Source of the DNA: a virus
Strand: one strand, 5' to 3'
Length of the DNA: 64,000 nt
Virus record (IMG/VR): IMGVR_UViG_3300032236_000971
Span: 1 to 64,000 of that record
Shown here: one piece after another, positions 1-64,000 of the stretch
Position numbering within the stretch: the first letter of the stretch is position 1
Layout of the letters: each line of letters opens with the position of its first letter
The notes under the pieces: generated by a model
Databases searched by the model: none
The model's input: the letters and a program-made list of their open reading frames with translations, nothing else
Told to the model about the DNA's origin: nothing
Program-made: the position numbers and the translations under genes

Positions 1-2
1 AT

Positions 3-254
3 TTGCTTGCCTTGATGAAGGACAAAAACTTCACTGAGGTTCGCAAGTGGGTTAAGAACAACGTTGATTCAGACGTCAATATGCTGTATACAACCTTTTA
101 TGATACAGCATATGATTATTTTGAACCGCAGTTTATCCCTGCTCTTGTTGTGCTTATCGGTAAGTATCAGTATCAGAACGCTTTCGCTGCTAATAGCGAA
201 ATCAATTTTGCTTCGTTCTGCGCCGAGGTTATGATTGAATTGAGTATCAAGTAA
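3..254 (+). CDS. 44: Clamp loader large subunit (T4 gp44), C-terminal part, truncated by window start
   Basis: KNFTEVRKWV...YQYQNAFAANSEIN C-terminus typical of gp44; order 44-62-regA. Confidence 0.85.
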   Translation: MLALMKDKNFTEVRKWVKNNVDSDVNMLYTTFYDTAYDYFEPQFIPALVVLIGKYQYQNAFAANSEINFASFCAEVMIELSIK

Positions 255-664
255 TGGCAGAAAAGTATAACTGGGAGTGGGAAAATAACATAAACTCAGG
301 CAAAGAACTCATTGATATTGATTCACCGCAAGAGCACAAATATAATGCTTGGAGGACTAACAGTTCTCTAAGCAACTTTAGAGACACTATCTTTCAAGCT
401 AATAAGATGAATATCAATCATCATCTCACTAGCAAACTTCAGTATCATTATCTTTTTCATTCTATTCGTAAACAAAAGCGTTTCGGTAAAAAGAAAACCG
501 ATGAGGATAAGCGCATCGAGAAGGAGTTGAAGGTAGAGCAAGAGCTAATCACCTTAGTTCAAGAACATTATAAATATAATATTGTCAGAGCTAAAGAAGC
601 CCTGAAAATTCTGTCAAAAGAACAGATAGATATTATTAGAAAAAAACAAGAAAAAGGTGGATAG
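254..664 (+). CDS. 62: Clamp loader small subunit (T4 gp62)
   Basis: LQYHYLFHSIRKQKRF, EALKILSKEQ...KGG motifs; position between 44 and regA. Confidence 0.85.
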   Translation: MAEKYNWEWENNINSGKELIDIDSPQEHKYNAWRTNSSLSNFRDTIFQANKMNINHHLTSKLQYHYLFHSIRKQKRFGKKKTDEDKRIEKELKVEQELITLVQEHYKYNIVRAKEALKILSKEQIDIIRKKQEKGG

Positions 665-666
665 TT

Positions 667-1062
667 ATGGTTGTAGATTCCTTAATTGAGGTGAAAATTG
701 CTGAAGAAGAAGATTTCCTAAAGATTAAGGAAACGCTCACGAGAATCGGGGTGGCATCCCGCAAAGATCAAAAGCTTTATCAATCCTGTCATATTCTGCA
801 TAAGCAGGGTAAGTACTATATCGTTCATTTCAAAGAGTTGTTTGCATTAGACGGTAAGCCATCTGACTTCACATCTGAGGATAAAGGTCGTCGTAATACG
901 ATCATTCAGTTGCTTGAAGAATGGGGGTTGATTAAGGTAGTTGAATCAGCTACAATTGCTGATCCAAAAGCACCTATGTCTCAGGTAAAAATTATTCCGC
1001 ACAAGGATAAGTCAAACTGGACACTTGAAGCTAAATATAACATTGGACGAAAGAAGAAGTAA
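667..1062 (+). CDS. regA: Translational repressor RegA
   Basis: DFLKIKETLTRIGVAS...LYQSCHILHKQGKYYIVHFKELF signature. Confidence 0.97.
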   Translation: MVVDSLIEVKIAEEEDFLKIKETLTRIGVASRKDQKLYQSCHILHKQGKYYIVHFKELFALDGKPSDFTSEDKGRRNTIIQLLEEWGLIKVVESATIADPKAPMSQVKIIPHKDKSNWTLEAKYNIGRKKK

Positions 1063-1418
1063 TGTTCAAAATCTTTGCTATGAAAACAAAGCCGAAAACC
1101 TCGGCTGATGAAAAAATTGAACAAATTATCAACTTACTGTTTCCACCTCTTGAACTTCAAACTGACAAGAATGGAGACAAATTTCATATCGACTACTCAA
1201 TCGATACGAACCTAGAAGCTGCTCTGATGGACCTCGAAGATGGTCATAACGATGCTGCAAGCCAAAAAACTATCAGGAATTGTACTGATAGGATCATTAA
1301 AGTAAGACAACTTTTGGAAGCATATCGCGAAATTGACGATGAGGTAAAGTACTTCATCGCTGACGATCTTGAGGAGAACAAAATTGAGAAAATTCAGGCT
1401 TCAGGCGGACAATATTGA
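1062..1418 (+). CDS. Hypothetical protein
   Basis: Translationally coupled ORF after regA. Confidence 0.6.
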   Translation: MFKIFAMKTKPKTSADEKIEQIINLLFPPLELQTDKNGDKFHIDYSIDTNLEAALMDLEDGHNDAASQKTIRNCTDRIIKVRQLLEAYREIDDEVKYFIADDLEENKIEKIQASGGQY

Positions 1419-1620
1419 CGCATTCATAACATCACTCGAAGAAATGATCGATGCCCGTGATGATATGTGGCAGGAAGAGAAATTTTGTAATTATAAGCAG
1501 ATGGTGAAAATCGAAGAGAAACGATATCATCCAGCAAAGAAGGCTATGCGTGAGGCGCTTCATGCTTTCATTATCGAAGTGATCGAAGAAGAATCTTGAG
1601 CTTGACTTTGAAAATAGTTG

Positions 1621-1649
1621 TTGACTTCTCCTTCTAGGTGGGGTACAAT
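1621..1649 (+). promoter_or_regulatory. Sigma70-type early promoter
   Basis: TTGACT-17-TACAAT upstream of a small ORF with AGGAG RBS. Confidence 0.75.
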
Positions 1650-1675
1650 AATAGAGTTGAAACAGGAGCTAAAAA

Positions 1676-1843
1676 ATGACCCTCACTTCTCTTTTTGCCG
1701 AGTTCAAGTCTCTCCCCTCCGCTGAAGCTAAGGTTGAGTACCTTCGCTCATTAGCTACGCTTAACCTCCCCTACGACATTAATTACGAAGCTCTAGTCGC
1801 CGCCTGGGAACGCATAGCTCGAGTTGAAGTCGCTAAAGCTTAA
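1676..1843 (+). CDS. Small early hypothetical protein (55 aa, not in ORF track)
   Basis: AGGAG RBS, ATG 1676 (MTLTSLFAEFKSLPS...), TAA 1841-1843. Confidence 0.6.
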   Translation: MTLTSLFAEFKSLPSAEAKVEYLRSLATLNLPYDINYEALVAAWERIARVEVAKA

Positions 1844-1857
1844 CAATAAAAAAAATA

Positions 1858-1926
1858 AAAAAATCTGTTGTCTAGCTACGAAAGCTGGTTGACTTCCTCG
1901 ACTGACGCTAGTATACTATATGTATG
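1858..1926 (+). promoter_or_regulatory. Early promoter with conserved upstream element
   Basis: AAAAAATCTGTTGTCTAGCTACGA then TTGACT-17-TATACT-ATATGTATG; same layout at 15112-15180. Confidence 0.8.
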
Positions 1927-1965
1927 GTTGGTTGAGGTTGTCACCTCATTTACAGGAGCTGAGCA

Positions 1966-2157
1966 ATGAAAACTTTCACTGTGTACGGTTCGTTCTACGG
2001 CTCTGACGAGCTTCCCGAGGCGATTGCCTCTTTCCCTACCTACCTTGAGGCGGAGATTTTCGTTCGCGATTATCCCGACTCTGACCCTCTCGTTGAGTAC
2101 GATCGTTACCTGATTGAGATGACCGTTGGTGGCGCTCGTTTCGCTACCTACGCCTAA
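1966..2157 (+). CDS. Small acidic early protein
   Basis: AGGAG RBS, downstream of early promoter. Confidence 0.65.
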   Translation: MKTFTVYGSFYGSDELPEAIASFPTYLEAEIFVRDYPDSDPLVEYDRYLIEMTVGGARFATYA

Positions 2158-2353
2158 TAGGAGCTTGACTATGACTGTATACGTTCTTCTCGTCGGCTAT
2201 GAATATGAGGGGCATGCGTGCCTCGGTGTTTACTCGTCCGCCCAGGAAGCGCAGGAAGCTTTCGCAGCCGCTGACTGGCTGGGTGGCTACCCTGTGATCG
2301 AGGAACGAGTCCTCGGCGTCCCTGCAGAAGCTATCGACCTCTAGGAGACAACC

Positions 2354-2536
2354 ATGTTCGTAGCAATTCTCACGAATTTCGGTAACACCATCTATAGCGG
2401 TAACGACCTGTCGGCTGCTATTGCTAAGGTTGAGGCTGCTGGCTTTGAAGCCACGGTCCAGTTGTTCAAGCCCAACGCTCAATGTGGGCTTATGAGTTTC
2501 AGTCCGATCGGCGGCTGGAGGACAATTATCGCATAA
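2354..2536 (+). CDS. Small early hypothetical protein
   Basis: AGGAG RBS. Confidence 0.6.
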   Translation: MFVAILTNFGNTIYSGNDLSAAIAKVEAAGFEATVQLFKPNAQCGLMSFSPIGGWRTIIA

Positions 2537-2542
2537 AGTTGG

Positions 2543-2571
2543 TTGACTTCCTCGTCGTTGTGTAGTATACT
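2543..2571 (+). promoter_or_regulatory. Sigma70-type early promoter
   Basis: TTGACT-17-TATACT, paralogous to the promoter at 1889. Confidence 0.8.
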
Positions 2572-2700
2572 ATATGTAAGGTTGAAAGAGGAGCTTCTGA
2601 TGTCTACGGTTGATACCCTGATTGTGTTCGGACCACTTATCATGATGGCGCTCGGTATGGCGCTTGGGCTTGTCATTTACACTATCCGTGAGGTGCGCTA

Positions 2701-3060
2701 ATGTCTAGTATTGAGCTTTTGATCTCTGATAATCGTGGTATCTATATCCCTCGCGATTTCGCCCTGTATCACGAAGATATGTCTAATGTTTCAGCCGAAA
2801 ATATAGAAATTCTAAAAGCTGGTCCAAATCATGAACATTACTGGGAAGCTTGGGATGCAGTTACTCGTGATGCTTACCATACAGACGCCCAAGGTAATAT
2901 TTGGCGGCTCTGGCAAAACGGCGACCTCTGGGTTTACTGCGAAGCTTTGATGACCGACGAAGAGTACTACAACTTTTTTGGCGATCATCGTTACGAGCTT
3001 GACTCAGATTCTCGTTTGGAAACTGACAACTGGTACGACACTTCTGCGGAGCTTTGCTAA
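2701..3060 (+). CDS. Hypothetical early protein
   Basis: GAGGT RBS; ORF in early cassette. Confidence 0.65.
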   Translation: MSSIELLISDNRGIYIPRDFALYHEDMSNVSAENIEILKAGPNHEHYWEAWDAVTRDAYHTDAQGNIWRLWQNGDLWVYCEALMTDEEYYNFFGDHRYELDSDSRLETDNWYDTSAELC

Positions 3061-3274
3061 TGTCTGATACGTTCTTTTCTCGACCAGCTGACGTAAAGCT
3101 TCAAGAGCTGATTGATGAGTTGTATAAGCGACTCAGAGACAGCCGTCGTCTGTTAGCTATGTATGATCAAGACCCTGATCTTGATCGTCGTGGTCACGAC
3201 AAAGGTTACGCTCAGGGCGTTCGCGAGGAAATTGGTTACCTCGTTCGTTTACTCGACAAATATGAGCGTAGCTA

Positions 3275-3646
3275 ATGACTATGCATCTGTTGCCTGCGTT
3301 CGTTTCAACAACGAATATTCGTAAGCGCAAGTCAAAGCTTACGGGTAAGGCGAAACTTCAACTTGCGGCGCATCAGCAGTGGGTTGAAAAAATGACCAAA
3401 GGTATGACGTCAGATAAAAAAGTCCTTGACAAAGCCTGGCGAAAAGAGTATACTAGTTCTATGGCTGTTGATCGTTCGGCATTTCAGAAGTCAGGTATGG
3501 CTCCTGGTGTTTGTGCGAAGCCAGAGGAAAAGGTTTACTCGGGTGAACGTAAGCTGCTAGGTATTGCTACGATGCACAAGTCCAATATGGTTCCTGTGTT
3601 CGCTAAGCAAGATGCCGAAGATATCGCTAGGATGAGGAGAGGCTAA
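3275..3646 (+). CDS. Hypothetical protein of T4-like phages
   Basis: C-terminal LLGIATMHKSNMVPVF motif recalled from T4-like myovirus hypotheticals. Confidence 0.65.
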   Translation: MTMHLLPAFVSTTNIRKRKSKLTGKAKLQLAAHQQWVEKMTKGMTSDKKVLDKAWRKEYTSSMAVDRSAFQKSGMAPGVCAKPEEKVYSGERKLLGIATMHKSNMVPVFAKQDAEDIARMRRG

Positions 3647-3906
3647 TGAGTGACGTTCAGATTCAAGCCCAAGATACGACAGGTAACTGGCGTACCTACC
3701 TAATCGTGGCAAATCAGTCACAAAGAATTTTGAGTGAGATGCGTTCTTTGCAATCTCGCTATCCGGACTACCGCATTCGTGCGATAGACAGTGATGGTCG
3801 TGTTGTTGACATCCTGTAAAATAGTGGTTGACTTTTGTAAAAAAAGTCAGTATGATATGAAAGTTGGTCATTCGACTGACTAAATAGAGTGAAACTGGAG
3901 AATCTG

Positions 3907-4188
3907 ATGACTAAGACTGCTAATGTTTTGAATGCTTTTATGAACGGCGAGAAGCTTACTGCAAAGCAGATTGCTGCTCGTTTCGGCGTGGGTAACCCTC
4001 ATCGTGTCGTTCATTATCTTCGTGAGCAGGGATATGCGATTTACCTCAACTATCACACTGATACGAAGGGTCGCGTAAAGTCGAAGTACCGCCTTGGTAC
4101 ACCTTCTCGCGCCATTGTCGCTGCTGGTATCGCGGCTCTTGGTGGAGAAGCTCTAGGACCAAACGCTCGTGCGGTGGGTTCCGTCTAA
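3907..4188 (+). CDS. Winged-helix/HTH DNA-binding protein
   Basis: GEKLTAKQIAARFGVGNPHRVVHYLREQGYAI HTH pattern; GGAG RBS before ATG 3907; promoter TTGACT-17-TATGAT at 3828-3856. Confidence 0.7.
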   Translation: MTKTANVLNAFMNGEKLTAKQIAARFGVGNPHRVVHYLREQGYAIYLNYHTDTKGRVKSKYRLGTPSRAIVAAGIAALGGEALGPNARAVGSV

Positions 4189-4210
4189 TCGGTAGAGAAA
4201 TCTACTAGCT

Positions 4211-4242
4211 AGGCGGGGTCCGAAAGGTTCCCGCCTTTTTTT
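4211..4242 (+). terminator. Rho-independent terminator
   Basis: AGGCGGG...CCCGCCT stem followed by T-run. Confidence 0.8.
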
Positions 4243-4246
4243 ATGG

Positions 4247-4275
4247 TTGACTTTTGTATCATAGTCAGCTATACT
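4247..4275 (+). promoter_or_regulatory. Promoter heading the tRNA/ncRNA operon
   Basis: TTGACT-17-TATACT right after terminator. Confidence 0.8.
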
Positions 4276-4330
4276 AAGTTAAGAATAAAGACTACGCTGT
4301 TTGACATTGTTGGAAGCAGAAGCAATCGAA

Positions 4331-4648
4331 AGGTTGTTTCTTCACGGATATACAGAGCGACGCAAGATACCTTAGTGGTTGTCGGCATAACATGCGGTCT
4401 TGGTAGTGTTATGTACTGTAGGCATACAGGCTGTATATCTTTGAAGAAACAACTTATTAGGTGTGGTGTTATGGAAAATTGCAGTGTTCCTGCACAGCGC
4501 ACAGTCAATGGGTCCTCTGTCCTGCAGGCACGGCCAATACTGAGTTGTAATCGAAATAGGAGTCATGACCTGAAATAAGATTACAGAGTAAAGCGAACGG
4601 TATGGCGGTCTATCCATATCCATAACATGACATCACTCCTAATAAGTT
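4331..4648 (+). ncRNA. Two adjacent unidentified structured RNA domains leading the tRNA operon
   Basis: GGTTGTTTCTTCA/TGAAGAAACAACT and GATATACAG/CTGTATATC stems; AACTTATTAGG/CCTAATAAGTT and GTTATGGA/TCCATAAC stems. Confidence 0.55.
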
Positions 4649-4649
4649 T

Positions 4650-4726
4650 GGACCCTTAGCTCAGTTGGTTAGAGCATCGGACTTTTAATCCGCGTGTCCT
4701 GGGTTCGAGTCCCAGAGGGTTCACCA
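4650..4726 (+). tRNA. tRNA-Lys(TTT)
   Basis: Cloverleaf, loop CT-TTT-AA, CCA. Confidence 0.95.
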
Positions 4727-4809
4727 AATTGCTTGTAGGGAGAGCCGAGTCGCTCCCGTATGTATTGGAGAGGCGTAAGCCTGGCGGTATACAACAAGCA
4801 AACTAATTT

Positions 4810-4884
4810 TGGCGTATAGCTCAGTGGTAGAGCACTGTCCTGATAAGACAGGGGTCGATGGATCGTAACCATCTATGCCAACCA
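4810..4884 (+). tRNA. tRNA-Ile(GAT)
   Basis: Cloverleaf, CT-GAT-AA, atypical T-loop ATCGTAA, CCA. Confidence 0.92.
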
Positions 4885-4888
4885 ATAA

Positions 4889-4965
<77 letters not shown>

Positions 4966-4971
4966 AATAAC

Positions 4972-5064
4972 GGAAGAATGGCAGAGTCTGGCTTATTGCA
5001 CTTGTCTTGAAAACAAGCGTACGTTTGTAGCGTACCGTGGGTTCAAATCCTACTTCTTCCGCCA
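4972..5064 (+). tRNA. tRNA-Ser(TGA)
   Basis: Long variable arm, CT-TGA-AA, G73-CCA. Confidence 0.95.
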
Positions 5065-5193
5065 CTACAGGCTCGTTCTCGTGGTTCTCGAGATAAACGA
5101 AACGAGGATTGTCATCGGTGCATTTAGCCGTGTGTTAGCCGATGTAAAAGAAGCCGGTTGGCGAGTCAGGAGCCAGTTAACGGTGAGAAATTT

Positions 5194-5271
5194 CCTCTGT
5201 TGGTGTAGCGGTCAAACATACCCGCCTTTCAAGCGCGGAGATCATCGGTTCAAATCCGATACAGAGGACCA
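5194..5271 (+). tRNA. tRNA-Glu(TTC)
   Basis: CT-TTC-AA, imperfect anticodon stem, CCA. Confidence 0.85.
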
Positions 5272-5276
5272 AATAC

Positions 5277-5352
5277 GGACCATTAGCTCAGCTGGTAGAG
5301 CAGGAGACTCTTAATCTCTTTGTCGAAAGTTCGAATCTTTCATGGTTCACCA
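5277..5352 (+). tRNA. tRNA-Lys(CTT)
   Basis: Cloverleaf, CT-CTT-AA, CCA. Confidence 0.95.
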
Positions 5353-5413
5353 ATAAAGTGCTTGACTTCAGGTGCTAAATAAAGTATGATATAATCTAAG
5401 TTGGAGATTCGTT

Positions 5414-5701
5414 ATGCATAAGCTTTTGATCGTTGCGGTTAGTGCAGCTGCATTAGCTGGTTGTACAGCTAGAGAACAGCAGGTGTTGACGGCTGGAGCT
5501 GTTGGTGCAGTTGCTGGTGCTGTGATTGTTAATGAAATGAATCAGCCTCGTTCTGTTTATGTTGAGCAGCGTTATGATCGTCCTCATCCTAGATACGAAC
5601 ATCATTACGTACCTGTTCCTCCTCGTCGCCCTCGTTGTTTTACAACTTGGGAAAATACACATCGTGGTATGATCGAACGTAGAGTTTGTGATCGTTACTA
5701 A
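5414..5701 (+). CDS. Small lipoprotein, glycine-zipper-like
   Basis: Lipobox LAGC, GAVGAVAGA helix; own promoter TTGACT-17-TATGAT at 5362-5390. Confidence 0.75.
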   Translation: MHKLLIVAVSAAALAGCTAREQQVLTAGAVGAVAGAVIVNEMNQPRSVYVEQRYDRPHPRYEHHYVPVPPRRPRCFTTWENTHRGMIERRVCDRY

Positions 5702-5708
5702 AGTTTAT

Positions 5709-5784
5709 TCCTCTGTAGCTCAGTTGGTAGAGCATGGTGCTGTTAACACCAGGGTCGTTCGTTCGAGCCGAACCGGAGGAGCCA
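5709..5784 (+). tRNA. tRNA-Asn(GTT)
   Basis: Cloverleaf, CT-GTT-AA, CCA. Confidence 0.95.
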
Positions 5785-5789
5785 AATAT

Positions 5790-5865
5790 GCCCGATTAGC
5801 TCAGCGGTAGTAGCGCCTCCTTTACACGGAGATTGTCGGCGGTTCAATCCCGTCATCGGGTACCA
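5790..5865 (+). tRNA. tRNA-Val(TAC)
   Basis: TT-TAC-AC, CCA. Confidence 0.93.
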
Positions 5866-5870
5866 TTATT

Positions 5871-5946
5871 GGGGGATTAGCTCAGTTGGGAGAGCGACTG
5901 CTTTGCACGCAGTAGGTCATCGGTTCGATCCCGGTATCCTCCACCA
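5871..5946 (+). tRNA. tRNA-Ala(TGC)
   Basis: G3:U70, TT-TGC-AC, CCA. Confidence 0.95.
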
Positions 5947-6147
5947 AGTTCAGAACTAACAGAGGAAGTGAATGGTTACCCTCTGTGAATGACAACAAGA
6001 TGCTGGGAAACCCGATAAATCTAACCATAGAGTGCATCTAGTCAAGATTCTGAAAAGTGTGTTTGTGGGTGACGAGCTAGTGAAACCCTCAACGGTTGGT
6101 CGCGTAATAGACTCGCGGGATACCATGGTCAGTATCCCACCAGTTTC

Positions 6148-6223
6148 GCCCGTATAGCTCATCAGGTAGAGCAGTTGATTTGTAATCATCAGGCGGTGGG
6201 TTCGAGTCCTGCTGCGGGCACCA
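6148..6223 (+). tRNA. tRNA-Thr(TGT)
   Basis: TT-TGT-AA, CCA. Confidence 0.93.
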
Positions 6224-6229
6224 GTTTAT

Positions 6230-6304
6230 AGCAGAGTGGAGCAGTAGTAGCTCGTTTGGCTCATACCCAAAAGGACGATGGTGCAATTCCATCCTCTGCA
6301 ACCA
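6230..6304 (+). tRNA. tRNA-Met(CAT), initiator-like
   Basis: A1:A72 mismatch, GAGC/GCTC D-stem as in fMet, CT-CAT-AC, atypical T-loop TGCAATT. Confidence 0.8.
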
Positions 6305-6307
6305 TTT

Positions 6308-6378
6308 GCTCACATCTACTAAGCGTAAGTAATCCCGTTTGAGGGAGGATGTAGGTTCAAGCCCTACTGTGAGCTCCT
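6308..6378 (+). pseudogene. Degenerate tRNA-like element
   Basis: Acceptor GCTCACA/TGTGAGC and T-arm GTAGG-TTCAAGC-CCTAC intact; no canonical 7-nt anticodon loop; ends TCCT not CCA. Confidence 0.6.
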
Positions 6379-6379
6379 A

Positions 6380-6597
6380 AATTAATATTACGCCAGCATA
6401 GTTGCTAACGATATGGCGTAATTAACCAGAAGCGTAAGAAGCAGTTGGTATACCCCAATCTGAATACGGGTTCGAATCCTGTAGTCTCTAACGAGTAGCC
6501 GAAGGGTGGATGTTAGAGGTGTAAAATGGTCGAAGGTGCGGGCATGTTGGGTTCGTTTCCCATGGCATTCTGTAGCTATGCTGGCGTAATATTAATT
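6380..6597 (+). ncRNA. Unidentified structured RNA closed by a 22-bp perfect stem, with internal T-arm
   Basis: AATTAATATTACGCCAGCATAG / CTATGCTGGCGTAATATTAATT; internal TACGGG-TTCGAAT-CCTGTA. Confidence 0.7.
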
Positions 6598-6672
6598 GAT
6601 CCTGTACGCATCTGGTGAGGCGACCCCTCTGTCTAAGGGGCGAGGAGGGTTCGATTCCCTTCAGGATCGCCA
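6598..6672 (+). tRNA. tRNA-Asp(GTC)
   Basis: CT-GTC-TA loop (T37), G73-CCA. Confidence 0.9.
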
Positions 6673-6680
6673 CTAAATAT

Positions 6681-6756
6681 TGGGGATTAGTTCAGTTGGT
6701 AGAACGCAGGATTCTGAATCCTGATGTCCGAGGTTCGAGTCCTTGATCCCCAGCCA
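6681..6756 (+). tRNA. tRNA-Gln(CTG)
   Basis: TT-CTG-AA, U1:A72, CCA. Confidence 0.95.
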
Positions 6757-6898
6757 ATACGTGGTAAGGAAAGCCTAGAGCGTCGCAGCTGCAGCAAGCG
6801 ACAAAGTAGGATCGGTTCGATCGACCGATAAGAGGAGCATGGGCAAGTCAGAGGGAGCTAAACCGATGACTGGATACCGCACCTGCCACATTTAATTT

Positions 6899-6973
6899 GG
6901 TGCCTGAGGTAGATGGTAAATCGCGGGACTGCAAATCCTTGAGAACCCAGTTCGATTCTGGGAGGCACCTCCA
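6899..6973 (+). tRNA. tRNA-Cys(GCA)
   Basis: CT-GCA-AA, U73-CCA. Confidence 0.9.
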
Positions 6974-7081
6974 CCTAGTAGCTGGAATATTCGAGACAAT
7001 GGGGATGACCCAAGGATTAACAAGCGGAGTAGCTACCGCCTCTGATAGTAACCTAGACGATATTTTGGCGGATCCAATAAT

Positions 7082-7158
7082 GGTTGAATAGCTCAACTGG
7101 ATAGAGCATCGGTCTACGAAACCGAAGGTTGAAGGTTCGAATCCTTCTTCGACCACCA
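7082..7158 (+). tRNA. tRNA-Arg(ACG)
   Basis: CT-ACG-AA, CCA. Confidence 0.95.
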
Positions 7159-7163
7159 TTAAT

Positions 7164-7294
7164 GGGCTGACAAAGCTCTTTATTTTCTACCTAGAAACAA
7201 TAGATGAATTTATAAATTCTATTGGGTTCCTCTAGATGCGGTAAAGAGACGGTGCATACTAGTTAGATGGGTTCGAATCCCATTCAGTCCACCA
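7164..7294 (+). ncRNA. tRNA-like RNA with Ala acceptor (G3:U70, A73, CCA), T-arm, no D-stem and a long irregular helix; resembles the tmRNA tRNA-like domain
   Basis: GGGCTGA/TCAGTCC-ACCA; ATGGG-TTCGAAT-CCCAT; CTCTTTA/TAAAGAG, CTAGA/TCTAG, AATAGA/TCTATT helices. Confidence 0.7.
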
Positions 7295-7301
7295 TTATAA
7301 T

Positions 7302-7376
7302 GCGGTCATAGCTCAGGGGTAGAGCACTTCGTTGCCAACGAAGATGTCGTCGGTTCGATCCCGACTGGCCGCTCCA
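7302..7376 (+). tRNA. tRNA-Gly(GCC)
   Basis: TT-GCC-AA, U73-CCA. Confidence 0.95.
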
Positions 7377-7393
7377 TTACTATATAATATCAT

Positions 7394-7467
7394 GCGGGGT
7401 TGGTATATAGATTGTGCCCTAGCCTTCCAAGCTAGTGAAACGGGTTTGAGTCCCGTACCCCGCTCCA
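7394..7467 (+). tRNA. tRNA-Gly(TCC)
   Basis: CT-TCC-AA, U73-CCA, T-loop TTTGAGT. Confidence 0.88.
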
Positions 7468-7472
7468 TTAAT

Positions 7473-7549
7473 GCCCGAGTAGTCCAATTGGCAGAGGCGT
7501 CCGCCTTAGAAGCGGAATGTTGGGGGTTCAAATCCCTCCTCGGGCACCA
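7473..7549 (+). tRNA. tRNA-Leu(TAG), short variable loop
   Basis: CT-TAG-AA, 5-nt variable loop, A73-CCA. Confidence 0.9.
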
Positions 7550-7556
7550 AAATAAT

Positions 7557-7632
7557 GCTGCTTTAGCTCAGTTGGTAGAGCACCTGATTAGTAATCAGGT
7601 TGTCGGGAGTTCGACCCTCTCAAGCAGCACCA
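7557..7632 (+). tRNA. tRNA-Thr(AGT) with A34
   Basis: CCTGA-TT-AGT-AA-TCAGG, G1-C2 acceptor, CCA. Confidence 0.92.
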
Positions 7633-7709
7633 GCCCATATGGTCCAATTGGAAGAGGCGTCGGCTTCAAACTCCGAATGTTGTAGGTTCGAGTCCTACTA
7701 TGGGCACCA
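7633..7709 (+). tRNA. tRNA-Leu(CAA), short variable loop
   Basis: TT-CAA-AC, 5-nt variable loop, CCA. Confidence 0.88.
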
Positions 7710-7711
7710 AT

Positions 7712-7785
7712 GCTACCTTAGTGTAATGGGAGCACAAGAGTTTGTGGCACTCTTAGCACTGGATCGTAACCAGTAGGTAGTACCA
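7712..7785 (+). tRNA. tRNA-His(GTG), alphaproteobacterial type
   Basis: TT-GTG-GC; no G-1, G1:U72, A73; T-loop ATCGTAA. Confidence 0.88.
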
Positions 7786-7798
7786 ATAAATAAAGTTT

Positions 7799-7889
7799 AG
7801 GTGGGCTGCAGAGACGGTGGTTCTGCGACGGACTGTAAATCCGTTCCTTAATGGTAACACTGGGGGTTCGAATCCCTCCCCACCTACCA
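7799..7889 (+). tRNA. tRNA-Tyr(GTA)
   Basis: CT-GTA-AA, long variable region, CCA. Confidence 0.9.
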
Positions 7890-7913
7890 TTTTCTTAACC
7901 TTGGAGATAAACA

Positions 7914-8075
7914 ATGAAGTTTGAATTTACTATTGAAGAAATTAATACTGTTATGGCGGCTCTTGGTCGCATGCCTTATGAGCAGGTATTTCAGCTTGTA
8001 GAAAAGATCCGTCAGCAAGCTGCTCCTCAGTTGCAGGAAGCTCAGGCAGCACAGGCGGCTGAACAGTCAGAATAA
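7914..8075 (+). CDS. Small hypothetical protein (53 aa, not in ORF track)
   Basis: GGAGA RBS; MKFEFTIEEINTVMAALGRMPYEQVFQLVEKIRQQA... Confidence 0.65.
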   Translation: MKFEFTIEEINTVMAALGRMPYEQVFQLVEKIRQQAAPQLQEAQAAQAAEQSE

Positions 8076-8077
8076 CT

Positions 8078-8152
8078 GCCGATGTAGCTCAGTGGTAGAG
8101 CATTCGCTTCATACGCGACTGGTCGCTGGTTCAAGTCCAGCTTTCGGCACCA
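8078..8152 (+). tRNA. tRNA-Met(CAT), elongator (or Ile2)
   Basis: TT-CAT-AC, CCA. Confidence 0.85.
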
Positions 8153-8206
8153 ATCCACGCCATCCCGATACGTCGGTTGGCACCTCCAGTTTCCGGACTG
8201 GAGACT

Positions 8207-8282
8207 GCTCCTCTGGTATAGCTGGTGCGTACGCCTGTCTGAAGAACAGGAAGATGCAGTTCGATTCTGTGGGGGAGCACCA
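8207..8282 (+). tRNA. tRNA-Phe(GAA)
   Basis: CT-GAA-GA (G37), CCA. Confidence 0.9.
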
Positions 8283-8419
8283 TTATATAAATACCTCAAA
8301 AAGAGGTAGATAATGTATAAAGCATACATACTAGCGATTGATAACATAAACAAATTAGTTTGGTTGGTACTGATGCTACATTGGTTAGCTGACGGTACGA
8401 AGATAGTTGATATCTTCAA

Positions 8420-9061
8420 ATGAAAACCATCGCTCTCTTCAACCATCATCCTGAATGTTCTGATCAGTGTTGTAAGGGTATGATGAGAGCATTAGAACCT
8501 CACTACAAAATAAAATGGTTTACTGTTCGTGATGATATCAAAGAGGTAGTTAAGAATGTTGATTGTATTGCTTTCCCTGGCGGGATTGGTGACTCTGATA
8601 GCTTTTTTGACTACTTTTCTCGCACACGTTCTAATGTTATTTCCTCGTTCATTGACGATGGGGGTAAATATCTTGGTATATGCATGGGGGCTTACTGGGC
8701 TGGGTCTCGTTACTTTGATATTCTTGACAACGTTAATTGCGTTCAATACATTAAGCGTCCTACCGCTGAGATAAGAAGAAGTTACGGAACAGTAGCTGAT
8801 ATTGAGTGGCTAGGTCAAAGAGAAAAGATGTTCTTTTATGACGGATGTACATTCGTTGGTTCCGGACGATATGATACAATTGCTAAGTACGCTAATGATG
8901 AGCCGATGGCAATAATTCAGGGTAATGTAGGTATCATAGGTTGTCATCCTGAAAGCGAAGAGTTTTGGTATGAAGAACCGTACAAATACCTCAGCGGTTA
9001 TTATCATGACGGTAGGCATCATAACCTACTACTTGAGTTTGTAGATAAATTATGGAAATAG
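8420..9061 (+). CDS. Class I glutamine amidotransferase-like protein (BPL_N type)
   Basis: FPGG, YLGICMGAY nucleophile elbow, HPE; TATAAATA at 8286-8293 upstream. Confidence 0.8.
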   Translation: MKTIALFNHHPECSDQCCKGMMRALEPHYKIKWFTVRDDIKEVVKNVDCIAFPGGIGDSDSFFDYFSRTRSNVISSFIDDGGKYLGICMGAYWAGSRYFDILDNVNCVQYIKRPTAEIRRSYGTVADIEWLGQREKMFFYDGCTFVGSGRYDTIAKYANDEPMAIIQGNVGIIGCHPESEEFWYEEPYKYLSGYYHDGRHHNLLLEFVDKLWK

Positions 9062-9642
9062 TTGAAAACTATATACACGTTGTTAAGCTAGGATTAGATA
9101 TTAAAGCTATTACTCATAGCTGTGATAGAATGTACGAATTTATTAAAACACAATTCAATGATAAACCAAAGTGGGCAGTAGCTGGTTCAACATATACAAC
9201 TAGCCTCTTTAACGAATATAATTTGTTTTTGTATCCGTTGCCTGAATTTCATAAATTATATAACGAGATAAAAACGTATTTTCATTCGGTGAAAGATAAT
9301 CCTAACGAGAAATATTATATTCAGTGTTGGTTAAATTATTATCAATTTGGCGAGTATATAGATTGGCATAATCATTGGCCTCCTGAAGTTAAATCATGGC
9401 ATGGATTTTATTGTGTATCTGGGGAAGGTTCTTATACTTCATATAAGCTCCCTCCTGATATGAAAGAAGTTGTTATACCAACGGTAACAGATCAACTTGT
9501 TTTAAGTAAAAGTGACGGGGATTTTCACCGCTCTTCTGAGTGGAATGGACAAACTCCGAGGGTAACGATAGCATTTGATATCGTGCCTCAAACTTTTTTC
9601 AATGCCCCTTTTGATATTATTAATCATTGGGTGCCTATTTAA
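9052..9642 (+). CDS. Putative 2OG-Fe(II) oxygenase-like protein
   Basis: WLNYY..G.YIDWHNH...HRS...RVTIAFD double-stranded beta-helix pattern. Confidence 0.65.
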   Translation: MEIVENYIHVVKLGLDIKAITHSCDRMYEFIKTQFNDKPKWAVAGSTYTTSLFNEYNLFLYPLPEFHKLYNEIKTYFHSVKDNPNEKYYIQCWLNYYQFGEYIDWHNHWPPEVKSWHGFYCVSGEGSYTSYKLPPDMKEVVIPTVTDQLVLSKSDGDFHRSSEWNGQTPRVTIAFDIVPQTFFNAPFDIINHWVPI

Positions 9643-9732
9643 GGAGGGTTGGCTGAGTGGTCTAAAGCACTCGTTTGCTAAATGAGCGAACCTTAATCGG
9701 TTCCGTGAGTTCGAATCTCACACTCTCCGCCA
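9643..9732 (+). tRNA. tRNA-Ser(GCT)
   Basis: TT-GCT-AA, long variable arm, G73-CCA. Confidence 0.95.
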
Positions 9733-9733
9733 T

Positions 9734-9807
9734 ATCGGTGTGATGTAATGGTAACATGACGGTCTCCAAAACCGTTCTTCCGGGTTCGAGTCCTGGCACC
9801 GGTGCCA
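9734..9807 (+). tRNA. tRNA-Trp(CCA)
   Basis: CT-CCA-AA, G73-CCA. Confidence 0.95.
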
Positions 9808-9811
9808 TTTT

Positions 9812-9928
9812 AGGTTGTGTTCAGCATACAATGGATGAACCAGTCGGTCGTGGGTTCAATCCCCACCAGGAGCTCTTTGCTTCTGTAGCTCAGTGGTAGA
9901 GCAACTGCCAAAAAGTACAACCTGTTGA
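9812..9928 (+). ncRNA. Array unit 1: YrlA-like Y RNA (circularly permuted tRNA mimic)
   Basis: Frame AGGTTGTG-TTCAGCA...TACAACCT-GTTGA; inside T-arm GTGGG-TTCAATC-CCCAC, closed acceptor CAGGAGC/GCTTCTG, D-arm GCTC-AGTGGTA-GAGC. Confidence 0.8.
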
Positions 9929-9937
9929 ATTTAGTGC

Positions 9938-9966
9938 TTGACTTATTCGTAGATAAAGCGTATTAT
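9938..9966 (+). promoter_or_regulatory. Sigma70-type promoter for array units 2-7 and the DUF2828 gene
   Basis: TTGACT-17-TATTAT. Confidence 0.75.
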
Positions 9967-9982
9967 ATGTTTATTGAGTTTG

Positions 9983-10107
9983 AGATTGACCGTTCAGCAA
10001 ACAACATTTAGCATCGCGCTAAGTATGACTGGCTTTATAACTGGTCCAGGTGGTTATTTCTTCGGGCTTCCACCGTAAAAAAATGAAAGAAGAAGTCAAT
10101 CTGTTGA
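9983..10107 (+). ncRNA. Array unit 2
   Basis: AGATTGAC-CG-TTCAGCA...GTCAATCT-GTTGA; three internal hairpins (TTAGC/GCTAA, GACTGG/CTGGTC, GGTGG/CCACC). Confidence 0.7.
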
Positions 10108-10112
10108 GTTTT

Positions 10113-10206
10113 AGGAAGCTTTCGGCAAACAATTATTGATTGGTTCAACTCCAATACCAGCCCCTGGGCTAGTACGCCTCGTGTGAGGCAAATTGCTTCC
10201 TGTCTA
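10113..10206 (+). ncRNA. Array unit 3: YrlA-like T-arm/acceptor-like/D-like order
   Basis: AGGAAGC-T-TTCGGCA...GCTTCCT-GTCTA; ATTGG-TTCAACT-CCAAT, AGCC/GGCT, GCCTC/GAGGC. Confidence 0.7.
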
Positions 10207-10211
10207 GTTTT

Positions 10212-10306
10212 AGGATACCTTCAGCAAACATAACTTGATATTGGTTATCAATCTGACTTTTAATCAGACTTAGCGGTTCGAATCCGCAGTTAGTGTATCC
10301 TGTTGA
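10212..10306 (+). ncRNA. Array unit 4: acceptor-less tRNA-Lys(UUU) body
   Basis: AGGATAC-C-TTCAGCA...GTATCCT-GTTGA; D-like TTGATA/TATCAA, TCTGA-CT-TTT-AA-TCAGA, GCGG-TTCGAAT-CCGC. Confidence 0.78.
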
Positions 10307-10317
10307 GTTAGAGTTCT

Positions 10318-10380
10318 AGGATTGTTACAGCATAAATGCACTTGATTTGTAATCAAACCCGCAAAGGGCAATCCTGTTGA
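10318..10380 (+). ncRNA. Array unit 5: carries Thr(UGU) anticodon stem-loop
   Basis: AGGATTG-T-TACAGCA...CAATCCT-GTTGA; TTGA-TT-TGT-AA-TCAA. Confidence 0.72.
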
Positions 10381-10391
10381 GTTAGAGTTTA

Positions 10392-10462
10392 AGGGTCAGT
10401 TCAGCAAACAAAACGACGCTAACATCGCATAAATGCCTAGCGGCACAAGTTGACCCTGTTGA
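10392..10462 (+). ncRNA. Array unit 6
   Basis: AGGGTCAG-TTCAGCA...TTGACCCT-GTTGA; small hairpins CGA/TCG, TGCC/GGCA. Confidence 0.7.
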
Positions 10463-10466
10463 GTTT

Positions 10467-10524
10467 AGATTCAGTTCCGCAACCAATCAAATCGACTTGA
10501 AATCGACCAAAGTGAATCTGTTGA
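10467..10524 (+). ncRNA. Array unit 7: carries Ser(UGA) anticodon stem-loop, abuts RBS
   Basis: AGATTCA-G-TTCCGCA...TGAATCT-GTTGA; TCGA-CT-TGA-AA-TCGA; followed by AAAGGAG and ATG 10539. Confidence 0.7.
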
Positions 10525-10538
10525 AAAGGAGAAGTGAA

Positions 10539-11972
10539 ATGAATACCTTTGTAAATGCCGTTGTTAATCAGTCTGCTCGTACCGAAAATGGTATGAAGGC
10601 TCGTCAGTCCACTGCTAATGCATTGACTGATCTGTTCTTCAAGATCGGTGCTATGCGTGGCCAGAATGTTATCCCTGCATGGACTGCTGCTTACGTTCAG
10701 GACGCTAAACTTGCTGCACGTATTGCTCTTTGGGCTCGCGATGTTCGTGGTGGTGCTGGTGAGCGTAAGATCTTCCGCGACATCCTTGTTGATCTTGCCA
10801 AGACCGATCCTTTTTATGGGGTAGGTCTTGCTCGTAAGATCCCTGAGTTGGGTCGTTGGGATGACTTCCTTGTTTTTGTTGGAACCCATCTTGAGGTTTA
10901 TGCTTTCGAAACTATTCGCGAAGCTCTTGAAGCTGGTGACGGTCTCTGCGCAAAGTGGATGCCTCGTCAGGGCGACGTAGCTGTAAAGCTCCGTAAGTAC
11001 CTTGGTTGGACTCCTAAGTTTTATCGCAAGCGTCTGGTTGAATTGACCAAGGTCGTTGAAACTCAGATGTGTGCTAACGACTGGGATAACATCAATTTTA
11101 ACCATGTTCCTTCTGTTGCTTCTGGTCGTTACAAGAAGGCGTTCTCTCGTCATACTGAAAAGTATAAGGAATGGACTGCTGCTCTTGTTTCTACTGATCC
11201 AAAGGTTAAGGAAACTGTGAAGGTTAACGCTGGTGCGGTCTATCCGTACGATGTGTTGAAGGGTGTAATCAACCACTATGGCCAGTACAACACCTCTAAC
11301 CTTCAGCATATTCAGGCTCAGTGGGATGCGCTTCCTAACTTCGTTGGTAATGCTAACATCCTTCCGCTTGTTGACGTTTCTGGTTCAATGACTTCGAAGG
11401 CTGGTGGTTATCAGTCAAAGTCAGAAGTAACCTGCCTTGATGTTGCTGTGTCTCTTGGTTTGTATCTCGCAGACAAGAACACTGGTAAGAAGTTCAAGAA
11501 TACGTTCTTGACTTTTTCTAGCAAGCCTTCGCTGCTTCATCTTCAGGGCAACATCCTTGATAAGGTAAAGCAGATGGTTACTTCAAAGTGGGAAATGTCA
11601 ACTAACTTGCACCTTGCTTTTGAAAAAATATTGTATGTTGCTCTTGAGTGGAAGGTTCCTCAGTCAGAAATGCCAGAAGTGTTGTTGATCCTTTCTGATA
11701 TGCAGTTTGATCAGTGCGCTCGTTACGACGACTCTGCTATGGAAATGATTAAGCGTAAGTATACTGAAGCAGGTTACGATGTACCTAACATTGTGTTCTG
11801 GAATCTCAATGCTCACGATAATGTTCCTGTCAAGTATGACACTCGTGGTGCTGCTCTTGTTTCTGGTTTCTCTCCTTCCATTGTTAAGGCTGTTTTACAG
11901 GCTGAAATGGGTAACTTTACGCCAGAGGCTATCATGATGCAGACTATCATGAACCCACGTTACGATTACTAA
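10539..11972 (+). CDS. DUF2828-family protein with C-terminal vWA domain (Ro60/TROVE-like RNA-binding protein)
   Basis: TENG, RDVRGGAGER, GRWDD, AKWMPR, VPSVA motifs; MIDAS VDVSGSM, LILSDMQFD, IVFWNL; start ATG 10539 after AGGAG. Confidence 0.85.
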   Translation: MNTFVNAVVNQSARTENGMKARQSTANALTDLFFKIGAMRGQNVIPAWTAAYVQDAKLAARIALWARDVRGGAGERKIFRDILVDLAKTDPFYGVGLARKIPELGRWDDFLVFVGTHLEVYAFETIREALEAGDGLCAKWMPRQGDVAVKLRKYLGWTPKFYRKRLVELTKVVETQMCANDWDNINFNHVPSVASGRYKKAFSRHTEKYKEWTAALVSTDPKVKETVKVNAGAVYPYDVLKGVINHYGQYNTSNLQHIQAQWDALPNFVGNANILPLVDVSGSMTSKAGGYQSKSEVTCLDVAVSLGLYLADKNTGKKFKNTFLTFSSKPSLLHLQGNILDKVKQMVTSKWEMSTNLHLAFEKILYVALEWKVPQSEMPEVLLILSDMQFDQCARYDDSAMEMIKRKYTEAGYDVPNIVFWNLNAHDNVPVKYDTRGAALVSGFSPSIVKAVLQAEMGNFTPEAIMMQTIMNPRYDY

Positions 11973-11978
11973 ATAACA

Positions 11979-12010
11979 GTGGCGGGATTTTTGTCCCGCC
12001 ACTTCTTTGT
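11979..12010 (+). terminator. Rho-independent terminator
   Basis: GTGGCGGGA/TCCCGCCAC stem then TTCTTTGTT. Confidence 0.7.
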
Positions 12011-12056
12011 TATGCTTCTGATGACGATTTCATTAATCCATCAAAAGGAGTGTAAT

Positions 12057-14087
12057 ATGAAAAGAATTTTAACCGCAATAGCTATGCTATTTGCATTAGT
12101 TACAACTGCATACGCAGACAGCGTTCTTATTATCGACGCAGGTTACAGTAATGTTACAGCAAACGTAAAAGGTCGTATCGAGGCGGCTGGTCATACTGTT
12201 ACTGTTACAACCGACGTTTCCCTTATTCCAACTAATAAGAACACATATCAACAGGTATGGGACCTTAGATATAGTGCAGCTTTGACAGCTGGTGAACAAA
12301 CAAGTTATACATCATTCGTCACATCTGGTGGTTTCGCTTATTTTGTAACTGAAAATCCTGGCTGTTGTATGAACCGCAACAATTCAGTTGCTGCTTTGAT
12401 TACTTCACTTGGTGGTGGTGCAACTACGATTGGTGCAAATTATAATACTGCTGCTGACGTAGAAAGTAATGTCAATACGAAGTATATGACTTCCGGTATC
12501 ACCGTTAACTACGCTGCTGTTTCCACAATCATAAACAACCAAGGTATTCCACTTATCTCAGACTCCAATAATGAAGTTTCTGGTATGAGTTGGATTGGTC
12601 GTGCAGGTGCATTAGGTCAGGGTGTAACAGGAACTATCGTTACTGTTGCGGATACTAACTGGCTTGACAGCGTTCGTTTCAGTACAGCACAAAACGCAAC
12701 TGTTGCTCAACAACAAAACGTAACTGCTCTTGACGACATCATTCGTGGTATCGTTGCTGGTACTGTTTCTGGTACGATCAGCGCGAATGGTAATGGAAAC
12801 GGCGTCGGCGCTAATGCTCCGCCTCCACCTCCAACTATTGTATCAACTGTCCCAGGAACACCAAAAGTTACATCTAGTTCTGCTAATGGAACTGCTGTTG
12901 TTTCTTCTGCTTCTACAAGAGGTACAACTGTTACTGTTTCTAATGTAACAACTGCGCCAACTGTGTATGTTGCTAGTGCTAAAGATGCAGCTGTAAATAA
13001 TTCAAAAACAATTGAAGTGACAAGAACAACAACGGTTGTTGGTACTACACCAAGAACGACTGTTAACACAGCTACAACACCAGTTACTACGGTTACAACA
13101 ACTACAACTCCAAGAACAACTACAACTGTCACAACTCCTGTTACGGTTACAACTTATTCTGATGGCTCTACAACTTCAGCTGATGGTACGCCAGTAACAA
13201 CTACATCAACAACTAACACAAGCACTCAAACAACTTCAACAACAAATGAAGTCGTAACAACCACGATTAAAGATGCGATAGTTAAGTCAGCTTCTTCAGA
13301 TGAGAAAGCTTCTGTATCAGCAACTGGTTTAAAAGATGCTCTTGCTGTTCGCAGATTTAATCCATTCATAGTAGACGCATTGTCAACTAAGGATGGTGCT
13401 TGGGCAACTCCAATGATGGGTTATGCAAAAACAGGAGACGGTTCATTTAGAACTAGTGCTCTTGGATTTGGTGCTCAATCAACTGTTGATGAAAATACTT
13501 TTGGTATTGCTGGTACATTTAGTAAACAAAACAGCCACGGTTATTTAAATTCATCTTCTGGTGCTGATTCATATGGAGCTACTGCTTATGTTCTATCAAA
13601 GCAAAGCGACGTTTGGGTGAAGGGGTCTGTTGGTTTTGATGTTTCTGAATATAACACAACCACTTCACTTCCAATTTTCGCCCTTGCTAATCAGAGCAAA
13701 GTGAAAGCTAAAAACTACTATGCTGATGTAACTTTCTATACAGCGCAGGAATTTTATGGCTTTAGACCATTAGCTGGCGTTGTTGTTACAAATTCAACCA
13801 TTGATTCTAAAGTTGAATCTGGTTCGCCTCTGCTTTCAACATTACCTCAGGATGATAGAGTTATTCAGGCTCGTCCATACGCTGGTGTAAGATATGACTT
13901 CAATGATAACATTGGCCTTGAAACAAGAATAACACAATCAAAAGATTTCAAAACAGTTGGACAGGCTCGTTTGACTGCTAACCAAGAAATGTTTAAAGAC
14001 GTGTTTTTCAACATTCAAGCTGGATTTGATAGAGGTTCAAATTACACTGCAGCTGTTGGAATGATTGGGTTGAAGATCAACTTTTAA
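12057..14087 (+). CDS. Autotransporter-like outer-membrane protein with Thr-rich stalk
   Basis: Signal peptide ending AYA (start 12057, AGGAG), passenger domain, Pro/Thr-rich linker, C-terminal beta-strand domain ending IGLKINF. Confidence 0.7.
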   Translation: MKRILTAIAMLFALVTTAYADSVLIIDAGYSNVTANVKGRIEAAGHTVTVTTDVSLIPTNKNTYQQVWDLRYSAALTAGEQTSYTSFVTSGGFAYFVTENPGCCMNRNNSVAALITSLGGGATTIGANYNTAADVESNVNTKYMTSGITVNYAAVSTIINNQGIPLISDSNNEVSGMSWIGRAGALGQGVTGTIVTVADTNWLDSVRFSTAQNATVAQQQNVTALDDIIRGIVAGTVSGTISANGNGNGVGANAPPPPPTIVSTVPGTPKVTSSSANGTAVVSSASTRGTTVTVSNVTTAPTVYVASAKDAAVNNSKTIEVTRTTTVVGTTPRTTVNTATTPVTTVTTTTTPRTTTTVTTPVTVTTYSDGSTTSADGTPVTTTSTTNTSTQTTSTTNEVVTTTIKDAIVKSASSDEKASVSATGLKDALAVRRFNPFIVDALSTKDGAWATPMMGYAKTGDGSFRTSALGFGAQSTVDENTFGIAGTFSKQNSHGYLNSSSGADSYGATAYVLSKQSDVWVKGSVGFDVSEYNTTTSLPIFALANQSKVKAKNYYADVTFYTAQEFYGFRPLAGVVVTNSTIDSKVESGSPLLSTLPQDDRVIQARPYAGVRYDFNDNIGLETRITQSKDFKTVGQARLTANQEMFKDVFFNIQAGFDRGSNYTAAVGMIGLKINF

Positions 14088-14126
14088 GTTGACTTCCTAA
14101 CCTATTTTAGGTATAATATATTTGTT

Positions 14127-14366
14127 ATGGAGATCGATATGGGTAAAGTTATATCTATTCAGAATCGCAAAGAAATCGAACTGTTCAATGGTAGGTTGGT
14201 AACACAGCCTACCACTGGAGTTGAGTATCTGTTCCTTTGCAAAGAACATTTAACGATTGAAGATTATGAAGAAGTAGTTTTGTCTATTATGGATGAAGAT
14301 TATTTTAGGAAGGCTGATTCGCAGCTACAAGCAATCGCTAAAGGATATTTTAGTTTTAATAAATAG
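14127..14366 (+). CDS. Hypothetical protein
   Basis: Promoter TTGACT-17-TATAAT at 14089-14117. Confidence 0.6.
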   Translation: MEIDMGKVISIQNRKEIELFNGRLVTQPTTGVEYLFLCKEHLTIEDYEEVVLSIMDEDYFRKADSQLQAIAKGYFSFNK

Positions 14367-14498
14367 AGTTTCATTATGCTTTTCCGTGAGATTATATATG
14401 CCTTGATTATGTGTAACTGGATGGCAATTATCGTCGGTTTTTTATTGGTGGTTATCATCTATCTTGATTGAATATAAAACAAACAAAGGAGTAACAAA

Positions 14499-15050
14499 AT
14501 GCAAAAGACTATCGTAACGGCGCTTGCCGTTCTTGCTACAACGACTGTAGCTTTGGCTACTGACATACCTAGCAAGACTTCAGCACCAACTGCGCCAGCC
14601 GCATCCTTCACACAGGGATATTATGCTGGTATCAATGTTGGTGGTGATATGAACAAGGCAACCGTCTATTCTGGTGGTGCTGTTGCTGGGTGGAACGCCC
14701 TACCGTTCCTCGCAGTAGAAGGTACATACGACTTTGCCCGTCCACAGGCAAAGGTTGGAAAGAAGTTCAACTACGAAAACACTGTAGCTTTGAATGTTGT
14801 GCCTCAATACAAGGTTCCAATGACTGATTTCACCGCATATGGCGTTGGCGGTCTTGGATATCGTTTCGACAGCGTTTCAACTGTATCAGATCATGCCGTA
14901 TACAACTACGGTGCTGGTTTGAAGTATGATTTCGCCAAGAACCTTGAATTCGACGCACGCTACACACGTATCGAAGACGTGAAGAAGAAGTACAAGGCAT
15001 CTTCCCCAGCGGAAGATCGCGCAACGGTTGGTGTGAACTACAAGTTCTAA
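14499..15050 (+). CDS. Omp25/RopB-type 8-stranded outer-membrane beta-barrel
   Basis: Signal peptide, ATDIPSK..AP N-terminus, GYYAGINVG, YGAGLKY, C-terminal VGVNYKF. Confidence 0.85.
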   Translation: MQKTIVTALAVLATTTVALATDIPSKTSAPTAPAASFTQGYYAGINVGGDMNKATVYSGGAVAGWNALPFLAVEGTYDFARPQAKVGKKFNYENTVALNVVPQYKVPMTDFTAYGVGGLGYRFDSVSTVSDHAVYNYGAGLKYDFAKNLEFDARYTRIEDVKKKYKASSPAEDRATVGVNYKF

Positions 15051-15071
15051 TCTAACTTTAGCTTAACAATA

Positions 15072-15110
15072 AGAGGGGTAGCTACTTAACCGTAGCTACT
15101 CTTTTTTTTT
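15072..15110 (+). terminator. Rho-independent terminator
   Basis: GGGGTAGCTAC/GTAGCTACTC stem and T-run. Confidence 0.8.
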
Positions 15111-15111
15111 G

Positions 15112-15180
15112 AAAAAATCTGTTGTCTAGCTACGATAGGTGGTTGACTTATTCGAAGATCGGGCGTATACTATATGTATG
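15112..15180 (+). promoter_or_regulatory. Early promoter with conserved upstream element (second copy)
   Basis: Same 24-nt upstream box and TTGACT-17-TATACT-ATATGTATG as 1858-1926. Confidence 0.8.
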
Positions 15181-15721
15181 ATAAGAAAGGAGCTGAGAAT
15201 GACCCGTCATAATCCCCGCCTCGTACCCGAGTTCCTCGCCCGCCACCCCAGCGTCGATGGCTACACCCTAATTGCCGTGCTTGAGCACATTTCCCGTCTG
15301 GTTCATACCTCTCGTGATTCGCTTCTCGCTACTGCTCTGGTCGACTCGAATGCGGCTCAGTACCTGGTTCGTACCTGCCTTCGCTTTCAAAATGAGGGCT
15401 TGACTTAATCGCCGTTCCGCGCTATAATATATCTATGGTTGAACAGGAGAGAAAAATGAACCCCACTTATACGAAAATCCCCCTCGAGAAACTCGACGAA
15501 GTTCGTACGGTTCTTAATGCCCAGCTAAAGTTGCGTACTTTGGTTACTGGCGTTCGTTATAAAACTCGTACCTTCTACTTTGGAAAGCGTTCTGGCTCTA
15601 ATCGTCAGTACACTTTGAAGTCTGATGCTACCGCTGCGAAAATCGGTATCTATGAGGAAAATCCTAGCTACGGCTACCGCTCTGGTTCCTTTGATCTCGC
15701 TTATTACGTTTGAGGTGAAAT

Positions 15722-15994
15722 ATGAAACTCGATGAACACAGCTTTGAACAGACCGCTCGTGCCGTTTACCTAATGAATCCCTATGCCAGGGAGAAGTACG
15801 ATAACTGGCTAGAGCTTGAAGAGTTTATGCGCTGGATGGCGTATCAGTATTCTCACGAGAGCAACTCTTTCGGTACTGGTGGGTTCCAGCTCACAGCGTT
15901 CAATCAGCAGGATGGCGAACGTTGCGTTCATGCTTCTGTCCAAGCTTATACCGCTCTGAAGTACGCCGAACAATTCGAAACGGAGAACGCATAA
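15722..15994 (+). CDS. Hypothetical early protein
   Basis: GAGGT RBS; in run of small ORFs. Confidence 0.6.
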   Translation: MKLDEHSFEQTARAVYLMNPYAREKYDNWLELEEFMRWMAYQYSHESNSFGTGGFQLTAFNQQDGERCVHASVQAYTALKYAEQFETENA

Positions 15995-16138
15995 TGATGT
16001 ACGTTGCCAAGCCTAACCTGAATAACTCACTCGGTCAAAAGACCTTCAGCGATATCAAGTCGGCTGTTGACTACCTAGAGGAAAAGACTGGCCACAAGAT
16101 GGACTATGTAGTAGACAAACGTACCAAGGAGAAAACCT

Positions 16139-16282
16139 ATGACTGGGAACTCATCGGTAAACTCAAGCGTATCAAAGCGTAACCCATACGCTCGGGAGCT
16201 AGCAGATGCTAAGTTCCGTCGCCGTATTGTGAAAGCCCGTAAGGGCAAAGGTTCATATTCGCGTAAGCGAGTGAAACTGTAG
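16139..16282 (+). CDS. ArfA-like small basic protein (47 aa, not in ORF track)
   Basis: AAGGAG RBS; KRNPYARELADAKFRRRIVKARKGKGSYSRK contains the ArfA KGKGSY motif. Confidence 0.65.
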   Translation: MTGNSSVNSSVSKRNPYARELADAKFRRRIVKARKGKGSYSRKRVKL

Positions 16283-16797
16283 GAGATTATGATGTGGGAT
16301 ATGGAAAAGCTAGAGTTGTACACGCAGTATCTGACTGCGCAGGAACAAGCTGTTCTCGAGGCGATTAGCAATGGAATCGAATCCCTCGACCAGGTTAAGG
16401 TATTTGTGGCTACTAAACTTGATGATGACATCGATCAGGACTACGTCGCCGCAGTATGGACTCAAAATATGGAGGCTCCATATGTCAGTCTTTAATTTTG
16501 CCATGGGTAAAAACATGGTCAAGTTGACGTTGATCACGATTGCCTCGCTATCTAGCACGCTCGGTCTTCGCACTGAGCTCGCTATCATTTTTGGTGACAT
16601 TTTCTGGGCAACTTGGTTTGCTATCTCTTGGGTGGGTATCATTATCGCTGTGCTTTCATATTACAAAGCCAAGCAGGATATCGATCTGATGGAACTGCGT
16701 GAGTTCAAAGAGCATCGCCGTATGCTAGGTGTGATTGATACTCAACCTAAAACTACTTCAACAGCTGTCTTGCTAAATGAAACGAAAGGTGAATAAC

Positions 16798-17307
16798 ATG
16801 ATTAAGTATATGATGGTTGCTGGTCTCGCAGTTGGTCTGGCTGGTTGTCAAGATGTAAAGCCTAGCTCTGATCAGGTTCAGCGTCAGCAGCAAGAACAGC
16901 TGTCGATGCAAGGTGTAATGTCCGTTGGTATGCCAGCTGTTACTCGTTTCGCCGAAAAGCGGATGATGAAGGATATTATCGAGATGCGTGATCAGATGCA
17001 TCCGACATATACCTATCTGGTTGGCGAGATGAACGGTACGATTGGCGAGAAGGTTTGTGACTCGCTTGGTTACGGTCTCTCTGGCGCTACTCAGTACACC
17101 AATCCTCAGAAGATCGAGTGGCGCACCTCTGGAAGTGCATATGCTTCTGGCGTTCTTCCTCAGGCAGATCCTAATGGTCTGTTCTCTCCTGCTACGACAG
17201 AAGGCACTTGGGTGATGTGTAAGGTTCCTGGATCTGATAAGATCATGCCGCAGTACATCGAGCCTCGTGTTATCGTGTTGACGTTCCCCAAAGAAGCGAG
17301 GAAGTGA
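16798..17307 (+). CDS. Phage lipoprotein
   Basis: Lipobox LAGC; QADPNGLFSP...EGTWV...YIEP. Confidence 0.75.
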   Translation: MIKYMMVAGLAVGLAGCQDVKPSSDQVQRQQQEQLSMQGVMSVGMPAVTRFAEKRMMKDIIEMRDQMHPTYTYLVGEMNGTIGEKVCDSLGYGLSGATQYTNPQKIEWRTSGSAYASGVLPQADPNGLFSPATTEGTWVMCKVPGSDKIMPQYIEPRVIVLTFPKEARK

Positions 17308-17882
17308 TGAGATACTTCTGTTTCAATGAACCTGGTGGTGAACGTGGTGAAACCAATATAGTTGTCACCATGTCCGAAGAAGAGATTCGTGAAGACTATT
17401 GGGATCACTGGTATTTTCTGATGTGTAAGAAGTTTGGTAAAGAGCATGTAGATACTACTTACACATTCGAAGACTGTCTCGTTGATTGGCAAGTGGTGCA
17501 TTGGGCGTGGGAAGTTAAAGATGACTCAGATCGTTGATAAAATCAAAGCGATTGAATTGAATGAGCGTAGCATTTCACAATGGGTAGATATAAAATCTAC
17601 CTTTTCTGTTGCTAATGATAGTTTTGGCACTCGTATAGACACTCTTTATAACTATGATATTGGGATAAAACTTGGCGCAAGGGTTGTCGTAGATCATTTA
17701 CATAACTCCGATCATATCGGTAGCATGGTTACCAATGTCAAGCGTGCAGTAATTGAAGAACTGTACGGTGAGTTTCGTAAACCTCTAATTGAATTAGAGA
17801 TCGTTATCGCAGAAGGTCGTCAGCAAGAAGCACTAAAAAAAGTTCGTAATATGCATCGTACTATGTTTGGATTGGAGGGTTA

Positions 17883-18239
17883 GTGATGATCGATATCAAC
17901 AAAAAGTATCGCACTCGTGATGGTCGTGAAGTCCGCATCTATGCGACGGATGGGGGTGGCGCATATCCTGTTCATGGTGCAGTTCTTGGAACCAATTTCT
18001 GGTCTGCAACAAATTGGTCCCAAAATGGGTCTTACAGAATAAACCATGACGACCATGAACTTGACCTCATCGAAGTCCGCCCTCGTATCAAGCGGTCATA
18101 TTGGGTAAACTTATATCCATCGAGTAGCTGGACTCTAGACCTATTTGATACTAGAGAAAAAGCCGATGGACATGCAGGTTCTTCTCGTGTCGCCTGTGTA
18201 CGTCTCGAGATTGACTGTGAACATGGAGAGGGATTGTGA
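17883..18239 (+). CDS. Hypothetical protein (YRTRDGREVRI family)
   Basis: Common phage KYRTRDGREVRIYATD motif. Confidence 0.65.
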   Translation: MMIDINKKYRTRDGREVRIYATDGGGAYPVHGAVLGTNFWSATNWSQNGSYRINHDDHELDLIEVRPRIKRSYWVNLYPSSSWTLDLFDTREKADGHAGSSRVACVRLEIDCEHGEGL

Positions 18240-18595
18240 GCTACAAGAGTGATTTGAAAGAAACAGCACAGTTTACCACGATCTTTGGTTTTGGTATCTG
18301 GATGTTCACGTTAGTTATCCTGCCGCTGATTGGTGGACTTGGTTATATCTCGTACATGGCATATGCGTTCTATGCTCCCAAGTACGAGCAGGTTCGCTAT
18401 GATACATTCAAGCAGAGCCAGACGTACAATGATGGTATGCTTCGTGATCTGCAGGACTTGAAGATGGAATATATCAAGGCGAATGACGAGCAGAAGGCAG
18501 CACTGAAGGCGATTGTTATTCATCGCTTTTCTGTCTATGAAGTTGATCGTTTGCCTTATGATCTTCGTGCGTTCTATATGGAGGTATCAAAGTGA
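18236..18595 (+). CDS. Membrane protein
   Basis: N-terminal TM helix; FKQSQTYNDG motif. Confidence 0.65.
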   Translation: MSYKSDLKETAQFTTIFGFGIWMFTLVILPLIGGLGYISYMAYAFYAPKYEQVRYDTFKQSQTYNDGMLRDLQDLKMEYIKANDEQKAALKAIVIHRFSVYEVDRLPYDLRAFYMEVSK

Positions 18596-19191
18596 AGGTA
18601 AACATTGGTCCATATAAGACCTACTACGGTCCGTATCAGCTCGTTGACAAGATTTTCTTTTGGATTGATCGCAAGGGCATTTTCCTTGATGATGATCCCC
18701 GTCATGAGCGTTGGGATTACAGGGCGGCTGAATGGTTTGGTGATAAGCTAGCTGACACTTGGGTTTCTGATTTTTGTAATTGGATTTATTCTAAGCGTCT
18801 ACGCAAGATTAGCATTCGTATCGACGAATACGACACTTGGTCTATGGACCATACGTTGTCTATGATCATTCATCCTATGCTTGTACAACTTAAAGAAACC
18901 AAGCATGGCGCTCCTTGGGTTGATGATGAAGATGTCCCCGAGGAACTGCGTTCAACGGCTGCGCCGGAGTTGACTGAAGAGCAGAAGAGCTACGGCGAAA
19001 CAGACGGTAATTTCTTCAAACGTTGGGATTGGGTCATGGATGAAATGATCTTTGCTCATGCGTCTCAGTTCAACGATTGGGAAGACGAGTACTTTGAACG
19101 TAAGGATTATGATGGTATGCGTGTTGTTCAAGCACGTATTGCTAATGGTTACAAGTTGTTTGGTAAATATTATCAGGGTCTTTGGGACTAG
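18592..19191 (+). CDS. Hypothetical protein of T4-like phages
   Basis: DTWSMDHTL...RWDWVMDEMIF...LFGKYYQGLWD motifs. Confidence 0.7.
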   Translation: MKVNIGPYKTYYGPYQLVDKIFFWIDRKGIFLDDDPRHERWDYRAAEWFGDKLADTWVSDFCNWIYSKRLRKISIRIDEYDTWSMDHTLSMIIHPMLVQLKETKHGAPWVDDEDVPEELRSTAAPELTEEQKSYGETDGNFFKRWDWVMDEMIFAHASQFNDWEDEYFERKDYDGMRVVQARIANGYKLFGKYYQGLWD

Positions 19192-19971
19192 GAGGATAAA
19201 ATGATTTCACTTGGAGATATCGTTGAGTTGATCGACGAAAATACGCATGACGGTGACTATCGTGGTCGTATGACCGTCGTTGGGTTTGACCTCGCAAAGG
19301 ATAACGTTGTAATTTGCGAGCATTATGACTATGATGATTACGTAGAGTTTACAGAAGATGAATTGGTTGTGATGGAGGAAGCTCGATGACTGACGGTAAG
19401 TACAAGTGCACATACACTTTTCAATGCGAGTATGAAAATGTTGATTTGCTTCACGAGCCAACACATAGCTTGACACATGTTGTGTTCGATGGTACTGATG
19501 CACATATTCAAACAGTAGTCAACCAGTTTGTTACCTTTCTGAAAGCATCTGGTTACGTTTTCCAGGATTTGGAGATCATCAAAGATGTTAATTCCTACAA
19601 AGTATAGCATTGGTTACACCTATTGGGTGCCTCGTGTTTACAAACAGTTCGTGCGTACAGAAACTCTTTGCTACGAAGGCGAAGAGTGGAATCGTGATGT
19701 GTATGAAATGAAAGCCTTCGCTAAACAGAAGGTTGTTCGCTGTATGGAAATCAAAGTACATAAAGATGGTACATTCAATGTTATGTATGGCGTAGAAAAT
19801 ATCACTGATGCAGGTGTAAGTATGTTTCAATGGTATCCAGAAGCGAACATTCCTGATAGCAATACAGAAGAAATTGCTCAGGCTTTTGCTGAAGGTTATC
19901 TGAAAGACAATCCAGACAAAGAATACTTTGGAAATTAAACTATAATAAGTAGTGGTGTTGTTAAAGGTTAT

Positions 19972-20047
19972 TCGGGGTTAGTTCAATTGGTAGAACTACA
20001 GACTTTGAATCTGTGTGTTGGTGGTTCGAGCCCATCACCCCGAACCA
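19972..20047 (+). tRNA. tRNA-Gln(TTG)
   Basis: CT-TTG-AA, CCA; isolated from the main cluster. Confidence 0.93.
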
Positions 20048-20233
20048 ACTTTGGAGATATATGATGAACGATAAGTTGATAGCAGAACCTGACTTGACAA
20101 AAATTCAGCTCGCTTGGTCTCAAGATATCCTGGCTAGAATTAAAACAATCCTCGATTCAAAAGGTTGGACCGAGGATCAGAAGCTTGTAAGTATCGCTTG
20201 GTTGGTGAAGCAGGCACTTAAGCCAAATGAAGA

Positions 20234-20521
20234 TTAATTCTTCTTCTCAGTGCGCTTCTTCGCCTCGTCAAGCGTCTTATACAATGCATTCATGTTCTTC
20301 TGACACTCAGTATTCTTTGAATGTAATTCTACCAGAAGTTTTGCAACCTGAACGTCTGTTAAAGTTTCAGAATTTGGAAATCGTCTTACGTTTTGACAGT
20401 AAAACATCGACTTGTCTGGGACAAATACCTGTAATTCTGTTTTAGTTAGAACTTGTGGCGGCAGTGGCTTGGCACAACCAGACAATCCTATCACTGCAAT
20501 TGACGCTAATAACAATTTCAT
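20234..20521 (-). CDS. o-spanin (outer-membrane lipoprotein)
   Basis: Lipobox LSGC, Pro-rich start, two further Cys; overlaps the upstream TM/coiled-coil gene. Confidence 0.75.
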   Translation of the reverse strand: MKLLLASIAVIGLSGCAKPLPPQVLTKTELQVFVPDKSMFYCQNVRRFPNSETLTDVQVAKLLVELHSKNTECQKNMNALYKTLDEAKKRTEKKN

Positions 20522-20883
20522 TTCACAACATCCTTTAGCTTGTTCACTGTTTTCTTCAACACTTCTGAAGCTTGCCTATCGTTCGCCTGAGTTTCTTTTG
20601 AGTTTAAATCAGTGTTGATAACATCCATCTGTTCCTTGAACTTTTTCTTGACTTCAGCATTCTCTGCTTCGATCTCTTTCTTTTTTGCGTTGATATCATC
20701 TAGCTGTTGACGTAGAATCTCTTTGTCCTTGAGATCCTGTTCAATCTGCTTCTGATTATATTCAAGGAGAGCTTCGCGCTCAATCCCTTTGCGCCAGGTA
20801 TAATACCCAGCAGACATAGCACCAAAAAGAAAGATACCAATTACAATATATAACTGTAGACGTCCAAACATAACAACCTCCAT
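20518..20883 (-). CDS. i-spanin
   Basis: N-terminal TM plus long coiled coil; minus-strand late promoter TATAAATA at 20894-20901. Confidence 0.75.
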   Translation of the reverse strand: MEVVMFGRLQLYIVIGIFLFGAMSAGYYTWRKGIEREALLEYNQKQIEQDLKDKEILRQQLDDINAKKKEIEAENAEVKKKFKEQMDVINTDLNSKETQANDRQASEVLKKTVNKLKDVVK

Positions 20884-21145
20884 CGATACAGATTATTTAT
20901 ACAAACAGGAAGCACAAATGGATCAATATCCAACACTAAAAGGTTTAAGCGTAATCCCAGAAGACATAGTTCAATTTTGCGCAAGTCAATTTGGACCCGA
21001 TGAAGATAACTCGTTCAAAAATATATTGAACGCTGCCGATGAATTTAGAGAGGCAGGATTGACGCCTTTGTTTCTATGCACGAAAACTCTTCAGGATATT
21101 TTTGTAACAACAGTTGAGAAACTACAAAAAAAATATCACTGACCC

Positions 21146-21234
21146 CTTTAAAAATATTGCGTCGCAACCTATATAATATGTGAGATGCCTGACGGGTCTC
21201 ACAATTATCAACTCTCGCTTAACAGGAGATTACA
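21146..21234 (+). promoter_or_regulatory. RpoH-like promoter and ROSE-like leader of hsp20
   Basis: CTTTAA-16-CCTATAT; hairpin GTGAGA..TCTCAC; TCTCGCT-TAAC-AGGAGA hairpin sequestering the SD. Confidence 0.6.
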
Positions 21235-21744
21235 ATGAATACACCATATCGTTTTGACCACACCTTTTCAGACCTTGCCAAGTTTGATAAATTTTTTGTT
21301 GGCTCGGATAAGTTCCTTTCAAAGGTTCAAGAAACTGCTGAGTATCTTGCTAATACAGCTGCGCACTCAGGTTATCCTCCGTTTAATTTGAAAAAGACAG
21401 ACGACAATGTCTATGTTATTGAGATGGCTGTTGCTGGTTTCGGTAAGCAAGACATTGAACTTACACTTGAAGATAACAAGCTAAAGATTGCTGGTCATAC
21501 AACTCTTGATACTATCACAGAAGATGGTTTAAATCAGCACTTCCTTCATAAAGGAATTAGCGACCGTCCATTCACTCGTACGTTTACCCTTGCCGATAAT
21601 GTTGTTGTTAACAACGCAAAGATGGTAAACGGACTACTTAAGATCTGGCTTGAGCATGTTATCCCAGAAGATAAGAAGCCAAAGAAGATCGACATCGAAT
21701 CAGAAGAGGAAGCAACTACTTCAAAGAGAGTTGCTAAGAAATAA
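21235..21744 (+). CDS. hsp20: Small heat shock protein Hsp20 (IbpA-like)
   Basis: YPPFNL, IEMAVAGF, FLHKGIS.RPFTRTFTLA, NGLLKI alpha-crystallin motifs. Confidence 0.95.
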   Translation: MNTPYRFDHTFSDLAKFDKFFVGSDKFLSKVQETAEYLANTAAHSGYPPFNLKKTDDNVYVIEMAVAGFGKQDIELTLEDNKLKIAGHTTLDTITEDGLNQHFLHKGISDRPFTRTFTLADNVVVNNAKMVNGLLKIWLEHVIPEDKKPKKIDIESEEEATTSKRVAKK

Positions 21745-21939
21745 ATGTTTGAACTTTTTAACTACTATGTCGACAGATCAATGATCTGGCTGAAGAGAAG
21801 CTTTGCTTATAATAATGCAGCTTCGGAGCTTTTGAATCTGTCTGATAGGGAGCTTGCCGACTTGGGTATTTACCGTTGTGATATACATAATGTTGTTGCG
21901 GATACTTTGAGACAGCGAATACCTAGTCGGTCTTTTTAA
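21745..21939 (+). CDS. DUF1127 family small protein
   Basis: ELLNLSDRELADLGI.R.DI signature. Confidence 0.85.
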   Translation: MFELFNYYVDRSMIWLKRSFAYNNAASELLNLSDRELADLGIYRCDIHNVVADTLRQRIPSRSF

Positions 21940-21948
21940 CACTAAATA

Positions 21949-21978
21949 ACGGGGAAGCAATTCCCCGTTTTCTTTTTT
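21949..21978 (+). terminator. Rho-independent terminator
   Basis: ACGGGGAA/TTCCCCGT stem and T-rich tail. Confidence 0.75.
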
Positions 21979-21991
21979 ATGGAGCTATATT

Positions 21992-23377
21992 ATGGACAAC
22001 GTTTTCCTTCAGCTATTAGATCATCTCGAAGATTCCAACAAGCCAGTTTTTTACGACAATGACTATCCTATTTCTGGCAAACAATACAGAAATTTAATTA
22101 TCAGTTTTGCTCTCCATATGAAAAAGCATGGAGTCACGCAAAGCTCTGTAGTTGCTCTTGATGTGTATGGCGTTGTGGTTGGCACTGCTCTTAGTGTTGC
22201 TTGCGGCTTGATCGGTTGCTCTTGGATTAAGTATTCAATTGATTCAGCCAAGGCGGCTGACGAACTAAAATTGACTCACGTGTTTCATGAGTCGCCTCTT
22301 CAAGTTGAAGTCGATATTCCTTGTATCGAGCTAGATAACAGCTGGAACAAAGCGCCAGAAGGTATTGACCCTAATAGGCATATGTTTTTCAGCTATGACG
22401 ATGAAAACAAGCCATTTTTGATTGCTCACTCGTCTGGCACAACAGGTAACGTAAAGTTTATCCCTATCTCTTACAGAGAATATTTTGAACGAGTTCATAA
22501 CAACTTTGATATTCAGTTTCAAAACGCAAGGTACGGATGTTTTCTATTCCAGCCGCTGAAGTCGACAACTCAGTATAAAGCTGTCGCACTTATGTTGAAT
22601 GATATTCCTATCGTTCATAATATGACCTACGAGCAGCTGTCAAAATATCCAAGAGTTCATATTATTGGTTCGCATGGTCAGTTTGATTTCTTCATTAGGG
22701 GTAAAGAGCCTCCAACCAAGCCATACAAAGCGACGGCTGATCTATCGGGGTCAGCAACAACCGTAAAGTACCTTGAGAACATTTTCAAACATGTTGATCA
22801 GGTCAATATTGGTTATGGCGCTACCGAAACATCAAGAACTGCTAACAAAAGATTGTATTCAGTTGCTGACTTCAACGGGTCTTCTGGTTACCCATTTGAT
22901 GACGTTGAATTTAAAATTGAGCCTGATGGCACAGTTCTTGTTAAAACACCAAGATCTTATGATGAAGATGGAGATTGGTTTGCGCCAGGTGATCTCGGAT
23001 ATATGGAAAACGGCGAACTGTTCATCACAGGTAGAAAGAAAGAACAGATTAACGTTGGCGGTGTGAAAATTGATCCTGTGTCAATCGAAGAAGAAATCAG
23101 AAAAGTTGATGGTGTGTATGATTGTATGGTGTTTCAGGATGATAGACAACACGTTGAATATCAGCTGAGTGTTCTTATTGTCGCAGAAAAAAATAGGGCA
23201 GTGGCAATTGACGTTCACGCAGCCTGTAAAGAAAAGTTTGGTATGTCAAAGATACCGCAAAACTTATATTATGTAGATGAGCTACCTAAAACAGAAGGCG
23301 GTAAAGTGTCAAGAAAGCTTGCTATAGATATTGTGAAAGAATTTAAACATACAAAATACGTTTACGTTTTAAACTAG
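21992..23377 (+). CDS. AMP-binding (ANL superfamily) adenylate-forming enzyme
   Basis: SSGTTGNVK P-loop, GYGATE, GDLG, GRKKEQINVGGVKI.P..IE, LPKTEGGK. Confidence 0.88.
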   Translation: MDNVFLQLLDHLEDSNKPVFYDNDYPISGKQYRNLIISFALHMKKHGVTQSSVVALDVYGVVVGTALSVACGLIGCSWIKYSIDSAKAADELKLTHVFHESPLQVEVDIPCIELDNSWNKAPEGIDPNRHMFFSYDDENKPFLIAHSSGTTGNVKFIPISYREYFERVHNNFDIQFQNARYGCFLFQPLKSTTQYKAVALMLNDIPIVHNMTYEQLSKYPRVHIIGSHGQFDFFIRGKEPPTKPYKATADLSGSATTVKYLENIFKHVDQVNIGYGATETSRTANKRLYSVADFNGSSGYPFDDVEFKIEPDGTVLVKTPRSYDEDGDWFAPGDLGYMENGELFITGRKKEQINVGGVKIDPVSIEEEIRKVDGVYDCMVFQDDRQHVEYQLSVLIVAEKNRAVAIDVHAACKEKFGMSKIPQNLYYVDELPKTEGGKVSRKLAIDIVKEFKHTKYVYVLN

Positions 23378-23386
23378 GAGATAGAT

Positions 23387-23998
23387 ATGAAAGTTACACT
23401 CGACCAACTATGGAATTTCTTCGAAGACACAGATGACTTCGTTTTGGAAAAGTTTGTTGATCCAATCAATAAGGTAATTGAAGAGTTTGAAATCAATACA
23501 CCCAATCGTATCTCAATGTTCCTTGCTCAGATCGGTCATGAGTCTGGCGGCTTGACGAAGCTTCATGAAAACCTAAACTACAAGCCAGCTCGCTTGCTTC
23601 AGATTTTCCCAAAGTATTTTAGAGATGTTGATCCAGAAGATTACAACACCCCTGAAAAGATTGCTAATCGTGTTTATGCTAATCGTATGGGTAATGGCAA
23701 CGAAGCTTCTGGTGATGGATACCGTTTCCGTGGGCGTGGTGCTGTTCAGCTGACTGGTAAGTCAAACTACCTTGCTTGTGGCGAAGACCTTGAAGTTGAT
23801 TTGGTTGCTACCCCAGACTACCTTGAAACGCCAGAAGGCGCTATTCGTTCTGCTGCTTGGTTCTGGGATCAGCATGACCTCAATGATTGGGCTGACAAGA
23901 AGGATGTTACTACTGTTACAAAGAAAATCAACGGTGGTACTATCGGTCTTGAAGAGCGTAGAGAACTATTCGAAGAAGCACTCACAATTTTCACTTGA
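23387..23998 (+). CDS. GH19 endolysin (chitinase-like)
   Basis: FLAQIGHES, ENLNY, DGYRFRGRGAVQLTGKSNY, TKKINGG. Confidence 0.92.
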   Translation: MKVTLDQLWNFFEDTDDFVLEKFVDPINKVIEEFEINTPNRISMFLAQIGHESGGLTKLHENLNYKPARLLQIFPKYFRDVDPEDYNTPEKIANRVYANRMGNGNEASGDGYRFRGRGAVQLTGKSNYLACGEDLEVDLVATPDYLETPEGAIRSAAWFWDQHDLNDWADKKDVTTVTKKINGGTIGLEERRELFEEALTIFT

Positions 23999-24049
23999 TA
24001 TTCTCCTTGCAATAAGGTATTATAAACGTATTGCAATTTAGGAGTTACT

Positions 24050-26512
24050 ATGAAGTTTTACACAAACGTTTATCAACGTGGTGATAGAGTATATTTGCGT
24101 GGGTATAACGAAGGTCAGCTTGTAGAGGAAATTATTCCCTACAAGCCTTATCTTTTTCTACCTAAGAAAGACGGTTTTTATCGTACGCTTGACGGTAAAG
24201 CGTGTGATAAAATGCAGTTTGAGAGCATTTCAGACGCCAAAGACTTTTGCGAAAAGTATAACGACGTTTCAAACTTCGAATACTTCGGTTTGACTCATTT
24301 TATGTACCTGTACATTTATGATAACTACCCTGGTGATATTCAATATGACCCGTCATTGGTTTCTGTAGTCAGTCTTGATATTGAGTGCGCGGCTGACGAG
24401 GGCTTCCCCGATATTCAAAAGGCAGATAAAGAGATTACAGCTATCACCATTCGCAAGAATGGTCGAAGTGTCGTATTCGGCTGCGGCGAGTTTGTAAGTG
24501 AAGATCCGTCAGTGACTTACGTCAAGTGCCCTGACGAGCAGACATTGCTATTCAAGTTTATTCAGGTTTGGAATCATCCTACTATGAAGCCAGACGTTAT
24601 GACTGGTTGGAATATCGAGTTCTTTGATATTCCTTATCTGATCAACCGTATGAAGCAGGTTATTGGAGAGCAGGAAACCAAGAAGCTTTCGCCTTGGAAG
24701 ATGCTTGACGAGCGTACTGTTGAGTTTAAAGGTAAAGAGAATCAGACATATAACATTATCGGCATCAACGTACTTGATTATTATCAGCTGTATCGTAAGT
24801 TCACGTTCGGCAATCAAGAGTCGTATAAGCTTGACTATATCTCGCAGATTGAACTTGGCGAACGTAAAATTGATTACTCTGAGTACGGCGACCTGTTGAG
24901 TTTGTATAAGAGCAACTTTCAAAAGTTCATTGAGTATAACATTCAGGATTGCGTGCTTGTTGATAGGCTAGATGAAAAGCTGAAGTTCATTGAGCAGGTC
25001 ATGGCGTTGGCGTATGACGCAAAGGTCAACTACAACGATACTATGACAACCGTTCGTCCATGGGATGTTATCATTCATAACTACCTGTTGGATCGTCGTA
25101 TTGTTATTCCTCAGTTCGAACCATCAAGGCAGCAGTTTGATCTTGTTGGCGGTCACGTTAAGGAAGTCAAGCCAGGTCTAAGCAAGTGGGTTGTTTCGTT
25201 TGACTTGAATAGTCTGTATCCGCATTTGATTATGCAGTACAACATAAGTCCAGAAACGTTTATCACTCGTTTACCTAACTTTAACTCTATTGATGAATTG
25301 CTTACTGGTGAAATGACACATAACTGTGAACACGCTATAGCGGCTAATGGATGTGTCTATCATAAAGACAAGCAAGGGTTTCTTCCTCAGCTTATGGAAA
25401 CAATGTATGATGACCGTACAAAGTATAAGAAGCTGATGATTGAAGCTAAGAAGCGATATGAACAAACTCACTCAAAAGAAGATGAGATGTTAATTGCTCG
25501 CTATCACAATATGCAGATGGCCAAAAAAATTCAGTTGAACTCAGCTTACGGCGCGATCGGTAACAGATACTTTCGTTGGTTTGACTTCAACAATGCTGAA
25601 GCTATCACTACATCTGGTCAGCTTTCTATCCGTTGGATTGAACGCAAAATGAATCAGTTTATGAACAAAATTTGTAAAACAAACGGCGTTGATTACGTTG
25701 TTGCTTCTGATACAGACTCTATCTACGTCACATTTGCTAAACTGATTCCAGAAGATGGAGACGAGCTTGAAGCTGTTAAGTTGATTGACAAGTTTTGCGA
25801 GAAAAAAATTCAACCATATATTGACAGTTGTTATGACGAGCTTGCGGGTATGATGAATGCATATCAACAGAAGATGCAAATGAAGCGTGAAACTATCGCT
25901 AACAAGGGCATCTGGAAAGCAAAGAAGATGTATATCCTCAACGCATGGAATGTTGAAGGTGTACAATATGATAAACCAAAGCTGAAAATTCAGGGTATTG
26001 AGGCTGTGCGTTCATCAACGCCTCATGTATGCCGTGAAAAGATTAAAGAAGCGTTGGCGATCATTATGAACGAGGATGAAGAAACATTACATCGGTTCAT
26101 TGAAAAGTTCCGTGAAGAGTTTCTTGAGTTACCGTTTGAACAAGTTGCGTTTCCTCGCGGAATTAAGGGTATAGATAAATATAAAGATGCCTCTGAAATC
26201 TATAAAAAAGGTACACCGATTCAGGTGAAGGGCGCTTTGCTTTTTAATAACCTATTGAAGCTTAAAAAGATAAAGTCTATACCGCCGATTGTTGATGGTG
26301 ATAAGATTAAGTTTGCTTATCTAAAAATACCTAATCCAATTCATGATACAGTTATCGCTGTACCTGATGAAATGCCGAAAGAGTTTAATCTAGATAAGTA
26401 TGTTGATCGTGAATTACAGTTTTCGAAAACATTTCTAGAGCCGATCAACTCAATCACGGAAGTTATAAATTGGCATACAGAAAAAAAATCAACACTAGAG
26501 GAGTGGTTTTAA
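24050..26512 (+). CDS. 43: Family B DNA polymerase (T4 gp43)
   Basis: Exo DIE, SFDLNSLYP, KIQLNSAYG, SDTDS motifs. Confidence 0.98.
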   Translation: MKFYTNVYQRGDRVYLRGYNEGQLVEEIIPYKPYLFLPKKDGFYRTLDGKACDKMQFESISDAKDFCEKYNDVSNFEYFGLTHFMYLYIYDNYPGDIQYDPSLVSVVSLDIECAADEGFPDIQKADKEITAITIRKNGRSVVFGCGEFVSEDPSVTYVKCPDEQTLLFKFIQVWNHPTMKPDVMTGWNIEFFDIPYLINRMKQVIGEQETKKLSPWKMLDERTVEFKGKENQTYNIIGINVLDYYQLYRKFTFGNQESYKLDYISQIELGERKIDYSEYGDLLSLYKSNFQKFIEYNIQDCVLVDRLDEKLKFIEQVMALAYDAKVNYNDTMTTVRPWDVIIHNYLLDRRIVIPQFEPSRQQFDLVGGHVKEVKPGLSKWVVSFDLNSLYPHLIMQYNISPETFITRLPNFNSIDELLTGEMTHNCEHAIAANGCVYHKDKQGFLPQLMETMYDDRTKYKKLMIEAKKRYEQTHSKEDEMLIARYHNMQMAKKIQLNSAYGAIGNRYFRWFDFNNAEAITTSGQLSIRWIERKMNQFMNKICKTNGVDYVVASDTDSIYVTFAKLIPEDGDELEAVKLIDKFCEKKIQPYIDSCYDELAGMMNAYQQKMQMKRETIANKGIWKAKKMYILNAWNVEGVQYDKPKLKIQGIEAVRSSTPHVCREKIKEALAIIMNEDEETLHRFIEKFREEFLELPFEQVAFPRGIKGIDKYKDASEIYKKGTPIQVKGALLFNNLLKLKKIKSIPPIVDGDKIKFAYLKIPNPIHDTVIAVPDEMPKEFNLDKYVDRELQFSKTFLEPINSITEVINWHTEKKSTLEEWF

Positions 26513-26811
26513 TGAGCGCAGATGATGATTTTGGTTTTAGCCTTGTTTCTGAAAAGGAACTCAAGGCGCATGAAGAAATGCTTAAGAAGAAAGTTGAGGA
26601 ACAATCAAAGGTTGTTCATGAAGCCTCAGTTCAGCTTCAACTAACCGCTGAACAAGCACAACAGAAGCTCTATGGACTACGTGATATGATTATGCCGTTG
26701 CTAAAGAACCTAGCTGCTGACCCATCTAAGGAATATATCTTATGGCCAGATAGAGCTGCTAAGATTCAGGCTTTCATCAAGAAGGTCGATGACTTTGTGG
26801 TCAGTGAATGA
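26512..26811 (+). CDS. Hypothetical protein of T4-like phages
   Basis: DDFGFS N-terminus, P.KEYILWPDR. Confidence 0.65.
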   Translation: MSADDDFGFSLVSEKELKAHEEMLKKKVEEQSKVVHEASVQLQLTAEQAQQKLYGLRDMIMPLLKNLAADPSKEYILWPDRAAKIQAFIKKVDDFVVSE

Positions 26812-27617
26812 TTAACTACCTAGCACTGCTGGCGGCGCTTGCTGTTTCAGGAGTGTCTGCTTATTACTCAATCGTTGGTTTGACAGCTATATTTGCTTCG
26901 GCATTTACAGCCGTTGTTATCATGGGTGTTGCGTTAGAAATAGGAAAGTTGATTACAGTATCATGGCTTCACCAGAATTGGAGCACTTGCCCTGGTTTGT
27001 TGAAAGCATATCTAACTTCAGCTGTTATTATTTTGATGTTCATTTCAAGTATGGGTATCTTTGGGTTTCTATCAAGAGCTCATATTGAACAAACGTTAAA
27101 TATCAACACAGGTCAGGCTGATCAGGTTCAAATACTAGATCAAAAGATAAACTACCTGAAACAATCAATTGAAGACTTAGATAAACAGATAGCTCAAATT
27201 GATGCGGCTATAACAAAAATGACTGAAAAGGGTCAAGCATCAAACTCACTACAGGCTGCAGATAAACAAAGAAAAACAAGGGACAGCCTGATTAAAAAGA
27301 AGGCAGACTATGTCAAAGATATTTCCAATGCCACAACAGAAAGAGTTGGATTACAATCAGGAATCAAAAAGCTTGAAGCCGAAGTCGGACCCCTCAAATA
27401 TATCGCGGAGCTGGTCTATTCATCCGCTGGAGCCGACCAACTTGAAAGAGCTGTTAGAATGGTCATCATTCTTCTGGTTCTTGTTTTTGATCCTCTTGCT
27501 GTTCTCCTTCTACTTGCAGCTAACCATGGGCTTGGGAGATTAAAAAGCTTGACTAAACCTGAAGAAAGTAGTATACTTAAAATTGATGATACCGTGTTAG
27601 GAGAACATAATGTCTGA
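26808..27617 (+). CDS. Membrane protein, multiple TMs with a coiled-coil insert
   Basis: Three N-terminal TMs, coiled coil, EVGPLKY, FDPLAVLLL. Confidence 0.75.
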   Translation: MINYLALLAALAVSGVSAYYSIVGLTAIFASAFTAVVIMGVALEIGKLITVSWLHQNWSTCPGLLKAYLTSAVIILMFISSMGIFGFLSRAHIEQTLNINTGQADQVQILDQKINYLKQSIEDLDKQIAQIDAAITKMTEKGQASNSLQAADKQRKTRDSLIKKKADYVKDISNATTERVGLQSGIKKLEAEVGPLKYIAELVYSSAGADQLERAVRMVIILLVLVFDPLAVLLLLAANHGLGRLKSLTKPEESSILKIDDTVLGEHNV

Positions 27618-28653
27618 TTTGAAATCTCGTTTGATTAAGAATTCCACAATTGACTTGACTGCAACTCTCGAAGATAGTAAGATATTCACTAAGAAGGATA
27701 TGATCCCAACGTCTGTACCTATGATCAACGTTGCGTTGTCTGGGTCAGTTGACGGCGGTATCACTCCTGGTTTGACTATGTTGGCTGGCCCATCAAAGCA
27801 TTTCAAGACTGGATTTGCTTTGCTCCTTGCTTCCTCGTTCCTAAAGAAGTATAAAGATGGTATTATTCTGTTTTATGATTCTGAGTTTGGTACTCCTCAG
27901 TCTTATTTTCAAACGTTTAATATTCCTTTCGATTCTGTGGTGCATACACCTATCACTGATGTTGAAGAGTTGAAGTTTGATATTATGCAGCAGATGAAGG
28001 AATTAGGTCGTGATGATCATGTTATGATTATTATTGACTCGATTGGTAACCTTGCGTCTAAGAAAGAAGTTGACGATGCTCTTGATGGTAAGAGCGTTGC
28101 TGATATGACTCGCGCCAAGCAGCTGAAGTCATTGTTCCGTATGATCACACCTCACCTTTCGCTTAAGGATATTCCTATGGCTGTGATCAATCATACATAT
28201 AAAGAAATTGGTCTATACCCCAAGGACATCGTCGGTGGTGGTACAGGATCTTATTACGGTTCAGACAACATCTGGATCCTTGGTCGCCAACAGGAGAAAG
28301 ATTCAGATGGCATTTCCGGATATCACTTCGTTATTAATGTCGAAAAGTCAAGATACGTTCGAGAAAAATCAAAGATCCCAATCACCGTCAGTTTTGAAGG
28401 TGGTATTAACAGGTGGTCTGGTCTTCTTGATGTTGCTCTTGATGGCGGTTATTTGGTCAAGCCTAAAAACGGCTGGTATGCTACCGTAGACAAGGAAACT
28501 GGTGAAGTTCGTACGCCATCATTCCGTGCTGGTGATATTGTTGATAATGGCGAATTTTGGAAGAAAATGTTTATTGAAACTGACTTCGCAAAGTTCATTG
28601 AGAACAAATATAAGATGGCTACTGGCGCTATTATGGAGAGCGATGATGACTGA
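27610..28653 (+). CDS. uvsX: UvsX RecA-like recombinase
   Basis: GPSKHFKT Walker A, FYDSEFG, IDSIGNLAS. Confidence 0.96.
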   Translation: MSDLKSRLIKNSTIDLTATLEDSKIFTKKDMIPTSVPMINVALSGSVDGGITPGLTMLAGPSKHFKTGFALLLASSFLKKYKDGIILFYDSEFGTPQSYFQTFNIPFDSVVHTPITDVEELKFDIMQQMKELGRDDHVMIIIDSIGNLASKKEVDDALDGKSVADMTRAKQLKSLFRMITPHLSLKDIPMAVINHTYKEIGLYPKDIVGGGTGSYYGSDNIWILGRQQEKDSDGISGYHFVINVEKSRYVREKSKIPITVSFEGGINRWSGLLDVALDGGYLVKPKNGWYATVDKETGEVRTPSFRAGDIVDNGEFWKKMFIETDFAKFIENKYKMATGAIMESDDD

Positions 28654-28867
28654 TGTATGGAAAAATATCTCAACATTCTGGAGTCTAGATCACACTAAGA
28701 AAGCAAGAGTTAACGTTGACGGTTCTAGGTGTTGCTACTTTGTTGATTATTTCCTTGATGAAAAGCATATCAATACTATAGCCTATCCAGGTAAAAGTTT
28801 ATACTGGGTCGAAGATTGCGCTGAAAATTATACGCTAGGTATTTTAAATGTATCAGAAACAGCCTAG
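28646..28867 (+). CDS. Hypothetical protein
   Basis: Coupled to uvsX stop. Confidence 0.5.
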   Translation: MTDVWKNISTFWSLDHTKKARVNVDGSRCCYFVDYFLDEKHINTIAYPGKSLYWVEDCAENYTLGILNVSETA

Positions 28868-28963
28868 CTCTGTAAAGTTTGATTACACAGCCCCAATAAG
28901 ACCCTCGGTGGAAATTGGTTCACCGAGGATGGCGAAATTTGCAAAAGATGTAAGGGAGAATAG

Positions 28964-30397
28964 ATGGACATGGCGATTGAAAATGCGATTCTTGGGAATC
29001 TGGTATACAATGAAGAATACGCTCGCAAATGCATACCCTTTCTCAAAGAGGAATATTTCGTATCGCAGGATCAAAAAACTGTATTCCGACTCATCAAAGA
29101 ATATGTAGACAAGTATAATGCGTTCCCTTCTAAGGAAGCTCTGGCAATTGATCTATCGAACAAAGATGGCGTCAGTGAAGAGACTTTTAAATCATCTAAG
29201 GAAATAATCGGTGGGCTTGTACACGACTCAGAAACCCAAATTGATTGGCTCTTGGACCAGACAGAAAAGTTCTGCCAAGACAAAGCAATCTATAATGCGA
29301 TCATGGCGTCAATCGGGATTCTTGATGACAGTTCTGGAAAAACCTCAAAAGGCAGTATACCGCAGATCCTTTCGGACGCACTTGCTGTATCCTTTGACAC
29401 GCATATTGGTCATGACTTCATTGAAGATGCGGAGTCACGCTATGAGTTCTACCACACCAAGGAAATTAGAGTCCCGTTTGATCTCGACTACCTCAACAAA
29501 GCCACGCAAGGCGGTTTACCGAGAAAAACCCTCAACATCGCACTGGCTGGTACTGGGGTAGGCAAGTCACTCTTTATGTGCCACTGTGCGGCGTCTAATC
29601 TACTCAATGGATTGAACGTGCTGTACATTACGATGGAAATGGCGGAAGAAAAGATAGCAGAGCGTATTGACGCCAACCTGCTTGATACTCCTATTGATCA
29701 ACTAGCGTTATTGCCCAAAGATATCTACGATAAAAAGGTTGCGCGTATTCGTGGAAAAACTCAGGGTAAGTTGATCGTCAAGGAGTACCCTACAGCATGC
29801 GCAGGGTCTGCTAACTTCCGCCATCTCCTGAATGAACTTAAGTTGAAAAAGAACTTTGTACCGGATATTATTTACATTGATTACCTAAACATCTGCAGCT
29901 CGTCGAGGATTAAGCATGGAGCCAACGTCAATTCTTATACCCTTATCAAAGCGATCGCAGAAGAACTACGAGGACTTGCCGTGGAATTCAATGTACCTGT
30001 CGTCTCTGCGACTCAAACAACTCGAAGCGGATATTCGAACAGCGACGTGGGATTGGAAGATACATCAGAATCCTTCGGACTCCCAGCCACAGCTGATTTT
30101 ATGTTTGCACTCATCGCGTCCGAAGAGCTTAATGACCTCGGTCAAATTATGGTTAAGCAGCTCAAGAATCGCTATAACGATCCAGGGATGCATACTAAGT
30201 TTTGTGTTGGTGTGGATCGCAGCAAGATGCGGCTATACGATGTAGAGCAATCAGCTCAAGATGATCTTGTAGGTACTGCTAGGAAACGTCAGGAGGATAA
30301 ATCGGTATTTGATAGTAGTAAGTTTGGTAATGAAGATACAGAACGAAACAAACCAAAGTCTAAGTTCGATAAATCAAAATTTGCGGGGTTCAAATGA
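28964..30397 (+). CDS. 41: Replicative helicase (T4 gp41)
   Basis: AGTGVGKS, YITMEM, KEYPT, IDYLNI, SATQTTR, KQLKNRY. Confidence 0.97.
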   Translation: MDMAIENAILGNLVYNEEYARKCIPFLKEEYFVSQDQKTVFRLIKEYVDKYNAFPSKEALAIDLSNKDGVSEETFKSSKEIIGGLVHDSETQIDWLLDQTEKFCQDKAIYNAIMASIGILDDSSGKTSKGSIPQILSDALAVSFDTHIGHDFIEDAESRYEFYHTKEIRVPFDLDYLNKATQGGLPRKTLNIALAGTGVGKSLFMCHCAASNLLNGLNVLYITMEMAEEKIAERIDANLLDTPIDQLALLPKDIYDKKVARIRGKTQGKLIVKEYPTACAGSANFRHLLNELKLKKNFVPDIIYIDYLNICSSSRIKHGANVNSYTLIKAIAEELRGLAVEFNVPVVSATQTTRSGYSNSDVGLEDTSESFGLPATADFMFALIASEELNDLGQIMVKQLKNRYNDPGMHTKFCVGVDRSKMRLYDVEQSAQDDLVGTARKRQEDKSVFDSSKFGNEDTERNKPKSKFDKSKFAGFK

Positions 30398-30622
30398 GCA
30401 AGCGTAAGATGGTATATAATCTGGTTGAAGGTCAAGATAAGTCTAAGTATGATGTACTAGAAGAAACAACTTCTCAGGTAATCAAGTCATTCCCTGGCGA
30501 TAGATTCTCCGAAGCACGTTCGTTTATGCGTCACTTAAACCTTGGTGGCGGGTTCGACGGCTGGACTCCTTCATTTTTATTGAAAAAAATTAAAATGCCC
30601 GCTTGAAAACTGTTGTCTCTTG

Positions 30623-30784
30623 TATAAATAATATCAGAGTGAATTATGTACGTGTCTGCGCAACACGAGAGGCAAGAATTAGTACGGTTCAGGAATAGTC
30701 GGGAATAACGGTGGGGTTCCGCCCGACCATAATTTCACTTAGGGAGTAGAGGGAGGCGGTCGTAGTGGACTGTCTCCCTTTTTT
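30623..30784 (+). ncRNA. Stand-alone late-promoter structured RNA with terminator
   Basis: TATAAATA 30623-30630; closing stem AGTGAATTATG/CATAATTTCACT; GTCGGG/CCCGAC; terminator 30750-30784. Confidence 0.55.
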
Positions 30785-30819
30785 CGTTTTATAAATAGTA
30801 TAAAAACTATCGAGGAATC

Positions 30820-31827
30820 ATGGCTCTTTCACAAGCTACCGAATACATCAAATATATCGAAAAAGAATTGAAACAAGATGTGGTTTCGATGAAGGAGAAA
30901 GATATCCTTGTACAATCAAAGAACCGTGAAGAAGCTAAGAAAAAAGTAGAGAAATGGTTAAAAACTAAAAAAGTTCCATATAAGAGTGTATTCAAAAAAT
31001 CTAAATCAAGTTCATTGGATGTATTAACAGTTTCAAATTTTGATATAGTTTTTAAACCTATCATAGCAAAAGGTCAAGGTGGTAGAGATTTCGAACATCA
31101 ATTAGAAGCAGATCTTAACAATTATTTTAATGGTGTTGATATAGATAAGCTTACTCATGGTGATGTTATTACAGCGTTAGTTAAAGAAATAAAGCTTACA
31201 CCGACTAATAATTTATCAGCTATGAATGAAGGTTCGAAAAATCAAAAACGAGCTCTAACCTTTGATGGAAATAAGATAGAAATTAGTAACTCAACTGGTA
31301 AAACATTAACAGACGTAACGATAAATTGTAAAGCTGGTCCGCCTCCATTATATCTTTCCCTTAAAATGAGTCAATCATACTATACTTTATCGGCTTCGAT
31401 TGGTGCTTATTTCGCAGATAAAAAAACAAAAGTTGCTATCAATACTTTTTTTGGATTAAATGGTCAATGGATGGGTGGTTTTGGTAAAGAATATAGATGT
31501 GTTACACCTAAACCAAATTATACAGTTGTAGCTAAAAATTTAGCTAGTGTATTATCACAAGCTGTTGGAAAAAATGTTATCCTAGTTCATAAAAAAACAA
31601 CTAATGATGTTCTAGTTAAAAAAGTAGGTAATAGCAATAAAGTAACTGTAAGTTCAATAGATCAAAAATCATATTCATATCCTATATTCGGTGTTAGAAA
31701 ATACGCTAATATTAAATTTGATGCATCAATTAATGGCGTATCTTATAAAGTAAATTTTCAATTTAGAGGGACAACAGCTGCTGACGTTGGTCCAAAGTAC
31801 CTACGAATTTTATTAGAAAGAACCTAA
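30820..31827 (+). CDS. Hypothetical protein, possible PD-(D/E)xK-like nuclease
   Basis: Late promoter 30790-30797; AT-rich; FE...TDV...YLSLK motif. Confidence 0.5.
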   Translation: MALSQATEYIKYIEKELKQDVVSMKEKDILVQSKNREEAKKKVEKWLKTKKVPYKSVFKKSKSSSLDVLTVSNFDIVFKPIIAKGQGGRDFEHQLEADLNNYFNGVDIDKLTHGDVITALVKEIKLTPTNNLSAMNEGSKNQKRALTFDGNKIEISNSTGKTLTDVTINCKAGPPPLYLSLKMSQSYYTLSASIGAYFADKKTKVAINTFFGLNGQWMGGFGKEYRCVTPKPNYTVVAKNLASVLSQAVGKNVILVHKKTTNDVLVKKVGNSNKVTVSSIDQKSYSYPIFGVRKYANIKFDASINGVSYKVNFQFRGTTAADVGPKYLRILLERT

Positions 31828-31834
31828 ATATCAT

Positions 31835-34057
31835 ATGAATAAATTTACACAATACCTAGCAGAATCATTAGACGTCGAGAAGCTCAAACACCTTGAGCAT
31901 CTTGAGGATCATCTTATTCATGGCGGTCATGAAGGCGTAGCTCATGCCTCTGAAACGCTTGCTGATGTTGTGGCTATCCTTGAAGGTAAACCAAGAAAAA
32001 GTTTCGGTCAACAAACTAGAATCACAACCAAGTATGATGGTGCTCCGTCTATTGTATTCGGCATCAATCCAGAGAACGGTAAGTTCTTCGTAGCTACTAA
32101 GTCAGCATTCAATAAGAATCCAAAGCTAAACTATACCGAAAGAGACATTGAAGAGAACCACGGGCATGCACCTGGTCTTGTTGCTAAACTAAAAGAAGCA
32201 TTGAAAGAGCTACCTAAAATTATGCCTAGTGGGGGTGGTGTGTTTCAAGGCGACGTTATGTACAGTAAGAGCGATCTTGTTAAAAACAAAAATGGTTCAT
32301 ATAGCTTTACACCTAATACGATTACATACACAACAGATAGTCCTGAACAAACACGTAGTGCTGAAGTAGCTAACTTTGGCGTTGTTGTTCACTCACGTTA
32401 CGTTGGTAAAAAGCTAGAGGATGCGAAGGTTAGCTTTGATGTTGATCAGAGTCAATTCAAGCGCAATCCTGATGTTCATATGATTAATCCAGAAATATCT
32501 GGTGCTAATATTAAGCCGATCGAAAAGAAAAAGTATGAAACTGAACTTCAGCAAGCATTAGATATCTACACTGGAATGGACGATGATATTTTTAACGTTG
32601 TAGACGGTCATGATGCTACAATGAAAACGTATATTAATACTTGCGTTAGAGACGGTTCAACGCCTAGCGCAAAAGGGTATCTTGCTTACGTAAAAGGTAG
32701 AAACGTAAAAGATATTGAAAAGCTAAAATCACCAGAAGGTAAAGCTAAAAAGAAAACAGCTGCTGATGCTATTGAATCACATATCAAAAATCATATAGAG
32801 CAGTTCGATAAATTGTTTAGAATGCATAAGTGTATTCAAAATGCTAAGAATACTCTAACAACGGCATTGTCTAACACTGTTAACACTGGACTAAAAACGA
32901 CTATCGGTGGTGAACCGACTAAGCCAGAAGGTTTTGTTGCTATTCGCGGCGGTAGACCAACTAAGTTAGTTGATCGTGCTGAATTCTCTGCTGCTAACTT
33001 TGCTGGTGGTGCATTCCAAAAGGCAGCTAAAGAAGAACAAGCTGCAGCGGAAGATCTTAATCCTGTTGTCACTTCATATGGTAGAATGAACCCACCAACG
33101 TACCACGGACATGGTGCTGTTGTAGGTAAGGTATCAGAGTTAGCCAAAGAATTAAAAGCTCCTTCGGTTATCGCTCTTTCGCGTTCTGTTGATCCAGTGA
33201 AAAATCCACTTACTCCTGAACAAAAGTTAAAGCATGCTAAACGTATGTTCCCTGGCGCAGGTATTGAACTTGCTGATCAGGACGTACCAACTATCATTCA
33301 ACATTTGAAAAAGTTAAACCAAAAAGGTCATAAGCATCTTGTCCTTGTAGTTGGTTCTGATCGTGTTGAAGAAATGAAAAAGATGCTTGAGAATACAAAT
33401 GGAAGAGATTTCCTATTTAAAAAGATCGACGTTGTATCTTCTGGCGAACGTGATACAGATGCTGATGTTGATGAAGAAGATGAAAAGCCAGCTAAGAATG
33501 AAACATCAGAACAGAAGAAAGCTCGTGAAGAAAGAAAGCGTCGTGGTATGTCGGCATCAAAGATGCGCGCTCACGCTATCAGTGGGCGTTATAGCGAGTT
33601 CAAAGCGGGTATGCATCCAGAAGCAGATGAAGAACATACTAAAGAAATGTATCAAGAAGTTCGTCAGGGCATGGATATTAAGATTGGACCAGAGACACCT
33701 ATTAGAGCTTTATTGAATCACGCCAAACGTAAAGACCCAATCGGTGTTAAGGCTCGTAAAGAAGTTGCTCGACGTGAAGCTGTGAAAGAACAAGAAGCGA
33801 GAGTTAAGCAAGCTAAGAAACCTGTAAAGAAACTAGCAGCTAAACCTATTAGGGAAAATACTGTAGCATCTGTATCTGGTTTAGGTTTTAATACTGGTAA
33901 CCCAGCAGTAGATGATGAATACTTAGGTAATTATGTTGCGCAAAATACTGCTGACTCAGATCAAAAAAATAACATCCTTCACCTATGGATGAAGGGTGCT
34001 CAACTTCATAATAAACGTATTGGATTTAAAGAATTCAACCCTAAAAACAAAAAATAA
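31835..34057 (+). CDS. DUF6267-like domain fused to a cytidylyltransferase-like (HIGH-type) domain
   Basis: KHLEHLED, TTKYDGAPS, FQGD, PEGFV; GRMNPPTYHGH, VVGSDR, MSASKMR. Confidence 0.8.
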   Translation: MNKFTQYLAESLDVEKLKHLEHLEDHLIHGGHEGVAHASETLADVVAILEGKPRKSFGQQTRITTKYDGAPSIVFGINPENGKFFVATKSAFNKNPKLNYTERDIEENHGHAPGLVAKLKEALKELPKIMPSGGGVFQGDVMYSKSDLVKNKNGSYSFTPNTITYTTDSPEQTRSAEVANFGVVVHSRYVGKKLEDAKVSFDVDQSQFKRNPDVHMINPEISGANIKPIEKKKYETELQQALDIYTGMDDDIFNVVDGHDATMKTYINTCVRDGSTPSAKGYLAYVKGRNVKDIEKLKSPEGKAKKKTAADAIESHIKNHIEQFDKLFRMHKCIQNAKNTLTTALSNTVNTGLKTTIGGEPTKPEGFVAIRGGRPTKLVDRAEFSAANFAGGAFQKAAKEEQAAAEDLNPVVTSYGRMNPPTYHGHGAVVGKVSELAKELKAPSVIALSRSVDPVKNPLTPEQKLKHAKRMFPGAGIELADQDVPTIIQHLKKLNQKGHKHLVLVVGSDRVEEMKKMLENTNGRDFLFKKIDVVSSGERDTDADVDEEDEKPAKNETSEQKKAREERKRRGMSASKMRAHAISGRYSEFKAGMHPEADEEHTKEMYQEVRQGMDIKIGPETPIRALLNHAKRKDPIGVKARKEVARREAVKEQEARVKQAKKPVKKLAAKPIRENTVASVSGLGFNTGNPAVDDEYLGNYVAQNTADSDQKNNILHLWMKGAQLHNKRIGFKEFNPKNKK

Positions 34058-34129
34058 CTAAATAACAATGTCCGCAGAAAGCTACGGCAATCCTGCAGTT
34101 GTTCTTGGTTAAGCCTAAGGGAAACACCA

Positions 34130-34810
34130 ATGTTAAAAGATACAAGTCTCCACTCTAGTCCTCAGCTAGCTCTTGTAGAGCAACAAGGGGTTGCCGTAGT
34201 TCTTACCCCTAAGCAGGTCATATCATTATACAAAAAATCACAGTATTCTGAAATCCCTTTTGATACTTTAAAAGAAGTATATCAGAGGGGATATGCGGAA
34301 AGCTTATCCGAACAAGCAGCATTCAATAGAGTCAACTCATTCATCTATGGTGGTAAAGCAGCTGAGTTAGATGAAGACTTAAATGAAAAGCGTGGATTGT
34401 GGGATAATATCTGGGCAAAACGTCGTCGTATCGCCCATGGTTCTGGCGAGCATATGCGTAAGCCAGGTTCTAAAGGTGCACCGACCGCAGACGCATTAAA
34501 AAAATCGCAATCTGAAGAATATACAGGCGCTGAAAAAGTATCAAAGAATCCAAACGATGCATCAAATCGTTTTGTTGGAACAGATTCACTAACTGATACA
34601 TACAAGAAAATGACGCCAGGTTATACAAATACAGTAAAACGAGTTGTTAAAGAAATGACAGTTCGTGGGGTTACTGGTAAACTTGTTCCAATTAAAAAAG
34701 AAGTTTCACGTGGAGTTAATATGAAACTCCATAAAACATATCCAGGCAAAAGCTCCAGCTCCGGTGGAGGAGGTGGTGGCGGTGGTTCAGGAGGAGGCGC
34801 TGGTGATTAA
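34130..34810 (+). CDS. Putative head internal protein
   Basis: LKEVYQRG..AAFNRVNSF, GLWDNIWAKRRRI; LNE/LDE protease-type sites. Confidence 0.55.
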   Translation: MLKDTSLHSSPQLALVEQQGVAVVLTPKQVISLYKKSQYSEIPFDTLKEVYQRGYAESLSEQAAFNRVNSFIYGGKAAELDEDLNEKRGLWDNIWAKRRRIAHGSGEHMRKPGSKGAPTADALKKSQSEEYTGAEKVSKNPNDASNRFVGTDSLTDTYKKMTPGYTNTVKRVVKEMTVRGVTGKLVPIKKEVSRGVNMKLHKTYPGKSSSSGGGGGGGGSGGGAGD

Positions 34811-35099
34811 GTTTAGAGATTTTATTGTCGAAGATTGGTCGGCTGCGAAGTATAAGAATCCAAATGGTGGGTTGACTCAAGCTGGTGTTAATGCATATCG
34901 CCGTGAACATCCAGGTAGTAAGTTAAAAACTGCCGTTACAACTAAGCCATCAAAACTTAAAAAAGGTTCAAAGGCAGCTAATCGCCGTAAGTCATTCTGC
35001 GCTCGTATGAGTGGTATGAAAAAGCGTTTGACATCAGCTAAAACAGCTCATGATCCAGATTCACGTATTAATAAGTCACTACGTAAGTGGCATTGCTGA
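34803..35099 (+). CDS. DUF6321-like small basic protein
   Basis: KNPNGGL...RRKSFCARMSGMK...SRINKSLRKWHC; GTG start, FRDFIVE N-terminus. Confidence 0.65.
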   Translation: MIKFRDFIVEDWSAAKYKNPNGGLTQAGVNAYRREHPGSKLKTAVTTKPSKLKKGSKAANRRKSFCARMSGMKKRLTSAKTAHDPDSRINKSLRKWHC

Positions 35100-35148
35100 A
35101 TATAAATATATCATCATTAACTATGATAAACACTGAAGGAGAAATATA

Positions 35149-35550
35149 ATGGAAGGTATTATTGGATTAGCCCTGTTGGCTTTGGTTGGATACGCAATTA
35201 TTAAGATGACAAGAAAAACACAAGCTGAACCGGAAGTGGTTCCTGAACCAGTTGTTGCTAAGGTTGAAGAAATTAAGCCTGCGCCAGTTGCTTCATTAGA
35301 ACCAGTTGTTAGTGTAGCTAGAGAAGAAGTCAAGGCTAATATCGACGCTAAGATTGAAGAAGCTTTTTTTAAGTCAATTCAAGAAGAAATTAAAAAGGTT
35401 GAAGTTATAGCTGAACCAGTTGTTGAAGAAGTTAAGGTGGCTACAAAAAAGGTTCGCGCTAAGGCAAAGGCTATTGAAGCTGCAGTTGAAGAAAAAGTTG
35501 AACAGTTAGAAGTAGCAGTAAAGAAAACAAGAGCAAAGAAAGCAAAGTAA
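35149..35550 (+). CDS. Membrane-anchored Glu/Lys/Val-rich protein
   Basis: Late promoter 35101-35108; N-terminal TM. Confidence 0.6.
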   Translation: MEGIIGLALLALVGYAIIKMTRKTQAEPEVVPEPVVAKVEEIKPAPVASLEPVVSVAREEVKANIDAKIEEAFFKSIQEEIKKVEVIAEPVVEEVKVATKKVRAKAKAIEAAVEEKVEQLEVAVKKTRAKKAK

Positions 35551-35988
35551 ATGGATGAACTAATCGAACAAATGAAGGTGTCTCTTGCTAGCACCTTTGC
35601 TTTTTACTTAAAGGCTCATGGATTTCATTGGAACGTAGAAGGCGCAAACTTTCCACAGTATCATGAATTCCTCGGTGATCTTTGGGAAGAGACATTTGGC
35701 GCAGTTGACCCATTGGCGGAACACCTTCGCACTTTGAATTCATATGCACCAGCTTCATTTGCTCGATACGCAGATTTGTCTATCGTTAAGGATGAATTGA
35801 ATATTCCTCCTGCTATGTCTATGATGGTTAAGTTGACAGCAGATAATCAAGCTGTTATCGACCAGTTAACTAAAACACAGGCGCTAGCTGAATCAAACAA
35901 GAAAATGGGTTTAGCTAATTTCCTACAAGACCGCATCGACGCCCATGAGAAACATGGCTGGATGCTTCGTTCAATCACAAAGGCATAA
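35551..35988 (+). CDS. dps: Dps-family ferritin-like protein
   Basis: HGFHWNVEG..F..YHEFL, D.LAEH.R, HEKHGWML. Confidence 0.93.
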   Translation: MDELIEQMKVSLASTFAFYLKAHGFHWNVEGANFPQYHEFLGDLWEETFGAVDPLAEHLRTLNSYAPASFARYADLSIVKDELNIPPAMSMMVKLTADNQAVIDQLTKTQALAESNKKMGLANFLQDRIDAHEKHGWMLRSITKA

Positions 35989-35992
35989 AGAA

Positions 35993-37126
35993 ATGGAATA
36001 CCGTAGCTTAGAACATAAAATTAGAGATCTTTGGATTGCTGAAGCGAATCGCAATACTGAAATTCGCCGTAAGGTTAAGAACGTTGGTCGTCCAAAAGAT
36101 AACGTCAAGGATGAAACTTCTAAGCTAGGTAAGCAGGGCGAGATCAAGACTAAGATTATCGATGAAGCTGCTGATGGTGACGTTGGTAACAAAGAGTCAG
36201 ATAAGAAAGCTAAAAAAGATGCTGAAATGGATGACATGGAAGCAAAGACTATCAAGGGCGGTAAAACAGAAGTAGATATTAACCCTAAGACAGATGATAG
36301 CACAGAGAATTCAACTGACGAAGATAAGAAGTCAAAGAAAGCTGCTAACAAAGAAAACAAACAAATTGGCGCCAAAGGTGTAAAGGAAGAAACAATGAAT
36401 AGTAAGCTAACTCTTGGCTCACCTGAGAGCCTAATCAATTCAATCGCAGAAGCAATGAAGTCTATGAAGGGTATTTGCCCTAAGTGTAAAAAAGCTAAGT
36501 GCATTTGTGAAGGCTGGAAGGAAGAAACAGAGCTTGAAGAAAAGCTTGTTGGTAAGCAGCATAAGATCGATGCTAATCATAACGGTAAGATAGACGCGCA
36601 GGACTTCAAGATTCTTAAGGGTAAAAAGAAGATGGAAGAAGAAGTCGAACAGATCGACGAACTTGATCGTGAAGGTATGGTAAAAAGATATGCTGATAAG
36701 GCTAGAAGGAAAGTAGAAACCGGCGAAGAATCACCTGAGAAGAGAGCTGCTGGTAGACTTATGGCTGGTAAAAAGCGTTGGGGCGGCACTGGCGGTATTC
36801 CAGCTGCTAAGGTTCCTGCTGTACAGAGAGAAGAAGTTGAACTGTCAGCAGACGAACTATCTCGCATCGAAGAAATTGCAAACAACCTTGATGAAGTAGT
36901 AACAGCACGTAAGCTTACTGCAGCTGATAAAGCTGCAAGAGCAAAGTATCTTGAAGGTCATAAGGCTAAAGTAGCTTCTTATGCTCCGCACGAAGTTAAA
37001 GCTTCAGCAAAGTCATTCAAAGATCGCAATACTGAAGTTGGTGATTATTCAAAAGAACCAAGCACGATGCATAAAACTGGTTTGATAAACACTTTATCAA
37101 AGCAAGATACTAAAGTTACAAAATGA
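35993..37126 (+). CDS. Charged putative head internal protein with EF-hand-like loop
   Basis: DANHNGKIDAQDF; repeated IDE/LEE/LDE. Confidence 0.55.
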   Translation: MEYRSLEHKIRDLWIAEANRNTEIRRKVKNVGRPKDNVKDETSKLGKQGEIKTKIIDEAADGDVGNKESDKKAKKDAEMDDMEAKTIKGGKTEVDINPKTDDSTENSTDEDKKSKKAANKENKQIGAKGVKEETMNSKLTLGSPESLINSIAEAMKSMKGICPKCKKAKCICEGWKEETELEEKLVGKQHKIDANHNGKIDAQDFKILKGKKKMEEEVEQIDELDREGMVKRYADKARRKVETGEESPEKRAAGRLMAGKKRWGGTGGIPAAKVPAVQREEVELSADELSRIEEIANNLDEVVTARKLTAADKAARAKYLEGHKAKVASYAPHEVKASAKSFKDRNTEVGDYSKEPSTMHKTGLINTLSKQDTKVTK

Positions 37127-37791
37127 AAAATTTCCGTAATTGGCTAGAAGAAAAAAAGAAAAGTAGTAGACAGCCAATGCCTACTACACCTACTTCTGCG
37201 CCATTACGTGGACAGAATCAAGATTATTCTGGTTGTAATTGTAAAAACAATGTAGCTGATTATACTATTTCAGATGAGACTGTTCCTGATAGTTGGGAAC
37301 AAAATACTCCAGCGAAGCGTATTAAAACAGTTAAAGATTTAATTAAGCTTAACACTCGTCATGGTGCTGTTCATATGCCTCATTCTGCTATTAAAGAAGA
37401 AGAGATTAATGAACTATCACCGGAGCTTGTAGGTAAAGTTAATAAAGCTCGTACAGTTGGTGGTAAGCCAAGCAAGACAGATGTAGCTAAAAGAACGTTA
37501 CAGAAAGCTGTAAACAAAGCTTGGGTTAAAACTAAAGTTGGTGTAGTAAAAGAAATGATTGCTGGTGTTGGTGCTAATCGTATTAAACCAGTTAATATGG
37601 GTCAAACTACAGGTGGCCAGAAAAAAGAACCTAATGCGCCTTCAAATGTAAATAGATTACAAGCAGCTGCTAATTCTAGAGTTTCTGCTTTAGATCAGGC
37701 TGCTCAAAAGCAAAAAGAATTACAACAGAAAAACAAAGAAGACGAAATTAAAAGGCGTCAGGCAGCTGCTAAGAAAAATCAGAGTGAGTAA
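37123..37791 (+). CDS. Putative head internal protein
   Basis: MKNFRNWLEE capsid-targeting-like N-terminus; INELSPE. Confidence 0.55.
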   Translation: MKNFRNWLEEKKKSSRQPMPTTPTSAPLRGQNQDYSGCNCKNNVADYTISDETVPDSWEQNTPAKRIKTVKDLIKLNTRHGAVHMPHSAIKEEEINELSPELVGKVNKARTVGGKPSKTDVAKRTLQKAVNKAWVKTKVGVVKEMIAGVGANRIKPVNMGQTTGGQKKEPNAPSNVNRLQAAANSRVSALDQAAQKQKELQQKNKEDEIKRRQAAAKKNQSE

Positions 37792-38023
37792 TGACTGAAG
37801 AAGAAAAACTAGCTGCAGCAATTAGACCTATAATTAAAAATACCGGTAATCCACAACCGGAGCCAGAAATAGTTCCTATACCGTCAAAGCCAAAGGTTGT
37901 AGTTGTAAACCAAGACATTTTACCTAAACATAAAATCGTCCGTCGTTCGCAATATATGCGCGATATGTTGACTGTTGAATAATAATAAATAAGAAAAAAG
38001 ACTTTCCTAGGAGGATTAAACTA

Positions 38024-38728
38024 ATGGCACAATGGGGTAGAAACGACAAGTCTGTTACTGTTACAACCAGTACGACTAAAGAGACATCAAACGGCGCACC
38101 AATGGGAACTTATACGCTCGTTAAGGGCGGTGGCGGAGCTAATGCTCACTTAGGTAACACATCTGGTACTCGCGCATTTACAGACCTTCGTATGTTTGGA
38201 AATACAACTCAGAGCGCATTTATTCCTGGTAAAGCAGTTGGTGTATTCGGTGTTGATCCAGTTGAAATGGAAGTGCTTGTTGCTGATGCTGCTAATAAGC
38301 CAGCTCATGCTGGTTGGGTTCTTCGTAACGTAGGTAGTGGCGGTATTGTTAATGCAAGTTATACAGGAACTGCAACTGGTTATAATAATACAGACGTTGT
38401 AACTGTAAGCTCTATTTTTGGTACTAATGCAACTATTCATTTTACAACAAATGCTACTGGCGGCGCTCTTAAATTAACAATCACTGAACAAGGTTCTGGT
38501 TTTGTAACTGTCGATAATCCAGGTACAATAACTATCGCAAATTCTACTGGCGGTTCTACATCTGGTTCTGGTGCAACTTTCCATGCAAAAGCTGGTGGAC
38601 GTGCAGGACGTATTCAGTATGAAACACTTGTAGCAATGGGTTCACTTGGTCAAACAGATGGTAAGTATGGTACACCTGCTACAACACCAGACGCTTCAGA
38701 CGACGCAATTCTTCCAGATTCAGTTTAA
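38024..38728 (+). CDS. Virion structural protein
   Basis: MAQWG start, AHAGWV, GRAGRIQYETLVAMGS; Gly/Thr-rich. Confidence 0.65.
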   Translation: MAQWGRNDKSVTVTTSTTKETSNGAPMGTYTLVKGGGGANAHLGNTSGTRAFTDLRMFGNTTQSAFIPGKAVGVFGVDPVEMEVLVADAANKPAHAGWVLRNVGSGGIVNASYTGTATGYNNTDVVTVSSIFGTNATIHFTTNATGGALKLTITEQGSGFVTVDNPGTITIANSTGGSTSGSGATFHAKAGGRAGRIQYETLVAMGSLGQTDGKYGTPATTPDASDDAILPDSV

Positions 38729-38746
38729 AAATTAGGAGCTATTTAA

Positions 38747-39715
38747 ATGACAACCTCAAATAAAACATTTAGAGTATTCGTAGACAAGCTTGGCGGAACA
38801 CATGCCGATTCATATAAGGCTGATGCTGGTGAACTTTTCTATGATCCAGAATCAACTACCCTTCGTATTGGTGATGGCAACGCTGGCGGTATGGTTATCA
38901 GCCAACCAACGTACGTTAACGAAGTAGCAATTGGCGCTTACGCTGGTCAAACTGATCAAGCAGGTTACGCTATCGCTATTGGTAAATACGCCGGGCAGCA
39001 AAATCAAAATGAATATGCTGTTGCTATTGGCTATAACGCTCAAAATCAGGGTCGTACAGGCGGCGGTCAGGGTTCTGAAACAATTGCTATCGGCATTGAA
39101 GCTGGTTACGAACAGCAGAAGTATCACGCTATTGCTATCGGCGCTCAGGCTGGTTACAATACTCAGGGTTGGGATTCTATTGCTATCGGTAGAGCAGCTG
39201 GTTATTATAACCAGGGTTATAACTCAGTGGCTATCGGTCACCAGGCTGGCGACGAATACCAGGGCAATCAAGCAGTTTCTCTTGGCTATCAGGCTGGTTA
39301 TGTAGGTCAAGGAAATCAGGGTGTTGCTGTTGGTGCAGAAGCTGGTGCTTATTTGCAAAATTATCAAGCTGTAGCTATTGGATATCAGGCTGGTAATGAT
39401 ACTCAAGGTGCACATACTGTCGCAGTTGGTAAGCAAGCTGGATACACTCTTCAAAGCGAATATGGCGTTGCTATCGGTTATTACGCAGGTCATACAAACC
39501 AGGGCGTTGACTCTATCGCAATTGGTAGATATGCTGGTCAAACTAACCAACATGACCGCACAATCGTTATTGGCGCTGGTGGCGGAGAAATTAATACTGT
39601 TCAGGCAGATTCATTCTACGTAAATCCAGTTCGTAGCGTGTCAGAAATTACTGGTGATATGAGAACACTTCATTATAACGTTGTCACCAAAGAAATCGTA
39701 TACTACAACCCATAA
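38747..39715 (+). CDS. Fibre/adhesin-like protein with about 13 copies of a 16-aa AIAIGxxAGxxxQ repeat
   Basis: GELFYD...LRIGDG N-terminal domain; YadA-head-like beta-roll repeats. Confidence 0.75.
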   Translation: MTTSNKTFRVFVDKLGGTHADSYKADAGELFYDPESTTLRIGDGNAGGMVISQPTYVNEVAIGAYAGQTDQAGYAIAIGKYAGQQNQNEYAVAIGYNAQNQGRTGGGQGSETIAIGIEAGYEQQKYHAIAIGAQAGYNTQGWDSIAIGRAAGYYNQGYNSVAIGHQAGDEYQGNQAVSLGYQAGYVGQGNQGVAVGAEAGAYLQNYQAVAIGYQAGNDTQGAHTVAVGKQAGYTLQSEYGVAIGYYAGHTNQGVDSIAIGRYAGQTNQHDRTIVIGAGGGEINTVQADSFYVNPVRSVSEITGDMRTLHYNVVTKEIVYYNP

Positions 39716-39934
39716 GATTGTAAGGAAGTAAAATGCCACATTTTAATATCACTGCTACTTCAGAAAAAGCAAATACTACTGTAACTAACACTGATCCAAA
39801 GAGATTTAAATCTCCAGCTGAATTTGAAACTCAGGCTGATGCCGACAAAGAAGCAAAGAAGTATGCTTCTTCTCTAAACAAGGGCGATCACGTTGAAGTA
39901 TGGGACTGGGTAGGTAAGGCTACTCCGGTTTAAT

Positions 39935-41059
39935 ATGTCAAACGACGCAAAAAGGATATCACAATTAGTACAAGCTACCTCCCTAGTCGCAACAGACAGG
40001 GTGGTAGTTCTGTCGAATATTGTTGAATCCGTAAACGTTAATACAATTACACTTCCTAATTTTGGCGCTTCTTTGGCTAATAATATGCCTATCGCCAATA
40101 CAACTCAGCTTGGTGTAATTAAAATTGGTGCTGGACTAGCTGTTGCCGCTAATGGAACGGTTACAGCACCACTTCCTGTTGCTAATGATACTGCACTTGG
40201 CGTTGTACAAATTGGAAGTGGGATAAATTTTAACGAAGATGGCGTTATCAGTGTCCCTGGTATTTCTAATACTGATGGGTCTATCGGTAGACTATATATG
40301 TCTAATGCTGATGGCGTTGGTAGTTGGAAAGCGTTCAGCGGTGTTCATCATTTAACAACAGTAAAGAATTCTGGTGCATCAATTTATCCAGTTGCTGCTA
40401 ATGATTCTGTTATATTTGTTAACCCAACAGCCGTTGGGGCAGACGTTAAAGTTATCCTTCCAATAACAGACGGTATTCTTGGTCAAGAAATCACAGTTAA
40501 AAATATCGACTCAGCAGCAACACCGACTCATAAAGTTACTGTTGTAACGGATCGCGAAACGTTTTCTTATCTACAAAACCCAATCGATGGTGTTTTCAAG
40601 CCAAGTTATATATTACCTAAAAACGAATCACAAACTTGGATTTTTGATTCAGATAGTTTATACAGTCATGTTGGAACAAATGCTCAGGGTTTAAAAACCA
40701 CTAGTGTTGATGTAAATTCTTCAACTATTGCTAATAGTATTAATTATCAGGTAGAAGCTACTCTATTATCATTAGAAACAAAAGTTCAAAAACTAGGTAC
40801 GGGTGGTGTAAATCAGCCCCATCATTATTATCTTCCTAATGGAAAAGATGGACAGTTAATGTATATAACTACAAAAACAGGCGATATGTCAGAAGATAAT
40901 ATTTTGATTTGGATGGATAATTTGCGTTTACCTTCCGGTGTAGTCATTGCTAATAGTTATTGGACATTTAATAGCGGTGGATGGGGGCGTTCGTTAGCTT
41001 CAACAATGTTTATTGACGGCGCTTGGAATATTGATGGTGGAAGCTGGGGTCCAGTATAA
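39935..41059 (+). CDS. Tail fibre-like structural protein
   Basis: KRISQL N-terminus; repeated P.A....LG.I/VxIG.G motifs. Confidence 0.65.
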   Translation: MSNDAKRISQLVQATSLVATDRVVVLSNIVESVNVNTITLPNFGASLANNMPIANTTQLGVIKIGAGLAVAANGTVTAPLPVANDTALGVVQIGSGINFNEDGVISVPGISNTDGSIGRLYMSNADGVGSWKAFSGVHHLTTVKNSGASIYPVAANDSVIFVNPTAVGADVKVILPITDGILGQEITVKNIDSAATPTHKVTVVTDRETFSYLQNPIDGVFKPSYILPKNESQTWIFDSDSLYSHVGTNAQGLKTTSVDVNSSTIANSINYQVEATLLSLETKVQKLGTGGVNQPHHYYLPNGKDGQLMYITTKTGDMSEDNILIWMDNLRLPSGVVIANSYWTFNSGGWGRSLASTMFIDGAWNIDGGSWGPV

Positions 41060-41069
41060 AGTAAAATAA

Positions 41070-41471
41070 ATGATTTTTGAAAATTTGACTGATGAGAATT
41101 TTTTAATTTATTGTGCGAAACATTATGATAATCCTCAATGTCAATCGACAGAAGAGTTTTTAGAAGACCTACAACGCATAAAGTATATTAAGAAGTTGAT
41201 AACAAGATATGTAGAGAGTGGTGATTTGAAAGAGAGATTAATTCTCAATCATATCATCATTCTCTCAAATGTTTTTGGAGCTGATCATTTATCACGTATA
41301 TTATACCTTAAAATGAAGCCACAATACAAGTATATAAAACCATTCCTTGTACTATTAAATATGATGCCAGAGAGGTTGTTAAATATAAAAGATGAAAAGC
41401 TTATTGATACAAATATAATATCAATGGACGAAACGATTATTAAACAGCTAAGAAAATTGACTAATGGATAA
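41070..41471 (+). CDS. Hypothetical protein of T4-like phages
   Basis: KHYDNPQC...EF.EDL.RIKYIK...LKERLILNH. Confidence 0.7.
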   Translation: MIFENLTDENFLIYCAKHYDNPQCQSTEEFLEDLQRIKYIKKLITRYVESGDLKERLILNHIIILSNVFGADHLSRILYLKMKPQYKYIKPFLVLLNMMPERLLNIKDEKLIDTNIISMDETIIKQLRKLTNG

Positions 41472-41976
41472 TCAAAAGTTAAAACAGTTTATTAAGTTTG
41501 CTGCGCATCAGTTAGGTCTCGAAAAGATTCCTGATGTACATTTCGTTGGTCATGAAGAAGATAAACATAATGCTTTTGGTCATTTTCAGCATTCAGATGA
41601 TGCTATTAAAGTTAGAACAATAGACCGTCACCCATTAGATGTCATGAGAACAGTTGCTCATGAAATGGCGCATTATAAGTGGAGACTCGAAGGTAAGGTT
41701 GGCGACAACGTTGCCGGTGGTGAATCAGAAAATTACGCACATGCTCGTGCGGGAGAAATAATGCGTAAATATGACAACTCACATCCATCAGAATTTAAAG
41801 ATAAACCACTAAAAGAAGATGGAGCAGTGGCGGTAAACGCTATGGGAACTTCAAGTTCAACAGCTGGTACTGGCGGTATTGATACTTTCGATCCTTTATT
41901 ACAGAAGCCAAAGAAAAAGCTTCGTGATGTTCTTTCACGTAAACTACCAGTTGGTTTAAATGGCTCCCGCAAGTGA
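41464..41976 (+). CDS. Putative HExxH metallopeptidase-like protein
   Basis: RTVAHEMAHY...E..A. Confidence 0.6.
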   Translation: MDNQKLKQFIKFAAHQLGLEKIPDVHFVGHEEDKHNAFGHFQHSDDAIKVRTIDRHPLDVMRTVAHEMAHYKWRLEGKVGDNVAGGESENYAHARAGEIMRKYDNSHPSEFKDKPLKEDGAVAVNAMGTSSSTAGTGGIDTFDPLLQKPKKKLRDVLSRKLPVGLNGSRK

Positions 41977-42340
41977 TCGTATAGAAGCAGCAATAGAAAA
42001 ATTAACTAACGTTTCGGTAGAGTTGAAACAGATGTTGGCTGTTCATGAACAACGTATTACTCAGCAAGAAAAAAACTCAAATGATCTTCATGACATTGTT
42101 GAAAAACGTAGAGATGAATTGGACATTAAATTGAAAGATGTTTATAATACAATGCGCGATCAAGATAAAAGTATCGTCGAAGAAATAGCAAAGCTACGTA
42201 AAGAATCAACAGATCAACATAATATACTTCATTCAAAAATAAATCAACTCGAACGTTATATTTACCTAGCGATTGGTGGCGGTATAGTGATTACCTGGAT
42301 TCTAACCAACGCAGCAAATTATCTAAAAATCCTTCACTAA
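41960..42340 (+). CDS. Coiled-coil protein with C-terminal TM
   Basis: MLAVHEQRI, C-terminal hydrophobic helix. Confidence 0.6.
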   Translation: MAPASDRIEAAIEKLTNVSVELKQMLAVHEQRITQQEKNSNDLHDIVEKRRDELDIKLKDVYNTMRDQDKSIVEEIAKLRKESTDQHNILHSKINQLERYIYLAIGGGIVITWILTNAANYLKILH

Positions 42341-42401
42341 TTCATTTGACTTTTTCGCTAAATCAGGTATAATATTACTGTGATTACGATGGAGGTTATT
42401 A

Positions 42402-43430
42402 ATGCTTTGGTTAGAACACAAATATGTTGGTTTGATTTCCAGTCACCTACGCAACTTCAAACGTAAATCCTCTGGTCTTTATAACTTTTCCTGCCCTATC
42501 TGCGGGGATAGTAACACCATAAAGAACAAAGCTAGAGGTTATATCTATGACAAGAAGGGTAAGATGCTCTTTCATTGTCATAACTGTAACGCCACTATGG
42601 CTGTTCCAAACTTCATCAAGATGGTCGATCAGAACCTCTATAACGAGTTTGTTATGGAGAAGTTAAAGGATAACAAGACACCTGAACAGGTAGAGCTTGA
42701 ATCATTCGTTGATAAGATGAAGAAGCCGATCTTTCTGAAGGAAGGTCCGTTGAAGGGGTTGAAGAAGGTTTCTCAGCTATCACCAGATCATCGAGTGAAG
42801 AAGCTTGTCGATTCAAGAAAGATACCTACTCCCTATCACGCCAAGCTTTTCAGCTGCCCGAACTTCAAAAAGTTTACGAACGATTTGGTTCCTCATAAGT
42901 TTACAGAGGAATCGTTGGCGCATGATGAGACTAGGCTTCTTATTCCCTTCATTGATTCTACTAAAAAAGTACATGCATTTCAAGGACGAGCTTTGGGCGA
43001 ATCAAAGGTTAAGTACATCACTATCATACTTGATGAGTCAGTTCCAAAGGTGTATGGTCTAGATACAGTCAACTTCAACAGACCAGTTTATGTGACGGAG
43101 GGTCCAATTGATTCTATGTTTATCGATAATAGTATTGCTACTGCTGGCGGTGATCTTGTCTCTGCTCTTGGTCCTCTTCAGTCCTACAAATCTTCTATGG
43201 TGATCGTTTATGATAATGAACCAAGGTCGCGTGAGACAATAAAAAAGCTTGATAAAGCGATCATGCAGGGGTATAATATTGTAATATGGCCAGAGAACCT
43301 AGAGCATAAAGACATCAACGATATGGTTCTCGCAGGTATGAGTTCCGAGTTTATTACGCATATCCTGAAGACAAATACCTACCGAGATCTAGCTGCAAAA
43401 CTGGCACTGACTAAATGGAGCAAATTGTGA
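42402..43430 (+). CDS. 61: DNA primase (T4 gp61)
   Basis: CPICGDS/CHNC Zn finger, EGPIDS, YDNEPR, KDINDM TOPRIM. Confidence 0.96.
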   Translation: MLWLEHKYVGLISSHLRNFKRKSSGLYNFSCPICGDSNTIKNKARGYIYDKKGKMLFHCHNCNATMAVPNFIKMVDQNLYNEFVMEKLKDNKTPEQVELESFVDKMKKPIFLKEGPLKGLKKVSQLSPDHRVKKLVDSRKIPTPYHAKLFSCPNFKKFTNDLVPHKFTEESLAHDETRLLIPFIDSTKKVHAFQGRALGESKVKYITIILDESVPKVYGLDTVNFNRPVYVTEGPIDSMFIDNSIATAGGDLVSALGPLQSYKSSMVIVYDNEPRSRETIKKLDKAIMQGYNIVIWPENLEHKDINDMVLAGMSSEFITHILKTNTYRDLAAKLALTKWSKL

Positions 43431-44330
43431 TGGAAGAGCGAATTAAACAACTTGCTGAAGAAGCTGGTTTTCTCACCGAGAATGGTAAATTCTACGCTGA
43501 TTCTTTTGATGCAATCAATAACGAGGTTGAAGAATTTGCCAAGTTGATTATCGAAAAATGTATGGAAATTGCTGATATGGCATTTACAGAGCAGTATGAT
43601 TTATTTCTACCATCAGAGTTAATTGCTAAACATTTTGGCATGGAGGTTGAATATGAATGATGACATCGTTCAACGTATTGATAAGCTGATACTCGGCTGG
43701 GAACGCGAGTATGGTATCACCAACAAGACGATGGTCGATGCTATGCTAACAATCATTGATTTGCGTTCAAAGATGCCTGGATATGATGATCTTCATACGA
43801 TTATTAAAAAACAAGAAGAAGAGATTCATATGCTTCGTGCTCAGTGTCTTATTCGTAAAGATATGATTGAGAAACTAAAGTCTGGTCCTGGTGGTATTAT
43901 GGAAATGAAGCAGACTATTGCTAATTTAGAAAAGTACCGTGATCTTGTAGAGTATATCAATAGCGACTATGTCGAGTTAAGTTACGAGAAAGCGCAATGG
44001 CAACGTGATGATTGGCGCAAACGTTGTACTAAACTTATTATTGAGGATCATACTAAATGACTGGGTATCAATCAAAGAAGTTGATGGCTGAAATGCGATT
44101 TGAAAACGAAGATCCTAATATGTTCTACAACCTACGTCACCTGAAGCAGTTTCAGGAACGTACCAACTCGGACAAAACAAAATGGTTTTGTTCTTGGGAT
44201 AAAGAAAATATCATTATCTACGATAACAAAAACAATATCATTTGTAAGCTTGACGATATTGTTTTAGCCGAGTATATTACAAGCCTACATAATATGTCTA
44301 TTAGAATGATCAAAGAAGTGGAATCAAAAT

Positions 44331-45047
44331 ATGAATAATGCTAAAATTATTGCTATCACACAACCATTGTTGCATAAAGGTGGTGATGTTATCTATGACG
44401 AATCTGGATTTATTATTGGCGAGGCTGATGGACCAAAACTTACTGTAGATGAGTTTATTGCTTATGTTGCTCGTGTATCTAATCCATCAAACCAAAACAA
44501 CACATTGACTGCACCAAAGCTGCTTCGTTATCTAGCCAAGCATAAGCACTGGTCGCCATTTGAGATGGTCAATGTGGTTATGGAAATAAATACTACTAGA
44601 GACATTGGTCGTCAGATCCTTCGTCACCGTTCCTTTACCTTTCAGGAGTTTAGTCAGCGCTATGCGGATCCAACCAAAGATATGGGTTTCGTCACTCGTG
44701 CCGCCCGTTTGCAAGATACAGCCAATCGCCAGAATTCCATCGAAACTACCGATGAAATACTACAGCAAAAGTGGACTGAGTATCAAGACTTCTTGTCGCA
44801 ACACTCACAGCAAGTTTACCAGTGGGCTATCAATAACGGTATAGCAAAGGAGCAAGCACGTGCGGTATTACCTGAAGGACTTATTCTTAGCCGCATGTAT
44901 ATGGCTGGCAGTCTTCGCTCTTGGATTCATTATTGCCAACTGAGGTCTGGCGTTGAGACTCAGAAAGAGCATCGCGAGATTGCTATTGATGCTTGGTATC
45001 AGATTATCGAGCATTTCCCATCTCTTAAAGATGCCCTCGATCTATAA
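44331..45047 (+). CDS. thyX: Flavin-dependent thymidylate synthase
   Basis: HWSPFE, RQILRHRSFTFQEFSQRY, EQARAVLP. Confidence 0.96.
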   Translation: MNNAKIIAITQPLLHKGGDVIYDESGFIIGEADGPKLTVDEFIAYVARVSNPSNQNNTLTAPKLLRYLAKHKHWSPFEMVNVVMEINTTRDIGRQILRHRSFTFQEFSQRYADPTKDMGFVTRAARLQDTANRQNSIETTDEILQQKWTEYQDFLSQHSQQVYQWAINNGIAKEQARAVLPEGLILSRMYMAGSLRSWIHYCQLRSGVETQKEHREIAIDAWYQIIEHFPSLKDALDL

Positions 45048-45050
45048 ATA
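45043..45050 (+). promoter_or_regulatory. T4-type late promoter of the csg/cyclase cassette
   Basis: TATAAATA 20 nt upstream of csgF ATG. Confidence 0.7.
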
Positions 45051-45070
45051 GCGGGTAATGGAGATTAAAG

Positions 45071-45508
45071 ATGAAGAAATTAGCGTTTATACTATGCCTA
45101 ATTTCTTCTGCTTCTTTTGCTACTGAAGTTCAATTTGGGTTTAAGAGTCCGTCGTTTAACGGTAATGGTTACTCTTCTCATGTACTTACTATTGAGAATC
45201 TCGAAGCAACAAGAAAACAGAAGATATTAGACGACGCAAAGGCAGCGGCTGAGAAGGCAGCTTCCGATGCTAAGAACACGAACCTTGCTAAGTTTTTAAA
45301 CAACTTAGAGAGCCGTATTTACGCTACTATTTCTCAGAACATTGCTTCAGAGCTATTTAAGTCTGGTGGAGCTACTACGGGAGCGTTTGATATTCAGGGT
45401 AATCATTTACAGTGGGTATCAGACGGTTCAACTATAACATTAAACATTACAGATCCGGGTGGAAGTGTGACGCAGGTGGTTGTTCCTTATGGGAGTTTAG
45501 CATGGTAA
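45071..45508 (+). CDS. csgF: Curli assembly protein CsgF-like
   Basis: Signal peptide then F.FKSPSFNG motif, F..NLESRIY. Confidence 0.8.
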   Translation: MKKLAFILCLISSASFATEVQFGFKSPSFNGNGYSSHVLTIENLEATRKQKILDDAKAAAEKAASDAKNTNLAKFLNNLESRIYATISQNIASELFKSGGATTGAFDIQGNHLQWVSDGSTITLNITDPGGSVTQVVVPYGSLAW

Positions 45509-46311
45509 AGTATGCGGCATTAGCATTAGCATTGTTACTTGGTGGGTGCACGGGTAAGCAGGTAACTCAGGCTGAGATTGAAAAGCAGATTGACGAGCCA
45601 GAGATCATTACGCACAAGCGTTTTAATGAGATAGTAAACATCACCCCTCCAGCCGAAGATCCTATTCCTATTGCTGTTTATCGCTTTCAGGATCTAACAG
45701 GTCAACGTAAGCCTAATAATAATTATGCTTCACTTAGCTCGGCAGTAACACAGGGCGCTGAAGTATTCCTTATTAAGGCATTAAAGGATGCAGGTAACGG
45801 TAAGTGGTTCCTTCCAGTTGAGCGTGTAGGACTTGAAAACCTAGTAAAGGAACGTCAGCTTATCCGTTCACAAAGAGAAACATATGAAAAGGATCAGGCA
45901 AAGCCTCTAGTTCCTTTAATTGTAGCAGGGAGTATGATTGATGGCGGTATTGTGGGATATGATACTGATATTGGGACTGGTGGTATTGGCGCTCGTTTTC
46001 TTGGTATTGGAGCCGATCAACAGTATAGAAAAGACGAAATCACGGTCATGGTCCGATTGATATCTGTAAATACAGGTGAAATACTACTATCTACAGGGGC
46101 TACTAAAACAATTTATTCTACTGGTACTAATTTAAATGTATTGAAGTTTGTTGATGCTGGTACTAAGTCAGTAGAGTTTGAAGCTGGTTCGTCTATTAAT
46201 GAACCTACTACCTATGCTGTAAGAATTGCTATTGAAGCAGCGATTGTTGATATGATTAAAGAGGGCGCAAAGAAGAAAATATGGTCGTTTAAAAAGGAAA
46301 AAAAGAAATGA
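45502..46311 (+). CDS. csgG: Curli secretion channel CsgG-like lipoprotein
   Basis: Lipobox LGGC (start 45502); AVYRFQDLTGQRKP, SSAVTQG, VERVGLENLVKERQLIR, GGIVGYD. Confidence 0.92.
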   Translation: MVKYAALALALLLGGCTGKQVTQAEIEKQIDEPEIITHKRFNEIVNITPPAEDPIPIAVYRFQDLTGQRKPNNNYASLSSAVTQGAEVFLIKALKDAGNGKWFLPVERVGLENLVKERQLIRSQRETYEKDQAKPLVPLIVAGSMIDGGIVGYDTDIGTGGIGARFLGIGADQQYRKDEITVMVRLISVNTGEILLSTGATKTIYSTGTNLNVLKFVDAGTKSVEFEAGSSINEPTTYAVRIAIEAAIVDMIKEGAKKKIWSFKKEKKK

Positions 46312-46985
46312 AACTAGTAGCAAGGATGATCGCGTTTTTGACATTCTTGGTTATGATTCAGTATGCGCATGCGGGAAGTAATAATAGTATCTATATTGAT
46401 CAAATTGGTGATGGTTCTAATATAACTTTGACGCAAACTGGTAGTGGAAACGGAATCGGTTCATCATCAAATCGATCTTCGTTTAATGGCAATAACTTAA
46501 CGGTAACAGTATCTCAAATAGGTAATCAAAATAACCAACTAATCAACGTGGTTGGTGATGGTGTAACATTGAATTCAACTATCACTGGAAATACGAACCA
46601 GGTTGATATTGATTGTACATCTTGTACGGCTTCGTCTATAACTAGTTCGGTAACAGGTAGCAGTAACCTTGTTACTATAACTAATGAGAATTTAAACAAT
46701 ACAGCTTTAACAATTGAATCTGATAATAACACTGTAACATTAACTAATAATTCCACAGCGGTTGCTGGCGTGAATAATGTCATCAATATCTCTGGGGGTA
46801 ACGGTAACCAATTGATTTTAAGTCAGACTGGTCCAGCTGGCGCTCTTGGTCACAAAGTTGATTTAGCAGTAACTGGTGCACTTAATAATGTTCAAATAGG
46901 ACAAGGTGGATCAGTTGACTCAGTCGTTAATAGTACGATCACTGGCTCTAGCAACACTCTTATTATTAAGTCTAACCACAACTAA
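46308..46985 (+). CDS. Curlin-like (CsgA/CsgB-like) repeat secreted protein
   Basis: Signal peptide; N.IYIDQIG, QTGSGN, QIGNQN, xTGxxN beta-arcade repeats. Confidence 0.7.
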   Translation: MKLVARMIAFLTFLVMIQYAHAGSNNSIYIDQIGDGSNITLTQTGSGNGIGSSSNRSSFNGNNLTVTVSQIGNQNNQLINVVGDGVTLNSTITGNTNQVDIDCTSCTASSITSSVTGSSNLVTITNENLNNTALTIESDNNTVTLTNNSTAVAGVNNVINISGGNGNQLILSQTGPAGALGHKVDLAVTGALNNVQIGQGGSVDSVVNSTITGSSNTLIIKSNHN

Positions 46986-48021
46986 CGCTGAGGTTGGCAA
47001 GGTCACAGAGCAATCTGGACCTACTGAAATACGCAGAGATAAGAATTCTTTACCTAGCTCTATCTCTTCTGAGGTGGAGATGAACGACGTTATAACTACA
47101 GCTAATGCAAAAGCTGGTATTACGTTTAAAGACGATACAAAGGTACAGATAACCGAGCAGAGTAAACTTGTTATTGATACGTTTGTTTATGATGGTGAAA
47201 AGAAAACGGGTAAGCTCGGTATAAAAATGGCGCTTGGCACTATTAAGTACGCCAGTGGCCAAATAGCAAAGAATGATCCAACTCAGGTTATGGTTGAAAC
47301 GCCAACAGCAACGATTGGTGTAAGAGGCACAGATTTTTCAGGAACTGTAGATGAAACAGGAAGATCAACTATTATATTGCTACCTTCTTGCCCAAGCGGC
47401 TGGAAGAATATTGATCGCGATTGTGTCACTGGGAATATTAGCGTTACTACTATCATGGGTACTGTCTGGTTAACTAAACCGTTTGAGTCAGTTACAGTTA
47501 ATACAACTATCGCTCAACCTAAGTCAGCTATACTAAATCTTAGTTTAGATCAAATCAATAATATGCTGATCGTTACGCCGCCTAAAGAAGTAAGGGAAGA
47601 AAGAACTAGAACACAAACTAAAGCATTTAACTTCCTCGATCAAAACTTTCTTGATAAAGATTTATTAAAATATGATGGCCTTGATAATAATGCGTTGGAT
47701 AAACCGAATGTATTAGATAGAAACGCATTAGATAGTGATTACCTAATGAACGCATTAGACGTTATAGCTAATCAGTTTCTTAGTAACGAGCTTGATCAAT
47801 ATAACGCACTGCTGCCTAAATACGATAAATCAACTGGTTTGAAATTTACTGTTGATAGTGAAGTTTTAAATTTATATCGTGAAACAGTAAGTAACTACTA
47901 TGATATCAATTTAAATATCTATAGAAGTTTAACACTGAATCTTACTCAAGATAATTTGACAATTAAACAATTAGTAAATGGACCTGGTACTACTACGATA
48001 ACAATAAAGCAGGGCAACTGA
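46906..48021 (+). CDS. FecR-domain periplasmic protein
   Basis: D.ITTAN...ITFKDDT.VQITEQS, TPTATIGVRGTDF. Confidence 0.85.
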   Translation: MDQLTQSLIVRSLALATLLLLSLTTTNAEVGKVTEQSGPTEIRRDKNSLPSSISSEVEMNDVITTANAKAGITFKDDTKVQITEQSKLVIDTFVYDGEKKTGKLGIKMALGTIKYASGQIAKNDPTQVMVETPTATIGVRGTDFSGTVDETGRSTIILLPSCPSGWKNIDRDCVTGNISVTTIMGTVWLTKPFESVTVNTTIAQPKSAILNLSLDQINNMLIVTPPKEVREERTRTQTKAFNFLDQNFLDKDLLKYDGLDNNALDKPNVLDRNALDSDYLMNALDVIANQFLSNELDQYNALLPKYDKSTGLKFTVDSEVLNLYRETVSNYYDINLNIYRSLTLNLTQDNLTIKQLVNGPGTTTITIKQGN

Positions 48022-48284
48022 TGAAAACATTACTCGCACTTCTATTAATGACAACACCTGCTTTCTCGCAGACAGTAAATAATGCAACCGTGAATTTACA
48101 AGGAGCTAATCAAAGTGTTAGTATTACTCAGTTTGGCAGTGATAAATCTGCTACCGTTACTTTTAATGGGTATGGGCTTAATGCAATTATCAGTCAATCG
48201 GGTTCTAATCCTCAGTCTTTTTCTTTATCTGTTACTTGTACTAGCTCTTGTCCTACTTCACCTTACATCATTAACCAATACTGA
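48021..48284 (+). CDS. Short curlin-like secreted protein
   Basis: Signal peptide; A.V..QG, ITQFG, ISQSG repeats. Confidence 0.6.
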   Translation: MKTLLALLLMTTPAFSQTVNNATVNLQGANQSVSITQFGSDKSATVTFNGYGLNAIISQSGSNPQSFSLSVTCTSSCPTSPYIINQY

Positions 48285-50341
48285 TGGAAACGCTAGGCAA
48301 ATATCTTACAAGCACATGGGCAGCTGCTATCAGCGCCTGTCTCCTGTTGATATTGTATGTAATCAATCCAAGCTTCATCCAAACACTACAATTGAAGACA
48401 TTCGATTACCTGATAACTTCGCTTGACAAAAAGCAATCAGAAGAGATTGTAATTGTTAACTTTGGCGAAAAGTCAGTAAAGCAATTTGGTCAGTGGCCAT
48501 TTGATCGCCGAGATATTGCTAAGACAATTGAAAAGCTTAAAGAACACGAAGCAGCCGTTATAGTTGCTCCTATATTATTTTCTGAAAAAGACAGAGCAGG
48601 TGGTGATGATGAATTGGCTAATAGTCTCGGAGGTGTTGTTATTGCTCAAACACCTACTACGCAAAATGTTCCACCTGACGCTGTACGTCGTGGGTTTGCT
48701 GCTATTGGTCCTGTTGATCCTATCAGCTATGTCTATCGTTGGAATGGTGGATTACGCCCTATTAATAAGCTGGCAGAATCTGCTGAAGGAGTCGGCGTTC
48801 TCGCCACTATCCCTGAAATCGATGGCGTTGTCCGTCGTGTCCCTCTACTTGTTAATATTGCAGGTAATCTTTATCCATCATTACCTCTTGAAACCCTTCG
48901 TGTCGCTGCTGGTGATCCTTCCTATCAAATTAAAACAGGTGATGCTGGGCTTGAGTTTGTGCGCATACCTGCTTTTCCTGCTGTTCCTGTCGACGAAAGA
49001 GGGCGTGTTTGGGCAACATGGAATACAAAGTTCGAAGAGGTAGAAGCAACGGAAATTGATGACAGAGTCAAAGGTAAGATAGTAGTTCTTGGCTTGACTA
49101 TTGAAGGCGTTGGCGGTATAATCAGTACTGCAATGGGTGAAAAATGGGCGCATTCGATACAGGCTAGTACGCTTCAAACACTTATTGATGGAACTTCTAT
49201 TTCTCGCCTATCCGTAGCAAGGCTATTAGAAGGAATACTAATACTAGGAATACTGCTCCTATTTCTGTATAGCGTTCCAAAAGTGTCTGTAAAGATGACA
49301 GTTCCATTTTATGCTCTCTTTATTGCGAGTATATCTTATGGCTCGTATTATTTATTTCAAACCCAGCTTCAGCTGTGGGATCCTAGCTATCTAATTCTAT
49401 CTGGATCAATACTATTTGCTCACCTAATATTCAATAACTTTGCTCGTGAGTTTAGATTAAAGCAACAGATCAAGAAGCAATTTGGTACATACTTATCGCC
49501 AGCATTAGTTGAAAAACTTCAAAAGAACCCTGAATTACTTAAATTGGGAGGAGAGACCCGTGAGTTATCGATCATGTTCACAGACGTTCGCGGCTTTACT
49601 AATATTAGTGAGCATTATGGAGCTGACGTACAAGGTCTTACTCAAATAATGAATCGCTATATGACAGCGATGACTGCTAAGATTATTCAGAACGAGGGCA
49701 CACTAGATAAGTATATCGGTGACGCTCAGATGGCATTTTGGAATGCGCCACTTGATGATAAAGAACACGCTAAACATGCAGTTAAAACAGCATTGGAGAT
49801 GTTAGATGACCTCAAAAGATTTAACACCGAGATTTTGGCTGAAGGTATCCCTGCCTTTGGTATGGGTCTTGGCATTAATACAGGTAGTGTCGTTGTGGGG
49901 AACATGGGATCTTCTCAGCGTTTTGATTACACCTGTCTTGGCGATTCTGTTAACCTGGCAAGTCGTTTGGAAGGACAATCAAAACCATACCATGTGAAAA
50001 TGGTTATTGGTCCTGAAACATATGAGTATGTTAAGGATGAATATCTATGCTTAGAGCTTGATTGTCTCGCTGTTAAGGGTAAGGCAATAGGTGTTAAAAT
50101 ATACACTATTGTTAATAAGAATGGTTTGAATATTGCAGCTTCGCGTTCGCATGCACAGTTTTTAGAATACTATCGTCAGATGGCATGGGGTAAAGCTCTT
50201 GAGTATATTCCTTACATAGAAAGAGCTTTTGAAGGTGAAATGAAAGAATACTATAAGATGATGGCTGAACGTATTGAAGAGTATAAAGTTAATCCGTTAC
50301 CAAAAGATTGGGATGGCGTATATAGGACAAACTCAAAATGA
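48284..50341 (+). CDS. CHASE2-domain class III adenylate/guanylate cyclase
   Basis: GQWPFDR, DGVVRRVPL CHASE2; three TMs; FTDVRGFT, DKYIGDA.MAFW, GDSVNLASRLEG. Confidence 0.95.
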   Translation: METLGKYLTSTWAAAISACLLLILYVINPSFIQTLQLKTFDYLITSLDKKQSEEIVIVNFGEKSVKQFGQWPFDRRDIAKTIEKLKEHEAAVIVAPILFSEKDRAGGDDELANSLGGVVIAQTPTTQNVPPDAVRRGFAAIGPVDPISYVYRWNGGLRPINKLAESAEGVGVLATIPEIDGVVRRVPLLVNIAGNLYPSLPLETLRVAAGDPSYQIKTGDAGLEFVRIPAFPAVPVDERGRVWATWNTKFEEVEATEIDDRVKGKIVVLGLTIEGVGGIISTAMGEKWAHSIQASTLQTLIDGTSISRLSVARLLEGILILGILLLFLYSVPKVSVKMTVPFYALFIASISYGSYYLFQTQLQLWDPSYLILSGSILFAHLIFNNFAREFRLKQQIKKQFGTYLSPALVEKLQKNPELLKLGGETRELSIMFTDVRGFTNISEHYGADVQGLTQIMNRYMTAMTAKIIQNEGTLDKYIGDAQMAFWNAPLDDKEHAKHAVKTALEMLDDLKRFNTEILAEGIPAFGMGLGINTGSVVVGNMGSSQRFDYTCLGDSVNLASRLEGQSKPYHVKMVIGPETYEYVKDEYLCLELDCLAVKGKAIGVKIYTIVNKNGLNIAASRSHAQFLEYYRQMAWGKALEYIPYIERAFEGEMKEYYKMMAERIEEYKVNPLPKDWDGVYRTNSK

Positions 50342-51039
50342 TTTCATTTGTAATACCTTGCTATAACGAAGAAGCACATATTAAAGATTGTATTCGCTCT
50401 ATCAGAAAACATATATGGTATATACCTTATGAAATTATTGTAGTTGATAATAACTGTACAGATAGAACTGCTGAAATTGCGGAAGAAGAGCTTGCGAAAG
50501 TTGTTAAAGAAACACGTAAGGGTGTTGTATTTGCAAGACAAGCTGGTTACGAAGCTGCAACTGGTTGGCTGATTGCTAATATCGATGCTGATTCTAAGAT
50601 AACCGATGGATGGGTTTGGGAAGCAATGAGTATGTTATCAAACCATGATACTGTCGCAGTAACTGGTCCATTAGAATACGAAGGTGCTGGTTTAGGTTTA
50701 CGTATAATGACGAAGCTGTATTACCTGCTTGCTAAGTTTAGTAACGATCATATTGGCGTGTTTCTTCAAGGAGGCAACTGCATGATCAAGAAGAAAGCTT
50801 TAGATGAAGTTGGTGGTTACGATGGTACTATTATTTTCTACGGCGAAGATACGATGACTGCAAAACGCATACAGCACCTCGGTAAAGTTGTATTCAATAT
50901 GTATATGGTAACAACAACGTCACCAAGAAGGCTTAAAGAGCAAGGCGTCATAAAAACTACATGGTTATATCTTACTAATTATTTTTCTGTGACTTTCAAA
51001 AATAAATCTACAACTAACGACTATAAGGATTTTAGATGA
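50338..51039 (+). CDS. GT2 glycosyltransferase
   Basis: VIPCYNEE, VDNNCTD, DAD, GED, TSPRR. Confidence 0.92.
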   Translation: MISFVIPCYNEEAHIKDCIRSIRKHIWYIPYEIIVVDNNCTDRTAEIAEEELAKVVKETRKGVVFARQAGYEAATGWLIANIDADSKITDGWVWEAMSMLSNHDTVAVTGPLEYEGAGLGLRIMTKLYYLLAKFSNDHIGVFLQGGNCMIKKKALDEVGGYDGTIIFYGEDTMTAKRIQHLGKVVFNMYMVTTTSPRRLKEQGVIKTTWLYLTNYFSVTFKNKSTTNDYKDFR

Positions 51040-51764
51040 AGTCATACAAAACAGTATTCATATCAGATTTACATCTGGGTACAAAAATGAGTCAAGCAAA
51101 TAAGCTGCTTGATTTTATGAAAACATTCGAATGTGAAAAGATATATCTAGTAGGCGATATTGTTGATTGTTGGGCTATGTCAAGAAAAATGATATGGTCT
51201 CAATTTCATAATGACGTAATTCAAAAGCTACTCCGTAGAGCTAGAAAAGGTACTGAAATTGTTTATATTCCCGGAAATCACGATGACGTTATGCGCAACT
51301 ATTGTGATAACGAATTTGGTCATATTATCATGGTTAGGGAAGCCGTACATGTGGGAGTCGATGGCAGGATATATCTTGTTACTCATGGTGATCAGTTTGA
51401 TGTTGTAATTCGTAATGCCGAATGGCTTGCTCACCTTGGCGGCTGGGCATATGACCTTAGTATAAACATGAGTCGTTTCATCAATAAAATTAGGACCGTG
51501 TTTGGTTTAAAATACTGGTCATTGTCAGCTTATCTAAAGAACACAGTAAAAGAATCTGTAAACTTTATCGGTAATTATGAAGAAACACTATCGAAGTATG
51601 TGAAAGGTAAGAAGCTAGATGGAATTATATGCGGTCATATTCATCATGCTAACATTCGTGATATTGGCGGTATTAGATATATGAACTGCGGCGATTGGGT
51701 AGAGTCATGTACCGCCTTAGTAGAAAACCATGACGGTACATTTGAAATAGTTAAGTGGGTATAA
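51036..51764 (+). CDS. LpxH-like metallophosphoesterase
   Basis: SDLHLG, GDIVD, GNHD, HGD, CGHIH, NCGDWVES. Confidence 0.9.
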   Translation: MKSYKTVFISDLHLGTKMSQANKLLDFMKTFECEKIYLVGDIVDCWAMSRKMIWSQFHNDVIQKLLRRARKGTEIVYIPGNHDDVMRNYCDNEFGHIIMVREAVHVGVDGRIYLVTHGDQFDVVIRNAEWLAHLGGWAYDLSINMSRFINKIRTVFGLKYWSLSAYLKNTVKESVNFIGNYEETLSKYVKGKKLDGIICGHIHHANIRDIGGIRYMNCGDWVESCTALVENHDGTFEIVKWV

Positions 51765-52118
51765 TTACTTGTGTTTGCTGGCTAGTTCTTCAGCAGCCTT
51801 AACTTGTTTATCAGCAGCTTCAAGTTCGCGTTGTTGAGCTTTGGCTGCTGTTTCTACGTCATGTAAATGACGCTCTGATTCAATTTCTTTACCACGTAGC
51901 TGTAGTACAATATTAATTTTTTGATTAAGACGGATTAAATCATTGTCAAGCATGCGAATACGATCTATAAGAGCAATAAGTACCGTACTAGCTTCGCTGG
52001 TGACTGGTTTGATTTCTTTGGTTGCCCATGTCCATACATAATAAATCATATACCCCATACCGCCAGCGGCTACAATAGGGAATCCGTATTTGTTAATAAG
52101 TTCTGCTAACCCACCCAT
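51765..52118 (-). CDS. Small single-TM coiled-coil protein (holin candidate 2)
   Basis: KYGFPIVAA TM, LIDRIRMLDNDLIRL; paralog of the neighbouring gene. Confidence 0.6.
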   Translation of the reverse strand: MGGLAELINKYGFPIVAAGGMGYMIYYVWTWATKEIKPVTSEASTVLIALIDRIRMLDNDLIRLNQKINIVLQLRGKEIESERHLHDVETAAKAQQRELEAADKQVKAAEELASKHK

Positions 52119-52399
52119 TAGTCTCTCCTTGCATCATTTTTGCCGTCAGCTCGGGCAATTCTATCAACGTCTGGCTTTACACCAAGCGCATTTGAAACTA
52201 ATGTGTCAATACGAATAACGTCATGATTCATTGTCTTCACACGATTATCAAGAGCAGTAATGATACCAGAAAGACTTTTAACAGAGCTCATAACACCAGC
52301 AAGGATAAACTTCATTGTAAGAAACACGAAATATCCACCAGCACACGCAGCTGCAATAGGGAAACCTACTTCTGCGACTAATTTAAACCATTCATCCAT
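52118..52399 (-). CDS. Small single-TM coiled-coil protein (holin candidate 1)
   Basis: EVGFPIAAA TM, LDNRVKTMNHDVIRI; minus-strand TATAAATA at 52442-52449. Confidence 0.6.
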   Translation of the reverse strand: MDEWFKLVAEVGFPIAAACAGGYFVFLTMKFILAGVMSSVKSLSGIITALDNRVKTMNHDVIRIDTLVSNALGVKPDVDRIARADGKNDARRD

Positions 52400-52468
52400 A
52401 GTAACACCTTTTTAGTTTGACTAATTAGTAAAAATATAGTATATTTATAATCAAGAGGAGAGATAACA

Positions 52469-54760
52469 ATGATGGCAAGTATTAATGTAACAAAGCGTAA
52501 CGGTAGCAGAGAACCTCTTGATCTGAATAAATTTCATAAAGTTGTAGCTTGGGCTTGTGAAGGGTTGAATTCTGTTTCAGAATCTGAAATTGAAATCAAG
52601 TCGCATATTCAGTTTTATGACGGTATCAAGACAACCGACATTCAAGAAACCTTGATCAAGGCGGCTGCTGATTTGATTAGCGAAGATTACCCTGCGTATC
52701 AGTATGTTGCTGGTCGCCTTATCAACTATCATCTAAGAAAGCAAGTTTATGGTGACTATAACATTCCTACTCTCGTTGCTCATATTGATCGTGTTATTGA
52801 TGCAGGATATTACGACAAGGATATTAAAGAATGGTATTCTGTTGACGATATGGTTATTCTTAATTCTTATATTGATCACAAGCGAGACTTTTCAATCGCT
52901 TATGTTGGTATGGAGCAGTTTCGCGGCAAATATCTAATTAAGAACAGAGCTACTGGTAAAATCTACGAAACACCTCAGTTTGCGTACATGCTTATAGCGA
53001 TGGTTCTCTTCCGCAATTATCCAAAAGAAACAAGACTAAAATGGGTAAAGGACTTATATGACGCAACTTCTACTTTTGAAATTTCGCTGCCGACTCCTAT
53101 TATGGCAGGTCTCCGCTCGCCTCAGAAGCAATTCTCTTCGTGCGTCCTTATCGAAACAGATGACAGCCTTGATTCAATTAATGCTACAGCTTCCGCAATC
53201 GTTAAGTATGTTTCTCAAAAAGCTGGTATCGGTATTAATGCTGGGCGTATTCGTGCTCTCGGCTCTCCTATTCGCGCTGGCGATACTACACATACTGGTG
53301 TTATTCCTTTCTACAAGCACTTTCAGTCTGCGGTTAAATCGTGCTCACAAGGCGGTGTCAGAGGCGGTGCAGCTACTCTTTACTACCCTATCTGGCATTT
53401 GGAAGTCGAAGATCTACTGGTACTAAAGAATAACAAGGGCACAGAAGATAATCGTATCCGTGGTCTTGACTATGGTGTTCAATTTAATAAGGTGATGTAT
53501 GAACGACTACTTTGCGGAGGTAATATCAGCCTCTTTTCGCCAAATGACGTTCCTGCTCTTTATGATGCTTTCTTTGTGGACGTGGATAAGTTTCGAACTC
53601 TTTACTTGGCAGCAGAAGCAGACCCAACAATCAGAAGAAAGTCAATCCCAGCCGTTGACCTCTTTTCAGCTTTTATGCAAGAGAGAAAAGACACAGGACG
53701 AATTTATCTGCAAAATGTAGATCACGCAAACGACCATGGAGCGTTCATCAAAGAACTAGCTCCTATTCATCAGTCTAATCTTTGCTGTGAGATTGATCTT
53801 CCTACAAAGCCACTAAATGATATTAATGATGAGAATGGAGAAATTTCACTATGCACACTAGCTGCCATCAACTGGGGGAAGATTCGTGAAACTTCTGATT
53901 TCGAGCGTCCTTGCACTCTTGCCGTACGTGCTTTGGATGAGTTACTTGACTATCAAGACTACCCAGTCCTCGCCGCAAAAAACTCCACAATGGCAAGGCG
54001 TCCTCTTGGCGTGGGTATTATTAATTTGGCTTATTGGCTTGCTCGTAATGATCTGAGTTACCAAGATATCGATCACGATGGGTTGAGTAAGCTTCATTCG
54101 TTTGCGGAGGCTTGGTCTTATTATCTTATCAAAGCATCAGTCGATCTAGCGGAGGAAAAAGGTGCGTGCCCGAAAAGTAATGAAACAAAATACAGCCAAG
54201 GTGCGTTCCCCATACACACCTACAAGAGAGAACTGGACGAAATCGTATCGCCTACGTATCGGATGGACTGGGTTTCGTTGGGCAATAAAGTTCAGCTTCA
54301 CGGCATCAGAAACTCAACGCTCATGGCTCTTATGCCATCAGAAACATCAGCACAGATTAGCAACGCAACGAATGGTATTGAACCGCCAAGATCGCTTGTA
54401 TCTGTTAAACAGAGTAAGGATGGAGTCCTTAAGCAAGTTGTACCCGAAGTTCGCAAACTTAAGAAAAAGTATGATCTTCTTTGGGATCAACAATCGCCAG
54501 AAGGATATCTTAAAATATGTGCCGTACTTCAGAAGTTCATCGATCAAGGAATATCCGTTAACACCTCGTACAACCCTAAGTTCTACGAAGATGAAAAGAT
54601 ACCGATGAGTGATATGATTGGGCATCTGTTGATGTTCTATAAGTATGGTGGAAAGCAGCTATACTACTTCAACACCAATGATGGTGCTGGAGAATATGAA
54701 GAAGCACCTTTGGCTGCTGGTGTTGTTGAAGATGAGGATTGCGAGTCATGCAAAATTTAA
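52469..54760 (+). CDS. nrdA: Ribonucleotide reductase class Ia alpha subunit
   Basis: ATP-cone VTKRNG, QFSSCVL, SNLCCEI, C-terminal CESCKI. Confidence 0.98.
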   Translation: MMASINVTKRNGSREPLDLNKFHKVVAWACEGLNSVSESEIEIKSHIQFYDGIKTTDIQETLIKAAADLISEDYPAYQYVAGRLINYHLRKQVYGDYNIPTLVAHIDRVIDAGYYDKDIKEWYSVDDMVILNSYIDHKRDFSIAYVGMEQFRGKYLIKNRATGKIYETPQFAYMLIAMVLFRNYPKETRLKWVKDLYDATSTFEISLPTPIMAGLRSPQKQFSSCVLIETDDSLDSINATASAIVKYVSQKAGIGINAGRIRALGSPIRAGDTTHTGVIPFYKHFQSAVKSCSQGGVRGGAATLYYPIWHLEVEDLLVLKNNKGTEDNRIRGLDYGVQFNKVMYERLLCGGNISLFSPNDVPALYDAFFVDVDKFRTLYLAAEADPTIRRKSIPAVDLFSAFMQERKDTGRIYLQNVDHANDHGAFIKELAPIHQSNLCCEIDLPTKPLNDINDENGEISLCTLAAINWGKIRETSDFERPCTLAVRALDELLDYQDYPVLAAKNSTMARRPLGVGIINLAYWLARNDLSYQDIDHDGLSKLHSFAEAWSYYLIKASVDLAEEKGACPKSNETKYSQGAFPIHTYKRELDEIVSPTYRMDWVSLGNKVQLHGIRNSTLMALMPSETSAQISNATNGIEPPRSLVSVKQSKDGVLKQVVPEVRKLKKKYDLLWDQQSPEGYLKICAVLQKFIDQGISVNTSYNPKFYEDEKIPMSDMIGHLLMFYKYGGKQLYYFNTNDGAGEYEEAPLAAGVVEDEDCESCKI

Positions 54761-55258
54761 TTGAGAAATATGCAATCATTATGGCTCTTGGTAATAATGG
54801 TGGTGAATGGGCTACTCATTATACTGAGGAACAGAAAAATGTTTGGCGCAAACGTGTTGAACAACTTATTGAAGATATCAAGTTAGAGTTGGTTAAATGA
54901 AAGCTAAGAAAATGAAGTTGACTTTTGAAGAAATTTTCAGTAAGATAGAAAAATGCGAGTTTGTTATTGTGCATACAAAAGAGGAGATGAAACCTTACCT
55001 CCTCAATGCCAACGATAACACAATTTATACGATGCCAGAAGGATACCTTGAATATGACAAAAGGTTTTACTATCGCAAGTATTGATGGTCTAGGAATTGG
55101 TAAAAACGATAGAATCTATCACGATATGACAACTATGATAGATTCAAAATACAACGATAAGTATTTTGTTCATAGAGTGATTAGGTTTCTTCGCGATTAT
55201 CCTGAAAGAGCGCCAGACTATATAGATTTCGTGCCAGATTGGGAAACAAGGAATATAG

Positions 55259-56377
55259 ATGACGTATAGTGTATTCGATTCAAATAACAAGAAAGATGCA
55301 ACACAGGTAAGAGCATTCTTCGATGATGCTCCTACAATCGCACGTTATGATAAGCAGAAGTATGCTTGGATTGAAAAGCTTACAGATAAGCAGCTGGGTT
55401 TCTTCTGGCGACCTGAAGAGGTTGATATCTATAAAGATGCTAAAGATTTTAAGGATTTAACAGTTCATGAACAACACATATTCACATCAAACCTCAAGCG
55501 TCAGATACTCCTTGATTCTGTACAAGGAAGAGCACCAACAGCGGCATTTGGACCTATTTGTTCATTACCTGAACTCGAAACCTGGATCACAACTTGGGCT
55601 TTTTCAGAAACCATACACTCTAGATCATATACACACATCATACGAAACATATATCCCAACCCTTCTAAGATTTTCGACGAAATTACTGACATCCCAGAGA
55701 TCGTAGAATGTGCTGGTGATATCAGTAAGTATTATGATAATCTTATTTGGTGTAATACTAACTACAAGTACTCCGATGAATATGGTACTGGTCTACAGAA
55801 TGATTTGACTAGATATAATCATAAGAAAGCTCTCTGGCTCGCCTTAATGTCTGTTAATGTTCTTGAAGGAGTTAGGTTCTATGTATCTTTTGCATGCTCA
55901 TGGGCATTTGCGGAGGTCAAGAGGATGGAAGGTAATGCGAAAATCATTAAGTTTATCGCTCGTGACGAAAACTTGCATCTCGCTGGAACACAACAGCTAC
56001 TCAAGGCGCTACCGAAAGAAGATGCAGACTTCGCTAGAATTGCAGAAGAAACAAAAGATGGATGCATCAGTCTATTTGTGGGCGCTGTTGAACAAGAAAA
56101 GGCATGGGCAAGTTATCTATTCAGGGACGGGTCGATGGTTGGTCTCAACCAAGTCCTACTCTCAGAATACATCGAGTGGATCGCCAATAAGCGAATGACC
56201 GCTGTTGGATTGCCAACTACATATAAGGGTGGATCTAATCCATTGCCTTGGACGCAAAAGTGGATTTCTGGTGCAGAAGTTCAGGTAGCGCCGCAGGAAA
56301 CTGAAATTACCAGCTATGTTAATGGTGGTGTTAAGAAGGATGTTAATGGTGATACATTTAAGGGGTTCTCGCTATGA
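55259..56377 (+). CDS. nrdB: Ribonucleotide reductase class Ia beta subunit
   Basis: FFWRPEE, ETIHSRSY, EGVRFYVSF, RDENLH. Confidence 0.98.
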   Translation: MTYSVFDSNNKKDATQVRAFFDDAPTIARYDKQKYAWIEKLTDKQLGFFWRPEEVDIYKDAKDFKDLTVHEQHIFTSNLKRQILLDSVQGRAPTAAFGPICSLPELETWITTWAFSETIHSRSYTHIIRNIYPNPSKIFDEITDIPEIVECAGDISKYYDNLIWCNTNYKYSDEYGTGLQNDLTRYNHKKALWLALMSVNVLEGVRFYVSFACSWAFAEVKRMEGNAKIIKFIARDENLHLAGTQQLLKALPKEDADFARIAEETKDGCISLFVGAVEQEKAWASYLFRDGSMVGLNQVLLSEYIEWIANKRMTAVGLPTTYKGGSNPLPWTQKWISGAEVQVAPQETEITSYVNGGVKKDVNGDTFKGFSL

Positions 56378-57015
56378 GTGATGTAAGAAATGATGCAAAA
56401 ATGGCTCTTGCCAGATATGAGTCATCTTATGCTGCGTTCGGTGCAGAAGCTTGCTTTACACTGAAAGGTTTACGTGATGTGCAAAGATACATCGAAAAGC
56501 TGGAGGCGGCGCTGCGGGAGATTGAAGGCAAACTAAACGTCCTGCGCGACAACATAATAGATGATTACGAGCCTAAGTATCCGTACACCATAAGGTACGC
56601 CCAAAACACAGAGAGATGCGCAAAGATCGCCCGCAAAGCACTGGAGGGGAAAGATGACTGAAGATTACAAACATAAGTATGATGCGCTTATGGAGCGTTG
56701 TGCTAAATTTATGTCAGAGTTTGCGCCACCATCACCTTATGAACTTGGTTTCAAAGCTGGTTGGGAAGCAGCAAAGCAAGAGTTTCATAAAGATAACACT
56801 TACGTTCCTGACACAACCAAGCCAGCAAAAACAATGGATATTCAATGGCCAAGAGATTACCCAAATACAACTAATCCTTGGCCACCACAAACCGTAGTTT
56901 ATCAAGCTTGCGGGGTTTGTGGTATAGGTGGTGATATAAATAAGGCAATGGCGTATGTCTGTAACAACCCACAATGTCCAACAAGAGTGACTTGTACAAC
57001 AACAGGAACAGCAAC

Positions 57016-57174
57016 ATGAGCAAAAAGTACGATATAGTTTGTGAAGAGTGCGATGCAAATTTTGATGTAATGTCTGACCTTATTGAGAGGGTTGATTATT
57101 GCCCGTTCTGTGGTGAGTTTATCCCTCTTGAAGAAGATGGATGGGATGACGAAGAGGCTGGTTTCGACGAGTAA
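57016..57174 (+). CDS. Small Zn-ribbon protein
   Basis: CEEC...CPFCG, acidic tail. Confidence 0.6.
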   Translation: MSKKYDIVCEECDANFDVMSDLIERVDYCPFCGEFIPLEEDGWDDEEAGFDE

Positions 57175-57198
57175 TAAATATGGGGAGGAGGACTCCCC

Positions 57199-57609
57199 AT
57201 GTGGTTTTATAATGGTGAATATATTGACAAACCAGGCGATTACGTTGGGTTTGTATACATAATAACAAATCAGCTTACAAACCGAAAATATATCGGTAAA
57301 AAGAACTTTTACTTTTCAAGGTCAAAGCAAGTCAAGGGAAAAAAGAAACGTTTTAAGGTTGAGTCGGATTGGCTTGATTACTACGGTTCGAACAAAGAGC
57401 TACAACAAGACGTAGAAAAACTCGGTAAAGAAAACTTTAAACGGGAAATCGTCAGACTCTGTAAAACAAAAGCTGAGTTCGGCTACTATGAAGCCAAGCT
57501 ACAGTTTGATAATAACGTACTAGAATCAGATGACTGGTACAATACATGGATAATGTGCAGAGTGCATAAAAAACACTTGACTTTCCTCCGAAATGAGCGT
57601 AGTATATAA
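57199..57609 (+). CDS. GIY-YIG family nuclease
   Basis: GFVYIITN...KYIGKK, YYGS, WYN. Confidence 0.8.
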   Translation: MWFYNGEYIDKPGDYVGFVYIITNQLTNRKYIGKKNFYFSRSKQVKGKKKRFKVESDWLDYYGSNKELQQDVEKLGKENFKREIVRLCKTKAEFGYYEAKLQFDNNVLESDDWYNTWIMCRVHKKHLTFLRNERSI

Positions 57610-57614
57610 CTATT

Positions 57615-57692
57615 GCCCCAGTAGGCCAACAGGTTAGAGTCAACGGACTTAAAATCCGTACAGTGTCGGTTCGAATCCGACTTGGGGCACCA
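57615..57692 (+). tRNA. tRNA-Leu(TAA), short variable loop
   Basis: CT-TAA-AA, 5-nt variable loop, A73-CCA. Confidence 0.9.
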
Positions 57693-57711
57693 AACAACAA
57701 ATAGGTGAAAT

Positions 57712-58185
57712 ATGTCAAGAGAGTTTAATCTCGATGAAGTTAAAGAATTTATCCGTAGCACTTCAGATTCATCCAATATTTACATTGGAGCCGATTCTGA
57801 GCGGTATCGTGGTCGCGATAACCAGTGGTATGCTGACTACACAGTTGCTGTCGTTATTCATATTGATGGCTCACGTGGATGTAAGGTATTCGGACAAGTC
57901 ACTACTGAGCGCGATTATGACAAAAGGCATGACCGCCCAGCGTATCGCCTAATGAATGAAGTCTATAAAGCATCTCAGATGTACATTGACTTGTTCGAGG
58001 ATATCGGTGATCGTCATTGTGAAGTTCATCTTGACATTAACCCTGACGAAATGCACGGATCTTCTTGCGTTATTCAACAGGCAACTGGCTATATTCGTGG
58101 TATGTGTGGGTTTGCTCCCAAAGTGAAGCCAGAAGCTTTTGCAGCATCATACGCTGCTGATAGACTCAAGGAAATCCTTGCTTAA
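57712..58185 (+). CDS. RNase H-like YkuK-family protein
   Basis: IYIGADS, RLMNEV, EVHLDIN, KPEAFAASYAAD. Confidence 0.85.
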   Translation: MSREFNLDEVKEFIRSTSDSSNIYIGADSERYRGRDNQWYADYTVAVVIHIDGSRGCKVFGQVTTERDYDKRHDRPAYRLMNEVYKASQMYIDLFEDIGDRHCEVHLDINPDEMHGSSCVIQQATGYIRGMCGFAPKVKPEAFAASYAADRLKEILA

Positions 58186-58187
58186 AG

Positions 58188-58391
58188 ATGAAAGAAAATA
58201 CCCTCATCTTAGTTAAAACTATAACGTATAGGGTAACATCTAGCCTAGCAACGTTTATCATTGCTTGGTTAGCTACTGGTTCATATACAACTGGTGGTAT
58301 TGTAGCGATTTCTCGTGGATTGTTTGGTACTGTTTGGTACGCAGTTCACGAGAAAATTTGGTCAGTGATTAAAAAGAATAAGTGCTGGTAG
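58188..58391 (+). CDS. DUF2061-like membrane protein
   Basis: KTITYR...HEKIW. Confidence 0.7.
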   Translation: MKENTLILVKTITYRVTSSLATFIIAWLATGSYTTGGIVAISRGLFGTVWYAVHEKIWSVIKKNKCW

Positions 58392-58457
58392 CTTAGTGGC
58401 CAAAGCCGACCGCTCATAACGGTCCTATCGGGGGTTCGAGTCCCTCCCGGCACACCA
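58382..58457 (+). tRNA. tRNA(CAT), probably Ile2 (lysidine) or Met
   Basis: GACCG-CT-CAT-AA-CGGTC, CCA. Confidence 0.85.
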
Positions 58458-58679
58458 CTTTCTGAGGTGTATAATGGAAGATATCGAAAAACATTTTGAT
58501 AGAATGGAAGAGTTGTTTCAACCAATTGAACAACAAATATTAATGACTGACGATAAGAATGACCTTTTACTTCTATCAACAATTATGTTAACGACTGCTA
58601 AGAGAATATTTGAAGAACAATATGGTGAACAAGTTGGTCATATATTGATTGACAGAATCCTAAACACAAGGAGTACATA

Positions 58680-58769
58680 ATGGCACATCCGCATAAGAAT
58701 CGCCCTCGTAAGGGTCGTCGTAAGCTTGGTTCTAAGAAGCGTAAGCAGAGAAATAAGCGTAAGAAGTGA
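58680..58769 (+). CDS. 29-aa highly basic peptide (not in ORF track)
   Basis: AGGAG RBS; MAHPHKNRPRKGRRKLGSKKRKQRNKRKK. Confidence 0.6.
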   Translation: MAHPHKNRPRKGRRKLGSKKRKQRNKRKK

Positions 58770-59113
58770 GACTACTAGTAACCTTGTTTGCCCTGATACT
58801 TTCCACCAGTGCTATTGCTGATGATAAGTATCAGGGCAAAGCGTCTTGGTACAAAGGCGGAAAGAAAACAGCTCAGGGTAAAAAATTCGATCCAACTAAA
58901 TATTCAGTAGCACATCGTACTCTTCCTTTCGGTACGATGTTAAGATTAACGAATGTAAAAAACGGTAACACAATCGAAGCCGTTGTAAACGATAGAGGAC
59001 CATTCGTTAGAACAAGAGAACTCGATGTTTCGAGTAGTGCAGCGCAAGCATTAGGTTTTTTTCATAGCGGCACAGCGAAACTAGTAATCGAAGTTCTTGA
59101 CGGGAGAAAATAA
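58766..59113 (+). CDS. rlpA: RlpA-like (DPBB) lytic transglycosylase
   Basis: GKASWY, TA.G, AHRTLPFGT, VNDRGPF, LDVS..AA. Confidence 0.9.
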   Translation: MRLLVTLFALILSTSAIADDKYQGKASWYKGGKKTAQGKKFDPTKYSVAHRTLPFGTMLRLTNVKNGNTIEAVVNDRGPFVRTRELDVSSSAAQALGFFHSGTAKLVIEVLDGRK

Positions 59114-59114
59114 A

Positions 59115-59912
59115 ATGTATAGATTTATTCTAGCTTTTATAGTTGCGTTAGGCATTATGGTTCCAGCTGCTTCTATAGCAGCACCAACTACCGAACAAAC
59201 TGTTCAGGTTAAGAAACAAACAGTCAAGAAGCATAAACGAAAGAGAACAAAGAAAAAACCTGTTAAGGTTGAAGAAGCTCGTAATCCTTTTGTTCGTTGT
59301 GAAAATGCTGACTGTAGCCCAAAGCCTGTTGTTACAGCTACGAATAATACTCAAGAGCAATCAGCTGCTGAGTTTTTTAGAGAAGATCAAGCTCGTACGC
59401 TTCAGCAGAAACTTATTCATAGCCCACTTCAATTAACACGTGATGAAAAGCGTCAACAGGTAGCCAGAGGATGCTCATGGTTTTCTTGTGATAATAAAGT
59501 TGTAATGGAAGCAAAACAATGGGAAGGTAAAACAGCAAAGAACGACCGTAAAGAGCTACGGAACTTATTCGCTAACGGTAATATGCCTCCTATTGATCCA
59601 GTAAGAACACCTTGGTGCGCTGCGTTTGCTAATGCTATTCTTTCGCGTAGTGGATACGAAACAACCAATAGCTTAATGGCTCGTTCATTTCTTTCTTGGG
59701 GCGTGAAGACAAAAGATCCTAAAGAAGGTGATATTGTTGTTCTAAAGCGTGGACGTGGTGGTACATTCGGTCATGTTGGTTTCTTTCAAGGATATGAAGT
59801 TATCGATGGCATAACGTATGTAAAGGTTCTTGGCGGTAATACAGATCATGCTGTCCAAGTAGGTTACTATCCAATTCAGAAAGTATTAGGTTTTAGAACA
59901 GCGGTAGTATAA
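59115..59912 (+). CDS. TIGR02594-family (NlpC/P60/CHAP-like) secreted protein
   Basis: Signal peptide; PWCAAFAN, ARSFL.WG, GHVGF, LGGN. Confidence 0.85.
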   Translation: MYRFILAFIVALGIMVPAASIAAPTTEQTVQVKKQTVKKHKRKRTKKKPVKVEEARNPFVRCENADCSPKPVVTATNNTQEQSAAEFFREDQARTLQQKLIHSPLQLTRDEKRQQVARGCSWFSCDNKVVMEAKQWEGKTAKNDRKELRNLFANGNMPPIDPVRTPWCAAFANAILSRSGYETTNSLMARSFLSWGVKTKDPKEGDIVVLKRGRGGTFGHVGFFQGYEVIDGITYVKVLGGNTDHAVQVGYYPIQKVLGFRTAVV

Positions 59913-60185
59913 TGTGGAGATTATGGGCTAAGGCGCTTGGTGAAAAATTTGGTAATACGAATGAAGAAGCTGATAAAATTGCTTGTATTCGCACCATTAT
60001 TGTAGTATCATATATAATAACAAATTTGTTCATAGTTGCAGGTGTAATACGTCATTGGAACAGCTAAAGGAGAAAAGTATGAGTGATATATACTTAGAAG
60101 ATATGATTATGGCTGATATGATTATCAACGGCTATGATCCAACAGACCCACTAGATATTGAAACTTACTGGGATATGAGGTTGTC

Positions 60186-60458
60186 ATGATTGGTCACGTA
60201 GAAATCTGGTCTAAGCCAGACTGTCCTTATTGCTCTAGAGCAAAGAACGTATTGCGTTCGAATAATATCAATTTCACGGAAAAGATGTTGAACCGTGACT
60301 TTACGAGAGAAATTCTTCAGGAAACATACCCATCCGCCAAAACGTTTCCTGTTGTAGTAGTTGATGGTTTTTATATTGGCGGATACACACAACTAGCTGA
60401 AAAGCTAAACCAGCAAAACAACTCAACTCAACAACTTCTAAATGAACAGGTGATGTAA
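60186..60458 (+). CDS. Glutaredoxin
   Basis: CPYC, TFP, IGGY. Confidence 0.93.
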   Translation: MIGHVEIWSKPDCPYCSRAKNVLRSNNINFTEKMLNRDFTREILQETYPSAKTFPVVVVDGFYIGGYTQLAEKLNQQNNSTQQLLNEQVM

Positions 60459-60733
60459 TGTTATATGATCGCGCAACACTAATGGAAGACCTTCGGCATT
60501 CGGTCGCTGAAGTAACATTCACTAAGGTAAATGGCGAACGCCGTATTATGCGTTGTACTCTTGACCCTCGTTATCTTCCTAAGATGACAACTGAACAAAC
60601 GGATCATTTGGAAGAACAACACAAGCGTGTAGAAAATCAGGAAGTTATCGCTTGTTGGGATCTTCAGGCTAATGGTTGGCGTTCTTTCAGAGTTGATTCG
60701 GTTCAATACGTTCAGCAAATCGACGGATACTAA
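60458..60733 (+). CDS. DUF2693/WYL-like SH3-fold protein
   Basis: VTFTKVNGERRIMRCTL, WRSFR. Confidence 0.75.
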   Translation: MLYDRATLMEDLRHSVAEVTFTKVNGERRIMRCTLDPRYLPKMTTEQTDHLEEQHKRVENQEVIACWDLQANGWRSFRVDSVQYVQQIDGY

Positions 60734-61054
60734 AATGAAAAAGCTTGTTATGGTTGACTGTCTCTCGCAGTTTCGTATTCGTTACTGTGTTGAGGTAGAA
60801 GATGATATTGATCATGCTCTTGATGAGATCGTTTGTAACTATGGTGAAATGGAGTTTCATGAGTTTTCACAAGAACATTTACTTCCTAGTCCTATCTTTA
60901 TCTCGCATAGAGAGATAACCAAGGAAGAGTATCTTCGTATGTTTGATGAAGATAACAACTACCTAAAGGATTGGACTGAAGAACAAAAGTTGAAGTTCAT
61001 CAATAAAGTAAACTATGAAAAGCCAGAACTCGCTGGCGGTTGAAGGGATATACA

Positions 61055-61870
61055 ATGGGTGTGACATACACTATTATCGAACATGAAGAAAATAACGAAA
61101 ATGCTTTTTGGACAGAAACCAAAAAGAAGTTGATGGCTGAAACTGATTTGTCAGTTTTTAAAACTTGGGCTACTGTTCGTAGTATTCCTATCTATAATCC
61201 AAATGAGTTTTTTGAAAATTATTGCCCTGAAGTCGAAGCTTTGATTGATGGGCGTACTGATGTTGACCTTTGGAAATCTATTCTCAAGGAACCTTTCTAT
61301 GGTCATACTGAAGAAAGTTATGAGGAAGCTAAACAGTTCTCGTTTGAGGGAACGGTTGAATGCACCCCTTGGACCCTTAAGTCGGCTCATCATATACTTA
61401 CATTTGAGAAGATTATGGGTAAAAGCATTCTTGATTACGATCAGATTGTAGACTTTGGTTCAGGTATCGGCGAAACAGCAAGAATGATCCTTGACTTAGG
61501 CTTCAAAGGGGAGTATTATTTGTATGACCTTCCCGAGACAGTTCGTATTCCGTTAGCATATTTGAAGAACTATTCAAATGTTAAAGCTGTAGAAAATTAT
61601 GATGATATTCCTTGGGGTAAAAAGACTCTGTTCATCGGTACTTGGAGTCTATCAGAAGTTCCTTACAAGTATCGCGCAGAGATTGCTAAATATTTTGCTG
61701 GTCAAGATTTTCTAATTATCTTTCAGAACCAGGTATTCAAGTACAACAACCTAAACTACTTCCTGTTCGATTTTCCAATCGAGTCAGAAACGTTCATTCG
61801 CCTTGAGCAGATTAAGTGGCATGGCGGCGGTAACGGAAACTTCTATCTAATCGGCACTAAGCCATACTGA
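61055..61870 (+). CDS. Putative SAM-dependent (sugar O-) methyltransferase
   Basis: VDFGSGIG, YDLPE, TWSLSE. Confidence 0.7.
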   Translation: MGVTYTIIEHEENNENAFWTETKKKLMAETDLSVFKTWATVRSIPIYNPNEFFENYCPEVEALIDGRTDVDLWKSILKEPFYGHTEESYEEAKQFSFEGTVECTPWTLKSAHHILTFEKIMGKSILDYDQIVDFGSGIGETARMILDLGFKGEYYLYDLPETVRIPLAYLKNYSNVKAVENYDDIPWGKKTLFIGTWSLSEVPYKYRAEIAKYFAGQDFLIIFQNQVFKYNNLNYFLFDFPIESETFIRLEQIKWHGGGNGNFYLIGTKPY

Positions 61871-61882
61871 GGAGAATATAGA

Positions 61883-62248
61883 ATGGCATACTGGGGTTTT
61901 CATCTAATGCTTGATTGCGCTGAACTTGATCATGCGTGTATCACTAGCGAAAATACTATCTACAACTTCGTGAAGCGTCTTGTTGCTGATATCGACATGG
62001 TCGCTTATGGAGAACCGCAGATTGTAAACTTTGGGTCTGGCAATAAGGCTGGCTACACTCTTGTCCAGCTCATTGAAACATCTAACATCTGCGCTCACTT
62101 TGTGCCTGATGATGGAATGGGCGGCAACGCTATGTATCTCGATGTGTTTTCTTGTAAGGAATATGATGATCAAGTAGTCATCAAGCTTGTCAAGGAATTC
62201 TTTGGTGCTAAGTACATTCGTCCTAACTATCTAACTCGACAGGCTTAA
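61883..62248 (+). CDS. speD: S-adenosylmethionine decarboxylase proenzyme
   Basis: G.HLMLD, LIETSNICAH pyruvoyl region, LDVFSCK. Confidence 0.85.
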   Translation: MAYWGFHLMLDCAELDHACITSENTIYNFVKRLVADIDMVAYGEPQIVNFGSGNKAGYTLVQLIETSNICAHFVPDDGMGGNAMYLDVFSCKEYDDQVVIKLVKEFFGAKYIRPNYLTRQA

Positions 62249-62252
62249 TACA

Positions 62253-62834
62253 ATGATTAATTATGTAAGTTCAGCAACGTTCGTTGGAGCTGCGGTTCCT
62301 TTCGTGACGTTTAAGACTCGTGTTCGTGATGACTCTATTGGTGGTCCTAATCCCTATCGCTGGCAGGATGTAACCACTGACGATTACTTTCATGGCAAGC
62401 GAGTAATTCTTTTCTCGCTTCCTGGCGCTTTCACTCCTACTTGTTCAACGTTTCAGCTTCCTGGCTTTGAAGAAATGTTTAATGAGTTTCAAGAAATTCA
62501 TGGGATCGACGAAATTTACTGTATGTCAGTAAATGATGCGTTTGTTATGAATGCCTGGGCAAAGCAGCAGGAAATCAAGAACATCAAGGTTATTCCTGAC
62601 GGTAACGGTCAGTTCACCATGGCGATGGGTATGCTTGTGAACAAGTACAACCTTGGTTTCGGTCGTCGTTCTTGGCGTTATGCTGCGGTTGTTAATGATG
62701 GATTGATTGAAGCTTGGTTTGAAGAGCCAGGTTATGTTGATAACGCAGAAGATGATCCATATGGTGTTTCTTCTCCAGAAAATATTATGGCGTACCTTAA
62801 CGCAAAGGCGACTGAACAGGAGCGTGGTCAGTGA
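62253..62834 (+). CDS. Peroxiredoxin (Prx5/redoxin)
   Basis: LPGAFTPTCS, SVNDAFVM, RSWRYA. Confidence 0.95.
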   Translation: MINYVSSATFVGAAVPFVTFKTRVRDDSIGGPNPYRWQDVTTDDYFHGKRVILFSLPGAFTPTCSTFQLPGFEEMFNEFQEIHGIDEIYCMSVNDAFVMNAWAKQQEIKNIKVIPDGNGQFTMAMGMLVNKYNLGFGRRSWRYAAVVNDGLIEAWFEEPGYVDNAEDDPYGVSSPENIMAYLNAKATEQERGQ

Positions 62835-63826
62835 GTGGTTTTGAAGAGAACGAAATCTCTATTAACTCTAATGGCGGTACTGAGCTATCAAAGCGCAGTA
62901 TCGCCGCTAATATTCCTGAAGAGCTTTCTAATGAGTTTCAGGTTGTTGCTTCTAGAATGCGTGACCTTCAAGAAGATAAGATTCGTGTCTATTGGATTCA
63001 TGATCTTGCTGAAGACCCAGAGCTTTCTCACCTCAAGGATGAAAACAGCCGTAACAGATTTCATAAGATTGTTTTCGTTTCTCACTGGCAGATGAATGAG
63101 TTCATCACGAAGCTTGGTATTCCTTGGTCTGATCAGCTCTGTGTAATCGAAAATCCAATCGATCCTTTTCCAACACATGAAAAGCCAACGGATAAGATCA
63201 ACCTCATCTATTTTTCAACTCCTCAGCGTGGGTTGGAATTGCTTGTTCCTACTTTCGAAGCTCTTGCTAATAAGTACGATAACATTCACTTGAATGTATA
63301 CTCAAGCTTTAAAATTTATGGCTGGGCGGAAGCTGATCAGCATTTTGAACCTCTTTATGAAAAGATTCGTAATCACCCTCAGATGACGTATCATGGATTT
63401 GCTGCTCAGAAAGAACTACGTCAAGCTGTTATTGATTCTCATATCCTAGCGTACCCATCAATGTGGGCTGAAACTTCCTGTAGAGTTTTGATGGAATCTA
63501 TGTCGGGCGGTCTTATGTGTGTTCATTCGAACCTTGCTGCTCTTCCAGAAACATCTGGTGGCTTGACTACAATGTATCAATTTAACAAGGATCCGCAGAT
63601 TCATGTTAATACATTCTATCAGTATTTGGAACATGCTATTAAAACTGTAGGAAATCCTGAGTCAAAGAACTACTTTAATTTTGTAAAATCCTACGCAGAT
63701 ACTAGATACAATACAACCAAGATCAGCAACCATTGGGAGATCCTTATGAAAGAGCTCCTACAGAAATATCCAACAGCTGAGTCACGTAAAATTCCAGCGA
63801 AACAATTCATTTACAGAACGTCATAA
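62831..63826 (+). CDS. GT-B (GT4-like) glycosyltransferase
   Basis: GGTE, VSHWQ, STPQRGL, YPSMWAETSC..LMES. Confidence 0.85.
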   Translation: MSGFEENEISINSNGGTELSKRSIAANIPEELSNEFQVVASRMRDLQEDKIRVYWIHDLAEDPELSHLKDENSRNRFHKIVFVSHWQMNEFITKLGIPWSDQLCVIENPIDPFPTHEKPTDKINLIYFSTPQRGLELLVPTFEALANKYDNIHLNVYSSFKIYGWAEADQHFEPLYEKIRNHPQMTYHGFAAQKELRQAVIDSHILAYPSMWAETSCRVLMESMSGGLMCVHSNLAALPETSGGLTTMYQFNKDPQIHVNTFYQYLEHAIKTVGNPESKNYFNFVKSYADTRYNTTKISNHWEILMKELLQKYPTAESRKIPAKQFIYRTS

Positions 63827-64000
63827 ATAGTTTGACTAATTTGTAATTTTAAGGTATAGTTATCTTTATGAAAAAACAGTCTGATAACGTCATTATGTTC
63901 CCGTCAAGAGGTAATCCGCCTCAACAAGTTTCCAATGAAAAAATCAAAGTTGATATGAAAATGGTTAAGTTCAACCATATCAACGAAGCGTTGGAAACAA

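Follow-up and report, generated by a model that had tools for sequence, protein, structure and literature searches.

A tRNA array in the genome of an uncultured T4-like phage contains a discrete, conserved and structured gene for a 131-nt RNA that has the top half of a tRNA with alanine marks, without a decoding arm. The gene was found in the first 64 kb (64,000 nt, hereafter the window) of a 107.9-kb IMG/VR virus record with an estimated completeness of 65%. We regard it as very likely that the element is a real structured RNA gene. The reading that we prefer, with a probability of about 0.55, is that the gene is functional and gives rise to a stable tRNA-like RNA, a non-decoding alanine acceptor with an arm that docks a partner.

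The replication genes of the phage are of the T4 type (gp43-type DNA polymerase, UvsX, DnaB-like replicative helicase and ribonucleotide reductase). Outside the window, at genome positions 73782-74089 (L083:1283-1590, + strand), a complete tmRNA of the two-piece (permuted), α-proteobacterial type is encoded in the record, with scores of 123.6 bits for RF01849 and 108 bits for RF04321. Its tag is ANDNNASRLALAA, and its gene directly precedes that of tRNA-Arg(tct). The two-piece tmRNA points to an α-proteobacterial host. No gene for SmpB, a FemAB-type transferase, a CCA-adding enzyme or AlaRS was found in the 108-kb record (~65% complete).

Location and anatomy of the 131-nt RNA gene

The tRNA array spans window positions 4650-9807 on the + strand and includes 26 tRNA genes, all of which encode the CCA end and most of which are 0-8 nt apart. 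The spacing of the 131-nt gene matches that of these genes, with 5 nt between the CCA of tRNA-Arg(acg) and its first base, and 7 nt between its last base and tRNA-Gly(gcc). The features of the gene are listed in Table 1.

Table 1. Parts of the 131-nt RNA gene and its two neighbours. Positions refer to the window; nt numbers refer to the element.
Feature	Window position	Strand	Basis
Whole tRNA-like RNA gene, 131 nt (element nt 1-131)	7164..7294	+	Sequence, fold, homologue with the same ends
Acceptor stem, 5' strand GGGCUGA (nt 1-7)	7164..7170	+	Pairs with 7284-7290; invariant in homologue
Joiner CAAAG, 5 nt (nt 8-12)	7171..7175	+	CAAA invariant; nt 12 is G, A in homologue
Interrupted long arm, 73 nt (nt 13-85)	7176..7248	+	Covariation, RNAalifold, free fold of L107 copy
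Linker ACGGUGCAUACUAGUUAG, 18 nt (nt 86-103)	7249..7266	+	17/18 positions same in homologue
T arm AUGGG-UUCGAAU-CCCAU (nt 104-120)	7267..7283	+	Identical in homologue
Acceptor stem, 3' strand UCAGUCC (nt 121-127), with A73 (7291) and encoded CCA (7292-7294)	7284..7294	+	
Upstream neighbour tRNA-Arg(acg), context only	7082..7158	+	ARAGORN/Rfam, 71.5 bits
Downstream neighbour tRNA-Gly(gcc), context only	7302..7376	+	ARAGORN/Rfam, 66.7 bits

The two acceptor strands, GGGCUGA and UCAGUCC, form seven pairs, among which G3:U70 (window 7166 with 7288) is the sole wobble. The T arm has a stem of five pairs and a 7-nt loop, UUCGAAU. Both helices are kept in the free fold and in the constrained fold of the RNA. 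A 7-bp acceptor stem, a 5-bp T stem, a loop of the form UUCRANY and a CCA end, all at the spacing of the array, are combined in this one element; the chance of finding a 7/7 acceptor partner at one fixed offset is about 0.001. The free-energy z-scores are modest, -1.86 for the 131-nt RNA and -1.88 for its copy in another phage (L107, described below).

A reading made from the sequence alone had described an acceptor with G3:U70, A73 and CCA together with a perfect T arm, and these can be read directly at 7164-7294 and persist in the folds. It had also observed that a D-stem is missing, and indeed neither a D stem nor an anticodon arm can be drawn. The long interrupted helix that it reported is present, and its placement can be refined: the helix starts 5 nt past the acceptor strand, which is the position of the D arm. 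The unpaired linker of nt 86-103 separates the long arm from the T arm. A terminator-like hairpin at 7164-7178 was considered and rejected, as it is not retained in the homologue.

Conservation in a related phage

A metagenome scan found a 129-nt copy of the element in two contigs (L106:513-641 and L107:4555-4683), which are identical to each other. The copy is 83% identical to the 131-nt element and has the same first and last bases, and the flanks are not conserved. For the 20 tRNAs that are common to both phages, the identity ranges from 60 to 84% with a median of ~73%, so the RNA is kept about as well as the most similar of these tRNAs. All differences between the two versions of the RNA are confined to nt 12-58 and 71-86. 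Regions 1-11, 59-70 and 87-131 are invariant, although with two distinct sequences of the RNA the invariance of its ends is uninformative on which base matters. The inner loop of the arm, GGUUCC (nt 62-67), is the same in both versions, and the linker differs only at nt 86, compared with differences at ~17% of all positions.

The source of the copy is a phage related to, yet clearly different from, the phage of the window, judging by the gene content of contig L107. Five genes upstream of its tRNA array have counterparts in the window at 254-4188, with protein identities of 43-74%. Downstream of the array, the gene content is unrelated. The order of tRNA genes is unlike the one found here, and the 129-nt copy is located between tRNA-Tyr and tRNA-Gln(ttg).

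Model R1 of the RNA scores 151-163 bits on the three copies (the element, L106 and L107) and at most 29 bits elsewhere in the sequences searched, where it matches ordinary tRNAs. A search for full-length homologues by blastn and megablast among 50,697 GenBank phage records returned only T-arm matches. No homologues were detected by blastn and nhmmer in 80 related IMG/VR loci around a Ro60-like gene. BLAST against 50 entire records of related viruses was likewise negative, as was model R1 on 27 loci surrounding a gene of L107 and on 25 whole related records, three of which are complete; exact-pattern scans of IMG/VR and of a genome collection yielded no copy. The closest relatives of the phage (86-87% identity in a nearby protein) have syntenic tRNA arrays that lack the 131-nt element. 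Since the gene is absent from these closest relatives, including three complete genomes, its distribution is patchy and it is dispensable for this type of phage.

Structure of the long arm

The 73-nt arm (nt 13-85) is supported by five to seven compensatory changes. It is composed of three helices, P1 (13-21/77-85), P2 (25-26/74-75 and 28-32/68-72) and P3 (35-38/58-61), and ends in a variable tip. Pairing is kept in both versions of the RNA at 32 of 32 pairs, with double changes at five of them (13:85, 14:84, 17:81, 29:71 and 38:58) and a one-sided change at 20:78. Six slid controls gave zero double changes and 30-44% pairing. The observed covariation was reached by 16 of 500 shuffles, a signal that is clean but thin, as it comes from two distinct sequences. 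RNAalifold independently recovers the same arm with seven double changes, and the free fold of the L107 copy agrees with it.

In the folds, the linker is either unpaired or forms a weak 3-bp hairpin. An alternative helix between nt 69-76 and 91-99 fits both sequences and is invariant; as in a tRNA, a stem would then precede the T arm by 4 nt. Of the two, the arm described above is favoured by the double change at 29:71.

Model R1 also aligns the tRNA-Gly(tcc) gene at 7394-7467 with the element at 7249-7283 (GCUAGUGAAACGGGUU versus ACUAGUUAGAUGGGUU, 24 bits). The aligned part of the tRNA includes the 3' strand of the anticodon stem, the variable loop and the T arm, opposite the linker and the T arm of the element. 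The linker may be a remnant of the anticodon and variable region of an ancestral tRNA.

Alanine identity

AlaRS recognises G3:U70 and A73 in the acceptor stem and does not need the anticodon. It charges minihelices made of the acceptor and T arms, and it charges tmRNA despite the missing anticodon. Of the 743 distinct tRNAs that ARAGORN predicts for the window and for related loci, all 30 tRNA-Ala have G3:U70, compared with only 4 of the 713 (0.6%) non-Ala tRNAs of related phages, none of which (0/713) has A73 as well. The alanine identity of the 131-nt RNA is therefore not due to chance. The whole combination of G3:U70, A73, T arm and CCA occurs twice in the 108-kb record, in tRNA-Ala (5871-5946) and in the 131-nt element.

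The AlaRS determinants named in the sequence-only reading are thus borne out, and G2:C71 is found beside G3:U70, A73 and CCA. The tRNA-Ala of the phage shares with the 131-nt RNA the pairs G1:C72, G2:C71 and G3:U70, A73, the CCA end, the 5-bp T stem and a UUCGAnY loop. The sequences of the acceptor and T stems of the two RNAs are otherwise unrelated, and the 131-nt RNA differs from tRNA-Ala in that it has no D arm, anticodon arm or variable loop. Its pair 4:69 is C:G, in contrast to the G:C of most tRNA-Ala and of that of this phage, and G20 is absent. Because of C4:G69 and the lack of G20 the efficiency of alanylation is uncertain and could be poor. On balance, we consider it fairly likely that the RNA is alanylated in the cell.

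Absence of decoding

The 131-nt RNA cannot read codons, as its anatomy shows: it has neither a D arm nor an anticodon arm, and its long arm ends in an unconserved tip. Between the two versions the arm tips diverge both in length and in sequence, which leaves no loop there to serve as an anticodon. A cloverleaf with a D arm and an anticodon arm presenting a 7-nt anticodon loop was not obtained. ARAGORN made no tRNA call on the gene, whether run at its defaults, with introns of 0-120 nt permitted or at relaxed thresholds, the Rfam tRNA model RF00005 does not match it, and no Rfam family matches it at gathering scores.

The RNA had been proposed to lack both an anticodon and a tag frame, and this is confirmed, as no reading frame is conserved between the two versions. 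Their single common open stretch falls within the base-paired 5' half of the arm; a 2-nt indel shifts it, and it has no tag-like tail at its end.

Proposed mode of action and alternatives

We propose that the 131-nt RNA is transcribed with the tRNA array and could be excised in the same way as the neighbouring tRNAs, by RNase P and 3' trimming, given that it has the same acceptor/T-arm minihelix, an encoded CCA and the same spacing. Host AlaRS would then charge it, as expected from the established rules of AlaRS recognition. The lower half of the tRNA is replaced by a rigid 73-nt arm with invariant inner loops and by the near-invariant linker, and it is on these loops and the linker that a partner would probably dock. 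The most likely job for such a molecule would be that of a charged, non-decoding look-alike of Ala-tRNA that engages a factor specific for the acceptor half. Candidate factors are EF-Tu, AlaRS, a ribosome-rescue factor and an anti-phage enzyme that attacks tRNA ends, while the arm would bind a second partner. Taken singly, each downstream role that could be named for the RNA is unlikely.

The plan of the RNA resembles that of species 1 RNA of phage T4 (rnaC; NC_000866 70908-71046, corresponding to L002:1409-1547, minus strand; 139 nt). Both are stable-RNA genes of ~130-140 nt in T4-type tRNA clusters, the T4 gene being located at the end of its cluster behind the tRNAs, and in both a terminal stem and a canonical T arm enclose long irregular helices. 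In contrast to the 131-nt RNA, the end stem of rnaC is imperfect and has no G3:U70, and its CCA is not encoded. Model R1 gives rnaC 17 bits (E 0.17), which is within the range of ordinary tRNAs, and beyond the T arm neither sequence nor model similarity is detectable.

The common plan suggests an explanation in which the tRNA half is a handle for processing and stability (RNase P, CCA end, nuclease resistance), the arm is a regulatory or protein-binding RNA, and charging is absent or irrelevant. This matches what has been supposed for T4 species 1 RNA, and it agrees with the observation that the invariant sequences include the arm loops and the linker besides the tRNA parts, and that the phage has several other tRNA-shaped non-tRNAs beside a Ro60-like gene. 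However, a mere handle needs neither G3:U70 nor A73, the combination that none of the 713 other tRNAs has. A search of the phage record for antisense targets of the conserved linker and loop, allowing up to three mismatches, found none, and T4 rnaC scores no higher with model R1 than any tRNA does. We consider this explanation unlikely, and the RNA is better accounted for as a chargeable acceptor of alanine.

The sequence-only reading had presented the element as a mini tmRNA-like RNA that could bind SmpB or EF-Tu. The general layout of a tRNA-like domain (TLD), an acceptor/T-arm minihelix with one long arm, stands, but kinship with tmRNA is not supported by the models, the missing D-loop analogue and the joiners. 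The two computational checks that had been suggested were both negative: ARAGORN in tmRNA mode with a lowered threshold found nothing in the gene, and the Rfam tmRNA models (RF00023, RF01849-51, RF02544 and RF04321), searched over 261 nt, had no match at E<=10. In the positive control, the tag-less tmRNA of phage DS6A, only 83 nt long, scored 43.2 bits (E 6.5e-14) against RF00023. The two-piece tmRNA of the phage itself served as a second control, with the 123.6 and 108 bits given above. The D-loop analogue of tmRNA (~10 nt, ..GGNUCGA..), expected after the 5' acceptor strand, is absent and the joiner CAAAG is found there. The arm is joined by 5 nt on its 5' side and by 18 nt on its 3' side, the reverse of helix 2 in tmRNA. 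The T loop is of the ordinary tRNA type, whereas that of the phage's own tmRNA is GGCAGUA.

The DS6A RNA (JN698994 28478-28560, locus L084) was described as 'little more than the TLD', and strong inhibition of tmRNA is reported for a molecule of similar make (PMC4131195); inhibition of tmRNA by a TLD-only RNA was seen in E. coli (PMC4131195, PMC11915505). CDS-less tmRNAs are listed for plastids and mitochondria (PMC11915505); tag-less forms comparable to that of DS6A occur in jakobid mitochondria and in Mallomonadaceae plastids. Like the 131-nt RNA, the DS6A RNA is encoded by a phage, has an acceptor with G3:U70 and A73 stacked on a T arm, replaces the D and anticodon arms by a single closed helix, and is without a tag frame, presumably non-decoding yet chargeable. 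It is unlike the 131-nt RNA in that it keeps the D-loop analogue and a short helix 2 and is recognised by the tmRNA model. The 131-nt RNA, on its part, has a 73-nt arm with the 5-nt and 18-nt joiners and no match to tmRNA models, and its gene is located inside a tRNA array of a phage that also encodes a complete tmRNA.

A tag-less mini-tmRNA of the DS6A kind would bind SmpB and EF-Tu, enter stalled ribosomes, and either block trans-translation or rescue ribosomes without tagging. The 131-nt RNA has the same three-way junction layout, with an alanine-type acceptor, a T arm, one long helix, and no anticodon or tag. Tag-less forms do exist in DS6A, jakobid mitochondria and some plastids (PMC4131195, PMC11915505), and the phage invests in trans-translation by having its own tmRNA. 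The same tmRNA argues against sabotage of trans-translation, since the two-piece tmRNA would need the same host SmpB: an RNA acting as an SmpB sponge would starve it, and the record has no SmpB gene. Together with the failure of the tmRNA models, where DS6A reaches 43.2 bits, the missing D-loop analogue, the reversed joiner lengths and the ordinary T loop, this makes the mini-tmRNA rather improbable. The 131-nt RNA has no detectable membership in the tmRNA family, and it may still act as a tRNA-like domain does.

Bacterial and phage group I tRNA introns are ~200 nt or more in size. A decayed or insertion-bearing tRNA gene, or an intron-bearing tRNA spliced to a normal one, in either case without a function as a 131-nt RNA, could be suspected from the location in a tRNA array, the absence from the closest relatives, as expected of an accident, and a folding energy only ~1.9 sd better than that of shuffled sequences, but it is highly improbable, given the 83% identity with exact ends between phages whose tRNAs are 60-84% identical and differently ordered, the preservation of pairing by every change in a paired column, and an arm well below the intron size. 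Removal of the arm leaves 58 nt without an anticodon arm, and ARAGORN with introns of 0-120 nt found no tRNA, so that splicing to an ordinary tRNA, which had been named as an outcome that would refute the sequence-only reading, can be set aside.

Other non-canonical RNAs in this and related phages

A YrlA-like match is located downstream of the array, at window positions 9828-9931 on the + strand; its 36.9 bits (E 1.8e-5) fall short of the gathering score, which is 69. It is followed by a weak tRNA-like match at 10232-10292 (+, 29.4 bits) and by a gene for a 491-aa protein at 10497-11972 (+), which matches PHROG 850 'RNA-binding protein' and the Pfam domains DUF2828 and DUF7788. The YrlA-like RNA and the 491-aa protein likely constitute a Ro60/Y-RNA-type module. 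Relatives of this Ro60-like protein were found in ~300 IMG/VR contigs.

Like the 131-nt RNA, YrlA (RF02553) is a tRNA mimic; it is found in phages and bacteria, and here the YrlA-like match and the Ro60-like gene are 2.5-3 kb downstream of the 131-nt gene. YrlA has a closed acceptor end and an open anticodon end, and the 131-nt RNA is the reverse. The ends of the 131-nt RNA form the acceptor stem, and no Ro60-binding stem is made from them. An identity with YrlA was rejected, since the match of 17.2 bits (gathering score 69), the only one that Rfam gives at E<=10, is an artefact that joins the T arm of the element to the D arm of the next tRNA.

Several loci of related phages have a separate family of ~120-nt tRNA-like genes (L059:3713-3834, L066:4762-4881, L050:627-749 and L070:280-400) that are missed by ARAGORN. 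They have an acceptor stem of varying identity, a D arm and a T arm, and at the place of the anticodon arm a strongly conserved insert of ~30 nt, GGUUAUCCUGnnAAGGAUACAGnCAGCAA, with a further hairpin. Genes of 99-111 nt (L063:4767-4877, L069:6485-6590, L053:5379-5477, L050:4143-4242, L018:16290-16396 and L034:16700-16801) combine a perfect acceptor stem with a T arm, CCA and two additional hairpins, and these have no ARAGORN call either. A home-made scan for acceptor and T arms at long spacing returned mostly artefacts, in which tandem tRNAs with similar acceptor strands were joined, and these were discarded.

In the array itself, the tRNA at 5194-5271 (+) has the anticodon UCA; ARAGORN calls it 'SeC', and it scores 53.9 bits as an ordinary tRNA. 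The same gene is also present in the arrays of L003 and L004, and this tRNA may read UGA. The 293-nt gap at 6304-6598 (+) contains an orphan T-arm-like hairpin at ~6351-6367. A tRNA-shaped match on the antisense strand, with 23.5 bits, spans 6308-6376, and the gap may hold a pseudo-tRNA or another non-canonical RNA. Further gaps of the array are located at 5946-6148, 6756-6899, 6973-7082 and 7889-8078.

Implications for phage tRNA arrays

Phage tRNA arrays are usually read as aids to codon usage or as spares against defences that cut tRNAs. The 131-nt gene serves neither purpose, because it has the charging end of a tRNA but does not decode. We rate it as belonging with the anticodon-less tRNA-like RNAs of phages, such as the TLD-only tmRNA of DS6A and T4 species 1 RNA. 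Since ARAGORN and Rfam miss such genes, they stay unannotated.

Should the RNA prove to be alanylated, nature would offer in it an alanine acceptor without an anticodon, one that is not recognised by the tmRNA models used here; the known acceptors of this sort are tmRNA and its tag-less forms. Its co-occurrence with a real tmRNA would provide a direct test of how phages use charged tRNA mimics. Possible uses include ribosome rescue, capture of EF-Tu or AlaRS, and decoys for enzymes that attack tRNA ends.

We speculate, as a doubtful extension, that the 131-nt RNA could be one member of a wide and undescribed class of phage RNAs that are charged with alanine yet do not decode. In this member the arm and the linker would replace SmpB or the anticodon limb and give access to the ribosome, or to another machine that uses aminoacyl-tRNA, without a codon. 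Alanine would be used in such a class because AlaRS does not need an anticodon. If such a class exists, it would give phages a route into ribosome rescue, or into defence and counter-defence at the 3' ends of tRNAs, that is separate from tmRNA. The finding also bears on a 50-year-old question, the purpose of RNAs of the T4 species 1 type in phage tRNA clusters.

What the first reader, a model, noticed from the sequence alone, without database searches (positions are those of the whole stretch)
10212..10524. Array payloads include acceptor-less anticodon arms for Lys(UUU), Thr(UGU) and Ser(UGA): possible anticodon-nuclease decoys
Seen: unit 4 holds a D-like arm, TCTGA-CT-TTT-AA-TCAGA and a T-arm but no acceptor or CCA. 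Unit 5 holds TTGA-TT-TGT-AA-TCAA, whose 14 nt TTGATTTGTAATCA are identical to the anticodon arm of the phage's own tRNA-Thr at 6148. Unit 7 holds TCGA-CT-TGA-AA-TCGA. All three are canonical 7-nt loops with U33, U34 and A37-A38, and none can be aminoacylated. Established: host defence anticodon nucleases such as PrrC and PARIS AriB cleave tRNA-Lys(UUU). Inference: these could be protein-stabilised decoy substrates or inhibitors for tRNA-cleaving defences, or sinks for U34-modification enzymes.
Basis: partly seen in the sequence, partly recalled or inferred. Interest (0 to 1): 0.85.

Follow-up and report, generated by a model that had tools for sequence, protein, structure and literature searches.

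The report
Anticodon-arm baits on phage Ro60-partner RNAs
Three small RNA units in front of a phage gene for a Ro60-like RNA-binding protein each display a faithful copy of a tRNA anticodon hairpin (lysine, threonine, serine) on a shared "handle"; related phages keep the hairpin shape but swap the anticodon, which fits a bait for proteins that read or cut tRNA anticodons, a use that is still untested.

Summary
Units 4, 5 and 7 of a seven-unit array (9812-10524, + strand) hold hairpins with 7-nt loops. [quoted passage not shown] None of 5000 shuffles of the region gives three such hairpins.

Unit 4 is a near-complete tRNA body without a free acceptor end. Its 17-nt arm is identical to the arm of real bacterial tRNA-Lys(UUU) genes. 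Every unit sits on a covarying stem plus a conserved CAGCAA-type motif, the "handle".

The downstream gene (10539-11972) folds like Ro60. In 78 related phage loci, 184 of 187 handle units lie upstream of that gene.

- About half of the small units keep a 4-5-bp stem and a C/U-U-NNN-A-A loop (18 of 38, against 0.85 expected).
- At least 13 different anticodons occur.
- Stems covary, and single-letter anticodon swaps occur on one scaffold.

U34 is not conserved, so a U34-enzyme sink is unlikely. A decoy for anticodon nucleases is plausible: PARIS AriB cuts Lys-UUU, Thr-UGU and Asn-GUU at UAAUC|A, a context that units 4 and 5 keep. This is unproven.

This scan has noted the same design in other phage genomes. 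I found no publication describing it.

The parts
10212..10306 (+). Unit 4. Handle (AGGATAC ... GTATCCT + GTTGA) carrying a tRNA-Lys(UUU)-like body: D arm, anticodon arm at 10252-10268, T arm GCGG-TTCGAAT-CCGC, and a 4-bp acceptor-like helix that continues into the handle.
   Evidence: (Rfam tRNA 29.4 bits). The L004 orthologue has compensatory changes in the T stem and the acceptor-like stem. The 17-nt arm is identical to real bacterial tRNA-Lys(UUU) arms.
10318..10380 (+). Unit 5. Handle carrying a Thr(UGU) anticodon arm (10342-10356) between two small hairpins.
   Evidence: It is conserved in L001-L003. L010 has a compensatory stem change (TTGA/TCAA to TTGT/ACAA) with the loop kept.
10467..10524 (+). 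Unit 7 (last unit). Handle carrying a Ser(UGA) anticodon arm (10492-10506). Its 3' tail abuts the ribosome-binding site AAGGAG of the Ro60-like gene.
   Evidence: The loop CTTGAAA is kept on the different stems TTTGT/ACAAA (L004), TCTTA/TAAGA (L006) and CTTTT/AAAAG (L042).
9812..9928 (+). Unit 1. Handle carrying a YrlA-like permuted tRNA body (T arm, closed acceptor, D arm).
   Evidence: Rfam YrlA 36.9 bits, E 3.5e-6, below the gathering score of 69.
9983..10206 (+). Units 2 and 3. Handles with other cargo (unit 3: a T-arm-like hairpin plus two hairpins).
10392..10462 (+). Unit 6. Handle with cargo that is not anticodon-like.
9938..9966 (+). Promoter-like site TTGACT-17-TATTAT between units 1 and 2. 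A similar site sits at the same place in L001, L003, L005, L006 and L010.
10539..11972 (+). Gene for a Ro60-like protein (477 aa; Pfam DUF2828 + DUF7788; PHROG 850 'RNA-binding protein').
   Evidence: The AlphaFold model has pLDDT 93.6. Foldseek top hits are Ro60 2i91/1yvr/1yvp (E 1e-9, TM about 0.6), phage phiLo Ro60 9kop/9l5y and Rsr 2nvo.
11978..12003 (+). Terminator-like hairpin plus T run that closes the operon.
4650..4726 (+). The phage's own chargeable tRNA-Lys(UUU). Its arm TCGGA-CTTTTAA-TCCGC has the same loop as unit 4 but a different stem.
4972..5064 (+). The phage's own tRNA-Ser(UGA), arm CTTGT-CTTGAAA-ACAAG.
6148..6223 (+). The phage's own tRNA-Thr(UGU), arm GTTGA-TTTGTAA-TCATC. 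It shares 14 nt with unit 5.

Best explanation
The three hairpins are selected mimics of tRNA anticodon stem-loops. They are carried as interchangeable cargo on 'handle' RNAs: a terminal stem, a CAGCAA-type motif and a 3' CUGUUGA tail.

The units are transcribed with the downstream Ro60-like gene from one promoter. They most likely bind that protein through the handle, as Y RNAs bind Ro60.

The particle then presents the anticodon arm as a non-chargeable bait to proteins that recognise tRNA anticodon loops. The leading candidates are host tRNA-cleaving defence nucleases of the PARIS-AriB, PrrC or Cas13 kind. The bait would titrate or hold them, perhaps with the protein's vWA/MIDAS face gripping the enzyme.

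Shown: the mimicry, the handle, the linkage to the Ro60-fold gene, the conservation of loop geometry and the variation of the anticodon.

Inferred: binding to the protein, processing of the array, and the target.

My odds: mimicry under selection 0.9; partner RNAs of the Ro60-like protein 0.75; bait for anticodon nucleases specifically 0.35-0.4.
For: The mimicry is beyond chance.
- Loops are identical to the phage's own tRNA loops, and no shuffle of 5000 gives three such hairpins.
- Unit 4 scores as a tRNA. Its 17-nt arm equals genuine bacterial tRNA-Lys(UUU) arms in 62 of the first 80 loci returned, including Caulobacterales, Brevundimonas and Hyphomicrobiales.

The design is conserved.
- 18 of 38 non-redundant small units hold a hairpin with a 7-nt Y-U-NNN-R-N loop (0.85 expected). 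14 hold the strict C-U-NNN-A-A form (0.18 expected).
- On 22 such units, both the handle stem and the arm stem covary: 94% of cells are paired against 32-44% when the partner is slid, and 81 cells change on both sides against 27 in shuffles.
- At least 13 anticodons occur in the first 80 loci and 20 types in the wider set.
- Swaps occur on one scaffold, for example TTTCA-CTGTAAA-TGAAA against TTTCA-CTGTTAA-TGAAA.

The units are linked to the protein.
- 184 units lie upstream of the gene, 2 inside it and 1 downstream, in 78 loci.
- The handle also sits next to the homologous gene in Felix-O1-type, Listeria P100 and Aeromonas LAh_9 phages.
- The protein has a Ro60 fold.
- A promoter and a terminator bracket units 2-7 and the gene.

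There is a link to defence.
[quoted passage not shown] Units 4 and 5 read UAAUCA, while the phage's own tRNA-Lys reads UAAUCC.
- Thr-UGU, Lys-UUU and Asn-GUU are among the commonest cargo anticodons.
- Isolated anticodon stem-loops are cut by an activated Cas13 (PMC13692257).
- The Ro60-like gp130 of the Felixounavirus Bas63 counters the Ppl defence (PMC11482910).
- Related phages' real tRNA-Lys(UUU) genes mostly have G31-C39 (24 of 36). All 16 handle-borne Lys loops sampled without regard to stem keep A31-U39.
Against: - There is no expression, binding or cleavage data for this phage, and the host is unknown.
- AriB also needs D-loop contacts (U16), and a hybrid tRNA with the right cleavage site was not cut. 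A bare arm (units 5 and 7) may therefore not be recognised by that enzyme.
- Ser(UGA), a common cargo, is not a published anticodon-nuclease target that I could find.
- About half of the small units carry loops that are not anticodon-like, for example 8-9-nt loops with GCAUAU. Felix-O1-type handles carry no anticodon arms. The handle-protein pair therefore has a broader job.
- Cargo stems are A/U-rich, so A31-U39 could partly reflect composition.
- The phage's own tRNA-Thr(UGU) also keeps UAAUCA, so 'resistant tRNA plus sensitive decoy' is not a general pattern.
- Ppl, the one defence known to be countered by a homologue, is not known to act on tRNA.
Confidence: 0.4

Rival explanations
1. The arms act as a tether or sink for housekeeping proteins that read the anticodon loop. 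These include tRNA-modifying enzymes (for example those for A37 in loops ending U/A-A-A, or for G34/U34) and aminoacyl-tRNA synthetase anticodon-binding domains. The arms would bring such proteins to the Ro60-like particle or withdraw them from the host.
For: YrlA, the closest known RNA, is a substrate of tRNA-modifying enzymes (PMC4201824). Cargo loops almost always keep A37 (41 of 44 arms) and A38 (35 of 44), and position 36 is U or A in 39 of 44. That is the signature of tRNAs modified at A37 (established knowledge).
Against: Position 34 varies (U, G, C), so no single position-34 enzyme fits. The benefit to the phage of a sink is unclear. The wide, fast-changing choice of anticodons between close relatives looks more like an arms race than a housekeeping interaction.
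Confidence: 0.17
2. These are ordinary Y-RNA-type RNAs. They gate the Ro60-like ring or recruit an exoribonuclease such as PNPase to remodel host RNA. The cargo is mainly a structural filler inherited from tRNA genes, without its own trans-acting target.
For: Ro60 fold. Phage phiLo Ro60 with two Yrl RNAs binds host PNPase (PMC12135203). Many units carry cargo that is not anticodon-like. Arrays lie inside tRNA gene clusters, which supply raw material.
Against: The loop sequence is held constant while stems change by compensatory substitutions, and the enrichment over shuffles is about 20-fold (loose form) to 80-fold (strict form). A filler would not keep exact anticodon loops with U33 and A37-A38.
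Confidence: 0.2
3. This is mainly cis-regulation. The units, above all unit 7 next to the ribosome-binding site, are operator sites through which the protein controls its own translation. The hairpins only stabilise the leader.
For: The last unit ends 19-24 nt before the ATG in many loci, and its tail abuts AAGGAG in the window. Phage phiM7 has an empty handle at that place.
Against: This does not explain six further units, units placed among tRNA genes far from the gene (L081), or the exact anticodon loops. It can coexist with the main explanation.
Confidence: 0.1
4. The hairpins are decaying fragments of duplicated tRNA genes with no function.
For: They lie next to a 26-tRNA cluster, and the Thr arm shares 14 nt with the phage's own tRNA-Thr.
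Against: Covariation, conserved handles, conserved position and strand upstream of one gene family in 71 of 78 loci, and recurrence in unrelated phages.
Confidence: 0.03

Closest known systems
Ro60 (Rsr) with Y RNAs, especially YrlA of Salmonella, Mycobacterium and mycobacteriophages (Rfam RF02553; Chen et al. 2014, PMC4201824)
   Same: A Ro60-fold protein gene with small RNA genes beside it. The RNA ends pair into a stem with a conserved element. At least one RNA per locus mimics tRNA: unit 1 aligns to YrlA over its full length.
   Different: The protein is Pfam DUF2828/DUF7788, not TROVE, by sequence. The handle sequence differs from the Ro-binding helix, and no unit reaches the YrlA gathering score. 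There are arrays of up to seven units. The cargo includes bare anticodon arms and a body with an anticodon arm, whereas YrlA as described mimics the T arm, D arm and acceptor. Chen et al. discuss an anticodon-like arm only for D. radiodurans Yrn1, and that arm has a 6-nt loop.
Thermus phage phiLo Ro60 with Yrl1/Yrl2 (PMC12135203; PDB 9KOP, 9L5Y)
   Same: A phage-encoded Ro60-fold protein with upstream partner RNAs. The structures are among the best fold matches.
   Different: The phiLo RNAs were defined by a CGAA bulge and have no reported tRNA or anticodon mimicry. The proposed role there is PNPase hijacking.
Bas63 (Felixounavirus) gp130, a Ro60-like anti-Ppl factor (PhageMaP preprint, PMC11482910)
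   Same: The same protein family by inference. All 251 Felixounavirus-type records hold the gene, and the Felixounavirus copies listed are 37-38% identical to the window protein. It is the only member with a measured anti-defence phenotype.
   Different: Its partner RNAs were only guessed at in the paper. The Felix-O1-type handles I read carry no anticodon arms. Ppl is not known to target tRNA.
Phage T5 tRNA-Lys/Thr/Asn variants that neutralise PARIS (PMC12409363)
   Same: Both are phage RNA answers to anticodon-region nucleases, and the same anticodons (UUU, UGU, GUU) are prominent.
   Different: The T5 molecules are functional, cleavage-resistant replacement tRNAs. The units here cannot be charged and keep the sensitive-type context UAAUCA, so they would act as baits, not replacements.
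Dictyostelium Class I RNAs (Rfam RF01414)
   Same: A short terminal stem followed by CCUUACAGCAA. Unit 4 reads GGAUACCUU-CAGCAAAC ... GUAUCCUG and gives a weak match (24.2 bits, E 0.079).
   Different: The match is below the gathering score (41.5), the organisms are unrelated, and no anticodon cargo is known there.

Membership tests
Ro60 / Y RNA ribonucleoprotein | Neighbouring protein with the Ro60 architecture (HEAT-repeat ring plus vWA/MIDAS domain) | tested here: met
   The AlphaFold model has pLDDT 93.6 and pTM 0.92. Foldseek top 12 hits are all Ro60/Rsr/phage Ro60, with E 1e-9 to 1e-5 and TM 0.46-0.64. By sequence there is only a marginal profile match to Ro60 (E 0.15), and Pfam names DUF2828/DUF7788.
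Ro60 / Y RNA ribonucleoprotein | RNA whose 5' and 3' ends form a stem carrying the conserved Ro-binding element | tested here: inconclusive
   A terminal stem with covariation and a conserved motif is present. The motif (UUCAGCAAAC / CUGUUGA) is not the Y RNA or YrlA element.
Ro60 / Y RNA ribonucleoprotein | Physical binding of the RNA to the protein | not testable with these tools
   Only genomic linkage is available: 184 of 187 units lie upstream of the gene on the same strand.
YrlA (Rfam RF02553) | Score at or above the family's gathering threshold (69 bits) | tested here: not met
   Unit 1 scores 36.9 bits. Units 4, 5 and 7 give no match even at E up to 10. No YrlA hit at gathering score in 20 related loci.
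tRNA (Rfam RF00005) | Cloverleaf with a 7-bp acceptor stem and a free 3' end for charging | tested here: not met
   Unit 4 reaches 29.4 bits (gathering score 29) through its D, anticodon and T arms. Its acceptor is 4 bp and is continuous with the handle. ARAGORN calls nothing there. Units 5 and 7 hold the anticodon arm only.
tRNA anticodon stem-loop (as a structural mimic) | 4-5-bp stem, 7-nt loop, U33, purine 37, and a loop identical to a real tRNA's | tested here: met
   for the window. for homologues. Unit 4's arm is 17/17 identical to bacterial tRNA-Lys(UUU) arms. The Lys arm of L016 and LAh_9 matches 15 of 17 nt of E. coli lysT.
Decoy or inhibitor of anticodon nucleases (functional class) | Is bound or cleaved by, and protects against, a tRNA-cleaving defence enzyme | not testable with these tools
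   Only circumstantial. Units 4 and 5 keep the AriB cleavage context UAAUC|A, and the anticodon spectrum overlaps AriB targets.
Dictyostelium Class I RNA (Rfam RF01414) | Score at or above the gathering threshold (41.5 bits) | tested here: not met
   24.2 bits, E 0.079 for unit 4.

The most novel reading that the evidence does not exclude
Phages carry a cassette system of programmable RNA baits. A Ro60-like ring protein holds handle RNAs whose exchangeable cargo copies the anticodon arm of whichever host tRNAs the local defence nucleases attack. The particle captures or saturates those nucleases. Anticodon swaps between related phages would then record an arms race with tRNA-targeting immunity.
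Probability: 0.3. Interest if true: 0.9.

Novelty: new variant of a known kind. Interest (0 to 1): 0.72.

Why it matters
tRNA cleavage is now recognised as a common bacterial anti-phage strategy. The known phage answers are replacement tRNAs and RNA repair. A non-chargeable anticodon-arm bait mounted on a Ro60-like particle would be a third kind of answer.

It would also give a concrete function to a protein family present in at least 711 cultured-phage records, including Felix O1, Listeria P100 and Staphylococcus and mycobacterial phages. It could explain why bacterial Y RNAs mimic tRNA at all.

The design is modular: one handle carries many cargoes. It occurs in cultured phages (Aeromonas phage LAh_9, Synechococcus phage BUCT-ZZ01), so it can be tested directly.

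Tried and rejected
- BLASTN of the array against cultured phages found only tRNA-like pieces of unit 1.
- Tandem Repeats Finder does not see the array, because the units differ too much.
- Sequence searches of the protein against PDB were marginal: nothing for the single sequence, and the profile gave Ro60 at E 0.15. The fold search was needed.
- RtcB, RNA ligase and CCA-adding enzyme families were not found in the 108-kb record, which is about 65% complete. An RNA-repair platform has no support here, but it is not excluded.
- I tried to show that the phage's real tRNAs are 'escape' variants and the mimics 'sensitive' copies. This holds for Lys but not for Thr, whose real tRNA keeps the same context. 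I do not rely on it.
- The pseudoknot between UCAGCA and UGUUGA proposed in another note was looked at by eye. It has one compensatory pair in unit 3 but mismatches in the CCGCA-type last units, so I left it open.
- Two other loop-matching hairpins in the window (43784 +, 33147 -) lie in coding context without a handle and look like chance.
- I guessed an accession for Bas63 and got another phage. The orthology to gp130 therefore rests on family-wide conservation and on the paper's description.

Full report
WHAT IS THERE

The window is part of a 108-kb uncultured phage record, about 65% complete, with 26 tRNA genes at 4650-9807.

Directly after tRNA-Trp lies an array of seven units (9812-10524, + strand). 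Each unit has:
- a terminal stem that starts AG and ends CT and differs in sequence between units;
- a conserved inner motif of the type TTCAGCAAAC;
- a variable cargo;
- a conserved 3' tail GTTGA(G)TTTAG.

In the whole 108-kb record these seven are the only units that form a cluster. The finder's five other hits are scattered and carry different motifs.

A promoter-like site (9938-9966) lies between units 1 and 2, and a terminator-like hairpin (11978-12003) follows the next gene. Units 2-7 and that gene therefore look like one operon.

THE OBSERVATION

The three hairpins are exactly as described. [quoted passage not shown] The Thr hairpin shares 14 nt with the tRNA.

Outside tRNA genes, the + strand of the 64-kb window has six hairpins whose loop equals one of the 29 own anticodon loops. 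Three of them are in these 313 nt. None of 5000 shuffles of the region reaches three. The two others that I read (one on each strand) sit in coding sequence without a handle.

Unit 4 is almost a whole tRNA. Rfam's tRNA model aligns a D arm with GG, the anticodon arm, a 4-nt variable region and a canonical T arm, at 29.4 bits against a gathering score of 29. The acceptor is only 4 bp and runs on into the handle stem, so there is no end to charge. ARAGORN does not call it.

Its orthologue in L004 keeps the fold through compensatory changes: T stem GCGG/CCGC to GTGG/CCAC, and acceptor-like AACT/AGTT to TACT/AGTA.

THE PARTNER PROTEIN

The gene at 10539-11972 matches Pfam DUF2828 + DUF7788 and PHROG 850 'RNA-binding protein'. 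With an alignment of 77 representatives, AlphaFold gives pLDDT 93.6.

The best structural matches are all Ro60: Xenopus Ro (2i91, 1yvr, 1yvp; E about 1e-9, TM about 0.6), Thermus phage phiLo Ro60 (9kop, 9l5y), Deinococcus Rsr (2nvo) and human Ro60. Plain vWA domains follow far behind.

Homologues occur in 711 cultured-phage records, among them Felixounavirus, Listeria P100, Staphylococcus, Campylobacter and Vibrio phages, and mycobacteriophages, where they are annotated 'Ro-like RNA binding protein'.

THE HANDLE GOES WITH THE PROTEIN

I fetched 80 of 383 IMG/VR relatives. A simple handle finder gave 191 units, 154 of them unique.
- Over 78 loci, 184 units lie upstream of the gene on its strand, 2 lie inside it and 1 downstream, in equal amounts of sequence.
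- 71 of 78 loci have at least one upstream unit.

The same handle stands next to the homologous gene in very different phages:
- A Felix-O1-type Salmonella phage has stem GACCNNT / NNGGTC with TACAGCAA, among the tRNA genes.
- Listeria P100 has three units behind a promoter.
- Aeromonas phage LAh_9 has five units.
- Synechococcus phage BUCT-ZZ01 also carries handle units, and Sinorhizobium phage phiM7 has an empty handle at the ribosome-binding site.

Rfam has no family for these RNAs. At gathering score only tRNAs appear in 20 related loci. In the window, unit 1 gives a sub-threshold YrlA match and unit 4 a weak Dictyostelium Class I match.

They do.

Enrichment:
- Of 38 non-redundant small units (under 70 nt), 18 hold a hairpin that is not a T loop, with a stem of 4 bp or more and a loop Y-U-NNN-R-N. 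Dinucleotide shuffles give 0.85 (maximum 4).
- The strict form C-U-NNN-A-A occurs in 14, against 0.18.
- Loop length 7 stands out among stems of 5 bp or more: 20 cases against 3.8 expected.

Anticodon variety. Distinct arms in the first 80 loci read Thr UGU (7), Ser UGA (5), Asn GUU (3), Lys UUU (2), Ile UAU/GAU, Ser GGA/CGA, Arg UCU, Gln UUG, Met CAU, Phe GAA, Tyr GUA and Leu UAA. A wider set gives 20 anticodon types in 44 distinct arms.

Covariation. On an alignment of 22 such units, both helices covary. 94% of cells are paired, against 32-44% when the partner is slid. 81 cells change on both sides, against 27 in shuffles (0 of 500 reach the observed value). These 22 units were chosen for having the hairpin, so the pairing percentage is partly by construction. 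The shuffle test is the unbiased one.

Examples:
- The loop CTTGAAA sits on the stems TCGA/TCGA, TTTGT/ACAAA, TCTTA/TAAGA and CTTTT/AAAAG.
- One stem TTTCA/TGAAA carries CTGTAAA (GUA) in L033 and CTGTTAA (GUU) in L077.
- L023 and L033 share the handle AGGTTCAG/TTGAACCT but carry different arms.
- The same arm also moves between contexts: TTTGT-CTTGAAA-ACAAA is bare in L004 and sits inside a D/anticodon/T body in L012.

A scan of IMG/VR for a handle-framed TTGACTTTTAATCAA found 48 places, 43 of them with a closing handle stem of many different sequences.

WHAT IS NOT GENERAL

- About half of the small units carry other loops, notably 8-9-nt loops with GCAUAU. There are also T-arm cargoes, YrlA-like bodies and a 215-285-nt class.
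- The Felix-O1-type units I read have no anticodon arms.
In 44 distinct arms position 34 is U in 26, G in 15 and C in 2, whereas A37 (41 of 44) and A38 (35 of 44) are kept.

The handle-protein pair therefore has a wider role, and anticodon arms are one class of cargo.

HOW IT MOST LIKELY WORKS

By analogy with Ro60 and Y RNAs (established: the Y RNA stem binds Ro60 and the rest of the RNA tethers other proteins; PMC4201824, PMC12135203), the handle is the probable binding site of the Ro60-like protein, and the cargo is what the particle shows to others.

An exact, non-chargeable anticodon arm is a bait for proteins that read that arm. Several facts point to tRNA-cutting defence enzymes.

(i) Target overlap. 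[quoted passage not shown] Units 4 and 5 read UAAUCA, while the phage's own tRNA-Lys reads UAAUCC. UGU, UUU and GUU are among the commonest cargoes.

(ii) Identity to host-type arms.
- Unit 4's 17-nt arm is identical to real bacterial tRNA-Lys(UUU) arms, including those of Caulobacterales, Brevundimonas and Hyphomicrobiales. The phage's real tRNA-Lys arm is of another natural type.
- An alphaproteobacterial host is an inference.

(iii) Real against mimic Lys arms. In the related phages, 24 of 36 real tRNA-Lys(UUU) genes have G31-C39 next to the loop. All 16 handle-borne Lys loops sampled without regard to stem have A31-U39. A/U-rich cargo composition may contribute to this.

(iv) Bare arms can be substrates. 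An activated Cas13 cuts isolated anticodon stem-loops (PMC13692257).

(v) A homologue has an anti-defence phenotype. The Ro60-like gp130 of the Felixounavirus Bas63 is needed against the Ppl defence (PMC11482910). The gene is present in all 251 Felixounavirus-type records.

(vi) Expression in a relative. In a P100-like Listeria phage, three very abundant RNAs were seen within 2 kb upstream of the Ro-like gene (PMC12282133). P100 has three handle units there. I did not check that the positions coincide.

Against the decoy reading:
- AriB also needs D-loop contacts, so bare arms may not serve for that enzyme. Unit 4 does have a D loop.
- Ser(UGA) is not a known target.
- The real tRNA-Thr keeps the same context as the mimic.
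- Ppl is not known to touch tRNA.
- Nothing here has been measured.

I therefore put mimicry under selection at 0.9, partnership with the Ro60-like protein at 0.75, and the anticodon-nuclease bait at 0.35-0.4. The rivals are a tether or sink for housekeeping anticodon-loop enzymes, a generic Y-RNA role, and cis-regulation by the last unit. The last of these can coexist with the main explanation.

COMPARISON WITH WHAT IS KNOWN

The kind is known: Ro60 with Y RNAs that mimic tRNA, also in phages (Chen et al. 2014), and a phage Ro60 structure with two partner RNAs (2025).

New here, as far as my searches of papers and of Rfam go:
- the distinct handle;
- the arrays;
- the cargo of bare anticodon arms with varying anticodons.

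This scan has already noted the same design in other phage genomes. Those notes agree with what I found, but they are not independent evidence.

I file it as a new variant of a known kind. It is not a member of YrlA or of tRNA, because the defining thresholds and features are not met.

Noticed in passing
L083 (Synechococcus phage BUCT-ZZ01, ON615601.1) 4600-4850: Two tRNA-shaped genes have an acceptor stem and CCA, but the anticodon arm is replaced by a closed handle (stem' + CTGT, a short loop, stem + TTCTGCAAT). This is the handle topology permuted relative to the window's units.
   Followed up: no
L021, L027, L040, L051-L061, L064, L071-L074 (units of 215-285 nt just upstream of the Ro60-like gene): A large, conserved handle-unit class with GGGGATGGGG ... 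CAGAAAATAAA. No Rfam family matches it at gathering score.
   Followed up: partly
L001 2866-2917, L009 2795-2846, L051 1397-1450, L074 2931-2985, L086 2552-2605: A second class of small handle units whose single hairpin has an 8-9-nt loop containing GCAUAU-like letters. It is not anticodon-like.
   Followed up: no
L086 (Aeromonas phage LAh_9, MK838115.1) 2612-2700: A cultured phage carries a Lys(UUU) arm, TTTGA-CTTTTAA-TCAAA, on a 20-bp handle stem (fold z-score -9.4). The arm matches 15 of 17 nt of E. coli lysT. This makes it a tractable test system.
   Followed up: partly
L082 (Sinorhizobium phage phiM7) 2935-2990: An 'empty' handle (stem AAAACGA/TCGTTTT around CAACAGCAAC) lies directly before the ribosome-binding site of the Ro60-like gene. 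This suggests autoregulation through the handle.
   Followed up: no
L084 (Listeria phage P100) 2660-2960: A promoter plus three handle units lie right upstream of gp165. A transcriptome paper on a P100-like phage reports three very abundant RNAs within 2 kb upstream of the Ro-like gene (PMC12282133).
   Followed up: partly
tRNA genes in L001-L134: Real phage tRNA-Lys(UUU) genes mostly have G31-C39 beside the loop (24 of 36). Many real tRNA-Thr(UGU) genes have U31.U39 or the loop TTTGTAG. These are possibly escape variants.
   Followed up: partly
own genome C1 73797-74140 (outside the window): ARAGORN calls a permuted (two-piece type) tmRNA with tag ANDNNASRLALAA, overlapping tRNA-Arg(UCU) at 74097-74173.
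   Followed up: no
window 5194-5271 (also L001 25-102): A tRNA gene with anticodon UCA, called tRNA-SeC by ARAGORN, is conserved in a close relative. It may be an opal suppressor.
   Followed up: no
window 10212-10306: The handle of unit 4 (GGAUACCUU-CAGCAAAC ... GUAUCCUG) gives a weak match to Dictyostelium Class I RNA (RF01414; 24.2 bits, E 0.079).
   Followed up: no
window 11978-12003: The terminator-like hairpin after the Ro60-like gene overlaps the GTG start listed for the 702-aa ORF at 11979-14087, which has no Pfam or PHROG match. That start is probably wrong.
   Followed up: no
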